Positions 1-64,000 of a stretch of DNA of 64,000 nucleotides are shown here, piece by piece. The position numbers were made by a program, and so were the translations under genes. The DNA is from Octopus vulgaris (lineage: Eukaryota). Under the pieces are notes generated by a model. The model was not told the origin of the DNA. It did no database searches and saw only the letters and a program-made list of their open reading frames with translations. The stretch spans positions 61,938,001-62,002,000 of the forward strand of contig OX597824.1 of NCBI GenBank assembly GCA_951406725.2, read 5' to 3'. Within the stretch, counting starts at the first letter, position 1; every line of letters starts with the position of its first letter.

Positions 1-136
1 CAGGGAGTTCATGTAATCCACGGACTGCTGCCTCCTAAAATCGCTATCCTCTCTGCTAAAATTTGAAAATATCATCATCATCAGCAGCAGCAGCATCACA
101 CCATCGTCGTCGTCATCAGCGTCATCATCATCGTCA

Positions 137-213
<77 letters not shown>

Positions 214-224
214 ATTATTATTAT

Positions 225-360
225 TGAGTGAGAGAGCAGTGTATTATATCATAGTGACACTGAGGTAAAAGATACAAAACCCAATATACCCGTCATGCCT
301 ACCGTCTCATAAGGGTATACCAGGCACATGGAACACAACCATATTTGCACAACATAGTTG
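225..360 (-). mobile_element. 3' ~135 bp of the ~550-bp TAA-associated non-coding element, followed by (TAA)n on the minus strand
   Basis: tgagtgagagagcag...gtgacactg...aagggtataccaggcacatg matches 49548-49680; abuts (TTA)n at 140-224. Confidence 0.8.
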
Positions 361-2110
361 TGACATACTCTATTCTCTATGTTTACTTTTACTAAATCAG
401 GAATTCTAGCTTTTATTACTCTCTCGGTCTCAATGCTTATATTCCTTACCTTATATCTTTTACTTTCTAGTACTTTACTGAGTTCATGTTTATATCAGTT
501 ATCAGTATGGTCGAATCCTAGCTTTCTACATTACACCCAGTGGATATGTCTTTTCCGGTACTTTTCCTGTTCCTTCATGTTACATTTACTAAATGTATGA
601 GTAACTCTCTCCTCCTTTGATTTGCATTATCTTCATGAAAATCTACTTGATTTTTATCTATCTTGGCTTTTATCTAATTAGTTTTTAATGCCTGATCTAC
701 TTTCTAATTCTTCATGCCAAAACTAATTAACTCTCTTACGTTGGCTTTAGTACTGAATATTCTGAAATATTCATTTATCCATGAGTGTGGAATCATGTCA
801 TAGGATTTCTTATAATCTATCTACACTTTTGTTAAATTGTTCTGTCTAGATTTTACTTCGATTAGGCCTGCTTTGCCTATGTACAACAGCTCATTCGTTC
901 ATCTAGCCTTCTTCCTGTAACATTTCTGTTCTTCTGGAAGTAAATTCTGGCTGTCAAGTTGCTCATAAATGCTTTCTGAAAGCATTCCTATAAACAGTTC
1001 CTGTGCCAATGGTAAGCAAGTGATTGTTCTTAAATTACTAGCAATATTGCCTTTGCTTTTGTGTTTCGTATGGAGAACGGCTCTCCCTCTAGTCATCCAA
1101 GTAGCTACGACTCCTTAATTAGTTCCCTCGGTCAGTCTGCTATGTAGGATACTAAATTTCATTAATCGAAATCCTTGGACTACAGCTTATCCTGAGCCCT
1201 TCCTATTTGGCATCCGTAATAACAATTTACTCATTAATGCACTAGTTTGTTTTAGATCTGACTACCCCTTACTAACCACTACTTCTTTCACTTTCTCTAA
1301 CTATACAGCGTCTCCATTATGCTTAAATGGCTTATCCCCGATATCACCCGACAAATTCCTAGCTTCCTCTGCATTAGGTTTCTCATCTCCATTAGTTTCT
1401 TCTAATCTATTCATTTCGTGATAAAATCTCTTCTGGTCTGTCTCAAACAATCTGCTCTTTTCAGATGCCTGGAAAGCTAACCTGCCATTGCTATGATACG
1501 CTGTTTCAGTTCTTCTATGGCTATTCTAAATTCTTTCTCCTTGACTAAGGCGAAGATTTAAATCTTGTGCGTCCTAATTCGTCTTGTTTTCAGGCTTCTT
1601 ATTCTTGTCTTAAATCTTAAATCAATTTTCTAATATTCTTTTCCATATCTTTTCCTTCCTCTTCTTTTTCTGAGGAACACCATTTCTGCTAGTATCTACT
1701 ACCTCTCCTGGATAAATCAATATATTAATGTCAGCTATATCTTTAATGTCTACACAAAATATACTTCTTTCTATTAACACCTTTCAATGTTGTTAATTAT
1801 TCCTTTTCTTCTTTATTCATTGTTTCCTTCAATTCATCCAAAATCTTTCTCACTTATTTCGCACGTGACGCAATTATATTTTCTCGTATGCTGTATTTTG
1901 ACTTGAACTACATCACTTATGCTGTTTGGCTGCTCTACTTGATCTCCCTTTGTTTAGTTCTGTTCTGATCTCTTCTTACTCTAATTCTGTCAACCACTCT
2001 TTTCTCCTAAATGCACTAGCCTGGTCCAACAGTCACTCTGCTCTGTTGCTTCAAACATCTATTTTTTACGCAAAGTGCTTACGTGTGTTAGCACTTTTGA
2101 TAAAATAGGG
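361..2110 (-). pseudogene. Decayed, internally deleted R4/Dong-clade non-LTR retrotransposon ORF
   Basis: Minus-strand translation gives N-terminal EQ.LLDQASAFRRKEWL (~2030), RT segments NLRTITCL and LLPEEQK (ORF 899-1096) and IDYKKSYDMIPHSW (~780-825), then DQALKTN, a degenerate CCHC, IHW..CRKLG and KARIPDLV (RLE). Order matches the ORF at 45708. Confidence 0.85.
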
Positions 2111-2127
2111 ACCTATAATACCCCCAG

Positions 2128-2200
<73 letters not shown>
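2128..2200. repeat. (CTA)n microsatellite
   Basis: Direct reading. Confidence 0.95.
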
Positions 2201-2201
<1 letters not shown>

Positions 2202-2659
2202 TCGTCATCATCATTCAATTGTTCCCGAAACCTAATCTTTATATGCTACTGCTATATATCGTTCATGAGTCCAAATGAATTTACGATTTCCAAGTTAGAC
2301 CGAATCTGTTAATTTACACAAACATTTATTTTAAGGATGAACATTTTGTCTCCTTGTCTTTGTTCAGATGTATATCCCTTGCAACTCTGGACTTTTATGA
2401 GATTATAAGAGGAATTATTTCTACTGGATTTAGTTCACTATTGTCTCATGATATAAATTACTCTTAAATTTGTGTACATAGTTCATACCTGTATTCATGG
2501 GTGATTTTTAGAAGTTCCGCTCTGACTCATATCATTCGGCATTCAGAAGCTGTAGGAACCAATCTACAATAGTTTAATTTTAACTCGTCTAGCGTCGCTG
2601 ACTCTTCGCATGTAGCTACAACGTGTTTTCATATTTTACACAACCGACTTGGGATGCAT

Positions 2660-3078
2660 TCTTTTATCCTTTTCCTTTTAATGGCTTTAGTCATTTAGCT
2701 GTGACCATGCTGTGACACACTCTTCAGGAATTTTGTACTAATCGACCCCAATAGTCTTTTCTATATTTTTAAAACCTGGTACGTATTCTATCTTTCTCTT
2801 TTGCCAAATCACTGAAGTACGTGGACGTAAACGCACTATCACTGGTCGTAAAGCGGCGAGGCGGGGGAGAAACACAAACGCAAAGAAGGGTGTACCCCCC
2901 CACACACACACATACAACGGGTTACCTTCAGTCTCCGTGTACCGAATCCAGTCACAAGGCTTTGATCGGTCTGAGCTTTTAGTAGATCACAATTTCCCAA
3001 GTTGTCCCGTTGTGGGAGTGAAAACGAAATCATGTGAATGCAAAGCAAACTTCTCACCACACATCCATGCCTGCGCCT
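2660..3078 (-). mobile_element. tRNA-derived SINE, family A, diverged
   Basis: Similar to 10612-11563 and 16545-16719, with internal (CA)n; 5' end aggcgcaggc. Confidence 0.8.
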
Positions 3079-3354
3079 GCGATAGTTCCTTATAAATATC
3101 TTCTTTACCTCATTATATTTCTCTAAACAGATAATTCACTTAAACATTACTATTGAATTTTTTTAGACTAACGCTGATGAGCGTAGCCTTATCAAGTCCA
3201 ACGTATCACTGCGTAACGACAAGTCACTGATAATGTTTCTGCAATTTTAAAAGTTTAATTAAATCAACAAAACCATCTCTTAACTTCCCAAATCTATATA
3301 ATCTCTAATTGTACAACATGCCTTTCTCCCAAAAAAGAGTAATTTCTTAAACAA

Positions 3355-3890
3355 AATACGTAAACATACATACGTATGTACGTACATTCACGTACGTACT
3401 TACATTCATACGTACGTACATACATACATACGCATATACATACATACCTACGTACGTATGTTCATACATACACACATACAGTCATATATACATGTATACA
3501 GAAAACAAACATACAGATATACAAACATATATACATATGTCCTACGTATATACGTATGAATGCATACAAACTTATATGCATGCATGCATGCATCCATACA
3601 TAGATAGTTATATGCATACATATATGCATGCATGTATACATACGTACATACGTATTACATACGTACGCATATCTATATATATACATGCGTACAAACACAC
3701 GTGCTTGCATACATACTTATACACATATATGCATGCGTGTATACGTACATACGTACCACATGCACAGATACTTGCATACACACATACATATGCATACATA
3801 CATGTATAGCTACATACACACACATACATACATGCATGCATACATACATACATACATACATACATACATACATTCATACATACATAAATG
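3355..3890. repeat. Degenerate (TACA)n/(CATA)n/(TACG)n simple-repeat tract
   Basis: Direct reading; source of the YIHT/MYVC pseudo-ORFs. Confidence 0.95.
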
Positions 3891-6800
3891 CCTAAGTACA
3901 TCTATATGTATGCAAAGAGAAACAAGGAAATCATTTAAAAACAGGAAATAATTTTCTGTTACACTTCCAAAATAAAGCGCGATCTCTGTATGTTTGTTCA
4001 TTAATCATTATTATTAAAAACCCACCAAACTATTGATCTTCTCTAATGCTACAGCGGAAAGTTAATGCCCGATATTTTAAAAGTTTCTTAGATAAAAATA
4101 ACATGACTACTCATATATTTAGAGTCAGCAATGTTAAATTTAGGCTATTGATTTCCTTTTTCTCACACGTACGTCATCAATGTGTGGCGTAGAAATAGAT
4201 TTTCTTTGCCACAGAATCATATTGACCCCAATCCTCTCCTTTTCTTTATCATTGTAAATCTTTTTGCCTCCAAGTGTTTATAGACACACGTACATAGATA
4301 CACATATACGTATGCATGTATGCAAGTATGTACGTACGTAAATACAAATATGTATATTTATTTGTACACACCAAAATTCGCTCATACGCAAAATACTTAC
4401 ACTTGTATATACATAAATAGGGTAACATGCGAGGGAGTGGAAAGAGTATTACTGGTGAAATGTAGCTCAGTACAACTTGGTAACGTGTCTACGTCTAGCC
4501 TCGTAATGCTACCAAGCTGGCTTGGAGAGCATTATGATTTTTTTTAATACCATAGTGATGAAAGATATGAATTGCCAAAAAACTGATGAACGCAAAGGAC
4601 TCAATCGTCTTCCAGTAATTTGTTTTCAGGAAGATGAAATCTTTGTGCATAACTGTTTTAACTGCAGTTAAGTGAGGCATGGGGAAAATAGATAAACATA
4701 TCTACAACTTGAAAACTGGTGATGACTGGCCGATGAGGGTGACATACGGAGACACTGGATTAAAGATACGATGCGCGGCGAACAACTGGAATGTTGGTTT
4801 ATGGTCATATCAAATTAGAAGATACTGCGAGGTTTATAGTTACCTTCAGTAACTGTGATAGACTTACAGTCTCATACAGAGTTGCTTTGAATTTATTTTG
4901 CAATGGAAATATCGTGTGAGAACGTGAGAGTGACGTACGTTTAGTTCTTTCTTACTTTCTATTGTTCTAATGTCTGTGCCAAGCAAGTATGATTGGGTGG
5001 CACAAATATACAACTATAGGTAAAATATTCTTGTTGTGGTGTCTGCAGCATTCCACACATCAGCACTAATAAAACGGTACTAATCCATAGTTTCAGTCTC
5101 ATAGAATACGAAGTTAGGCGGCAACTATCTAGTTCACTGCCCGTTCCCTATGTGACTACATCTCTTGCTGAAGATCAGCTTCGTCAATCGTGGTCTGGAT
5201 TAGTGAACATTGATTAATTAAACTTCCTGGACCCACAGATGATGAACAACTCATTGCAGAATTGACGATATCCCATATTTCTAAATGCCCACACCCCGAG
5301 AGTCTAAAGTCGCTCGTAAGATATATTGTAAAAACTAGTGCATTAATCCACCTCTTCCTAATTAATTTATACAGAAAGCAAAGAAAACATCATTAAATGA
5401 ATATGAAACAAACAAGTTTGGGTCAATAATTTTCTTCATTATCTGATGTTACAAGCCACGTGATGTCTGATTGCATTAACATACGCATATACACACATGC
5501 ATACACACAAGCACACACAATTGCACAAATACACATATCATAGAATATCTGGTAGTATATATACATAAGAGAATATCTACAGTAAGATTAATTAGAATTC
5601 TACGCCTACGACATCCATGTGTTGATTAATGGTGGCTGCCATGTCTATAAATAAATTTAGAACTCAGAACTGATACAGTCAAAAGTAATACCACGAAGTA
5701 TCCCGTCAGATGGTCTGAGAATTACACCAATTCACCACTCTTATTTGGCAATTTATTCTGCTTCAATTAATTTGGCTCCGACAATGGGCTTGACATAATT
5801 TGATATAGCGCAGACAGACAACAGAATTGCGCCAGGTATTTTGTTCTAAACTCTTAGGATTATTCCAGTTCTACTGAGATTATTTAAAGGTGTGAATAAG
5901 AGAAATATATAATATACACCTCTAGGTGTTTGCGAAAATCGAGGCCGAAGATCTGTATTTCATAAACCTTGCCATCTACGTTTATATATTTATCAAGGAG
6001 CACTTATATTTGTAGAAAAATGTTGGTGTTAAACTTTCTGAGTTTAGAATAAATCTTCATCACTAAATATACACTTTCCTTTAAATATTTTATGCTTTCC
6101 TTTGCTATCACTTAAAACTATTCTCTATCCTCTGGTGTTTCCAATCAAATAAATCAACATTTTCAATTAACACTCTTTTGAAATAACTTCTGTTTGAAAT
6201 CCTTATAGCTCTCTACCACTTCGTCATATGAAATGTGTGAATGAAATATTAGCTGCTCCCACTGAGATATATCCGTACCTCGGTTTTAGCTTATATTCCG
6301 TATCACTCTGCTAATAATATTAAGGATAGAGTGAAAATTTCTGAATTTTATTTTCACTAACCAATAAATGTCATCTGTTATGCAAACGGCAAATTATCAT
6401 CATTCAACTTCGTGGTCTTTGTTTGCACTATATTATAACATTATTCTATTATTTTTATTTATTGTCTATCAGAGAAGATAATTAATAGTTTTCCTAGACC
6501 ATAAATCATTCTTTACAGCTTGAGACATAACCAAGTGTTATGAAGTCTGTTTCGTAATCACTAGGTTCCAAGTTCGATTCAACGTCATGTTATTTTGAGT
6601 TATTTTCAGTAAATTTCTTTCACAGTTTCTACAGTTCCTAGTGTTACTTATTTATTTAACTAGATGATTTTGAAGGAAGGAGAATGCCATTGTTCCCATA
6701 CGTTTTGTATGTTGTCTAAGACCGATGAACTCGATGCCACAATGTATCGTTTCAAGCATTGTACGCTAACACTTGCAGGCTTGAGATAATTCGGCAAAAT

Positions 6801-7179
6801 GTCCAGTGGGTCGAACTTCCGAAGGACTAGACTTAACGATCTAATCTTGGAGGGTTGGATACAAAATGCAGGACGAATGGTTTGCGTGTCTAACCAACCA
6901 TCTCCAATCAACAACATTCATTATCATAATCATGTACAAGACAGTGAAAAGAGATAGCTCGCTTGCGGATCGGAGGCCGAAATGTGTTTGTTAGTGATTA
7001 TAACAATAATCTTTCGAGTGACACTTCACTTTATTTGTCTGTTTAGCAGCAGCAAAGTTTCAAATATGGGAGCAGAACGTCGTGGTTATCTTCATTTGAA
7101 CCATATAAACTGTCAGAAACTGTTGTGAGCTGAAATGTTTCCTGTCGATGTAAAGAAGGGACTTCTTCGGCATGCAATC

Positions 7180-7323
7180 CAAGCTTTGTTACAAAACTAC
7201 ATGATTTAGAATTCAATCCGTATGTGTAGCATCTTGCGCAAGTGTCTTCTATTACAACCTCGGGCCAACCTAAGCCTTGTGAGTGGATATGTCAGACGGA
7301 AATTGAAAGAAGTCCATCGTATA
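7180..7323 (+). mobile_element. SINE family A fragment (matching 3' tail at ~7645-7690)
   Basis: caagtgtcttctat...gccttgtgagtggat...gacggaaattgaaagaag is the reverse complement of the family A body. Confidence 0.7.
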
Positions 7324-7547
7324 GTAAATGCCAAACGCTTTAATGGAAGTCTAAAGTCAAACTACTTCAATATGTATAAAGGCGCGCCGACTTGGAAGTA
7401 ATGAAACCAGAAATTTCTTCAATAAAAAAGAGGTTTAGTTGTATACCATTAAAGATTTTGTGGGTAACCATGTATTACCAGGTTCTCCGCTCATCAGTAC
7501 AAGCATAACTGGGATATAAACGCACATACACACATACTCACTGAAAC

Positions 7548-7621
<74 letters not shown>

Positions 7622-8039
7622 GATTCTTCTAGGCGGTTCCCTAGTCAGGCCGGAGTCTAATGACTGGAACAAGTAGACGATAAAGGATAATATTCTCTTC
7701 CGAAGTGTGGGTGTTGTTCGATTGGCGATAAGTAAATCATTGCTGAACAGATGTAAATGTGCTGAGAATAAAAACCGTGTATTGAGGGATTCAAGGGATG
7801 AATTTGAATAGAACAGAAATACTTCCGTCAATACATGCCATGACTGTGCAATCTGAAGGGCAGTTACCGACCTAAGAGATAAGAGAAGTGTGGAGGTAAG
7901 AGTGGAGCTAGAAAACCTGATCTGCAACACAGACAAAGCCGAACGCTTTGATGACATACAAAGCAACACTATTCTTGCCAAAATATAAGATGAGCAACAT
8001 AAGCGTGTTGGTATCCAGTGGATCTGGCTCAGTTGAAAC

Positions 8040-8231
8040 AGTTCTGGTGGTTACACACGCTACACACCTTCTTTCTAAGCACTGCCGTAAGCGGTAGAAG
8101 TACGTTAGAACGTTGAAACTTCGTGCACATGCACAACAGCGTTTAAGGTCAATTTGTGCCCAGTGGCTTTATTCTCCGTGCTTTGGCTTCGTTAATATGG
8201 CAACAGTCCGGATACTTACTGATCAGACTAC

Positions 8232-8233
<2 letters not shown>
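8040..8233. mobile_element. Solo end of the long-TIR non-autonomous mariner family also at 50749-51544
   Basis: gttagaacgttgaaactt...ggatacttactgatcagactacgta aligns with 51415-51546 and ends in TA. Confidence 0.75.
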
Positions 8234-8281
<48 letters not shown>

Positions 8282-8287
<6 letters not shown>

Positions 8288-8570
8288 GAAAAATACAAAC
8301 TGGGACAAGAACGCAAACATTTAGAAGACGATACAAAAAACACGGACGGGACATTCGAAGCCTTCAATCTTCAGTCAAGAACCGGATCATCCTCGCAATT
8401 TCGGCTGTGCGAGAATGATCCGGTTCTTGACTGAAGATTGAAGGCTTCGAATGTCCCGTCCGTGTTTTTTGTATCGTCTTCTAAATGTTTTACTTTCTTG
8501 TCCCAGTTTGTATTTTTCTACATACAATATATATAGCGGCGCCCGTACCCTCTTTGGCCTTGTATGTAAT
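8282..8570. repeat. Foldback element: ~116-bp near-perfect inverted repeat with a 10-nt loop plus a ~45-bp flank, in (TA)n
   Basis: Arms 8282-8397 and 8408-8524 are reverse complements; the same arms and flank occur at 42120-42909. Confidence 0.9.
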
Positions 8571-9925
8571 TATATATATATATATATAATATACATGAGT
8601 AAATATATGCGTGTGTGAGTGAGTGTGAATGTGTGTGTAGGAAACAAGAAAAAAGGAAGGGGAGAGAATTTTTAGTGGAATTTAAACGTAAGCATCACAT
8701 CTGTTTACACAGTATTTTCTTGGATAGAGGAAGAGTGATCAGCCAGATTAACTCCAGTCACGTTGTGGGATGTGATCAACGACTGGGCGCCCTCTTTAAA
8801 TATCGACAGTGATTCATTTTGTATCACACCTATTGTAAGGGTGTAAAGAAATCGATTGGTTACATCTGCTTAGATACTGAATAAAATAGATATAGCCCTT
8901 TCTTTCGAATGTTATTACACTAGAACAAATACGGTTAATGCACCAGTAATTTCGTTTTCCTTATTTCTAAACTGTGTCGTCTTTATAGGACTAACATAGG
9001 TAGAGTACACTTGACTAGATGGCACAAATTTGTTGAGATGTTCTGGGGTTCGTCCTGCAGAGAGAGAACCTGTGGTTTAACGACAATGAAATTAAAAAAC
9101 AGCCTAGTCACAGAAACACGTATAATAGGCCCTTGATTTCGTATATAGTGTGACAAACTAAAGAACAGAAAGAAAAGATGCAGAAATGACTAGGAATTCA
9201 TTTTTTTAAAAAATATTTATAACCAGTTCTGTTTCTTTCAGCCACTTTCTCTATACATGACATATATGATAGTAAAAGAAAGTAAAAATCCTTTAGTATA
9301 AAATTGTTGTACATGTCAATATGGATTATTAACGAAAAAATATCACAGCAGGAATTCTGCTAAAGACAACAGAATTAAAGAAATATTAGCATTCGAATTC
9401 GAAGCAAAACCCTTGAAATAGAGGAAAATTTAAAAACATAAATAGCATGAAGATTGAATAAAAACGAACATGGTTTCTTTAGATATCGTTGCAATTTTAG
9501 CAGGGATTATATAATATTGATACAAGACTTATAATAAAGAGATTTAAGAAAATATTGATAACAAGTGGGTTGGGCCGTTTATCTTTTCTTATTTTTATTA
9601 ATTTCTTTCAATTCGCTTTTCTTTATTTCTTCCAAGTATTATTATTGTTGTTGTTCTTGCTGCAGCTCTTGTTGATGTTATTTATTTCTTCAGTTTAAAA
9701 AAAATTAATTCTAGTTTAATCTTTTCCTGATCCTATATAATATTGCTTTTTTATCTGTGTTCGTTTATTTCTCCTTTCATTTTGTCTTAAAATTTACATG
9801 TTTTCCTTAAGACTTTTTATGCAGTTCTAAGAAGGTTTTAATTTGAAACAATTTTGGTTAAAAAGCAGCCTACGCACACTCACACACACATACACACACG
9901 CACACACACATACACACACACACGA

Positions 9926-9957
<32 letters not shown>

Positions 9958-10904
9958 GACACATGACACACCCAAATGTGTACGTGTGTGTGTGTACATG
10001 TATATATTTAGAATTATCGTTATCATTATTACTATATCTTTTACTATATCTTCATAATCTAAAGTAACCCATTGAACATCGTTTGTGATGACTTTTATGA
10101 CTTGCATATCTAGAGGATCTCAACAAAGTCACGTTTAATATGGGTAGATTGTATTTTTTGCATATAGCTTCAGCACGATCCACATACAAACATTCGAAAT
10201 TAGGAAATTTCAAAAGGGGAAGTGAATTTACATGCGGATCGGTATACTATGTTTATTTAAGATATTTAAGTTTAATCATGATGGGACAAAGTGATCAACA
10301 TTAAAATGAATTGTATCGATTTCAGTACTAGAATGACATTTTTGTATCAGCGTCGAAAGTATGACAAAGCCGAGAGGTCTAGGATATGAGATTTGGCCGC
10401 GAAGTTATTTAATCGATAACTGAATGCATTTTATCAAACGGTCACCCTATTTAATTTCCTCTCAACCATCGGTATCCAGAACATACATACAAACATCCAA
10501 CTGAAATGGGATCGTGCTGTACAGACTGGGACTGATATGGTCTACGGAATGACCATGTCGATCTATACGGTATTTGAATTTGAAACGGAATGCGATAAAA
10601 AAATTATAACACTTACTCTTTACTCTTTTACTCTTTTACTCTTTTACTCCTTTACTTGTTTCAGTCATTTGACTGCGGCCATGCTGAAGCACCGCCTTTA
10701 GTCGAGCAAATCGACCCCAGGACTTATTCTTTGTAAGCCTATTGTTTATTCCATTGGTCACTTAGCTGAACCGCTAAGTTACGGGGGCATAAACACAACA
10801 GCATCGGTTGTCAAGCGATGTTGAGGGGACAAACACAGACACACAAACATATAGACACACATACATACATATATATATACATATATACATACATACATAC
10901 ATAT

Positions 10905-11327
10905 AACTAATGTAGGATAAAATTTTTTTCGGGAAAAAAATTTCATCAAAAAGTACCTTTAAAGGTTAAATTTATAAATAAATTACCATATAAGGTCAAA
11001 AGAAAAATTAACCATTATAATTTATGCGTCTCGAAACAAACCGATAGAAATTTCTAAAAAAATTATTACCGTATTGGACCAATTTCGGAGTTAATTCATA
11101 AGAATTTTCTCCTCTTCAGCGGCAAATACGCGAGATATAAGTGAAATACTTACTCATATCCATGGAAAAAGCAAACACCAAGTCCTGAGCAGACCTAAGT
11201 ACCCCAAATATATCCAAAATAGAAAATCTTCGGCACGTCTCGAGACACGTGTGATTCGAACTAGAAACACTCACAGAGTGATAGAATCCGGAAGTGAAAA
11301 CTAATCAATTTACAACTAATGTAGGAT

Positions 11328-11332
<5 letters not shown>
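10905..11332 (-). mobile_element. 409-bp terminally redundant non-coding element carrying a hammerhead ribozyme (retrozyme-like or Penelope pLTR-like)
   Basis: 19-bp direct repeat aactaatgtaggataaaat at 10905-10923 and 11314-11332; flanked by TA repeats; hammerhead inside. Confidence 0.7.
11070..11130 (-). ncRNA. Type I minimal hammerhead ribozyme, canonical core
   Basis: Minus strand reads cgtatttgccg CTGAAGA GGAG aaAATTC ttat GAATT aa CTCC GAAA ttg GTC c aatacg. It has the core, a perfect stem II, GAAA, a GUC site and distal stem I cgtatt/aatacg. Confidence 0.75.
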
Positions 11333-11417
<85 letters not shown>

Positions 11418-11899
11418 TACGACGGGTTGCTTTCAGTTTCTGCCTACCAAATCCACTCACAAGGCTTTAGTCGGACCGAGGCTATAGTAGAAGACATTTG
11501 CCCAACTGAACTTGGAACCATGTGATTGGTAAGCAAGCTACTATCACACAGCCACTCCTGCGCTTATATATATTTTGTACAATGCGTCGCTGATTCCACC
11601 AGCAGTGATTTTCCTGCATGTATGAAGCCAACGACGTTGACATTGCAAACTTGATCAATCTGCTAGAAACAATAGTCATATTGCATTGTAACACTTACAG
11701 TGAGAACGTCAGTCGATGAGGTTGATCTCAGAAGTAGTTTAGATATATGACAATAAGGTCATAGGTTGGACGATTTTTATTATAGGTCTGCCTGATCAGA
11801 GCCGACCTGGAGATAAAATAAAAACGATCGTAGATGGAACACCTGTTTGATTGAAGCTGGTTAGGAACTTAAATTATTAACGTGCACACATTTATGAAC

Positions 11900-13350
11900 A
11901 TTTCTTACCAAACAAATCCTTTAATGTATTTGTAGTCTCTTCTTATAGCATTTGTTTGATCGGTTTCTTCATCTCAAAATCTGCACACTGCAAAATATTC
12001 ACTGCATATTACAAGTAGTACAATGCATGGTCGACCGAACGCAATACAACGTATTTGTCAATTTATTAATGCAGTGTGTAGTGCCCTGCACAACAGAATT
12101 GAGCAGCAGGATATGTATAAAGGATTTGATAAATAGAATTTAAATGATATAGGTGATATGTTCTACCCATTTCATTCAAATAAAGCCGTAATAACGCGTG
12201 GCCTTTTGTGCTAGAGCTATATTCAACTGAATACTCGACCCCCACAATATAAATCTTGGAAGCCATCTTACATAGTCTTGATTACGCGGAAGCATGTTAA
12301 ATGTAAGCTATACTACAATAATATAAGCATAACAAAGACATCATATCTCCAGGAAACGAATTGGCTACATTTCTTTTGTAATTCTAGAACTGCATCTAAT
12401 ACCTCTTGAACTATTCGTTCCTGTAAGAATTCCTGCAGGAATTGTCAATTTGCATTCTTCAGTTTGAGAATTTGGAATAACATTCACAGCTTGAGGGACT
12501 AAATCTGTATTTTACTCACTCACGGTATTTGAATCATTATAAATTTCATTTGCATGAACTCAACATAAAACATCTCCCGCAGCATTACTACAATTTCCAG
12601 TGAAGCAATATTCACGGGAAAATTGCAGATTTCCAGTTTCTTTTTCAATGACATGCATAAATATATGTGTACACACATACACACACACATTCACGTACAG
12701 ACGCATGCACACACACAGACACATACACATTCACACACACACAAAATGCTCTTGCTATTATATTCCATTGCGATTTCTATAAAAGCTGTGAGTTTTGCAA
12801 GGTTTTCAAATTTGAATTCAAATGGCGTGATCTGACAAAATGTCGTAGTTGAGAAAATAATATACCATTTGTGTAGTCAAAAGTATCAACTTGTGCAGTA
12901 AAAACGACCATTGTATATATATCGTTAAACTTTAATGAATGAAAGTGATCTTCTGTTGAGATATTCTAGACTTCAAGCTAAACTGTTTCTCACATCTTTT
13001 TAGATATTCTAACGTAATTGACAGATTTATATGAAGGTTTAATTTAATTAAAATGCACGAAAGAACAACGATATTTGCATATGCTGCATGAAAAATAAGT
13101 TTCGATTTTGATGAAACAGCGATGCCTTCTGCAGGGACATCCCCTGTCAAATCACAACGTTCGCTTTTGAACAAGAAAAACACTAGCCGATCTAGTTCTG
13201 GTAAACTATATGAGGTATTATAAACTATATGGAGCAAACGAGAACAACATTTACTAAGTAATATCTTATGTAGTTTGAAATTAATGTATGCTTTGCCATA
13301 AGAAGACATGGTCACAACTGCATCGTTATTTTTATATATTTGTGAGATCA
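11900..13350 (-). pseudogene. Possible highly decayed hAT (TTF/ZMYM-like) transposase remnant
   Basis: Long semi-open minus frames; LTGT..IVQEVLDAVLEL (~12390-12430) and YPAAQFCCAGHYTLH (~12070-12110) resemble the DUF4371 region and the CxxH motif. Confidence 0.35.
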
Positions 13351-13786
13351 AGGCTTACTTATAGTCAATATATAAAATTTGCTTGCAGAGCTATAGCCAA
13401 AGTAAGTTAAACAACTCATTAGCATTCTTTGTTCTATCATATCTCTGATCAATCTCTCTACCAGCGTCGATGCAAGTAACGAACAGCTAAAGAGCTTAAA
13501 TTTGGCTCAATAGTGTTGTTTAGCCCTTAGCCACCTATCATTATATAGAGGTCTAGTCAAAGTTATTCAAGGTGCGATCATTCCATTTTTAATTATTATT
13601 TTTACAATGTATCCAGATTACATTTTTCTATATGTGTCCTTCCTTATTGTGAAATCAGTAATGGTTTGGCAGCTATCACTATTTGTTGTCAAAATATAAG
13701 GCACCTCGTTGTATTAATGTAATTTTTCTGTCTCGGTGTAACTTCTTTAGATTATATCATGCATTTTAATATTTTACATTTTCTTA

Positions 13787-14000
13787 AGGTGGCGGGCTGG
13801 CAGAATCGTAAGCACGGTAGGAAATATGCTAAGCAGCAATGCGTCCGACTTTACACCCTGAATTCAAGTTCCGCCAAGGTAGATTTGCCTTTCACTCCTT
13901 TAGGGGTCGATAAGATGAATACCAGTTGAACACTTGGGTCGATCTAACCAACTTACTCCCTACTCCGAGCTTGCTGGGCTTGTGTCAAAATTTGAAATCA
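13787..14000 (+). mobile_element. tRNA-derived SINE, family B (Meta-domain-like core)
   Basis: tRNA-like head, then gcctttcactcctttaggggtcgataagatgaatacc; several copies in the window. Confidence 0.75.
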
Positions 14001-14639
14001 ACATTTTACATTTACTTTGATTAAACATTCCTGAAATTTCTAATTGATAGACATCTGATCTATTAAGAATTTCATCTGATCATAATTTATTTACTCATAC
14101 CACAAATCAGTTTAAAATGTTCTGATAATTCTCTCAAATAAAGTACAGCAACGTTACCTAATATACAAAAGAACTCGTTATTTCTATTTCATGTGAAAAC
14201 TAAATAACTGATTGAGAGTGTATAACGTGTATTTGGTCAAGAAGAACGATTTGGGTTTACGTTGCAATATTTAACTTATTCTCTAATCAGGCTTGTAATG
14301 TAATATCATATATTCCCTAATACCAGAGAAACATTTGACAATATGTTATCTGATAGAATTATGGAATCAATTATTAATTCCATAGAATAACCATAGAGTA
14401 GGGCAGCTGGACCTATTTTGCATTGGGATCACTCAAAATATATGTACTGCTGGCATATAATAAAATATATTGTAAATTTCCATTATCTAAAGTATGCTGC
14501 TCAGTGTACCAACAATTAAATCAGAAACACGCATGCACAGGAACAAGAACAAGTACATATGAACCAACATTTATGTGTTTATTGTTGTTGTTAATTTTAA
14601 AGTTAGTGCTTAATCTTACCTATATTTAGATTGAATACT

Positions 14640-14860
14640 GTTGTACATAGGGTAAATGTGTTTGAAAGACGTAGTTTTTTGGGATATGTTTGTTCCCGAA
14701 CAACACTTATTTTAGTGTTGTTGACACGGCCGGATTAAATGGTACTGTCCAGGTGTCGAAAACATAATGATATCCGTAGGGCAGCTGATGATGTAGGTAT
14801 GCTGGATTGTTGGTATGGCCGTTTTGTATATGTGGAATAGTATTATAACATGTCCTTTTT
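14640..14860 (-). pseudogene. Possible Penelope-like RT C-terminal remnant
   Basis: Minus frame HTNNPAYLH...TVPFNPGRVNNTKIS...KKLRLFKHIYP resembles the PLE YL..S.HP...PFN..R...YP region. Confidence 0.3.
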
Positions 14861-15237
14861 ATATACATATATTTATTCACGTTATTGATTTCATCACATA
14901 TTAGCCTCGTTTGTTTTGATTTTTACATCTTCTCTGTGGACGGAATAACATATTCTACCCACCTACAAGTTATGATAATCATGCATACACTAACACAGAT
15001 ATAAGCATATATGTGTATAGACATTTATATGTGTGTTTATGTGTAGGTGGGTAAAATATTCATACATGTAGGAATATATAGATATATATAAATATGCATT
15101 TATATATTATATATATTTACAATTATGTATATTTATATATATACACACGCATATGTATAGATACGATATATCTATATATATATGGTTTTGACTACAACTA
15201 TTACTACTAATACTGCTGATGATACTATTATTATTAT

Positions 15238-15302
<65 letters not shown>

Positions 15303-15479
15303 ATACTACTACTACCTTCTTCAGTCAAAATTTCGTCCGGATTTTCACTAAGGATCATTGGCAACTTGATTCTCTATGTTTTGTCATGAATTTGATACTT
15401 GTCCCATTACTGTTGATTTTTTTATTCTTTATTTTCATATGTAACATGTAAACATAAATTGTTTATTCTGTATTTTGCA

Positions 15480-16450
15480 GCTTTGGTTATGAAAGGTGAA
15501 AAAATTGACCTATTTTATACTAATGTGGAAAAGGCATTGAGTGCAAGATTACTAGAAAAAGGATTTAATGATATGGAAGCCGAACGAGTGGTAAAAATCT
15601 GGTTCAGACGTTTTAAGGAAGGTGAAACAGTCCCGCAGACAAACCTTGTACTGTGGAAGATGAGACCTTGTTTGAATTGGGTGAACACTAATTAAGCACA
15701 AGCATTCGAATATTACTGTGAGAACTTGGTCTTTCACAAAGTACCATCAATTGACACCTCCAAAAGCTCGGCCTGGAGAACAGATTCTGTCAGGAAGTTC
15801 CTCATGATCCGTTCAGTGGTCAGTCTCAACGACATGTCAACATTTGCTAACAACACTTAGGAAATCCTCCTGATACTAGTTTCTGGCATCGGATTTTAAG
15901 TGAGAATGAAAAATGGATCTATTTTCGGAATCCTAATAAGAAAAGCCAGTGGATTCATTCCGGTCAGGTTTCAAAGCCTATTGTTAAACAATGGGCGTTT
16001 TTATAGAAGTAACGTTGTGGGTTGATGGAAATTTCGAGGCGTTGTTGCTCTGTGGGCTTTTCCCAGATAATCATGCCGTGAAAGCTAACCTTTATACTCA
16101 ACAACTACAGCGAATATATGATGCTTTGATGGCCCACTATTTGGCATTCTGCGCTTCCTCAGTATGACCATACCGCAATGCACATTGCCAGTGTGAACAA
16201 GTACAAACTTGAGGTGCTTGACGGACAAGAAGTGCTTCATCATCATGCTTACATAATAATTACATGTTTAATAACCGTTCTGAGCTATGGCACGTTTTGC
16301 TTCACAGACTAAGGTTCTCTTTGCCTCTACACCAGTCTCTTGATCAACCTCTAAACCAGCATTCTAAATCAGCCAAATGATAAAAGCGTGGTATTGAGCT
16401 TCTGGCAACAGACAAAAGAATGTGATATGGTATATATTGAGGAATAAACG
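15480..16450 (+). mobile_element. Decayed mariner transposon
   Basis: ERVVKIWFRRFKEG (HTH) and S.NEKWIYF (first catalytic Asp region); many stops and frameshifts. Confidence 0.8.
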
Positions 16451-16544
16451 TGTTTTGTACATAATTCGTTTGAATTGTTAATTAAGGCTTGAACTACGAA
16501 AGCATTTTTAACTCGTCCTGCTATATGCTATATTATATGCACAC

Positions 16545-16719
16545 AAACACACACACAACGACTTTCTTTCAGTTTCCGTCATCCAAACCCACTGACAAGG
16601 CTTTGGTCGGTCCGAGGCTATATTAGATGACACTTGTCCAAGGTTCCACGCACTGGGACTGAACCCGGAACTATGTGGTTGGAAAGCATGCTTCTTACCA
16701 CACAACCACTCCTGCGCCT
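16545..16719 (-). mobile_element. SINE family A, 5' half
   Basis: Minus strand has A box TGGTTGTGTGG and B box GGTTCAGTCCC, then accttggacaagtg. Confidence 0.85.
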
Positions 16720-18092
16720 ACACATGCGCACACACACACACACACACACACATGCACATATATTCTTTAGAGTACTTTTATCAGTTTCATAATAAGAAAA
16801 GCCATTACAATCTCGAAAATTCTACTTATTGAGAAACTTAATGTTGAACACAAGATATGTTGCCTTAATATCATAGACTGTAAGTCTACCATACTTTTAT
16901 TAAAAGTTCTACGTTCCTAATTGCACTAGGAAATATACCAACATCTATATATTATACTGTCTGCTTTCACACCAGTTTTGTATCTTAATCTTCCGGGAAA
17001 TCTCCAAAAGTGCTATTTAAGATCACGCTTCATAAGAAAAATCTGCATCTTCATAAAATTTATTATAAAGGCATGATAAAATACCCCGAAATATACAACT
17101 GCACATCAACGGTGGTGAGAATTAACAAAATTCTGTTACATCAATGATACACTTCTCATGTCTGATAACCGCGAGACATGAAAAGAATTTTTATCTGTAC
17201 ATTTCCGTTTATATCCACGAACTTGTAATTTTTATTCGTTTTGCAGAAGGAAAAAATGGCGAAGTACTATCAATTAGTGCTAGGCAGTAAAAGATAAAAA
17301 CAATAAATAATAGTGGGATAGATATTTACTCAACACCTCACTTATAGCACTCATCTGAGTCAGATATATCAAAGTGAAACCGAAACACACTATCATGGTT
17401 ATTTCATGAGTTGTCTGTAGCTTTATGAACCAGTAAAACTTTGAGGTCACTTCTATGTGCTGGCTTTGCATGCAAGAAACAATAGGTGAATGCCCCTCAA
17501 TTCATACCCTAATATTCGATCGTGTAACTAAATGTCATACTGAATATTATCAGTCTAAATAATTCTAAAACATAGTTCACAACAAGAATCACTATATGAA
17601 AGAAGTACTCTACAGGAATTAACATAGAGATAATAGACAAAAGACAAAATCAGTAACAACAAAAATAACAACTAGTAAGAGGCAAGATCTTTACTTAAAG
17701 AATCTGTAAAATCACGCATGAAATGGAAATCACCGTAAATACAACAATATACGTACATAAAATGAAATATGTACGAAGGCGTTAAATTTCTACATAAGTT
17801 TCACTTAAAGTTTCAGGCTTTCCAAATAAGGAAGAATATCGCATAGTGTAATTATTTTCCACCCAACTGCTGTTATCAATGTAACTGAAATTAATTATCC
17901 GCGAACAATTGTGCTGTTTTCTTGACTGCATCACCATGTATGAGAGGGGATTTGTGAAATGCGAGCGGTGCTGTTATCTCAGAACAAAACTGTCATCTCG
18001 TCAAGAACGGTTTGTTAATTTGTCTTGAAGTGGTAGGTGGATTTAGCTTAAATTTACACTGTTGTTCATATTTATGGTTATATGTTATTTCT

Positions 18093-18405
18093 GTGTGAAG
18101 ATGCATGGCTCAGTAGTTAGGGGGAGGAGGTGGTGAGCTCGAATACCGGACAACCCTGTGGGTTGTGCTCCCGAGCAAGACACTTCATTTCACGTTGCTC
18201 CAGTTCTTTCAGCTGTTGAAATGAGTTGCGGCGTCGCTGGTGCTAGGCTCTGCCTTTCCTTTCGCCAATATTGGTGGCGTGGAGAGGGGAGATTGGTATG
18301 CATGGGTGACTGCTGGTCTTCCACAAAGCAACTTTACCCACGCGTGTGCCTCGGACGGGGTACTTTCTATGTGCAATCCCATGATCATATGGTGACCGAA
18401 AGGGA
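18093..18405 (+). mobile_element. tRNA-derived SINE, family C (CORE-like)
   Basis: tggctcagtagttag head; gagcaagacacttcatttcacgttgctccag; homologous to 21051-21385. Confidence 0.8.
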
Positions 18406-18888
18406 TTTACTTCCTTTTTTTAATTTTCTACTGAGTTAAAGGATTTATATCAAAATATCTCTAGTCGAAACATTTGTACATATGTGTGTGTGTGTGCGTG
18501 CGTGGGTCTGTGCGTTTGTGTGTACATATAGATATATATGTGTATTCGATTTCTTCTCAGTTCATTTCGGGCTGAGATAACACACGTAACATTTCTGCTA
18601 CTCCATTACACCTTTGAGCTAAAGTGAAAAAAATTCATTAAACTTCTTATATAGTTCTGAAAGCTTGAAATAAAAATAAATATCTAATATGGGTACAATG
18701 CTTCGCTGTGTGAAATGTGGGATTGGATATTGTAGACCAGAGAATGTAATTTCCCCGTCGCCATGTTTAGTAATTGATGTAAATGAAACGAAAAATACGC
18801 TATCGCACAGGTATTTCGCCTGAATTAATAACAAAATTATCATATCCAAATAATAAACAGGGAGGATAAATAATGCACCTAACATCCC

Positions 18889-18981
<93 letters not shown>

Positions 18982-18996
18982 CATCTATCTATCTAT
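18889..18996. repeat. (ATCT)n microsatellite, 5' flank of the Tx1-like insertion
   Basis: Direct reading. Confidence 0.95.
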
Positions 18997-20150
18997 CTTT
19001 CCCGCAGCTCGTCTCCATGACCGAACTGCAGTCGTGGATCAAAAAGAGGCCGAGGAAGGGCGAATGGCACCGCGAGTGTCGCGTTGCTCTCAAGCAACTC
19101 TGCCGTCCTGGGTCGACCTTAAGTGACTTCAACACAACCAAAGCATTCTATAGGGGTTTAGTGGAGGGGAGGTACGACGACGAGCTCGGGGCGAACCTGG
19201 ACGTCGACGAGGAGTACCTGACCCGCCTGTTCAGGACGACTTTCGGGCCAGGGCCCATGGACAACTTCCAGAGATCCCTGGCATGGCAGTGCTACCGAGA
19301 AGCGCTACCCGTTCGGGATAAGCTCTACAGACACGGCTCGAGAAACACGGGGCCGACCTGCCCGAGATGCGGTCAGAGCGACGAAACCGTTCTGCACGCA
19401 CTCGTTCAGTGTCCAACAATTTCCGACCTGTGGGCTTATGTCGAACAACTGCTGTCACGTGTGGGACGAGTCGGTTTATCAGCTGAGTCTATCGTCAATA
19501 TTGTCACGCCTCCTTCCTTCAAACGGGAAGGAAGAGCTATTTTCATCATCCTTGTGGCTATGGCGAAAGAATGTATCTGGTGGACGCGTCTGAAAGGATT
19601 GGAGACAAACACTTTCCTCTCTGGTCAATCTCTCATCAACTTCTTCAAGTACCACTTGAAAAGGAAAGTGAGAGTAGAGAGGCAAGTTTTGTCTAGCGAA
19701 TGTTTTAAAAAAGATGGGTGAATGTAGCAAGAATGGCACGTATGAATGACGAAGCCACCTTGAGCATAGTCCTATGAACCCAGAAATCGAAAACAGAGAG
19801 TTGCTTATTTAAAAAAAAAAAAAAAGAAATATAAAATGTGACTTCATTGACCGAGGTTACCGTGGTCTTTTCCGTAGGCTTTTCTTTCCACGGGTAAACC
19901 TCACCTGTCCTCCCCTTTACACTTCATATTGACATTTCTGTGATAACGATCCCTATTGATCAATTTTTTTTTTTCCTCTCCCCCTTTTTTTTTAACCCCC
20001 CTTTTTTTTTGTCCTCTTTCTCTCCTTTTACGATCCCTTTTGATCGAAACTCCCCCTTCCTTTTTTTTTTTTTTAAACCTTCAAAATAAAAGCTCTACCT
20101 TGTAATTTGTTCTATCTGTGTGCAGTCCTGTGTGGCTAATAAAGAAACAT
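18997..20150 (+). mobile_element. 5'-truncated L1/Tx1-clade LINE: ORF2 C-terminus (zf-RVT) plus 3' UTR
   Basis: W...REALPVRDKL..HG...CPRC..SDETVLHAL.QC zinc-binding motif. A 1-nt shift in the A-run near 19710 restores KRWVNV...IVL* (stop 19777). T-rich UTR, aataaa, then (ATCT)n. Confidence 0.85.
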
Positions 20151-20766
<616 letters not shown>

Positions 20767-20980
20767 AAGCTAATGAAGTTCATAACATAATCGTTTTTTC
20801 CTTTGTCATCTCATTTTCTTAATACCATTCTATACTTGCCTATTGAAAACACACACACACACACGCACGAATGTCTGTGAATGTGTATGCGTTTGTGTGA
20901 GTGTGTATGTGTATGTGTGTGAGTATGTGTGTATGTATATGCATACGTATATAATATATTTATATATGTGTATGTGTGTA

Positions 20981-21035
<55 letters not shown>

Positions 21036-21050
21036 AAGTATGTATGTATC

Positions 21051-21385
21051 TGTGAAGGCACATGGCTTTGTGGTTAGAGCGCAGAGCTTTCGATTGTGAG
21101 GTTGTGAGTTCGATCCCGGACCGGGCTGTGTGGTGTGTTCTTGAGCAAGAGACTTTATTTCACGTTGCTCCAGTTAACTCAGCTGTAGACATAAGTTGCG
21201 ACATGACTAGTGCCAAGCTGTATCCGCCTTTGTCTTTCATTTTTGATAACATCAGTGGTGTGGAGTAGGGAGGCTGATATGCATGGGCGACTGCTAGCCT
21301 TCCACAAACAATCTTGCCCTGACTTGTGCCTTGGAAGGTAACTTTCTAGGTGCAATCCCATGGTCATTCATGACCGAAGGGTGTC
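21051..21385 (+). mobile_element. SINE family C
   Basis: A box tggctttgtggttag, B box gttcgatccc; aligns with 18093-18405. Confidence 0.85.
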
Positions 21386-21964
21386 TCCTCCTCCTATGTA
21401 TGTATCTCTTCACATATAAAGGTGTATATATACAATCACACATACATAAACGCACGCCACACGCACACATATTAATACATAAATGTACATATGTTATCGT
21501 ACTTACGAACACATGCATATAAACAGTTCATGCATGTACATTCGTATGGTGAATCTCAACTAGACGTCACAGAGTATTACAAAAGTTAATAGAGATCCCA
21601 TAGTAGACGTGATTTCATTTCTAATTCAATTGACATTCTTTCACTGTACACCTGACCACATAGTATTTCAGATAATCTAATACCATTTCTCTGCGTTTTT
21701 ACGTTATCCCTATAAAGTGAATTGATAAATACATGATATCAAGTTACCTCTTGTACTTGTACATTTGATTTGCCAGGTATTATATTTTATGGTTGCATGT
21801 ACGAGTAATGGTTTCAAGAATAAGTGTATAATGTAGGCTCGCCATAGGCCCTGCTACAATACACAATCATACAAGTGTATCACGCATTGCGATCAAACTT
21901 GAGAGCCAATGGTTGTGAAGAATTTAAAGTAATGACCCTATTCATAAATTTATAGATATATCAA

Positions 21965-22025
<61 letters not shown>

Positions 22026-22035
22026 CATATATATG

Positions 22036-22132
22036 CAGTACTCCCTTGCCATATGATGTTTCTAAATCGCGGATTTTCATCCATCGTGGAGGTCTTTGGA
22101 GTGTAACTCCTGCGATAGTCGAGGGAATACTG
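22036..22132. mobile_element. ~97-bp Tc1/pogo-type MITE
   Basis: TIRs cagtactccct / agggaatactg, embedded in TA/TG repeats. Confidence 0.65.
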
Positions 22133-22141
22133 TGTGTGTAT

Positions 22142-22172
<31 letters not shown>

Positions 22173-22253
22173 CATATATATATGTATGCATACATACAAA
22201 TACGCATAAACATATAGCTATGTATGAATCATAAAATTAATTTGTAACATATA

Positions 22254-23081
22254 CGAGGGGCTACCCAAAGGAAACCAGAACTTTGTAACGTTAGTTTAAT
22301 CAGTTTTACATGTTTGCACTTTATCGCCTTCAAATTTTTCTTCATTTGAAGCAATGCATGTGACCAGACGTGTTTACCACTGTTTGAAGCAGTATTGGAT
22401 CTCTTGCGAAGTGATGATTTTAACACCTCTGTCGTTTTTTCATCACCTCTTCCACATCTGCAAATTCCGTAGCAACATTTTTCATCACCAGTAATGACCT
22501 TCGAAAATAGATCCGGATCAAATCCCAGCTGTTCTTTTATTTCACGACAGTCATTCAGTCGTGACTGCTTTTGATTTTCCGTGAGCAAGGGTGGCACACA
22601 TTTTGTTGGAACGCCATTTCATTCGTAATTCCTCACTTAAAACTCGTTAGAAGGAGCTCCAGGATACACAAATCATATCAATAAGTCCGTCAATGTTTGC
22701 GTGACCGTACTTCAAGATCAGTTCATGACTTTTTCCTGATGATTTCATTCTTTCGAGAGATCGACGGTCGACCTGAACGAAGTTCGTCTTCAGCTAGAAG
22801 TGATCATTTCTAAAGCGTGTAAACCACTCGTTAACTTGTGTTTTTCTCATGGCATCATCCTTATAAGATGTCTGAAACATGACAACTATCTCGGCCGCTG
22901 TCTTTCCCGGCAATAAACATGATTTCTCGGAAGCATCACGTGTCAGTACGACTGCAGAGAACAACACCGGGGGCATACTGATGCTTGAGGTTGCATCAAG
23001 TGACTTCTAGCGGTGGAAACCCGAGCAGCAACGGGCTCATCTCATAGAGAACGTTTCCAGTTACCTTTGGTTACCTTGCTG
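22254..23081 (-). mobile_element. Internally deleted mariner
   Basis: TIR cgaggggctacccaaaggaaacc and a degenerate partner; GKTAAE..MRKTQVNEWFTRF and KVITGDEK. Confidence 0.85.
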
Positions 23082-23499
23082 TAATAACAAGGTTGTTTAG
23101 ATTTAGCTATTGATATTAAATACTGCAAAAGATTTTTATTGCTAAAAACGGAAATGTTCGAAATAATGATAATGGAATAACGCTACGTTATTGTAATATC
23201 ATAGACAACATCATTATTTTTAGAACTAGGCATACTGAGCGTCTTTAATTTAAGAGCAGACGTGCGTATATGTTTCTGACAATATAGCTGGTTCCATTTC
23301 CTTAATCAAGTGGAGTTAGTGTTTAATTATTGGAACATCTAAAAAAGCTATTGACCGCCGAATACTCAGTGGTTCAGTTTATCTCGACGACGATTATCGT
23401 GAACAGTTAGTAGAAATATTAGGAAAATGAAAGTGAAGAAGTTAAGTACGAAAAGGCGACTGTGAATATGGGAAATATTGTATTGAAAATATAAGAGAA

Positions 23500-23897
23500 A
23501 TTGTGAGCCGCTTAGATCACGATTATGTCTTTAATTTATGATTTCAAGTTCCACCAAGATCTTTTTCATCTTTTCGAGATCGATAGAATGAATATTAGTT
23601 GAACGCTGCAAGTAATGTAATCAACTTACTCCCTCCCATGAAATTGCTGGCTTTGTGCAAAAAAGTGGGACCCAATTATTAGTTTTAATACTAAGCTTGC
23701 ATACTGCCGGCATTGTTAGCAAGCCGAACCAAATGCTTAGCAGCATTTCGTCTGCCTTTATGTTCTGAGTTCCAGTTCTACTGAGATCGACTTTGACTTT
23801 CGTCCTTTCGGTGTCGATAAATTAAGTACAAGTTGATCACTGACGTCGACTATCCCCATCTCTGAAATTCCTGAGATTGTGTCAAAATTCGAAACCA
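23500..23897 (+). mobile_element. Two tandem SINE family B copies (~23500-23675 and ~23695-23897)
   Basis: ctttcgtcctttcggtgtcgataaattaagtac core and tgtgtcaaaattcgaaacc tail shared with 13787-14000. Confidence 0.7.
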
Positions 23898-24373
23898 ACA
23901 ATTAGTATTAATACTATGCAAATACACACACACATATATTAAAAAATTAAAATGTTAAGGATATTTATTAGCTGGCGAGTTTTATACAGATTTAATTAAG
24001 CTATGACAAAAGCCTATGATAAATAACATATCACTGAAATCTATTCAATAAGGCAAACGCCACTAGAGAGCCTGCAACATTGACTATATGGAAACCGATG
24101 TTATTTAACGAGACTGAAATCTCTGACACGTTAGCCGCTGCTACGTGATGTTTGCTATATTCATTTAAATGGAATAATAAATCGCAGATAGATTAAATAT
24201 GGTTTACCGTCGAACTCTAAGAAAGTATTAATAGATAAAACAAACGTTGCATGCACAAATGAGTTTCTGTCCAGCGAATGAACTGGGGTCAAATACATAC
24301 ATACATAAATATATATACATGTGTGTGTATGTATATATATATACATATATACATACATACATGTGTATATACA

Positions 24374-24439
<66 letters not shown>

Positions 24440-25052
24440 TGCATTGTGTATGTGTGTATTCATCTATATCTTATGCGTTATGTAGATGTTTTCATCGGGG
24501 AATAATTGTCGTGGTCTTAGCTGAATGTTTGAATGCTAATTAAACTAAGCGAACTAATAATTTTTAGTAAGCCATAATTCAATCATAGGATTGAATTTGA
24601 ATGTAAATTATTGAATTCTATCAAAATTCGATGTAGGCATTCATTTACACGATATTTATCAAGCTTTGCTAAAAGTGAAGCGAGTATAGCGAAGTAAGAA
24701 ACCAGTTGTGGGCGAGTTGATGTATTAATCATATTGTGTATTACCAATTGAAGCTCATCTCATTGATAACTTAAGCCGGCACATCTCTGGAGGGAAGCAG
24801 GAATTCAGTTCTATTTGATTCAATTTCTGCATAAATTTCTATTTGATTCAAATTCTGCATAAATTCACCACGACAAGCATTAGTTTGATATTATCTGTCT
24901 GATACGAGTCGACCTCTAACAACCTATCACCTTCTCGTGTATATGTAAAGGAAGAACATTCTATAGCAGCAAATAAAATACGGTGAATTTTAAAATGCAA
25001 AAGTTTGTCACTCTGTGCTACATGTGGTTATCGATCATATGATTGTATAGTG

Positions 25053-25104
<52 letters not shown>

Positions 25105-25111
<7 letters not shown>

Positions 25112-26016
25112 TGCAAAAGTGGGAAGCTGAATTTAGGAGGAGATAAAGAATTGGGGACGACTGCCACCACCGGGAAAAACAATGATAAATGATTGACTAT
25201 AAATAATGTAGTCAAATCTATTAGCATATTCCATGAGATAGCCAATTATATCCTGCACAATAAACTTCGTATGGCGAAGTGGGTGACACAAGTCGACTGA
25301 CACTTGATGAAAAGCACACGCGGCTGATAAACATCAAGAGAAAATCTAATGTTGATAGAAAAAATGTGCTGACCAGCTGGCATTCCTTGAATGATTCCCA
25401 ACCCAAGATGAGTTTTAACCAGCAACAAAGAGACAATCGATGCAGTGGAAATCCACTTCTCATCTGCACCATATAACACCATGTTCGTTTCCTCCCCAGG
25501 AATGTTGATGGCATCCCCAGAAACCTGGGGATGCGAAAATCATTGTGTTTATTGAATATCTAGAAAATGGCTACGCCATCAACAGAGTGTTCTATGCAAA
25601 CTTGCTGAGGCAGTTATGAAAAGGTAATAAGACTGAAAGCACGGAAAATTGAAGAAAGGTGTCTTGTTTCAGCACACAAGTCATTTGTTCCAATGTCGGC
25701 TGTGCGTGACTGTGGCGATCATCTTCTCTATTTTCTCGATTTCTCCACATATGACAACCATCTGTTCCCGAACATTAAAAAAGAAAAAAATCTTGGCAGA
25801 GAATCAGTATTGCAGGGATATTGACGCTACGTCTGCTGTTGATGAATTTTTTGACGTAGAAGATGAAAGTTTCTCGACCTATGATATCCAAGCACTGCAA
25901 CACTAATGGAAGAAGTGTGTGGACCGCAAGAAAGACTATGTTGAAAAATAAACTTCATTTGGTCACATTGGATGAAAGTATCTTGGTCAGGCTCTGAACT
26001 TTTCAGCCGACTGTCG
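25105..26016 (+). mobile_element. Decayed mariner (same family as 34890-36103 and 53488-54771)
   Basis: QKWEAEFRR; KKGVLFQH; 3' TIR ctgaacttttcagccgac..cg followed by TA. Confidence 0.8.
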
Positions 26017-28136
26017 TACATAGTATAGTACTACTCACTGAAAATATAAAAACGAACATACTTTTTAGTCAAGAGTATAGCACTTTTGTTAAGGAAGTAG
26101 CTGCTGATCTAAAAGCTGCATAATTATTAAAGAGAAATAAGAAATTTCCAAGCTGTTATTAAATTACGTGTACAGTCAGATTCGTTTTAAAAAATAGATG
26201 AATGTAATTATATCTTTTTTGTTGGAAGACAATCTTTGGATTAAATATATCTCACCGAATTTTACTGACATGAATAATCACTTATAATTTATATTTAATA
26301 TTTCACTCCGATATGTTAGTACTAAGTACTTGTCAAAATAAGACTTTATCAGCTCTCAGCAGAATAGTTTTTTGATAGTGCCTTTAAATACTTCAGCTAC
26401 TTAATATTTCTCACAGGAAAAGCCATGTTTAGGAGTTAAGAAAAAAAAAGCACATTATTGCTTGTCTGAAATATTGTACCAAACATGTTCCAAGTTATGC
26501 TAAGTAATAATCTACCCGTAAATTGAAATATAAACAATTACTGCGGTTTTGTATAATTATCAATCCTATACCTGTATTATATTTACTGTTCTGTTCAAAG
26601 ATACGCATTCAATATTGTAGAAATATGTTTTCTAATTCTCTCAATTTCCTTCTTTCTATCTTTAGTTATGTGCCGGCAGATATATTACAATCATATCAAG
26701 CTATGTTTGAACTGACCAATATCTCTCTTTCTTTCCCCTCTCTCTCTCATCCCTCTCTCTTTCTCTTACTTTTCTCTTCTTCTCTCTCTCTCTATATATA
26801 TATACACACACATATCCATATATTTATATACATTTGTGTATCCGTGTGTGTGATTGTGTGCATATTCAACACTAATTTTCAATAGAGAACATACCTTTTT
26901 GAGTACTGAGATATCAGAATAGATATTTGGAATAGTTTGATATCTACTCTTATATGTCAGGGAAAATATTGAACGCACTAGCGGTAAGACCTATTTCCAT
27001 GAAAGGTGTTTTCTTTTCCTGATATACGATCAATGTTTTTTATTCAGTTATAACTTCACACTTCTGGTTCTCTTTTCAAAGAAGGAATTATAATTTAACA
27101 AGTCATATTTTCACACTGAATTAAGACTGATATATACGTCGAGACTATCAAAATAACGTGAATTTAAATAATTTACCGAGTATATGCATGTTCTGTTCAT
27201 ATTCACATTCAACAAATTCTTTCTGACTTTAGCGAATACCAGTTTTCTCTTCAAATTCTAGATCTTTAGTAGAAATGATCCCTAATGTATCGGTGGAGGC
27301 GCCTCGAAGACCTTTATGCTGATGAGAATGGGATATCCCTCTTTTCATTCTGTGTAACTGTGTAAGAATATGCCCAATGACTACCTGGCAGATATATATT
27401 CGAAATGGTGACAGATTTAGTTTTACGTGGAAGTAACAGTAAAAAAGCAGTATATGTATATATACTCTATATATACACATACATACACCTTTAGTGACAA
27501 TTGTTTAAAACTTGTATAACAGTTATAAGAAAATTTGCTTTCGAAAAATGTTACTTTACACAGGCAATTTGCTTTCATATCAGAAATAACATACTCATGT
27601 ACAGAATATTTATTCCTAATGGGATGTATCGTATAGCATATCTATATAAAATTGAATCGCTAGTGTTGCCAAAAGAAAATTCTTCCGTTCGCAAGTAGAG
27701 AACAAACAATGGTAATAATAGATAAAACATCAAAATTATGTGGAGTCAGAAGGAGATTCCTACTTGAATAAAGCAAAAGAATATTTGGCAAGAGGAAAAA
27801 AATATTGTAACAATAAGTGGATAAAAAGCTGCATAACTAATATAGCCTTACTGATTGAATGTGGAAGATTAACTCTGGGTATCGGTTTATTATTATTGTA
27901 TGACAGCAATTATGGTTCAGCGCCGTCGATGACATAATACATAATGTTAATTGGAGTAATTCACTGACATTTAATTCATCGACGCCCGAATGATTAAGTG
28001 ATTAAATGTAAAGTCGACATTGATGGGTTTCAATAAAGAATATAAGAATTGTAACAAACTAATATATAAACCAGGCCATATATTGCAATCAGCAATTGTT
28101 AACACAATTGTTAACAGGCACACACAGACACACCCG

Positions 28137-28238
<102 letters not shown>

Positions 28239-28247
28239 GCTATTTTT

Positions 28248-28437
28248 CTTTTCTACTCTAGGCACAAGGCCCGAAATTTTGGGTGAAGGAGACAATCGAT
28301 TACATCGACGCCCCTACGCAACTGATACTTAATTTATCAACCCCGAAAGGATGAAAGCAAAGTTGACTTCGGCGGAATTTGATCTCAGAACACAAAGACA
28401 GACGAAATAATACTAAGTAATGTTCTTGCCAGCTCGC
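28248..28437 (-). mobile_element. SINE family B
   Basis: aatttatcaaccccgaaaggatgaaagc is the reverse complement of the family B core. Confidence 0.75.
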
Positions 28438-28440
28438 CTG

Positions 28441-28540
<100 letters not shown>

Positions 28541-28568
28541 TTCCGCCATTAGGTTTCAAAATTATATA

Positions 28569-28837
28569 CAGGGTGTCCCAAAAAATGTATACACACCTTA
28601 AATAATTGTAAATTTGGGGTTTATTATAATTCGAACAATTTTGAACATGTAAAAGAATTTACAAATATCATTCTATTGTCTGTTTGGCAAGATCCCATCA
28701 AGAAAGGATCTAACATCGCGATGGTAGTGTGGAGGTGCCCCATCTTGCTGGAAATAAAACTCTCCCTGTTCAAAGTCCTCTCTAATGCTTGGCATGACAG
28801 ACTGTTGCAGCAAGTGTATACATTTTTTGGGGACATC

Positions 28838-28840
<3 letters not shown>
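28569..28840 (-). mobile_element. 272-bp Tc1/mariner-superfamily deletion derivative with both TIRs
   Basis: TIRs cagggtgtcccaaaaaatgtatacac / gtgtatacattttttggggacatcctg, TA flanks; internal [10 protein letters not shown]. Confidence 0.9.
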
Positions 28841-28876
<36 letters not shown>

Positions 28877-28995
28877 TGTATTTCCGCCATTAGGTTTCAA
28901 AATTGCGAATTAGCCGCCAATATTACATACATACTTACATACATACACATAGATACATATACATACATACATACATACATACATAGATACATACA

Positions 28996-29102
<107 letters not shown>

Positions 29103-29237
29103 AGAGGGAATAGCCGTGTGTTCAATATAACATTTATCGACATAAATTGCAAACGATTGATGATTGAAAAGAAAAGCCTGATAACGCAGCATGATTTTAT
29201 TGTGTAAACAAACACACGCACACACACTTTCATATAG

Positions 29238-29331
29238 AAGGACACTCACACACACACACACACACACATATAAATATTACAATATATGTACATATTCAGT
29301 ACCATATATATATATGTACATATATATAGAG

Positions 29332-29380
<49 letters not shown>

Positions 29381-29460
29381 CAAGGACACTCACACACACA
29401 CACACATATATAAATATTACAATATATGTACATATTCAGTACTATATATATATATATAGA
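29238..29460. repeat. Local duplication of an ~80-bp unit separated by (GATA)n
   Basis: aaggacactc(ac)n..taaatattacaatatatgtacatattcagtac occurs twice. Confidence 0.9.
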
Positions 29461-30466
29461 TAGATAGATAAATTGCTTTATTGATTGATTACAGTATATA
29501 TGTAAGTGTGTGTTTATGTGTGTGTGTGTATGTCTGTATATATGTATATGCCTATAAGTGTGTATATAATTGTATATATATATAGGTTGTAAAATGATAA
29601 ATACTATAACCGATTTACTATTTGATTCTTAAAAGCTTCATACAAAGTGCAATGTATTATAAACTATTCAGAAACATTTCATATCAAACACAAGGCTGTT
29701 CACTCAATAGACTTACATAGCCAATTAAAATATCGTAGGCGGCACTTTTATATATTAGTAGACATTCAATGTACAACTAATACAATCTCACAGAAATGGG
29801 GGTCAATATTTCTATTCCTTCAAAGATTCATCATATAGTGGTCGGATCAACAGAAGTTGTTTGAGGAGATGGGGAACAGATAGGTGATTTATCTTAACAC
29901 AAGAAAGTAATAATTCTCTGTAATGAATAGTATTCTAATGGGAAGTAATTCCGAACTTTCACGCATAAATTAACTGTCAATGGAGAATATATTTAGAACG
30001 CAATACTTTTTCGTAGAAGAGGTTAATAGAACTACAAATTTGATAATATAATTCAACATCCAAACGGTGGCCTGGTAACGAAGTTTGCTTAGTGTGTGCA
30101 GACAGAGGTCCCAAATCTTTAAAAAAAACACTTTTACAAACGTTCTTTCAATTTCAGTATCAAAACAAACATAGGTATAGTCATTTTTGTTGCTTTATAA
30201 GAAGTAATGCTTCAAATTATTCCTAAAGTTCTTCGACGCTCGCTCGTTTTGGCGATGAAATTTTCCAAGATGTCCAATGTCTTTTCATTGCACAAGGTTT
30301 TTTGTACTTGCATTACGGCACAATGTGTTAGACAGTGTTGCGCCAAGGTGGTGCGGTATCGGGTCATCAGTAAAATGTGCAGCATAATTTTGAGCACAGC
30401 AAAACGTTTAGACGACAACAAACATCCAAAATAACATTAGTCAATGTCTCCGAAGAGTAGTGAGGC

Positions 30467-30494
30467 TCACAGACAGGACCGGTCCTGTCTGTGA
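30467..30494. repeat. Perfect 28-bp palindrome
   Basis: tcacagacaggacc|ggtcctgtctgtga. Confidence 0.95.
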
Positions 30495-30986
30495 TCTATA
30501 CTTTTTCTTTATTAAGTTCCGTTTGATTTTTCTCTGCTTGTATGTACATTTTTAGTTAAATATTGCATCTTATTCAAACACCGTGTTGCCTCTTTAGCCT
30601 CTTGTATTATATATATATATTCGTTTTTCAATATTAATATGTATTCGTATAACTCTCTATGACTTTTCTCTGCTAGTGTACCCGTTGCATTATATCCTAC
30701 TACACACACGTTGCTTTGTTTACATTACACTTCGTCTCGGCATGTTACTATTTCTTTAAACATATCCGTTAGATTTTTATTGTTATGTTATAATTTACTG
30801 CACATATAGACTTGCATACACTTTGATATGTCTGTCTTTTTTTCTCTTTCGTCTCTGTCACTATTATATTCTACTGTTATTTTTTCCCTTTTACAACTTG
30901 TTTTTAAATATCCGATTTTACCCATTACACAATCTGTATTCTCCCTTATTGTATTTTATTTTATTAAACATTTTTTGAAGTCCTTC

Positions 30987-31100
30987 CAATAATTCATCGC
31001 ACTGATGAGAATGTCGATGCATAAATTTAATTATAATTACTATGATCATAACTTTTTTCTTACATATTTGTATTGTCTTTTGAAACGTGCGTATGTATTG
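30987..31100 (+). ncRNA. Decayed hammerhead-like motif with extended stem II
   Basis: caata..cat-cgca CTGATGA ...~70 nt partly self-pairing... GAAAC g tgcg-t-atg-tattg; stem III/cleavage site appears collapsed. Confidence 0.4.
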
Positions 31101-31199
31101 AATCCAATTTTGTATTAAATCTAAACTTGATTCAATATCTTTTTCTCCTCCATGTTTTATACTTGATTATGTTATATTTATACTTATAACGATATTTTC

Positions 31200-31236
<37 letters not shown>

Positions 31237-31946
31237 TTTGGAACATCCCCCTTCGATTCCCACCAACTTTCACCTCAATACTATCATCCACACCCACAAC
31301 TATGCACACCCCCATACACACTGTTCAACCCAGCACACGCTTCATACACCATTGCACCACACATACACACTCAATACTTTCCCACTCCACTGATACCTCT
31401 CAGCACACACACTTCACACCATCATGCACACTGCCACATGCACACAAGCATATAATACCTGAACACAAACAGTATATATACCCTTACACGCATATACACA
31501 TATGCAACACGCATAAACACACGTAACATGCATAGACAAAGATAACATGTACACGCTATACACATGCACACTAATTCGTGACAGTGGCACACACACACAC
31601 TTAAATATGTGCTCACATCACGTGTAAAAGCATACATGAACTGCCACAAAACAGCTCCCCCACACATATACACAGACACTCGCGTTACACATGCGCACAC
31701 ATACACACGTCAAACTCACTTGGTCCATTTACTCATTCACACTCACACGCATACACACATCATTCTCACATACACACATGATTGCGCACCTCCTCTCCTT
31801 GGGATTACCATGAATTATCACTCCTTCATTGATCATTTCTTTATTGTTATATCGCTTTCATTCAACCTCTTCTTTTCTACTCATCGCCATGTTGGACTAC
31901 TGAACTCAACACGTTTCTGTCATTCTCTATTAATTTCCTCTTATTC

Positions 31947-31982
31947 CTTTCTGTCGAAGAGCGTATGCCCGAAACGTGAAAG
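31947..31982 (+). ncRNA. Atypical minimal hammerhead-like motif, copy 1, at the end of a CA-rich TA-flanked element (~31230-32050)
   Basis: CTTT CTGTCGA A GAGC gtat GCCC GAAAC GTG AAAG. Confidence 0.5.
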
Positions 31983-32080
31983 ACTTGACCATGTTTCCCG
32001 AGCATCAAACACTTGGCACTTGATGGCTTTCTTTTTCTATAAACATGAACTATATATATATATACATACGTGTGTGTGTG

Positions 32081-32138
<58 letters not shown>

Positions 32139-32355
32139 GTATATACGAATTCCTGTACATTGAAAGTATATATGTGAATGCATATGTACACCACTGTATA
32201 ATGCATGAATTATAATTTACTATAAAACGCATTCACGTTTAAAGTTTTAAGAAATACCATTTGTATTCTAGTGTAATATGTGGTCTATGAATTTTGTTTA
32301 ATTGCTAACATTTAATTTGAAAATAAATGCCATCTATACATGTATATATTTAATA

Positions 32356-33622
32356 TCAGATCATTGAGAATGAAATGTACGATTTTCAAATGAAAGTTTA
32401 CTTTATCTCAACGAAACGCAATATAGTTAACTAAAGTATGCACCGAAATTATCAACACAAATTTGCCATTTTATCGGTAGCTTATTTATGCCGGTAGTGA
32501 AGAATTATAGAGGGCAAGACGTGATGAAATCACGAAAGGCTGTCTTTGCATCTCCTTCACATTTGAAGTTTTTTCCTTGCAAAATGTTGTCTAATGCCTG
32601 GAAAACGTGATAGTCAGTCGGTGCAAGTTCTGGTGCATATGGTGGATTACAGATACTTCTAAGTTCAGTTCTTGTAAATTGAGTAGCGATATTTGTGCAA
32701 CATGTTGTCGAGCATTGTCTTGCAAGAGAATAGGCCTGTCTTTTTTTTTTACCTATCTCGGCTGTTTAATTGCAATGTCACTCATCATTTCCCTCATGTG
32801 GTTGATGTATACAACCGCTGTAATTGACTTACCAGGTCTCATGAAGCTGTAGTGGTTGACATCAGCGCTGCACCACCAAACATACACCGTTAGCTTTTTC
32901 TTTTGTAAATATTCTTTTCAGGGCTGTGTTTGCTACTTCGTGTCTATTCGACGCTTTCTATTGTCGAAGAGAATCCATTTTTCATTACACGTAACAATAC
33001 GATGCAAAAATGGTTCAATTTTATGCCGTGACAGCAAAGAACAGCAAGTTTCAAGACGGCGTGTCATTTCATGCTCGTTTATTTCGTGTTATACACACTT
33101 GTCCAGATTCTTTACCTTGCTGATTTGTTGAAGATGGTCCAATACATTTAGAATCAAAACATCAAACTTTGCTTCTAACTCTCGAGTAGTTTGACGTGTA
33201 TCCATTTCCACAACAGTTCCCAGTTCATTATTATCCACCTTGGTCTCAGGTCTACCACGGGCTGATTTTCAGAGTAAAGTCACCAGACCGAAACTTGTCG
33301 AACCATCGACGTACAGTGCGCTTATTCACCTCATCTTCTCCACACGCCTCATTGATGTTTCGAGCTGTCTGGGATGCAGTGGTTCCACGACGGAACCCAT
33401 TTTCATAAACAACATGTATTTTGGATCTATCCAAGTGTCCATAAACATTGATTTACAAGAGGAAACTCACAATACAATCAGACACCATGAATTGCATTTC
33501 GAAAAGTAATGATGTAACTCTTCAAATTTGTAAAACATGAATTTTCAGGATAAAACATTAAAGTTAACGACTGTCAAACTTGGTGGAGGAGAAAATCGAA
33601 CATTTCATTCTTAATGACCTGA
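32356..33622 (-). mobile_element. Near full-length (~1.27 kb) decayed mariner with ~32-bp TIRs
   Basis: TIRs tcagatcattgagaatgaaatgtacgattttc / gaaaatcgaacatttcattcttaatgacctga, TA flanks; RTVRRWFDKFRSGD, VTCNEKWI, LQDNARQH, PPYAPELAPTDYH. Confidence 0.92.
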
Positions 33623-34845
33623 TATATTTAACTTAATATAATAAAGAATATCAGCGTATGCAACTCATACGTTTTGATGTAATGAAAAATATGATCTCTA
33701 TTTCCCAACTATAAAATATGTTTCCACACTAACTCCGAAATCCTATATAAGTAAATACCATTAAACCTCCAGTAATTTATATTTTCACTTTTTACCTAAA
33801 TCGTTATTATAATTCGCAGTAATTATCTCTCTTACAAAATTTTATATATATTTAATCGAATGAGAATTAATGTTCAACACATATGAATGTGATGAGAAAT
33901 AAAATAAATGCTGAAAATATTAACACCTGATGCCTTAAACTATTTGTTATCTTTCTGTTAGATAAACTGGGCGTGCATATAGGGGTAATTCGAACTGCAT
34001 ACTTCTCTTGGAAGTTATTTTCACTTTTTATGTTCACTGATGACGAAAATATATCACTTATCATTAAGGCCTAAATAAGAATAATCTATATGGGAACATG
34101 CGAACTGTTGCAGCAGATAACTAATGTGAGCAAGAAAAATATTGAATGCATAATAAATTTCAAATTTTTATTGACGTTCCGGCAGTATGGGTGAGACGAA
34201 TTTAAATAACACCGAAACAGCTGTGGAGCTAAAAAATAATTTGGTACTATAATCCTATTTCCTTTCATTTCAATACATATCTTTTAGTTATTTGACTCAA
34301 AGAAGTGAAAAATATGTCGCTAAAATTTCACACTCTATCTCTCCTTCCGTTTTCTCTTCTTTTACACAAGCTAGCACAACGGCACGTGCATACTTGTATA
34401 CATACATATATTGCCATCGTAAACACGATCATAATGATAATAAGTACAACAAAGTTATCAATTATGGCAATAATTGTTTCTAAATGAATTTGGTAGTTAC
34501 TTTTTAAATTAATTATATATTTTAAATCTAATAATCACAAATTCAGTCACAGTGATACTTTTAAAAAAATTCTCTAAGTGATCGATGATTTCAGAAAATA
34601 TAAACGCTTAGAATAGTACAGATTATGTAACTGAGAAGTTTTCTCCCATACAAAAACTGTATGAATGTGTGAGTCTATATACATAATACACATATGTATC
34701 TGTATATATACATTAGTGTGACTATATTGCTTCTACATACAAGCACTTCCTGTACTTATCTCTCGTGTGTTTACGTATTTTTCACTCCTTGCTGATGTCT
34801 TGTACACTATGTGTAATTTTTATTATATATATATATATATATGTA

Positions 34846-34881
<36 letters not shown>

Positions 34882-34889
34882 TGTGTGTA

Positions 34890-36103
34890 CACGGGTGTGA
34901 CTGGAGGAGTGTTGCTAGATCCGTGTAATCTTGCTTGCAATATTGTTGGCTATTCTTAGTAACTGCATTTTTTTTCTTTCAGGGAAATTAATATCAGACT
35001 TTTCAAGGAAGACTTCAAAAGTAACTGTAAGCGATTTCTTTTGAAAATGGACAAAATTTAGCATCGTAGCGTCAGGAAGTACTTACCGCAAAAGTGTTTT
35101 GCTACCAAGGACATTCATGCTGACATTGTTGCAGCTTCGTCAACAGTCAAAAAGTGGGTAGCTAAATTCGGGAGAGAAATGCAAAGTCTTGAAGAGGACT
35201 CAAGGACTGGACATCGTTCAACTACCACCACTGAGGAAAAAATATTGATCATTGTCCACACATGTGCTGGATGAGAAGCGATTGATTGTAAATGAAGCAT
35301 CCAATATTACGTATTGGTGCATTGCGTCAGAGAGTTGCAAATATTCTTCACAATTCACATGGCATCCACGGAGGGTTCTGCTTCGTGTGTGATACGTCTT
35401 TTGACACCTGGACAAAAGCCCACCAGGCTGATCACATCAAGGAAAATCGACGTTGTTTTAGGCTGGTTTCCTTAAATGTTTCCTAAGCTAGGACGAGTGT
35501 TGGATTCATAACTTTGAGCTACAGACAAAGAGACAATCCTTGCAGTGGAAACACACACCCCCACCTGCTCCAATGAAGACCAAGGTCGTTTCTTCTGCAT
35601 GGAAGATGCTGGCCTCAGATTTCTAGGTGATAAACGCCGTGTGCTTATTGACTACCTTCAATGAAGAGTACTACGGCAACTTACTGAGACATTTACGAAA
35701 GCCAATCGAGAGCAAATACACAGGCAAACTGCCGAAAGGTGTTTTGATTCACCAGAGCAATGTTCCAGCAAACATGTCCTTCGTTTCAATGGCTGCTGTA
35801 CGCGACTGTGTCTTTGAACTAGTCGATCACACTTCCTCTGTTCTCCTGGTTTGGCCCCGTCTGACTGTCAACTGTTCCCCAACAGGAACAAAAACTTGGC
35901 TGGGAACCAGCATAGCAGTTGTGATATCATAGCCATTGTTGTTGATGTCCAACAAAATGAATGCTTCTTCACCAATGGGATCCAATGACAGTAACACCGA
36001 AGGCAGAAGTGTGTGGACTCTAAAGTAAGCCTCTTGAAAAATACACCTCCTTTGGCCACATTCTATGAGAATATTTTGTTCAGCCTGTGAACTTTTCAGC
36101 CGT
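34890..36103 (+). mobile_element. Decayed mariner
   Basis: TVKKWVAKF...LEED.R.G..ST; DECWIH; YYGNLLRHLR; 3' end tgaacttttcagccg. Confidence 0.8.
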
Positions 36104-36877
36104 ATATATTCGTATATATTTTGTATCTGATTTCAGTGACATTGTTCTTTAACCGTATTCAACTCCTCATAATACAGATTATTCGTTTTTTCTTCTTTTA
36201 TTACTTACTGATAATACGTTTGGGAATAGCACTGTAACTTAATGGGAAATATCCCAATTCAGCCATCAGAGACTTGAGTAACATTAAAAAGTAGCAAATA
36301 GGGAAAACTGGTGTAAGTTTATCTGTATCATACGGCCCTCTCTACTGTAAATCATTTAGTTTGCATTGATTAGTGTGTATACATGATTTAAAGCAAAATG
36401 TAAAACGATAAAAGCCACACAACAAAAACAAGTAAGTTTACAAAGCAAAGAACTGACAAACAAACAATTCATTGAATACGCAAGACAGAATACGCAACAG
36501 TAAATGCATAGAAATTTAAAGAGAAAAATGCAAAGAAATGTACAAATGAGATAAATATACCAAAAGAAGGAACAGAAAAACGTATAAATGTTCAGGTGAC
36601 ACTATTTACGAGAGTGATGTGAAAAGAACCATTAAGAACTAAAGTATAAGAGTAAAACTATACCTTGCGTATTTAAAACGCCTATTTACGATCCAATTCT
36701 TTCGTATAAACAAATATACATATTTTTATAAATGAAATGTTATATTTTCAATAAAATGCATTAAATACAAGCCTGCGTAATTGTGCTTCTATGTATGTAT
36801 GTATGTATGTATGTATGTATGTATGTATGTATGTACGTATGTATGTATGTATGTATGTATGTATGTATGTATGTATG

Positions 36878-36932
<55 letters not shown>

Positions 36933-37975
36933 ATGGGATGACAAAGGATTATATTATGAACCTTCATTACCTTACAGCTGTATCTGCTATAAGATACAAT
37001 AGAGTCGCCTAAGCAAAATATTAAAAGCAACATCTTCCTTCCAGAAGAGTTCTAACAACTATACAACCATACATACATACATACATGTATACATATATAT
37101 ATATATTAATATACATGTATATATGTATGTATATATGTATGACGATTTCAGCGCGTTGCGTGTATATGTTACTGTAAAATAACTTGAATCTGGCACGGTT
37201 TTCTCTCAGCAAGAATGCACAGAATATTTCACCAACGATAATGCCATTTTATCTTGCACACGTTATTTTCATCTTCACCTAGTTGCATTGTTTAAATACA
37301 TTAAATCTGTCCGCTTAATTATGCATGCAATCCGATTTCACCGAAATATAACCACCGTAATTCACCTATTTAGCCCAAACGTAAACGTGTATAATAACAT
37401 ATACACTTACATTTACAGGAAAGAATACGCATGCACATGCAGATACTTGCATGAGTTCAAATTTACAAAATATCTCTGTAAAACTACATTCATATAAGCA
37501 AACAAAATGGAATAATTACATGTACGGACCTCCATAAACGCACTTGTTTATTAGGTTATATATATTTATACTATTGTATTTGTAAATATACACTAACATG
37601 TCTATATATATATATATTGTGTGTGTGTGTATGGGCAGCAATTCTTCTCTTACATATTTTTCTTTAAACACACAAATGTTTATAGATATAATTTTCCTTT
37701 CAGTTTTTTAGTATCCTTTTATTAGTTCAGTTTATTAGTTTTCGTAGTATTTCATTTCCCGAGAGAATGGCTAATGTTTTAGTAAAGTAGGAGTAAATCT
37801 ATTTTAAACACGGCATATTATCTAAAACTTCTTTGAGTTGCAATAAAATTGTGGATCCATTGTTACCACTCAGGTGGTCTTTAGAGACAAGTAAAATGAA
37901 GTAAAACGATAATTATCATCATTTTCAATATCAGCATCATCATCTGCATCATCATCATCAACATCACCATCATCA

Positions 37976-38138
37976 TTCTTCTTTTTCTTCTTCTTCTTCT
38001 TCTTCTTCTTCTTCTTCTTCTTCTTCTTCTTCTTCTTCTTCTTCTTCTTCTTCTTCTTCTTCTTCTTCTTCTTCTTCTTCTTCTTCTTCTTCTTCTTCTT
38101 CTTCTTCTTCTTCTTCTTCTTCTTCTTCTTCTTCTTCA
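37976..38138. repeat. (TTC)n microsatellite
   Basis: Direct reading. Confidence 0.95.
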
Positions 38139-38556
38139 TATTTTTATTCTTATTATTATTATCATCACTGCTGTTGCAATTGTTATTATTGTTGTCAGAA
38201 TTGTTTTAATTTTTTTGTGTTATTACAAACGCATAAACAATTTCTTTACAAGGCAATAATTCCTGAGATTATCAATGAAGGAACATTGCAAATCGTTTCA
38301 ATTTTCAACAGATTTTTTTTACGAGTATCTTTATATTTTACTTCCATATGTTGATATTGATATTGCATATATCTGCCTCTGAAACATCTCTTCTCGTTCT
38401 TTATTTATTATTGTACCATTTATTCCTTAAATCATCAACCTCGTCTTTGCTCGTCTTTTTTCTTTAAGAATTTTAATCTCTTCTCTTTCACTCCATCTTT
38501 ATTGACATTTTCATATTGTTATTTCAGTCAGCCTACATCTATAACTTATTTCTCAA

Positions 38557-38581
38557 ACTACCACCACCACCACCACCACCG

Positions 38582-38663
<82 letters not shown>
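38557..38663. repeat. (CCA)n/(CTA)n microsatellite
   Basis: Direct reading. Confidence 0.95.
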
Positions 38664-38665
<2 letters not shown>

Positions 38666-40304
38666 TTGTCGCTGTTAAATTTTCTTTCTCAACAAGATAT
38701 TTTAAAGAGGTATATATGTGTGTGTGCACGCGCAAGTGTGTGTGCACGCGCAAGTGTGTGTGTATGTGTGTCACAGCAACTACATCCGTGCTAGTGCCAA
38801 TGTATTTTTATACCGTTTGTAATTAACTATATAATTTTCAGTCGCTTCTTTGCAGTCGATACGTTGCTGTAATCATGATATTTGGTATTTCTTTTGCATC
38901 TCTTTCTATTGTAAGTTCAAATATATCCTTAGTCAGTCTTTATTTTCATCGTTCCAAATTCAATAATATAATTAATAGAAAAATGTACCGTGATCAATGC
39001 AATCGATAAACACCTTCGAATATAATACCCCTATATTACTCCAGTTCAATAAGTCTAAATAGTAAATAAATGATTATTTATAGTAAATTATTCGCATTCT
39101 CTATCCAACGCTTTCCATGACATCCTGTCATGACATTTTATTTTATTTTCATATCTCAAACTTATTTCTCATGCTTGTTTTCACAAATTATGGCAGTTTT
39201 TCTCCCTTTTGCTTTCATCTTCTAATATTGCTCACGATATCCAAGTTGTCAGTTAAAATGTATATTCATAATTGAATTAATTTCTCAGAAACATTACGTA
39301 ATAAGTCTTCCCGCAGGCAAATATGCTAAAGACACGTATAAAGACACGAATGTGATTGTCTAGATTGCCGCTGAACAAAATACAACCGAGATACAAAACC
39401 TTGCATATCTTTTGCACAGGAACACGTCAGTCCTAGATGAGGAGTAGATTCATGAATATGTTGTTTGAATTGTGATGAACCAATTTTCAATTTTCAGTTC
39501 CTTGTTCAATAGATAATTCTGAGACATTACCACAAGAATTGAGGCGAATCTGGCAGTTACATCACTGGATCGAATGGTTGAACACACTGTTCCTTGTTTA
39601 TTCAGTTTTAGGTATGTTCTTTACAATTTCTCCTTGTATTCTCTTCAGCGTCACCTATATCAACTGAAACTACTTGTGACTCTTGCTACCTAGAACCAAA
39701 AAATAACCACCAATATATGTACACCTTGAATATGTTATGAAATTATTAATAATATCAGATTCATCCCCCAAAATATTTCAAATAGTATTTCATATTAAGA
39801 CGTTCACCATAAGTTTAGTAATTGCAACAACTTAAGTGTCGCAGTCATCTGAAAGTTTAACTGCTAGAGGTAAATATTAGACTTCGCTGAAGATCGCTAC
39901 AGAAACAAATATTCCTGGAGTATTGATCACATTTTCTGTCTATGATCTGCTTTACATTTGAATGCGTACCGTAATTCAATTTCAATGAATTTACAGGTTG
40001 TAAATTTGCACACTGCCTTCATTACAAATTTTAATTAAGCTAATGGTATTTTTCTTGTCACTATGTGTGTAGTATTAATCAGTTAATTAATATTGCAAAC
40101 TAACTACAGACTTAAATATTTATACATACCTTAACAGGCATTTTTTTTGTTTGCTTTGTATGAAAGTCGCTTGGAAGTCAGATAAATATCAGAGATATTT
40201 TGCAATTAATAAGTCAGACGAAGCAGAGTCTGCGCAGTTTATGAGTGATATAAAATTTGTTCGCACACAGACACACACGCACACACACACACACACACAC
40301 ACAT

Positions 40305-40341
<37 letters not shown>

Positions 40342-41904
40342 CATACATGTATATTTAAATATATATATACATATACACACATATATGTATGCATATATAA
40401 ATATATATATGCATCAGCAGTTAATTACTTCGTTTCATTTCTGACCTACATATGTTTCTACAACAATTAATGGACACTACAAAATTTACATCTTTATATC
40501 CATGTAATATTAATTGCCGCGTCTTCAAGGCGGAGTCAATAGCATCGTTCATATAGAATATAAATTAAATGCAAGTCAACCCGAAATCTATCATACAAGT
40601 GATGTTGTCATTGTTCCAAAAATGGCCTACATCCTAATCTTTTCAATTTTGATAGTTGAAATTTGGGTATATATATATATATATATATATATCTACATAC
40701 ATTTAAACAAAATTAAAGAGAATCAGGTCTGACGTTCGCCAGAGTGACATTATATGGCACATACTTAAATTCGATGTATGTTTTTTTTTTATTTTTAATT
40801 CGTTTATATATATTCACCCGCGGAAAGTATTAGTTTTTTTAGCATGTTGTAATAACACGATTCATCAATAAAATACACCGCTGAAACAGCTGTAGAGAGT
40901 GTGCCATTAGCTATCTGTTATTACTTGTTTACATAAATTCGCAATTCCGTTCAGCCCAGAGAGCTACAATTATAATGAATAACACTGTAGAACAAAGAGA
41001 ACACGAAATCAAAAAATTTGCATTCAGAAACAACATAAACGTATACATCATTCATCTGTTATAACGGTATCAGTACGGTTTTGATGTTTTGGCAGTATCA
41101 TTCCTTTATGCAGTGTCAGCAGCGTTAAGAACGTAGCGCTGCCTCGGAAATAATAGTCAAGAAACGGAGCGAAACATTATCGCAATTTTTGCTTTAGGTT
41201 TACATTAGTTTGTTATTACTAATACAGATATATGTAATATCAAATGTAATCGTTACACACCTATAGCTACAAATCATTGAAAATAAAACTGAAATGTAAA
41301 CAAACAGAGAAATATGAATATTGACATTGCAACAGTACGAATTATAAAAGTTTAAAAATAAAACATTTAAACACACTACAGAAATAAACTTAGTGAAAAA
41401 ATTGCTATTGAATGTATTCGTACACAAAATAACTGAACAGAGTATTTGAATATTGCCAATAGATAAAAGAAAAAGTAATAGCCTAAGAAATAATAAACGG
41501 ACAACGGCAAACACATAGATCAATTAGGAGACATAAACGCATAAACATTGTTATCTTACAGTCTGCGACACCTAATATATAAAATGCGCGAAAAGACAAT
41601 GATCGCATTTAAAAGCATCCAAACGTATACTCACGGGATAACATATTACTTTAACTACCAGGCATCAATCATCTTGAAACAACAGTTCATGAGAATAAAC
41701 CAATGTGGAGCTATGCAAATTTTACATATAAACCCTAATAATACCTAATACATTTAAATATTTCTACTTAAAAGCATGTAAATAATACAAGAATTGACAC
41801 AAAATCGTAACAAAAACTACTTAAAAGAGAGAACAGAATTAAAATGAACTAAATGTAAAACCCTTGCAATATCATACCACTTTAACTATCTGGTATCAAT
41901 AACC

Positions 41905-42106
41905 TGTGACATGGGAGTGCCATGATAGATCGCTAGCCACTACACTTTCTTTATTTTCTCTCCTTGTTTCTTTCTGTGTCCCTTTCTGTGGAAGAGCGTA
42001 GGCTCGTAACGTTAAAGAGTTTTTCACTTTCCGAGTGTTATACTAATACATCTTTTTGTTGTCTATACCACCTGTCTTCGCCTTTTTTGTGTGAATTATT
42101 CCCTCA
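41905..42106 (+). mobile_element. ~200-bp element with the atypical hammerhead-like motif (copy 2, motif 41982-42017)
   Basis: CTTT CTGTGGA A GAGC gtag GCTC GTAAC GTT AAAG; aligns with the reverse complement of 52082-52268; ends at (TA)n. Confidence 0.65.
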
Positions 42107-42119
42107 TATATATATATAT

Positions 42120-42909
42120 ATAATATGTACTTACATACATGACTAAACAGGGTTCGGGCGCCGCTATATATATTTGTATATGTAAAAAAATACAAACTGG
42201 GACAAGAACGTAAAACATTTAGAAGACGATACAAAAAACACGGAAAGGACATTCGAAGCCTTCAATCTTCAGTCAAGAACTGGATCATCCTCGCAATTTC
42301 GGCTGATTAATCTTGAGATTGCTCCGACCTGGCCAGCCCCAAAGAAAAATCTCCTCCTCCTTTGTTCCTTGTTCCCCTTCTTTCTCTCTTCCTCTGTCCC
42401 TCTTTTCCTCTCTCTTCTCCTCAAAACGTGACTAACTTTGGACTGCTGTCCTTCCTTTTCGTGGTTCGCAGCCGCCGAAGCTAGACACATTTTATTTCTC
42501 TCTTCGCCTCAAAGGCATTTTTCTAATGCGCCAGCTCAAGTTCACCCGTCCTGTCGAAAAGACGCCTGTCTGTGACGTCCTGTTTTTGTTATTATTATTA
42601 TCGTTATTGTTTTTACGTATTTTCATATTTTTATTCGTGTTATCATTATTATTTTAACGTATTTTTGTATTCTAATTCGTTCCCGTCCTTGTTTTGTATA
42701 CGTTCGAGGCTTTCTTCCAAGGAATCTAATGCGCTTGGCTTAGATTGGGGTTGGCCAGGTCGGAGCAATCTCAAGATTAATCAGCCGAAATTGCGAGGAT
42801 GATCCGGTTCTTGACTGAAGATTGAAGGCTTCGGATGTTCCGTCCGTGTTTTTTGTATCGTCTTCTAAATGTTTTGCGTTCTTGTCCCAGTTTGTATTTT
42901 TTTACATAT
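42120..42909. mobile_element. Foldback element: ~165-bp inverted arms around a ~400-bp pyrimidine-rich spacer, in (TA)n
   Basis: 42178-42342 is the reverse complement of 42745-42909; same family as 8282-8570. Confidence 0.85.
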
Positions 42910-42911
42910 AA

Positions 42912-42973
<62 letters not shown>

Positions 42974-43659
42974 TATATCATTCACCCACGGTAGTGAGTG
43001 AATAATAATCTTAAGGTCAAATTTTACTCACTCGCGGCGAGTTTAACGTTTTACCACACATTCAGTCATAGCTCAATCTTAATTCGATCTTTTGCACTAT
43101 GATGGGTAAGCTACATTTTGACATAAAATAATCGAAATTTGGTTCAATAGAGAAAGGATACTGTAAATGTAGGACCAAATTTGGGGAAAGTAACGCCTAA
43201 TATTTACTTTGACTCGTAATTTCTCAGTTCTTCAAATTATATCATTTTAAAAGATCTTGATGGAAACATTCTTCTGGTGAAGACCTGGTTAAAAGATATT
43301 AGAGAGAAAAAAGTTAATTTATATTTGCTGCAATATTTTAAGCTCTTTTCTTTTGTTTTAGGCGTAATTCTTGTCCTGTATTTTTCTAGGTTTATTAAAT
43401 GCTTAATAATATTACTATCCCTTCTTCAAAGTTTTATTCTAGTATACATATATGAATGTCTGTGTATGTGAGTGTATAAATGTGTGTGAACCTGACGTGT
43501 AAGACTAAAATCAATAAATAATGCAGTATCACGTTTCTTCGAGTTTTCTCAACTTAAATATCATATTTTGCCAATATTTCTAGCTAGTTTTATATGCATG
43601 TAAGCGATTTAATTTTCACGTGTGCCTATTATCCGTCCCATTACTATCATTATTATTAT

Positions 43660-44845
43660 TATAAAATAAAATATGGTCCGTTGTCTTCTGCTGAACCTGG
43701 GTCATCCCTTAACCCTTGGGTCACAGCGAGTCCTCATCTCATGGAGAGTACACGGCGTAAAATATGTGCGGAACCTAGTAACACTATTTTCGGAAGTCCC
43801 CACGTTAACACTGCAAGGGAGTTTGTTCAGCTGCTTATCAAGGCCCTTTTTTATTCGCCCTAACGCTCCAATCACCACTGGTGCTGTGTTGCTTTTCATT
43901 CTCCACATCTATTTCTTGGTCTTAGTACTTAAATAACTTCGAAATTTCTCTAATGGACACATTTCTCTCTGATGGTACTGATGGTACTATCATTAAGCAT
44001 TTTTTATTCTTCCCATCTTTGATGATTATATCAAGCCTGTTTGATTTGATTTCTTTATCGGTGTTGATTGGCATGTCCCAGAGTACTGTTACATCACCTT
44101 TTCCCGTCACAGTTTCACGTTTATACTGGTACCATCTTTCTTAAGTTGGAAGCTGGTAGAGTTTACATATCTTCCAATGGATATATTGCGCTACTCTATC
44201 GTGTCTATGAATATATTCGGTTTTTGCAAGCGCTGTGCATCCAGTCAAAATGTGGCCTCCTGTTTCATTCTACTCATGACACATTCTGCATTTCGGATCA
44301 GTGCCACCGTTTATTATTTTGTTTTGGTAATCCTTGTTTGCCAAGCGTTGATCTAGTGTTGCTATGATAAAACCGGTTTCAGCCTTCAGTCCTGAGCTCT
44401 TCATCCATACATGAGTGTCTCATTTTTCTACGTCTGGTTTGTTCACTCTACATTGGTATCGGCCATGCATCCGTTTTTCTTGCCATCATTTCTTTGCTCT
44501 TCTGGGTTACTTTCTCCCTCACCTTCATCCTAGGTTCCTCCGTCATCAGTTGTTTCTTAAACGGTATATCGAGTATAGCTGGATTATTTTATCATGCTGG
44601 TGCACAAGCTTCATTAGAGGATCTTTTGACTGCTCAAGATATGTATTTAATCCAGCAGTGGTGCTTTTGTAAGATAATTCTAATTGAGCTAGTGCCCTTC
44701 CTCCCTTGATTCTCGGTAAATAAATCCTGTTCACATCCACTTTTGGGTGATTCATTCGAGCCATGGTTAGTCGTTTTGCTGTCTTGGAGTCTAGCTTCTT
44801 TATTTCGCTCATTTGTCAGTTGATCATGTTCAAATTGTAAGCTAC
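43660..44845 (-). pseudogene. Decayed 3' part of an R4/Dong element
   Basis: LDSKTAKRLTMARMNHPK...YLPR..GGR, GLKAETG, LWDMPINTDKEIKSNRLDII, PVVIGALG; TAA-like tail at ~43650. Confidence 0.9.
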
Positions 44846-44849
44846 AATT

Positions 44850-44881
44850 GAGTAGTAGTAGTAGTAGTAATAGTAGTAGTA

Positions 44882-44965
<84 letters not shown>

Positions 44966-44973
44966 GTAATAAA

Positions 44974-45063
<90 letters not shown>

Positions 45064-45064
45064 T
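44850..45064. repeat. (TAG)n then (TAA)n microsatellite
   Basis: Direct reading. Confidence 0.95.
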
Positions 45065-45620
45065 AATGCCCTGATGCAGTACCAGGCAGTAGCTCTCATG
45101 CTTTGGATCTTAACTGATTGGAAGTGTTATCATGTACATTGTTTTGTCTTGGTATAAAAGATGGGCTACAGCAAATATTCTGCTGAATAGCACAGATTTG
45201 CTTGTCAGTTGTTTGACCGTAACCAGTTGAGCATGTTCATTAGTAGCTGACGATATGTGCATCTCTGATCATGAGCAGAAGTAGTGGGGGAGCATCATAG
45301 CCGTGTATTGAAATGAATTCTTACAGGTTTGGATAATTCACCTTTAGAACATGTGTGGTTCGTTCAACACGCTTAAGAAATCCATATTCAGGGACCTTTT
45401 GAGCGGAATGTTTTACTCGACCAGAAGAAAATTCTAACTCGGCCCCACCTGCATGGTCATGTGCTGTTTAACTTCTTATGGGATCAGCATGTCTCGCACA
45501 TATGATTGTGATGCATGTGCCTAGTATACTCTTATCAGACGGGTAGTCATGATGTGTATGCTGGGCTTCATATATTTTATCCTAGTGTCACTTTGATGGC
45601 ATGCACTGTTCTCTCACTCA
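45065..45620 (+). mobile_element. ~550-bp non-coding TAA-associated element, copy A
   Basis: Reverse complement of 49548-50098 over its whole length; (TAA)n on both sides. Confidence 0.85.
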
Positions 45621-45641
45621 ATAATAATAATAATAATAATG

Positions 45642-45695
<54 letters not shown>

Positions 45696-45701
<6 letters not shown>

Positions 45702-48551
45702 TACAATATGAAAACTATACTTGATATTGATGCCACCATAGAAACCATCAAACAAAAGGTATCTGCCAAAGCTGCCCGCATAGCGAGGTATGAAAAGCGT
45801 GTTAGATTTTTCAAGGACAACAACATGTTCAAAAATAACACCAAGAATTTTTACAGGAAGATAGGAAAAACAGCGTTTACTGCAGGGTCTGTACCATCAA
45901 AAGAAGAAGTGCAGAGATTTTGGAATAAAATCTGGGCAGAAGAAAAAACACACAACGAAAAGGCCCCCTGGATTGACAGAATATCTACAGAACTGGACCC
46001 CTTAGAAGAGCAAAAGTGGGAGGGTGTCAAGGTAGAAGATACAAGATCTGCTCTCAGGAGGTCAAGCAAATGGAAGTCTCCAGGAAAGGATAAAATTCCT
46101 AACTTCTGGCTGAATGCCTTCCCAGAGAGCCATGAACTGCTAACAGAACTGTACAATGATGTTTTGCAACACCCTAGTAGGATGCCTCCTTGGCTAGTTA
46201 ATGGGTTAACATTCCTGCTTCCAAAAAGTGAAGAAACAAATGAACCAAAAAACTATAGACCCATAACCTGCTTAACAACTATGTACAAAACACTAACATC
46301 TGTCCTGACGGAATATACCTATAGTTTTTTAACAGACAGCAGCATATTCCCTAATGAACAGAAAGGATGTAAACGTGGATCCTACGGCTGTAAAGACCAA
46401 CTACTCATCAATAAGATGATCTTAGAAGATTGTCACAAACGACACAAAAACTTATCAATAGCCTGGATAGACTATAAAAAGGCTTTTGATAGCCTACCAC
46501 ATAGCTGGATTAGGAAATGCCTTGAAATGTATAAGATAGCACCAACTCTGCGAAACTTCTTGACTGTAAGTATGAGATCATGGAGAACCACACTAACTCT
46601 GAACAGTGACAGTGAATCCCTAAATGCTGGTGATGTAAACATTTCGTGTGGCATTTTCCAGGGTGACTCACTGTCACCACTCCTCTTTTGTTTATCCTTA
46701 ATACCTCTCTCAAAGCTGCTCAATGACGCGCAGTACGGGTATAAAATGTTTGATAAAAATATAAATCATCTCGTTTACATGGATGATTTAAAGCTTTTTG
46801 CAAAAAATGATCAACAACTCAAGGGCTTACTAGCGATAGTCAAACAATTCAGTGACGACATCAGAATGCAATTCGGCCTCGATAAATGTGCAAAGGCTAC
46901 CTTTATCAAAGGAAAAATGACAGAAACATCTAACGTTAACCTTGACCAACAGAATGTCATAAAAGAACTAGACCCAGCGGAGAGCTACAAGTACCTAGGG
47001 GTAATTGAAGGGGACGGAATAAGGCATTCAGAGATGAAGGAAAGGATCAGGAGAGAATGCTATCGAAGAGTGAGAGCAATACTCAAGACAGAGCTGAATG
47101 CAAGAAACAGGATCGAAGCAATCAATGCATTAGCTATACCAGTCGTGACTTACAGTTTCAATATTGTTAACTGGTCAATTACTGAAATATGTCAGCTCGA
47201 CAGAAAAATAAGGAAACTGTTGACAATGCATAGAATGCACCACCCTAAGGCAGATACAGAACGACTCTATCTGCCAAGAAAAGAGGGAGGCCGTGGTCTT
47301 TTGCAACTGGCAATAACAATGAAGATTGCTACAATTGGCCTAGACACCTACCTGAATAACTCTGAGGACTGGATGCTAAAACTTGTCTCAAAACATGAAA
47401 ACAAGAAAGCATCATACTCAGTCACAAAACAGGCAAAGGAATATCTAAGTGAATTCCGAATACAACCAATTTCGGAATTAGAGATAGATATACAAGAAAC
47501 AAGCACAGAAAAAGCTAGGCGCATGAAAACCCGTGCCAAAACTGCGGCCTTAGATATTCTGAATAATAAATGGCAAGAAAAACCTCTCTATGGCAAATAC
47601 CCAAAGAGAGCGAATAATGCAGATATCGACAAAGCCCTGACCCATCAATGGCTAATGGCCTCTGGCTTAAAATCTGAAACAGAGGGGTTTATCATAGCAG
47701 CTCAAGATCAATGCCTACCAACAAGAAACTACCAGGCCAACATATTAAAGATCAGAAGCAGTCCAACGTGTCGTGTATGCAAGCAACAAAATGAAACCAT
47801 TGACCATGTGGTCTCCAAGTGCAGTTTTCTAGCGCCTACAGAGTATCTCAACAGGCACGATAGAGCTGCACAATATATTCACTGGGTAATCTGTAGAAAC
47901 CTGGATTTGCCCCATGAAAAAAACTGGTGGGAACACAAACCACCCCCAGTGCTTGAAAATGACCACATCTCACTCCTCTGGAACTTCACCATTCAAACTG
48001 ACAGGAAGATAGATGCAAATAGGCCAGACATCATATTGAAATACTTCAAACAAAGAACATGCCTCCTCATTGATATGACTGTCCCAATCAATATAAACGT
48101 ATCTGTCAAGACCTACCAAAAACTGAGCAAATATAAAGATCTTGAAATAGAAATCAGCAAAATCTGGAAGCTGAAGACTAAAACAATACCTGTTGTCATA
48201 GGTGCCCTGGGAATGATAGCAAAAGGGGCTGATAGCTACCTAACTCAGATACCAGGAAACCCAAAAATGGCAGAAGTTCAAAAGATAGTGCTCATGGGAA
48301 CTGCACATATCCTACGCAAAATACTCTCTAAGTAATCTCAAGGTTTAAAACAAACATAATTTTCGGTTTAAAAAAAAAAAAAAAAAACCTTTTTTTTTTT
48401 TTAGACATTCATTAGTACAACATCCCCACCCCCAAATATATGACACACTAGGCATAACAACAACATGAACTTCCAACCCTGTTGTCTCTTGAGGTCTCTG
48501 GGTGAGACTTGGAGCCAACTTGTACAAATATAAAGCAAAAGTCAAACATAG
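45696..48551 (+). mobile_element. 5'-truncated, young R4/Dong-clade retrotransposon inserted in (TAA)n
   Basis: Uninterrupted ORF plus ~215-bp 3' UTR, flanked by TAA arrays on both sides. Confidence 0.93.
45708..48335 (+). CDS. Reverse transcriptase + CCHC zinc knuckle + restriction-like endonuclease (R4/Dong clade), ~875 aa from the first ATG, N-terminus missing
   Basis: YRPITCL, WIDYKKAFDSLPH, GIFQGDSLSPLLF, YMDD, YKYLG, CRVC..H..C, RHD, NRPD..D..K..KY. The poly-Ile start in the track is translated TAA repeat. Confidence 0.93.
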   Translation: MKTILDIDATIETIKQKVSAKAARIARYEKRVRFFKDNNMFKNNTKNFYRKIGKTAFTAGSVPSKEEVQRFWNKIWAEEKTHNEKAPWIDRISTELDPLEEQKWEGVKVEDTRSALRRSSKWKSPGKDKIPNFWLNAFPESHELLTELYNDVLQHPSRMPPWLVNGLTFLLPKSEETNEPKNYRPITCLTTMYKTLTSVLTEYTYSFLTDSSIFPNEQKGCKRGSYGCKDQLLINKMILEDCHKRHKNLSIAWIDYKKAFDSLPHSWIRKCLEMYKIAPTLRNFLTVSMRSWRTTLTLNSDSESLNAGDVNISCGIFQGDSLSPLLFCLSLIPLSKLLNDAQYGYKMFDKNINHLVYMDDLKLFAKNDQQLKGLLAIVKQFSDDIRMQFGLDKCAKATFIKGKMTETSNVNLDQQNVIKELDPAESYKYLGVIEGDGIRHSEMKERIRRECYRRVRAILKTELNARNRIEAINALAIPVVTYSFNIVNWSITEICQLDRKIRKLLTMHRMHHPKADTERLYLPRKEGGRGLLQLAITMKIATIGLDTYLNNSEDWMLKLVSKHENKKASYSVTKQAKEYLSEFRIQPISELEIDIQETSTEKARRMKTRAKTAALDILNNKWQEKPLYGKYPKRANNADIDKALTHQWLMASGLKSETEGFIIAAQDQCLPTRNYQANILKIRSSPTCRVCKQQNETIDHVVSKCSFLAPTEYLNRHDRAAQYIHWVICRNLDLPHEKNWWEHKPPPVLENDHISLLWNFTIQTDRKIDANRPDIILKYFKQRTCLLIDMTVPININVSVKTYQKLSKYKDLEIEISKIWKLKTKTIPVVIGALGMIAKGADSYLTQIPGNPKMAEVQKIVLMGTAHILRKILSK

Positions 48552-48556
48552 AATAA

Positions 48557-48642
<86 letters not shown>

Positions 48643-48659
48643 TAATAATAGTAATAATA

Positions 48660-48892
48660 AAGGAATACTATAGGAGAATAAGGCTTGTACTGAAGACTGA
48701 ACTAACTCCAAAAATTGCATTGAGGCCATTAACACCCTGGCACTTCCAGTAGTCCAGTACAGTTTTAACATCATTAACTGGAATCTTACGGAACTCCAAC
48801 GCTTGGATCAGGAAGACAAGAAAGTTACTGACATCAAGAGCATGCACCACCCTGTACAACTTGTACAAATATAAAGCAAAAGTCAAACATAG
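48660..48892 (+). mobile_element. Internal fragment of another Dong subfamily joined to a 36-nt copy of the upstream element's 3' end
   Basis: KEYYRRIRLVLKTEL..NTLALPVVQYSFNIINW..MHHP; 48857-48892 is identical to 48516-48551. Confidence 0.85.
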
Positions 48893-48900
48893 AATAATAA

Positions 48901-48997
<97 letters not shown>

Positions 48998-49010
48998 AAG
49001 AAGAAGAAGA

Positions 49011-49205
49011 TTGTTAGGTGGTATGATTTCTTGTTTGTATTTGCCAAATTCCTTAAATAGTGAGAACAATTTTTTAAAATTTTAATCGTGTTTTGCTGCT
49101 ATTTGTATCAATCTTCCTTGCTTCTGAAGTAGGTATTTTTGCAGTTCCATGGTGGTTATTTTATAATAGTTTTCCAGCTTTATAAGGTATCTACTACCTT
49201 CTATT
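49011..49205 (-). pseudogene. Short internal Dong fragment in the opposite orientation
   Basis: GSRYLIKLENYYKITTMELQKYL...AAKH aligns with GGRGLLQL...KIATIGLDTYL...VSKH of the main ORF. Confidence 0.75.
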
Positions 49206-49547
<342 letters not shown>

Positions 49548-49548
<1 letters not shown>

Positions 49549-50098
49549 GAGTGAGCGAGCAGAGCATGCCATCAAAGTGACACTGGGGTAAAATATACGA
49601 AGCCCAGTATACCCATCATGACTACCCGTCTGATAAGGGTACACCAGGCACATGCATCACAACCATATGTGTGCGCCATGGTGATCTCATATCAAGATAA
49701 ACAGCACATGACCTTGCAGGTGGAGCCCAGTTAGAATTTTCTTCAGATCGAGTAACCCATCCCGCTCAAATGATCCCTGAATAAGGGTTGTTTAAGGACG
49801 TTGAACGAAACACCCATGTTTCCAGAGGTGAATTATTCAAACCCCAAAGAATCCCTCTCAACACATGGCTATGATGCTCCCCCACTACTTCTGCTCGTGA
49901 TCAGAGATGCACATATCGTCAGCCACTAAGGGACATGCTCATTTGGTTATGGTCAAACAACTGACAAGCAAATCTGTGGTATTGAGCAGAATATTTGCTG
50001 TAGCCCATCTTTTATACCAAGACAAAACAATGTACATGATAACACTTCCAATCAGTTAAGATCAGAAGCCATGAGAGCCACTGCCTGGTACTGCATCA
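49548..50098 (-). mobile_element. ~550-bp non-coding TAA-associated element, copy B
   Basis: Inverted homologue of 45065-45620; TTA repeats on both sides. Confidence 0.85.
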
Positions 50099-50748
50099 TT
50101 ATTTTGATTATTATTATTATTATTATACGCAATTATTCTTTGGTATTTTCATGCGTGTATCTACCACGTTACCCGTTTCCTCCCCATGTTCCTGAAGTAT
50201 GTGCAGCATTGTGTCATAATTTTTGCAGTGTCTGTTGGAACGTAGATTCATTCTCTGGCTGTACTTATCCAATTTCTTTTGTTATAGTGTTTAGTTACAT
50301 TCTTCTTTTCATATTACTCTGCACTCTGCTCTGTGTGGTGTGTAGAACGCGCCTTGTACTATATTATTGGGTCATCAGCTCGTATAGTATATGTTGCACG
50401 AGTCGTGTTATTTCAGGTTATTAGGTGCTTGTTGTATAAAGTTTGTGTTGGATGCTTTATGAGTTTCATGGGTATCTGAGTGGTCATGTTAAAATATCCG
50501 TGTGGTTTTACACGTTATTCTTTTATTTCCAATCAAAAATACAATATACAAAGCTATTAATTTGCCTGGCCATCAGTTAATATAAATTTACGTTCACTAA
50601 ACTCTATGATCTTATACCATTTATTGAAAATTCTTCTCCGTTCATTATCACAAAACCGATACAATTCAAAGTATATGTAGTGTGCGGTGAATAAATTGTC
50701 ATCTACATTACGCAAAAATGAAAATAACATCTCATTTAAACAGATATA

Positions 50749-51544
50749 CGAGGTCTGATCAAGAAGTATCTGGACTAGTGCCATAGTGGCGACGCTACAG
50801 CACGCAGAGTAAAGCCGCTTGGCATAGATTGACCCTGTACTCTACTCTGCATGCGCAAAAAGTAATGGAAAATCTAATGAAATATTGGAGAATGTGTGTA
50901 GCGTGTGATCGTCGCATTGACCATGACAGAGAAAGTTTTAATGGTGATACCCGCTCAGTGGCTTACGTGAAATCGCAGAAAGTGTATGGAGAGTAGTGTA
51001 TGAGCGCACACAGGTGAACGAGTGGTTCAGATGTTTCCAAGGTGGCCGAAAAATTGTCGATATTGACTAACGTTCTGGGAGACCCGCTACCAGTATAACT
51101 GAGAAAATTATCGCAGATGTTCGTGCAGCTGGGAGAGGAAATCTTCGAATCACCATCAGTTATCAGAGGATGTGTACATTAGTTACGGTTCAGTTCAGTC
51201 AGTTATCACTGAAAATTTGGGTGAGACGCGTTCCTGCCAAGTTTGTTCCAAAATTGCTTTCAGCTGAACAAATCACACCCGGGTTTCAGTTGCACAAGTT
51301 CTTCTTGTATCGAAAGTGACGAAAACTTTTCGAAATTTTGCGTAGGTCTCTGAGCAGGTACCGCAAAGCATTTGTCAAAATTTGATGCTGATTCCCTGCT
51401 CAACAGCGAAAGTGAGTTAGAACGTTAAAACTTGGTGCTCATGCACAGCAGATTTGAGAAGCAATCTGTGCTGAGCGGCTTTACTCTGCGTGCTTAATAT
51501 TCGTTACTATGGCAGCATTCCATATACTTATTGATCTGACCGAG
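50749..51544 (+). mobile_element. Non-autonomous mariner derivative with long (>100 bp) imperfect TIRs
   Basis: cgaggtctgatcaagaagtat... / ...atacttattgatctgaccg, TA flanks; QKVYGE..TQVNEWFRCF..RSGRPAT. Confidence 0.85.
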
Positions 51545-51589
51545 TATTTACCAAACTTACATAAAAATATCTCGAAATACTAAAGAGAA

Positions 51590-52050
51590 AATTTATTCAA
51601 TAAAATTGACTTCTACGTTTTGGAATTTCATGCAACTCTTCTGGACGGTCTCTTTGTATAAATTGGTGAATATCCTTGCCATAATCCTTGCTTTCAGTTC
51701 AAAGAGTTTTGTTGGTCTCTCGCTCAACTGCACCCCACACGTAATAATCAAGGGGGCTGGCGTCTGGGGAGCTAGGTGGCCAGATATTAGGTGTGCTGTA
51801 GTCGCAGAAATTTTCTGATAGACATGACTGTGTTCTCCTGCTACAGTGTGTAGTTTCCAAATTTCTAGCAGAGTGAAATGTGTCATGGTGCTATTCTTCT
51901 GAGAGACGATGCCCATCTGTCCTTACTGTACTATGCAGTTGGAATAGTCAAAAACAATGTGTATGCGCGAAGTTAAAAAGACTAAATGGCACTGCAATTA
52001 TGTTCGTTTCAGCACACTATTTCAGATCAAGTCACGTGCTATGCAAGTAC
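51590..52050 (-). mobile_element. Tc1/mariner-superfamily (maT/rosa-like) transposase fragment
   Basis: WPPSSPDASPLDYYVWG on the minus strand at ~51733-51782. Confidence 0.75.
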
Positions 52051-52081
52051 ATCTCCGTAATATATATATATGCATATATAT

Positions 52082-52268
52082 AGGGAGAATTCACAAAAAC
52101 AAAACAAAACAAGAGACGAAGTCAGGTGGTGTAGAGAACGAACAGATGTATTAGCTTAACACTCGGGAAGTGAAACAGTCTTTAACGTTTCGAGCCTAGG
52201 CTCTTCCACAGAAAGGAACACAGAAAGAAACAATGAGAATAAATGTGTAGTGGCTATCTATCAAGGCA
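52082..52268 (-). mobile_element. ~190-bp element with the atypical hammerhead-like motif (copy 3, motif 52180-52215), in (TA)n
   Basis: Minus strand CTTT CTGTGGA A GAGC ctag GCTC GAAAC GTT AAAG; TA repeats on both sides. Confidence 0.7.
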
Positions 52269-53487
52269 TATATATATATATATGTAAGAACTGAATATAT
52301 TATATATATATATGTAAGAACTGAATATATATATATATATATATACGCATTTGTATATGGCATATGTATGCATATATGCATGCATGTGTTTGTGTGAATG
52401 TGTATATATGCTTATATGAATGTTGAAGTTGTTATTTTCAAGGAATTTTTAGGTTGATAGCTAAAAGTTACTGAGATAAACAGTAGAATAGGTAAGTGAA
52501 ATCTACTTCACAGTTAGTTGAAATTAGGATTCTTATGTAGCCAAACAACATATTTGTACAAAGGTGACATAATATGCTATAATAATATTAATATGGTACA
52601 TCATATTTATGTATCTGCGTATCTGTGCATCTTGTGTATTTACATTTCTATAGCATATTCACAAATGTAGGTGGAGTACTTCACTTGAGGAAAGATCATT
52701 CCGAAGAACACCTAAGATCTAACTCCCTATACATTCCGGAAGTAATTTCAAGAATCCCGAGTAATCAATATGATGTATATAAACACGCAGAAATAGCAAA
52801 TGAGTAAATAGAAAAGGTCTAAAATAAATAATGCTCCCGACGCATTTACCATCGGTGTTGAAATACTAGTAACATGAAGACAGCACACGGTTAATATGCT
52901 TCAAATAGTATTCAATATCAGGACTGGCATAGTATTCGGTCAGGTCGAACATCGAGTTACATAACAACACTATTAATTAAAAACATAATATTGATTACGT
53001 TTATAAAACTGAAACATAATTAAACGAAGTATTAATATTAGTTAAATGCAAAGTCAGGCCATTTTAATTATTTGTAGTATCTGGTCTGAAGTAACTGCAT
53101 CATTTTACCAGGCAAGTTAATTACTACTTAATGATTTTAACATATATAAAATGGTATATACCTATCATACACAAATGTCAAACGATACAGTGATATTTAA
53201 GGAATGTTATTTTCTAAAAAGTATGAACAAATAAACAAATAAATAAACTTATCAATACCCTCAACTTAATTTTCTTTTGGTGTTGAGTAGTGTACAGATT
53301 GTAAACATCTTCCTACTCTCAGTTCAGCCACGTATGCACATCTAACTTTCCTCCTTCCTCCCGCCATTCCTAATGCTTGTCTTCGCTATTTCATTAGTTT
53401 TTCCATTACTTTTTGCGCATAGTTTGCGACCTAGGTTATAACTTTCTTTATCAAATCTTTCTCTACAAAATTATTTCCTGAGCTTTA

Positions 53488-54771
53488 TGTAGATCGGCTG
53501 AAAATTTCATTGGTTGAACAAGACACTCTCATGGAATATGACCAAATGAGGGTTATGTTGTATTATAGCCCCTCTTGCAGTTCACACACATCTTCCATCA
53601 GTTTTGCAGACTATGGATCCTCTTGGTCAAGAAGCTTTCATTCTGTCGTCAAAAAGGTCAACACCGGATATGACGTCATCATCATTGCGATTCGGACTAG
53701 AAGCCAAGTATTGTTTCACGTTGGAGAATAGGTGATAGTCAGATATGGCAAATCAGGTGAATAGGATCAGTGATCAACCAATTCAAAGACCCTGTAATGC
53801 ACAACATCTATCAAAACGAATGACCCGTTTGCAGGAGCATTGTCCTGCTGAAACTATACAACTTTCGTCAGGTTTTCTGGGCGTTTGGACTTGATAGCCT
53901 TTCGAACTGCTTTGCCAAGTTGGTATAGTACTCCCCATTAATCGATTAATGGCATGGACCCTTTGAAATTAGTGAATAGTCGTAAATTCTTTTGCATCCA
54001 AACAAAACTTAGATCATCACTTGCTGTGTAGACGAAACGACCATGACATTCTTTCGATCAGGTGTGCAGGGGTGTCTCTACTGCATGGATTGTCACTTCG
54101 TCCCCAACTCAAATTGAAGATACATATCACAATATACATCCTGGCTGAGGAAACGTTCAGGTAAACCAGCTGGATTTGTTCCAAACAATGTTAGATTTCC
54201 CTTTGATTTGTTCAACCTGGTGCGCCTTTGAAGGCGTGAAAAGTGGCAACCACCGAACAGAGGTATCCGTCATCCCAAGTTCCTTATCCACAATGCGATC
54301 AGCTCCTTTATAGGAAATTCTAGTAGCACTATTTGATTTATTGTTAATTACCTGTCATACATTGCATGTGGTGAATATGATCAATGTTTTTCATGGTGGT
54401 GGCCATTGCAGCACGTTCAGAACTTTGGTTACCTTCAAAAATCTACATTCATCTCCTGAAATCAACTGCGCCCTTTTTCCCAGTTGATAACGCTGGAGCC
54501 TCATCCCCTAATGTTAGCATGCCAGCATGAGCGTGTTTGGGAGTTAAATTCTTTTTCTACAGATATTTGCTGACACCACGATGCATATATTTTGTCCATT
54601 TTCAAGAGAGGTTGCTACTAGTTACTTTTGAACTCTTCTTTGAAGCGTCAGATGTCAATTTACTTGGAAAGAAACAAAACAGTTATTATTAAGAGTTGAA
54701 AGTAATGCATACAAAATTTCACAACCCTATCACTACTCTGTCAGCCTATGACGTCTTCAGCCCACTCTCGC
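53488..54771 (-). mobile_element. Near full-length decayed mariner
   Basis: Ends ggctgaaaatttcat / atgacgtcttcagcc; QQDNAP and YSPDLP.SDY on the minus strand. Confidence 0.85.
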
Positions 54772-56290
54772 ATAGTCACAATAACTGCCGATATATTCTA
54801 ATGTATATTTGTTGTCAAATAAATTTTACACCAGAATTTAAGGGAAATTACAGTTAACGAACCATCATTCCTCTTCTCAAAATGTAAGACTTCATTGTTG
54901 CATCTTACAAATATACATTAGAGAATAATCATTGTTTATTAATTCAGGTAGGATCTGTTGTTCTAGTCATACTTTAGCCCTTAGTAAAGAAAATAAATCT
55001 TTGTTTTTACAACACCTCTCGGTTTAGGGCTATATCTAGGGCAATATGATATATTTCGCCCCGCACTATTAAACATTGAAGAGTGTGATATGCAAAACTA
55101 GAAGTCATTGTTATATTGTTTCTGCCTTTCTTATAATAGCTTTTGCTCCACGGAATTTGCTTGCTAGCGTATCACCTCGGAACAAGTACTATCAACTTAC
55201 TCATTTCCCTCCTTGTCACTGATGTTGAGTAAATCATCTTAGTTCCGGCAATAACCAATACTTCACGTTCTTCCTTTCCAGACCCTTAGTCCTCTGGATT
55301 TCCTTCTTTGCCCGTTTTTACCATTAATCGTCGACATACGACGGTATAAGCAGAATATTATCAACTTCACTTACGTCGGTAAGAATCCCTTCTTTGTACT
55401 TAGACAAACATAGACAAATGCATATATTTAAAACAGAGCATGTAATACTTCATTACATTTTAAAACTCAATGTCCTTATTTCACATTAGAGGGTAAATTA
55501 TACATACTGTTCCTACACCAGCGACAAATAGCCACAATTAATAGTATGTAGTATTTTAAGGAACAGGAGCTAAGTGTATGTTTCTCTCCGATGTCAAAAT
55601 GCTATCATTCATAAATATAGATAAAAAGAAAACAACATCTCGTCTCTCAATATATACTGGATCTATCAGTCAGCCACAGACAGGCATAAGCGTACATATT
55701 TACATACACACAGGAACTCATGAGTATCCAAAAGCAGATACACATTACTAAAAATAAATTGACTTAATTGATCACAGCTTCTTATCTAACAACACAATAT
55801 TTTATCAATACTTATCTCTCGCGTTTTCACATTTTCTCACACTCTCTTGATATATATATATATATATATATATTTCTGCTTGACAAAGCCACCTAACGAA
55901 ACGATTGGTCAAAACGTTAATGACGTCACGCTATGCTGGACTGACCACCTAACAGGTGTTATAAAACCCGAACAATTCACAAGATTCGCCAGAATCATCC
56001 AGCGAACACTCACCGTAAGTCATCACAGTTGCTCAAGGCAAAAATGAATTCCTCGCTCTTTCAGGAACATCAATTTTTTATATTGACTGCATTCCACCAC
56101 TTTGATCTATTTTTTATATTGAATGCATATAACCACCACGAACCACTGCATCATACACTTTAAACATATAGCATGAACGAACTCACTTCAAACTATATAT
56201 GAACTTTATGATGTCTGACTCCATTGTGTATTATAAACGAATTTCTTATATTTGATAGCATGAACTATCTTTTTTTATATATAACTGTTT

Positions 56291-56324
56291 TTGATAAGGT
56301 TCATTTCAGGAACTGAAACATGTT
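56291..56324 (+). ncRNA. Hammerhead-like motif with a U3-A8 covariant core, in a TA-flanked ~520-bp segment (55870-56390)
   Basis: TTGATAA GGTTC atttcag GAACT GAAA CATG TT; palindromic stem III ACATGT; stem I poor. Confidence 0.4.
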
Positions 56325-56387
56325 ATAATGTATATATAAAAATTAAAAATTGTATAATATAGCAGCATTTTCGAACTTCATTTTTTA

Positions 56388-56432
<45 letters not shown>

Positions 56433-56439
56433 TATATAT

Positions 56440-56600
56440 ACGTATATAAAACAGAGGATGTGTGTCTGTCTGTATGTTTATGATGTTGAGATCCACCCAA
56501 CCGATTTTAATGAAATTTTACACATGTATTACATAGGGACCATAGAGTATCATGGCTGAATAGAATTTTCAACCTCTTGTTTAATGCGGATCCAGTGGCA
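56440..56600 (+). mobile_element. Possible Helitron/Helentron-like 5' end
   Basis: tatataaaa...tgtgtgtctgtctg...accgattttaatgaaatttt pattern; no convincing 3' hairpin+CTAG found. Confidence 0.3.
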
Positions 56601-58525
56601 GATAAACCGCATTTTTAAAAGTATTTTCGCAGTGTTAAGGCTCGTAACTTGAAGAGTATCCAGTCGCTTTCCTCCAAATTGGCAACAAACATTAATCAGG
56701 TTCTCGAATTGTTGTTGACTAAAACAATTTCCGACGCTGACTATGGACTCTCTAGAAATGCAGATTAATCCTATTAGAGTATACTGCACTGGGATTTATA
56801 TTAAGCCATTTTACGACGATAAAATATTAACACTACTTATGCATTATAAGTAGCATATAATATTTTATGAAACCTTTTTGTCCTATTTAGTAGAGGAAAT
56901 GAGAATAACATTAAAATCTTTTTCGGCGCCTTGTTGATACTTCATATTACCATCCCATTACCATCCCATGCATCATAAGTTCATGTGCGTATGTGTGTGG
57001 CTGGATACAGGCTCAACAAACTCATTCATTAATTCTCCAAAAGTGGCCTGTCGATGTTTTACTTCTCCAATCCTGCACAACGCAGTAGGGTCCGGCAGCA
57101 TGTCTGCTTTCTATTTCATCCATGTCTGAACTATATAACGCAAAACGTTCATATAAAAGAACAAACTGATGTTGTGATTCACAACCATTTGAGTTTGACT
57201 TCATGACCCCTTCAGGAAGTCCCTTCCTGTGTACCACTATTTGATAATATTTTCTGAAAATTTTCAAAGTATTATTTTATTTGCTGCCGACAAAAAACTG
57301 CGCTCACGCGGTGGATTTCAAAAATTATAATGTATAAGCACGGGCCACATGTTGGATTCCCTCGTACTTATACGGTTAATCTAGGCGTACCTGTTAATGA
57401 ATAATTGCTAAATAATTACTAAATAATTTGCTAAAGCAAATTCAGAAACCATGGTCCAGGAGATACATGGTAAATGTTTTTATTTTTCATTCCCTTCGAA
57501 GTCTATCCCTAATAGTGGTTTGGATTTTGGTTGTTCCTTCTAGCTTGTCAGGAATCCTTTGTGTTTAAATGTACACAGTATTTATATGAATAATATACAG
57601 TCTATTCACTAATTTTTCTACATTTTAGACGACTGGTAGTAAAAATTTCAGAAATTTTTATTACTCTGATATTATTAAATATGTATATATTCATTTGATA
57701 TTTGATTCACTTGCATTATCACTACTGATTTGCATGCCTCATCGACTCATTAATTAATCGATTAATTAACCAATTTACGGGATAAATGTTTCCCGAACCA
57801 TTATTTTCAAATCCTTATGGAATTTAAAAACAGAAAAAAAATCTTAGAATGAAAAAATTCGTCCCACTAGCGTCCGGCCAGATTTTATCCCTTTGGGGGG
57901 TAATTTTAATGAGCCTAGTCGCAGTCAGTCATATGGTCGAACATAGGAATAGCCGGCTGGTTAAATAGAAATTGAGTAAACACTAATGTGGCAATATTAA
58001 ATCGACATCGTAATCTATGCGTTATAATTAAGGTATGTACAGTTATGATAGTCTGAGGCTGAAGCATTTATTCTGAGATTAAATATACTCTTTAAAATGA
58101 AACGCAGGAAGCATTTCGCCTTTTTTTAGCCTTTTCAGTGACGTCTGGTCACAGTCATTCCATCGAAACGTCTTTCTCTTTGATGTACTGTATAGTGAAT
58201 AAATCTCTCACTGATGTTGCAAAACGCCGTCCAGGCGAATAATAACCCGGGAAACGTACAATTTGTAATACATGTCTATTTCAATTTAATATTGTCTCAG
58301 TAACATATATCAATTTTTACTCAGTTTGGAGACTATTCACAGGAACAATGAAGCTTTTATTCTGTGTCCTATCTCCAAATAACTTACGCAATAACCGGTC
58401 TATCAACAGCACCCCTACACAACACTTTTACCGGTGAAAGCAGGAGTTCCTACACTTGAAGAATTTCGATATTAGTCTGGAATTTGACAGCGTTGATAGC
58501 CTAAAACTCGGGTTGCGTGATTCTC

Positions 58526-58527
<2 letters not shown>

Positions 58528-58556
<29 letters not shown>

Positions 58557-58775
58557 CTTCTTCTTCTTCTTCTTCTTCTTCTTCTTCTTCTTCTTCTTCT
58601 TCTTCTTCTTCTTCTTCTTCTTCTTCTTCTTCTTCTTCTTCTTCTTCTTCTTCTTCTTCTTCTTCTTCTGCTTCTCCTTCTTCTTCTTCTTCTTCCTCTT
58701 CTACTTCTTCGTCTTCTTCTTCTTCTCCTCCTCCTCCTCCTCCTCCTTCTTCTTCTTTTCCTCTTCTTCTTCTTC
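58528..58775. repeat. (TTC)n/(TCC)n microsatellite
   Basis: Direct reading. Confidence 0.95.
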
Positions 58776-60439
58776 ACTCTCAGCCTCTCTCTCCCCCACT
58801 CTTTGTTTGCCTGTCTGTATCTTTTTCTGTGTTTGTCTTTGCTTGTTTCTTTCACTCTGGAAGATATCACGTAGTAAATCTGGTAAGCAAAGGACATGAG
58901 AATTAGCCTGCGAGATGTAGATTCGCAAGCAACGTTGTATGCCACGACCTATGCTATATTAAGGGGGAATCAATAATTGCTGTAGCATAAAGACCCAGTT
59001 AACAAAGTACTCATTAATGCCATTTAATTATATCACTCAGTGTATGGGGAGGGGCACTTCTTTACTTCAATATAGTATTTGACCTTACATCATGTGTATT
59101 AATTGATAATATGTATTAATGAATATGTAGATGCATACTAAGGTGGCAAAACATTTCTTTTTCTTATATAGGTAACTTTTACTCCATTTGTATTTTTTTA
59201 TTGAAGTAAAACAGATTCATTTATTCCATTACTAAAACAAGTGTACAAACTACATTTTATAAAATACTTTTATATATATAACGGAAATTAATCACTATTT
59301 CTGTTTGTAAAATGAGCCTTCAATATTTATTTAATGCATTCATTTTGCTCAAGGTTATAGTGTAAGCCAAATTATATTCGTATTCTGAAGATATTTAATG
59401 CCGTATATCTGAAGACGTTCGAATGAGATTACAGGACGGTCACAGTATTAAGTTAATAACTTATGATTGACTTCATTTGAAGTGATTCTGAGTCGGTATC
59501 ATAATCAGCTAAACTATACAAAAACTTCTAATTAACTGGAATAACTCATATCGTTTATAACAGTATTCAACTAATTTGCAATGTTAGGACATTTGTTGAT
59601 GGAACTCTACACCATTTTCGAAATTTTTTGTCTCGATAGCTATATCAATTGCTGCACCCAGTTATGCGTGGTACGTTAATATCATTAAATAATAAAAATA
59701 TATCGTAACTTGATAATTGCTCTTTAGTTTTAATCATAAAATTGTAGAATTTCTGTAATTTAAGAAAGTGATATTTCCAGCAACTAGGTCGATGACTCGG
59801 GTATGTCTCCTGCTTAAAACTGTTTAACATCAATACGGAGTTGATGCTTATATGAAACTCATTACTGCCATTCTCTCAGTCTCGTTTTACAACCAGTGAA
59901 CGAACAACATCGCCAACATTACCACGACCTCAGAACTTGGTAGGACTGAGCAAGTAATTTATTCTCAAAACTAAGAATTACACTCAGTTCTTTGTACTGC
60001 GTGTATACCGACACAGATAACAAATGGGAAGGTGGGGATATCAAGAGAGGCAACGGACACTGTCAGCCAACCAATTACAAGAAGAATTCCTCCAAATACT
60101 TTCTAGAGAGCCACTCTGTGCCCAGTTTTACTCAGAAAATTTTATTTCACCCAAGGCTACAACAGAAGACCAATATCCAATGTGCCGGACCAAGGAATCG
60201 GTACAGTAATCGCATAGTTGCTAAGAACAATTTTAAGCCAGATAACTATGTCTGAGCTAAGTGAAGGTTTACTACATTGGGCCAGCGAAGATAAAGAGAA
60301 AAGCAACCCATGTAGTCTCCAAGTCGATACGTTGAAAGATTAACCAAGAGGTTGATATGATTAATAAAGCTCGTAATAAGGTTCTCATATTATTTAGTAA
60401 ACTGAAGAACTAAATGGCTAATAGAATCATTAGGGACTT

Positions 60440-60622
60440 AGAAAAACACCTTGCGATTATTTTATTTCTCTACGTTCTGTTTCCAACATCTTTCGTTGTC
60501 ATATTTGCATTTCTGTCTTAGGCGATCGACAAAAGGAAGTACTAGGCAATTATTGAAATTGATGGTATGAAGTAAGCAGCTTCTCGAAAATTGCTGGTAT
60601 TGTGTCAAAGTTAGAAACGATT
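60440..60622 (+). mobile_element. Diverged SINE family B
   Basis: tacgttctg...gatcgacaaaaggaagtac...aaattgctggtattgtgtcaaagttagaaac. Confidence 0.55.
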
Positions 60623-61969
60623 ATTGTGCAGTTAAGATGTATTCCACCCTGAAGAATTTGCCTGCTAAATCTAGCTTCCAAATTTCTTTCTAAATATACA
60701 TCAAACTATTCTAAGAAATAAACATCATATAGGACAATTAGTTTCGTTCTGACTATAATGATATATTCACATACACAACGCTTTTGGATATATATATGCT
60801 CACTCGGTTATAGCCTGCTATAACCACTAGCAACAGCTGTAAATATAATATATTGTACATTAAACGAAATACAAATTATCTTGAAATAGTATTATACTAC
60901 CATCACTATGTGCTAGGTTTTTTCTATTGGTAGCTACGTATCCATAAGGAATCTGTGAGTTATATGATGCAGTAATTTTATGAATGAATAGAAATACCAT
61001 TGGTTACAAGTTCTTCCTTTCATTATCTCATACGTCTTCTCTTCTGTTCTCCTCCTTAAACCACATTCTCTTTCTGGTTCATTATCGTTCTTATAGCCAT
61101 AAAAGAACGATGAATAATAAAAATGAACAACTAAAAAGGAGTATGGCAATATTTTTAGCCGTGTATGCTACGTACATATGCAAGTAATATGCATTTTATT
61201 ATGAAGTCTACGTTGTTGTTGTTGTTGTTGCTGTTCTTCTTCTCCTCCTTCTTTTTCTTCTTCTTCTCTAACCGTATAAGTATCTTCTTGTCCATAACTC
61301 ATGGTAGATAATTATACATTGCTATATAAAAAAGAATTACGAACTGGTTACAGAAGCTCTATACCATATAGACTATAAATGTGCCTAGATGAATAATTCT
61401 TTGACATGCCTACGAAACCGTAATGTTCACGTAATTTCATTTAATCATATCAGTGTCTTATTTATTATTATCTTCAGACATGTCTTTACCTGTCTTTTAG
61501 TAGGCTTTTACGTAATCTGGTGACATTACTTTTTTTTTCTTACACACATCTACTTCTCCAGTTTCTTTTTTACCCAATTTTTCTGCTAACTGTTCACAAC
61601 GTGTATCGTCAGAACATACAGAACCTCTGAGCTTACTTGTGTGAATGGCTTTACTAATACTTCCAATAATTCAATACTAACTCAGCTTAAAGAACTGAAA
61701 CTAACTATACTGGTAGAAATACCTACAGAAGCCAGATCTCAAAAATGAATGACGTTCATTATGTCAAGTACAAGAATAATGATCTTGTTAATATTATTGA
61801 AATAACATAGCACTACTGCATTATCATCTACGATTATTGCCGTCTGTGGTAAATCAGCCACAAGTTTTATATACTTTAGTATAAGAAGCAAAGTAAAGTA
61901 AGCAGCAGCATTGATATTACTCTTACTCTTCTTGCTTTGAACTTTTCTTTGTTTGCTTCTTTCTTTCTT

Positions 61970-62092
61970 TATGTATGTATGTATGTATGTATGCATGTAT
62001 GTATGTATGTATGTATGTATGTATGTATGTATGTATGTATGTATGTATGCATGTATGTATGTATGTATGTATGTATGCATACATTACATACA

Positions 62093-62149
<57 letters not shown>

Positions 62150-62150
62150 T
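61970..62150. repeat. (TATG)n/(TA)n microsatellite
   Basis: Direct reading. Confidence 0.95.
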
Positions 62151-62608
62151 ACATACAATATTAGATATGTACATATATAAATAAGGGTACTACATGAGTA
62201 CCTATATTGCTAATGATAGAAGTCAAAACATAGTTCTGTACCACCGAATAGTCACAAATCCATTACAGACAAGATAGGAAAAATATCAGTGTACAATAAT
62301 AATGTCTCAACTCAAATGGGTCAGAAAAAGTATATATATATATATATATGTATATTCTCATAAACGCTGGGCATGACATTTGAATTCAGAATTTGAATTG
62401 TGCAGTTAGACGTTGACATATTATTCTTGCCTATCGAGACACATGCTAAACCCCAATGTATGTTTTTTGTGTTAATTCCTGTGTACAGGAAAGTTCTCCT
62501 GACGAGAAGAATGGATCTACATTTATATACGTGCGCGTATATGTACTGATAGATAGACAGAGGAAAAAAAAGGCAGAAGACAAACAGAAGACAGACAGAC
62601 AGACAGAC

Positions 62609-62665
<57 letters not shown>

Positions 62666-63199
62666 GATAGATAGATAGAATGATAGATAGATAAATACAT
62701 AGATAAATAAATAAATAAGTGCAGGCAAGGGCAGTCTATTGTTAAATGTATTGGTTTCTAGTTTAATAGCGCTACGTGACAACTTTCGATAGCTTCTTAT
62801 AACAGTGCCTTAGACGAATTTTGATATACATATACTCAGAAACAGAAATTCATATATGCTACTATAAATAATATTAACGAGGAAATCAAATATACAAGTA
62901 ACAGAAGTAATGTTCCATTCTGAATTTATCAATTCAATTTTGAGTAATAATGTAAAAAAAAGACTAACGGATGCTATTAGCCTGAACGACACAATGTGAG
63001 CAGGTGTCGATTGAGAGAATATTAAATCAACTGGAAATTAAATCACTCCTACGAAACGATTTCTGCGAAATTTTTCAGTACGGTGTGATGATCATTTTTG
63101 ACTTAAAATACAAATGATTGTGTGTTTGTGATTATAGGACTGTGTTTGTGATTGTGTTAACGCGCGTGTGTGTGTGTGTGTGTGTGTGTCTGTGCGTTT

Positions 63200-63510
63200 G
63201 TTGTTAGTGGTTGGAGTAATCGGCTCATGATCGTAAGGTCGCATGTTCGATTACGGGTAACGCGTTGTGTCCTTGAGTAACACAATTTATTTTGCGATAC
63301 TCCAATCCACACAGCTGACAAAAATGAGTTGTACCTCTAATTTAAAGTGCCGGCCTTGTCACATTCTGTATCTCACTGAATTTCCTTTAGAACTACGTAA
63401 AGGTACGCGTGCTTGCAGAGTGCTCAGCCACTTGCACGTTAATACCATGAGCAAGCCATTGTGTTGAAAGGATCAACTGGGGCCCTCATCTCCGAAACCG
63501 ATGGAGTGGC
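63200..63510 (+). mobile_element. tRNA-derived SINE related to family C
   Basis: tagtggtt..gttcgatt head; tgtgtccttgagtaacaca; ctccaatccacacagctg. Confidence 0.65.
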
Positions 63511-64000
63511 AGTGATATACATATATGTAACTATTGAGCATTAATGTTTCTTGACCTATTTTTCTATTGGGGATACGATAAATTTAAAGCTGTATGTGTC
63601 TTAAAATTCATGTTATAGCCCTACCTTTATCTTTCTATTTTGCAACGTTGCTATATTTATGCAATATGTCCTGTCACCTTTCCACAAGAGGCAATCATTG
63701 GTGCGCAGTTGGCTGGGGTTCCTGACACTAAAACTTAGGAATTATTTAATGTTTCGTGAAACAGTCTCTGCAAAAATCATGTAATTTAATGCTGCTATTT
63801 CAAACCCAAGATAAAATATGCTTTGGCCAGCATAGTTCTGGACGAAAAGCAAAGGTCACAGAAAGAGATCGCAAAATATGTAAATGTCGGTTGTTTAATA
63901 ATGTTTTCAAATTTTATCAGTATATTGGCTAATAGTTTCTATCTTATCATATGAACATCACTCTCTAATGGTAGCGTAGATTTCCAGCTCGATTCACGGA

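Follow-up and report, generated by a model that had tools for sequence, protein, structure and literature searches.

A non-LTR retrozyme family of Octopus vulgaris, likely mobilised by Penelope-type elements

In a 64,000-nucleotide stretch of the Octopus vulgaris genome (contig OX597824.1; hereafter the window), a SINE is split by a short insert that starts and ends with the same 19 bp and carries a hammerhead motif, which raises the question of what kind of element this is and how it was copied into place. The repeat is exact, has a period of 409 bp, and occurs at exactly two places in the window (10905-10923 and 11314-11332), with no third even when up to three mismatches are allowed; none of 100 shuffles held two matches to the 19-mer. 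The initial annotation read the locus as a retrozyme-like, non-autonomous hammerhead retroelement in (TA)n, a description that the family, the fold and the (TA)n ends reported below bear out. By the features that can be tested, the element is a non-LTR retrozyme, and it is likely Penelope-mobilised, with a putative circular RNA step. The insertion and its host are laid out as follows.

10646..10904 (+): left half of the host SINE and its CA/TA linker, the target
10905..11332 (sense strand -): whole insertion, a deletion-shortened unit of 409 bp plus 19 bp of the next unit
10905..10923 (-): 3' copy of the 19-mer, adjoining (TA)n at 10905, which is site A, the distal of the family's fixed 3' ends
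10905..10977 (-): the 'tail' from site B (about 10978) to site A, 73 nt here
10916..10947 (-): predicted hairpin of 14 bp, just 5' of site A
10949..11064 (-): three private deletions relative to the family, of 15 bp near 10950, 43 bp near 11010 and 3 bp near 11064
11314..11332 (-): 5' copy of the 19-mer, with which the upstream partial unit ends; the read-through junction lies at about 11314, and the copy is 5'-truncated at 11332
11333..11565 (+): (TA)n tract and right half of the host SINE

The insert is nested in the SINE as annotated, sitting in its (TA/CA)n linker, and no inverted arm is seen at 10905..11332. Uninterrupted copies of this SINE among the fetched loci have a linker of mostly a few tens of bases that lacks the 19-mer. 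The core motif of the 19-mer is found in three of 47 half-to-half pairings (some of them counted twice), twice from the window and once from L152, which is an independent insertion of the same element into the same SINE; the absence of the 19-mer from other SINE copies, noted in the initial annotation, holds for the uninterrupted ones and fails at L152, which itself carries the element. Insertion into (TA)n masks any target-site duplication, and the 19-mer is not such a duplication but is element-derived, as had been proposed, being the family's own end. A longest-frame scan of a natural near-dimer found no frame above 73 codons, in agreement with the view that the insert is non-coding.

A unit of 409 nt did not survive comparison with other copies. 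The family period is 471 bp, and 409 arises from deletions private to the window copy, which is short of 43, 15, 3 and 1 bp relative to the family unit. Microhomologies of 4-5 nt are present at the two larger deletions (43 and 15 bp), and the junctions of the three larger deletions are absent from all others of the 294 fetched loci; the locus L002 is 97% identical to the window insertion across 428 aligned bases. The tail is 73 nt here, against 88 nt in the family, because of the 15-bp deletion. The window copy is an arm that ends at site A and is 5'-truncated 19 nt into a second unit, and other copies continue past one unit by tens to hundreds of bases. Because the 3' ends of the family are fixed and its 5' ends scattered, as described below, the 19 nt are uninformative as a footprint: the 'one monomer plus 19 nt' that had been taken as diagnostic of a circle is simply this copy's 5' truncation point.

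The motif within the insert is a type I hammerhead on the minus strand, with the following parts (a slash between bases marks the cut).

11066..11125 (-): type I hammerhead, from motif, fold and covariation
11125-11120/11071-11066 (-): stem I, UUGCCG/CGGUAA, directly against the core
11119-11113 (-): core CUGAAGA
11112-11087 (-): stem II, GGAG/CUCC with the AAUUC/GAAUU extension
11086-11083 (-): GAAA
11083-11080/11076-11073 (-): stem III, AUUG/CAAU, near-palindromic, with the loop GUC at 11079-11077
11072/11071 (-): predicted self-cleavage site AUA/C, after A17 of the AUA triplet

The CUGAAGA core, the extended stem II and the GAAA are all where the initial annotation had placed them, and its cut at GUC (11077/11076) is replaced by one at AUA/C, GUC being a variable stem III loop. 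We surveyed 69 hammerheads from 51 of 53 loci chosen without regard to the ribozyme. CUGANGA is kept in 63 of the 69, and AUA/C in 51 of the 58 copies that could be parsed, in which the loop is GUC in 15, GAC in 25, GGAC in 14 and something else in four. Across the 69 copies, which span two subfamilies about 80% identical, the fold pairs in 97.1% of cells, compared with 26-47% in slid-register controls, and changes on both sides affect seven of 19 base pairs, spread over all three helices; these compensatory changes amount to a few subfamily splits, not independent events. The GUC register, as we reconstructed it, was rejected, with helix I pairing at 83% and helix III at 75%, and three bases left between stem I and the core. 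The sequence thus presents a CUGANGA and GAAA core, three helices and an NUH triplet 5' of stem I, the traits by which type I hammerheads are recognised, and self-cleavage is predicted at AUA/C. A fold kept across subfamilies about 80% identical suggests selection on cleavage.

The catalytic fold has a predicted energy of -12.2 kcal/mol, 1.1 above the minimum of -13.3; when the ribozyme is folded freely on its own, the z-scores are weak (-0.1 to -2.1) and the minima non-catalytic, and we do not count free folding as support. Because stem III is near-palindromic, a dimeric form of the ribozyme may be possible. The Rfam scan, a check that the annotation had recommended, returned no hammerhead at the gathering score or at E values up to 10, only microsatellite-driven noise, so that the case for a ribozyme is made by its motif, its fold and the covariation. 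A generic pattern for the hammerhead core has ten matches in the window, with 4.4 expected; the nine further places (among them 22751-22793, 44511-44549 and 54717-54760) are candidates by this core pattern.

The insertion belongs to a family of several hundred non-coding 471-base elements. A first look at the 2.8-Gb genome (227 contigs) gave 3089 candidates for the unit, 40 of which were scored; a 23-mer at the 5' core has 244 exact matches, site A followed by TA has 464, and the junction pattern has 170, of which a few are ends. The unit has a GC content of 0.32 (32%) and a longest frame of 73 codons, and folded as a circle it reaches a z-score of about -6 against 60 shuffles. A second subfamily, about 80% identical (L013:2513-3006 and L213-L242), has changed stems that still pair and the same two ends.

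To describe the insertion architecture we used 79 insertions, chosen by the ribozyme core and by no other feature, that came from the first 100 among the 244 core matches; repeat hits within an insertion, and some places already represented in earlier sampling, were excluded. The right-hand end is site A in 40 insertions, site B (which in the family lies 88 nt upstream of site A) in 28, and some other position in 11; TA adjoins 65 of the 68 ends at A or B. The copies are thus not circular permutations, the first of two arrangements that the annotation had suggested looking for: 68 of 79 right-hand ends lie at two fixed sites, while the 5' ends are scattered, two of the 124 inner (5') ends coming within 5 nt of the predicted cut, where 2.9 would be expected. 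The second arrangement, tandem multimers in TA repeats, is seen in the form of partial tandems and dimers, with ends that mostly abut TA. Two whole hammerheads stand on one arm at nine of 51 loci (the window copy itself has one), and no arm among the 79 insertions is longer than two units.

An inverted arm is present in 44 of the 79 insertions. Of the 30 insertions whose two outer ends can both be assigned to A or B, 29 pair one A with one B (binomial p about 3e-8); in a further 14 inverted insertions at least one outer end is neither. Arms of the same insertion differ at 28 of 219 diagnostic sites when in tandem and at 32 of 320 when inverted, versus 48% between insertions (133 insertions), and arms of one insertion have 22-26% of rare variants in common, versus 4-5%; the window copy lies below the identity filter of this comparison. 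Such sharing fits a single RNA species having served both arms, and gene conversion or a homogeneous tandem source could also produce it. One insertion (L212, G000:C3:56556000-56564500) exists as an inverted duplicate, its two copies separated by 4.7 kb of repeat-rich sequence that contains no Penelope frame.

These features recall Penelope-like elements. Endonuclease-positive members form partial tandems with a head-to-head inverted arm and a one-ended tail, according to the accessible text of PMC8557442 and PMC3846280. In vitro, in the part of PMC11167929 available to us, both strands of AT-rich DNA are cut and then extended by a Penelope-like protein, whose two internal initiation sites on the RNA delimit the tail; hammerhead-dead mutants insert normally there, the main substrate being unprocessed RNA. 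The same portion of that report describes start sites without a strand difference and an absence of primer-RNA homology, unlike sites A and B of the octopus family, which resemble the TA target. The octopus insertions, as read from their sequence, have two fixed 3' ends, a one-ended tail, an inverted 5'-truncated arm and partial tandems, the combination seen in Penelope mobilisation, and from this architecture we infer that a Penelope-type (Neptune) protein likely mobilises them in trans.

Potential donors of such a protein are encoded in the genome, which has young elements with intact 781-aa reverse transcriptase (RT) and GIY-YIG frames and a second family with frames of 775 codons. Two of three Neptune-type families have many intact frames (775-781 codons), and all three (L091-L100, L244-L267 and L268-L292) end in (TA)n at two sites, with family-specific tails of about 36, 32 and 60 nt; the label Neptune follows from the cysteine linker described in the available part of PMC8557442 rather than from a tree. 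Their 3' regions carry hammerhead-like motifs with altered cores, and separate insertions of the unit lie beside two Neptune copies.

None of these examined elements has the unit as its end. The unit has no significant homology to the ends of Neptune families A, C and G, the three families whose ends were compared. No partner ending in the unit emerged from a GIY-YIG scan (best 150 of 6136 candidates scored), from protein searches for two more families, from the junction-pattern loci, from the second subfamily or from the odd-spacer loci L043 and L212. Among 30 junction-pattern loci, 24 remain within the unit downstream of site A until beyond position 240 or until an end site is reached, six are ends or stop early, and in none does the unit lead into a Penelope frame; tblastn found scattered older Neptune fragments near seven of 141 unit loci and no Penelope match in the window. 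The element is thus non-autonomous, as annotated, with no ORF in the unit and none joined to the examined copies. The ordinary pseudo-LTR that had been named as the counter-case, with fixed ends and a full Penelope ORF attached, is matched in its fixed ends, while no copy examined has the ORF.

A fragment beside a Neptune copy led to a very young non-coding sister family of 482 bp, which we describe from two stretches of it; the family is represented at L293:632-1113, L294 and L251:603-714. Over the tail region, identity among the 40 places that score best is 99-100%. The 3' region is homologous to the 471-bp unit (E 1.7e-8), and outside it the homology is weak, with a score of 92 versus 69 +/- 11 in shuffles. 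A hammerhead-like fold lies at the same position, with a predicted cut at AUC/U; because of that weak homology, we treat it as positionally equivalent and do not count it as covariation. In its core U replaces C3, and stem II has a C-A mismatch at its base, alterations that weaken the case for efficient cleavage being required; the catalytic fold is 3.4 kcal/mol above the minimum. The sister family also has inverted arms, and its 28-mer has 228 exact matches, the first 100 listed including a tetramer with a spacing of about 485 bp (G000:C1:149028443-149029923). Diverged relatives, 69-82% identical to the 482-bp family (L012:2530-2816, L235:2225-2384 and L056:49-380), suggest more waves of the element.

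The reading we favour, with modest confidence, is that of a 5'-truncated hammerhead element inserted by a Penelope (Neptune) RT-endonuclease acting in trans, probably on a self-cleaved and circularised monomer. A copy with two hammerheads would be transcribed, and the RNA would cleave at AUA/C, possibly as a dimer through the palindromic stem III, its monomer being ligated into a circle. The Penelope protein would nick both strands of (TA)n and start reverse transcription internally on a single RNA species, using site A for one target strand and site B for the other; each cDNA would halt at a variable point, sometimes beyond one full turn, and the two would be joined head to head. In the window, an A-primed cDNA would have made one turn plus 19 nt, and the B arm would not have been retained.

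On family-level grounds, a circular template appears plausible and likely. In its favour we count the arms that cross two ribozyme sites without stopping (the nine of 51 loci), the shared arm variants and the self-pairing unit; these, the lack of a 5'-end pile-up at the cut and the sister-family tetramer are also counted for a single repeating template. Weighing against it are the normal insertion of hammerhead-dead mutants in vitro, the altered core of the sister family and the limit of two units per arm among the 79 insertions. In contigs from four runs guessed to be RNA, 28-30 of 30 unit bins are covered and some contigs bridge the junction, in a comparison with neither a silent control nor read ends, and this coverage indicates neither transcription nor circles.

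The strongest competitor keeps the same element and the Penelope machinery and takes as template an uncleaved linear tandem transcript of a multimeric source, with the hammerhead dispensable or serving another step; we give it a substantial chance, short of even. Tandem sources do exist, in the dimers and the sister-family tetramer, the youngest family has a non-canonical core, and all of the end and arm statistics would suit a homogeneous multimer equally well; the hammerhead was moreover dispensable in vitro, in the portion of PMC11167929 at hand. Against it, internally primed products would be shorter than their source in each generation, making the family dependent on rare master arrays, whereas a circle would regenerate multimers. 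The observed arms, none over two units among the 79 insertions, give no sign of such arrays, and the fold kept through subfamilies about 80% identical suggests that cleavage has been selected.

That the units are truncated pseudo-LTRs of an unsampled autonomous Penelope element strikes us as unlikely. Fixed ends, a tail and inverted arms are ordinary traits of Penelope pseudo-LTRs, as described in the accessible parts of PMC8557442 and PMC3846280, and our genome searches scored the best candidates only and compared ends in three Neptune families, not in Naiad or Poseidon; yet the junction loci stay within the unit in 24 of 30 cases and never run into a Penelope frame, just scattered older Neptune fragments lie near the seven of 141 unit loci, and the ends of Neptune A, C and G lack significant homology to the unit. 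Least credible of all, and in our judgement very improbable, is the original picture, in which copying of a 409-nt circle began at any point and overran by 19 nt, or the view of the 19-mer as a target-site duplication. The window does have a period of 409 and an exact repeat, but the deletions behind that period recur at none of the other loci among the 294 and the family's 3' ends are fixed, while a 19-mer that forms the end of the family unit and is lacking in uninterrupted copies of the SINE is not what a target-site duplication would leave.

Among known systems, the octopus family is closest to the metazoan non-LTR retrozymes, as presented in the available parts of PMC7229834 and of a preprint by Li, Clavereau and Pollet (2026; bioRxiv 10.64898/2026.07.22.740005). 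Both have a short non-coding unit with one type I hammerhead and low GC, head-to-tail repeats, a strongly self-paired predicted circle and co-occurrence with Penelope-like elements; by the defining traits of the class, the octopus unit is a non-coding sequence of a few hundred bases with GC below 50% and one type I hammerhead per unit, and forms head-to-tail repeats with at least two hammerheads. The units of 471-482 nt compare with 150-450 nt in Cervera and de la Pena 2020 (PMC7229834) and 51-972 nt in the 2026 preprint, on the figures in their accessible text. Retrozymes are described there in long arrays, whereas the octopus copies are dispersed partial tandems with inverted arms, fixed A and B ends and (TA)n targeting. 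The octopus family yielded no homologous pseudo-LTR, whereas in Xenopus 24 of 57 families had a Repbase match, nearly always to a Penelope-like element, according to the part of the preprint that we could consult. Coral, mussel and axolotl retrozymes accumulate as circles (PMC7229834, in the sections available).

The other close comparison is with Neptune-clade Penelope elements (PMC8557442 and PMC3846280) and the mechanism of Anolis Poseidon (PMC11167929), which, so far as their open portions describe them, share the partial tandems, the inverted 5'-truncated arm, the one-ended tail, an AT-rich or (TA)n target and a hammerhead upstream of the ends. Unlike these, the octopus unit has no ORF, and its tail of 88 nt exceeds both the 30-40 nt in the published portion at hand and the 32-60 nt of the local Neptune families. 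Penelope hammerheads are minimal variants lacking helix III in the accessible part of PMC7761336, whereas the octopus hammerhead has a full stem III of 3-4 bp. Chlamys elements such as MRC1 are likewise non-autonomous and Penelope-type, with pseudo-LTRs and head-to-tail copies; they differ in generally sharing 3' sequence with an autonomous partner, and most lack hammerheads, in the available text of PMC8557442. Two further classes were considered and rejected: an autonomous Penelope-like element, as an RT and GIY-YIG ORF between pseudo-LTRs is absent from the unit and from joined sequence, and a plant LTR retrozyme, a class whose LTRs carry a type III hammerhead and which makes a 4-bp duplication, as the topology is type I and no LTR structure is present.

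The kind of element is therefore known, and what is unusual is the clear Penelope insertion signature, the long tail and the young sister family. In the openly available papers searched, we found no such cephalopod family and no A-plus-B rule for a retrozyme; a prior entry in Repbase or Dfam is possible. The 2026 preprint holds that retrozymes derive from Penelope pseudo-LTRs, an argument that, in the sections available, is made from co-occurrence and phylogeny in vertebrates; the preprint lists the mechanism as open. Where the published link between retrozymes and Penelope is one of co-occurrence and phylogeny, the octopus insertions themselves carry the Penelope tail and inversion signature, and they obey a countable rule of one A end and one B end per insertion. 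With a young sister family, intact Neptune frames and a published in vitro assay at hand, copying in trans and a circular template become directly testable.

We also put forward, as a tentative idea that we would sooner doubt than assume, that viroid-like circles parasitise Penelope proteins by structure alone and lack sequence homology to every autonomous partner, one circle being primed twice at fixed sites about 90 nt apart, once per target strand. If this were true, the insertions would be a genomic record linking retrozyme circles to a Penelope reverse transcriptase, the one-ended tail and inverted arms of Penelope would reflect coordinated double priming on one RNA, and the near-identical 482-nt family would be active now.

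Other mobile elements are present in the window. At 45597-48335 (+), an open frame of 912 codons (stop to stop) matches RVT_1 (E 9e-28) and, weakly, zf-RVT. It lies between (AAT)n tracts and has the look of an intact non-LTR retrotransposon that targets microsatellites, which we take to be R4/Dong-like. The frame at 18870-19721 (+) is presumably a fragment of a non-LTR retrotransposon, and that at 22229-22618 (-) has what we assume to be the look of a mariner-type transposase fragment.
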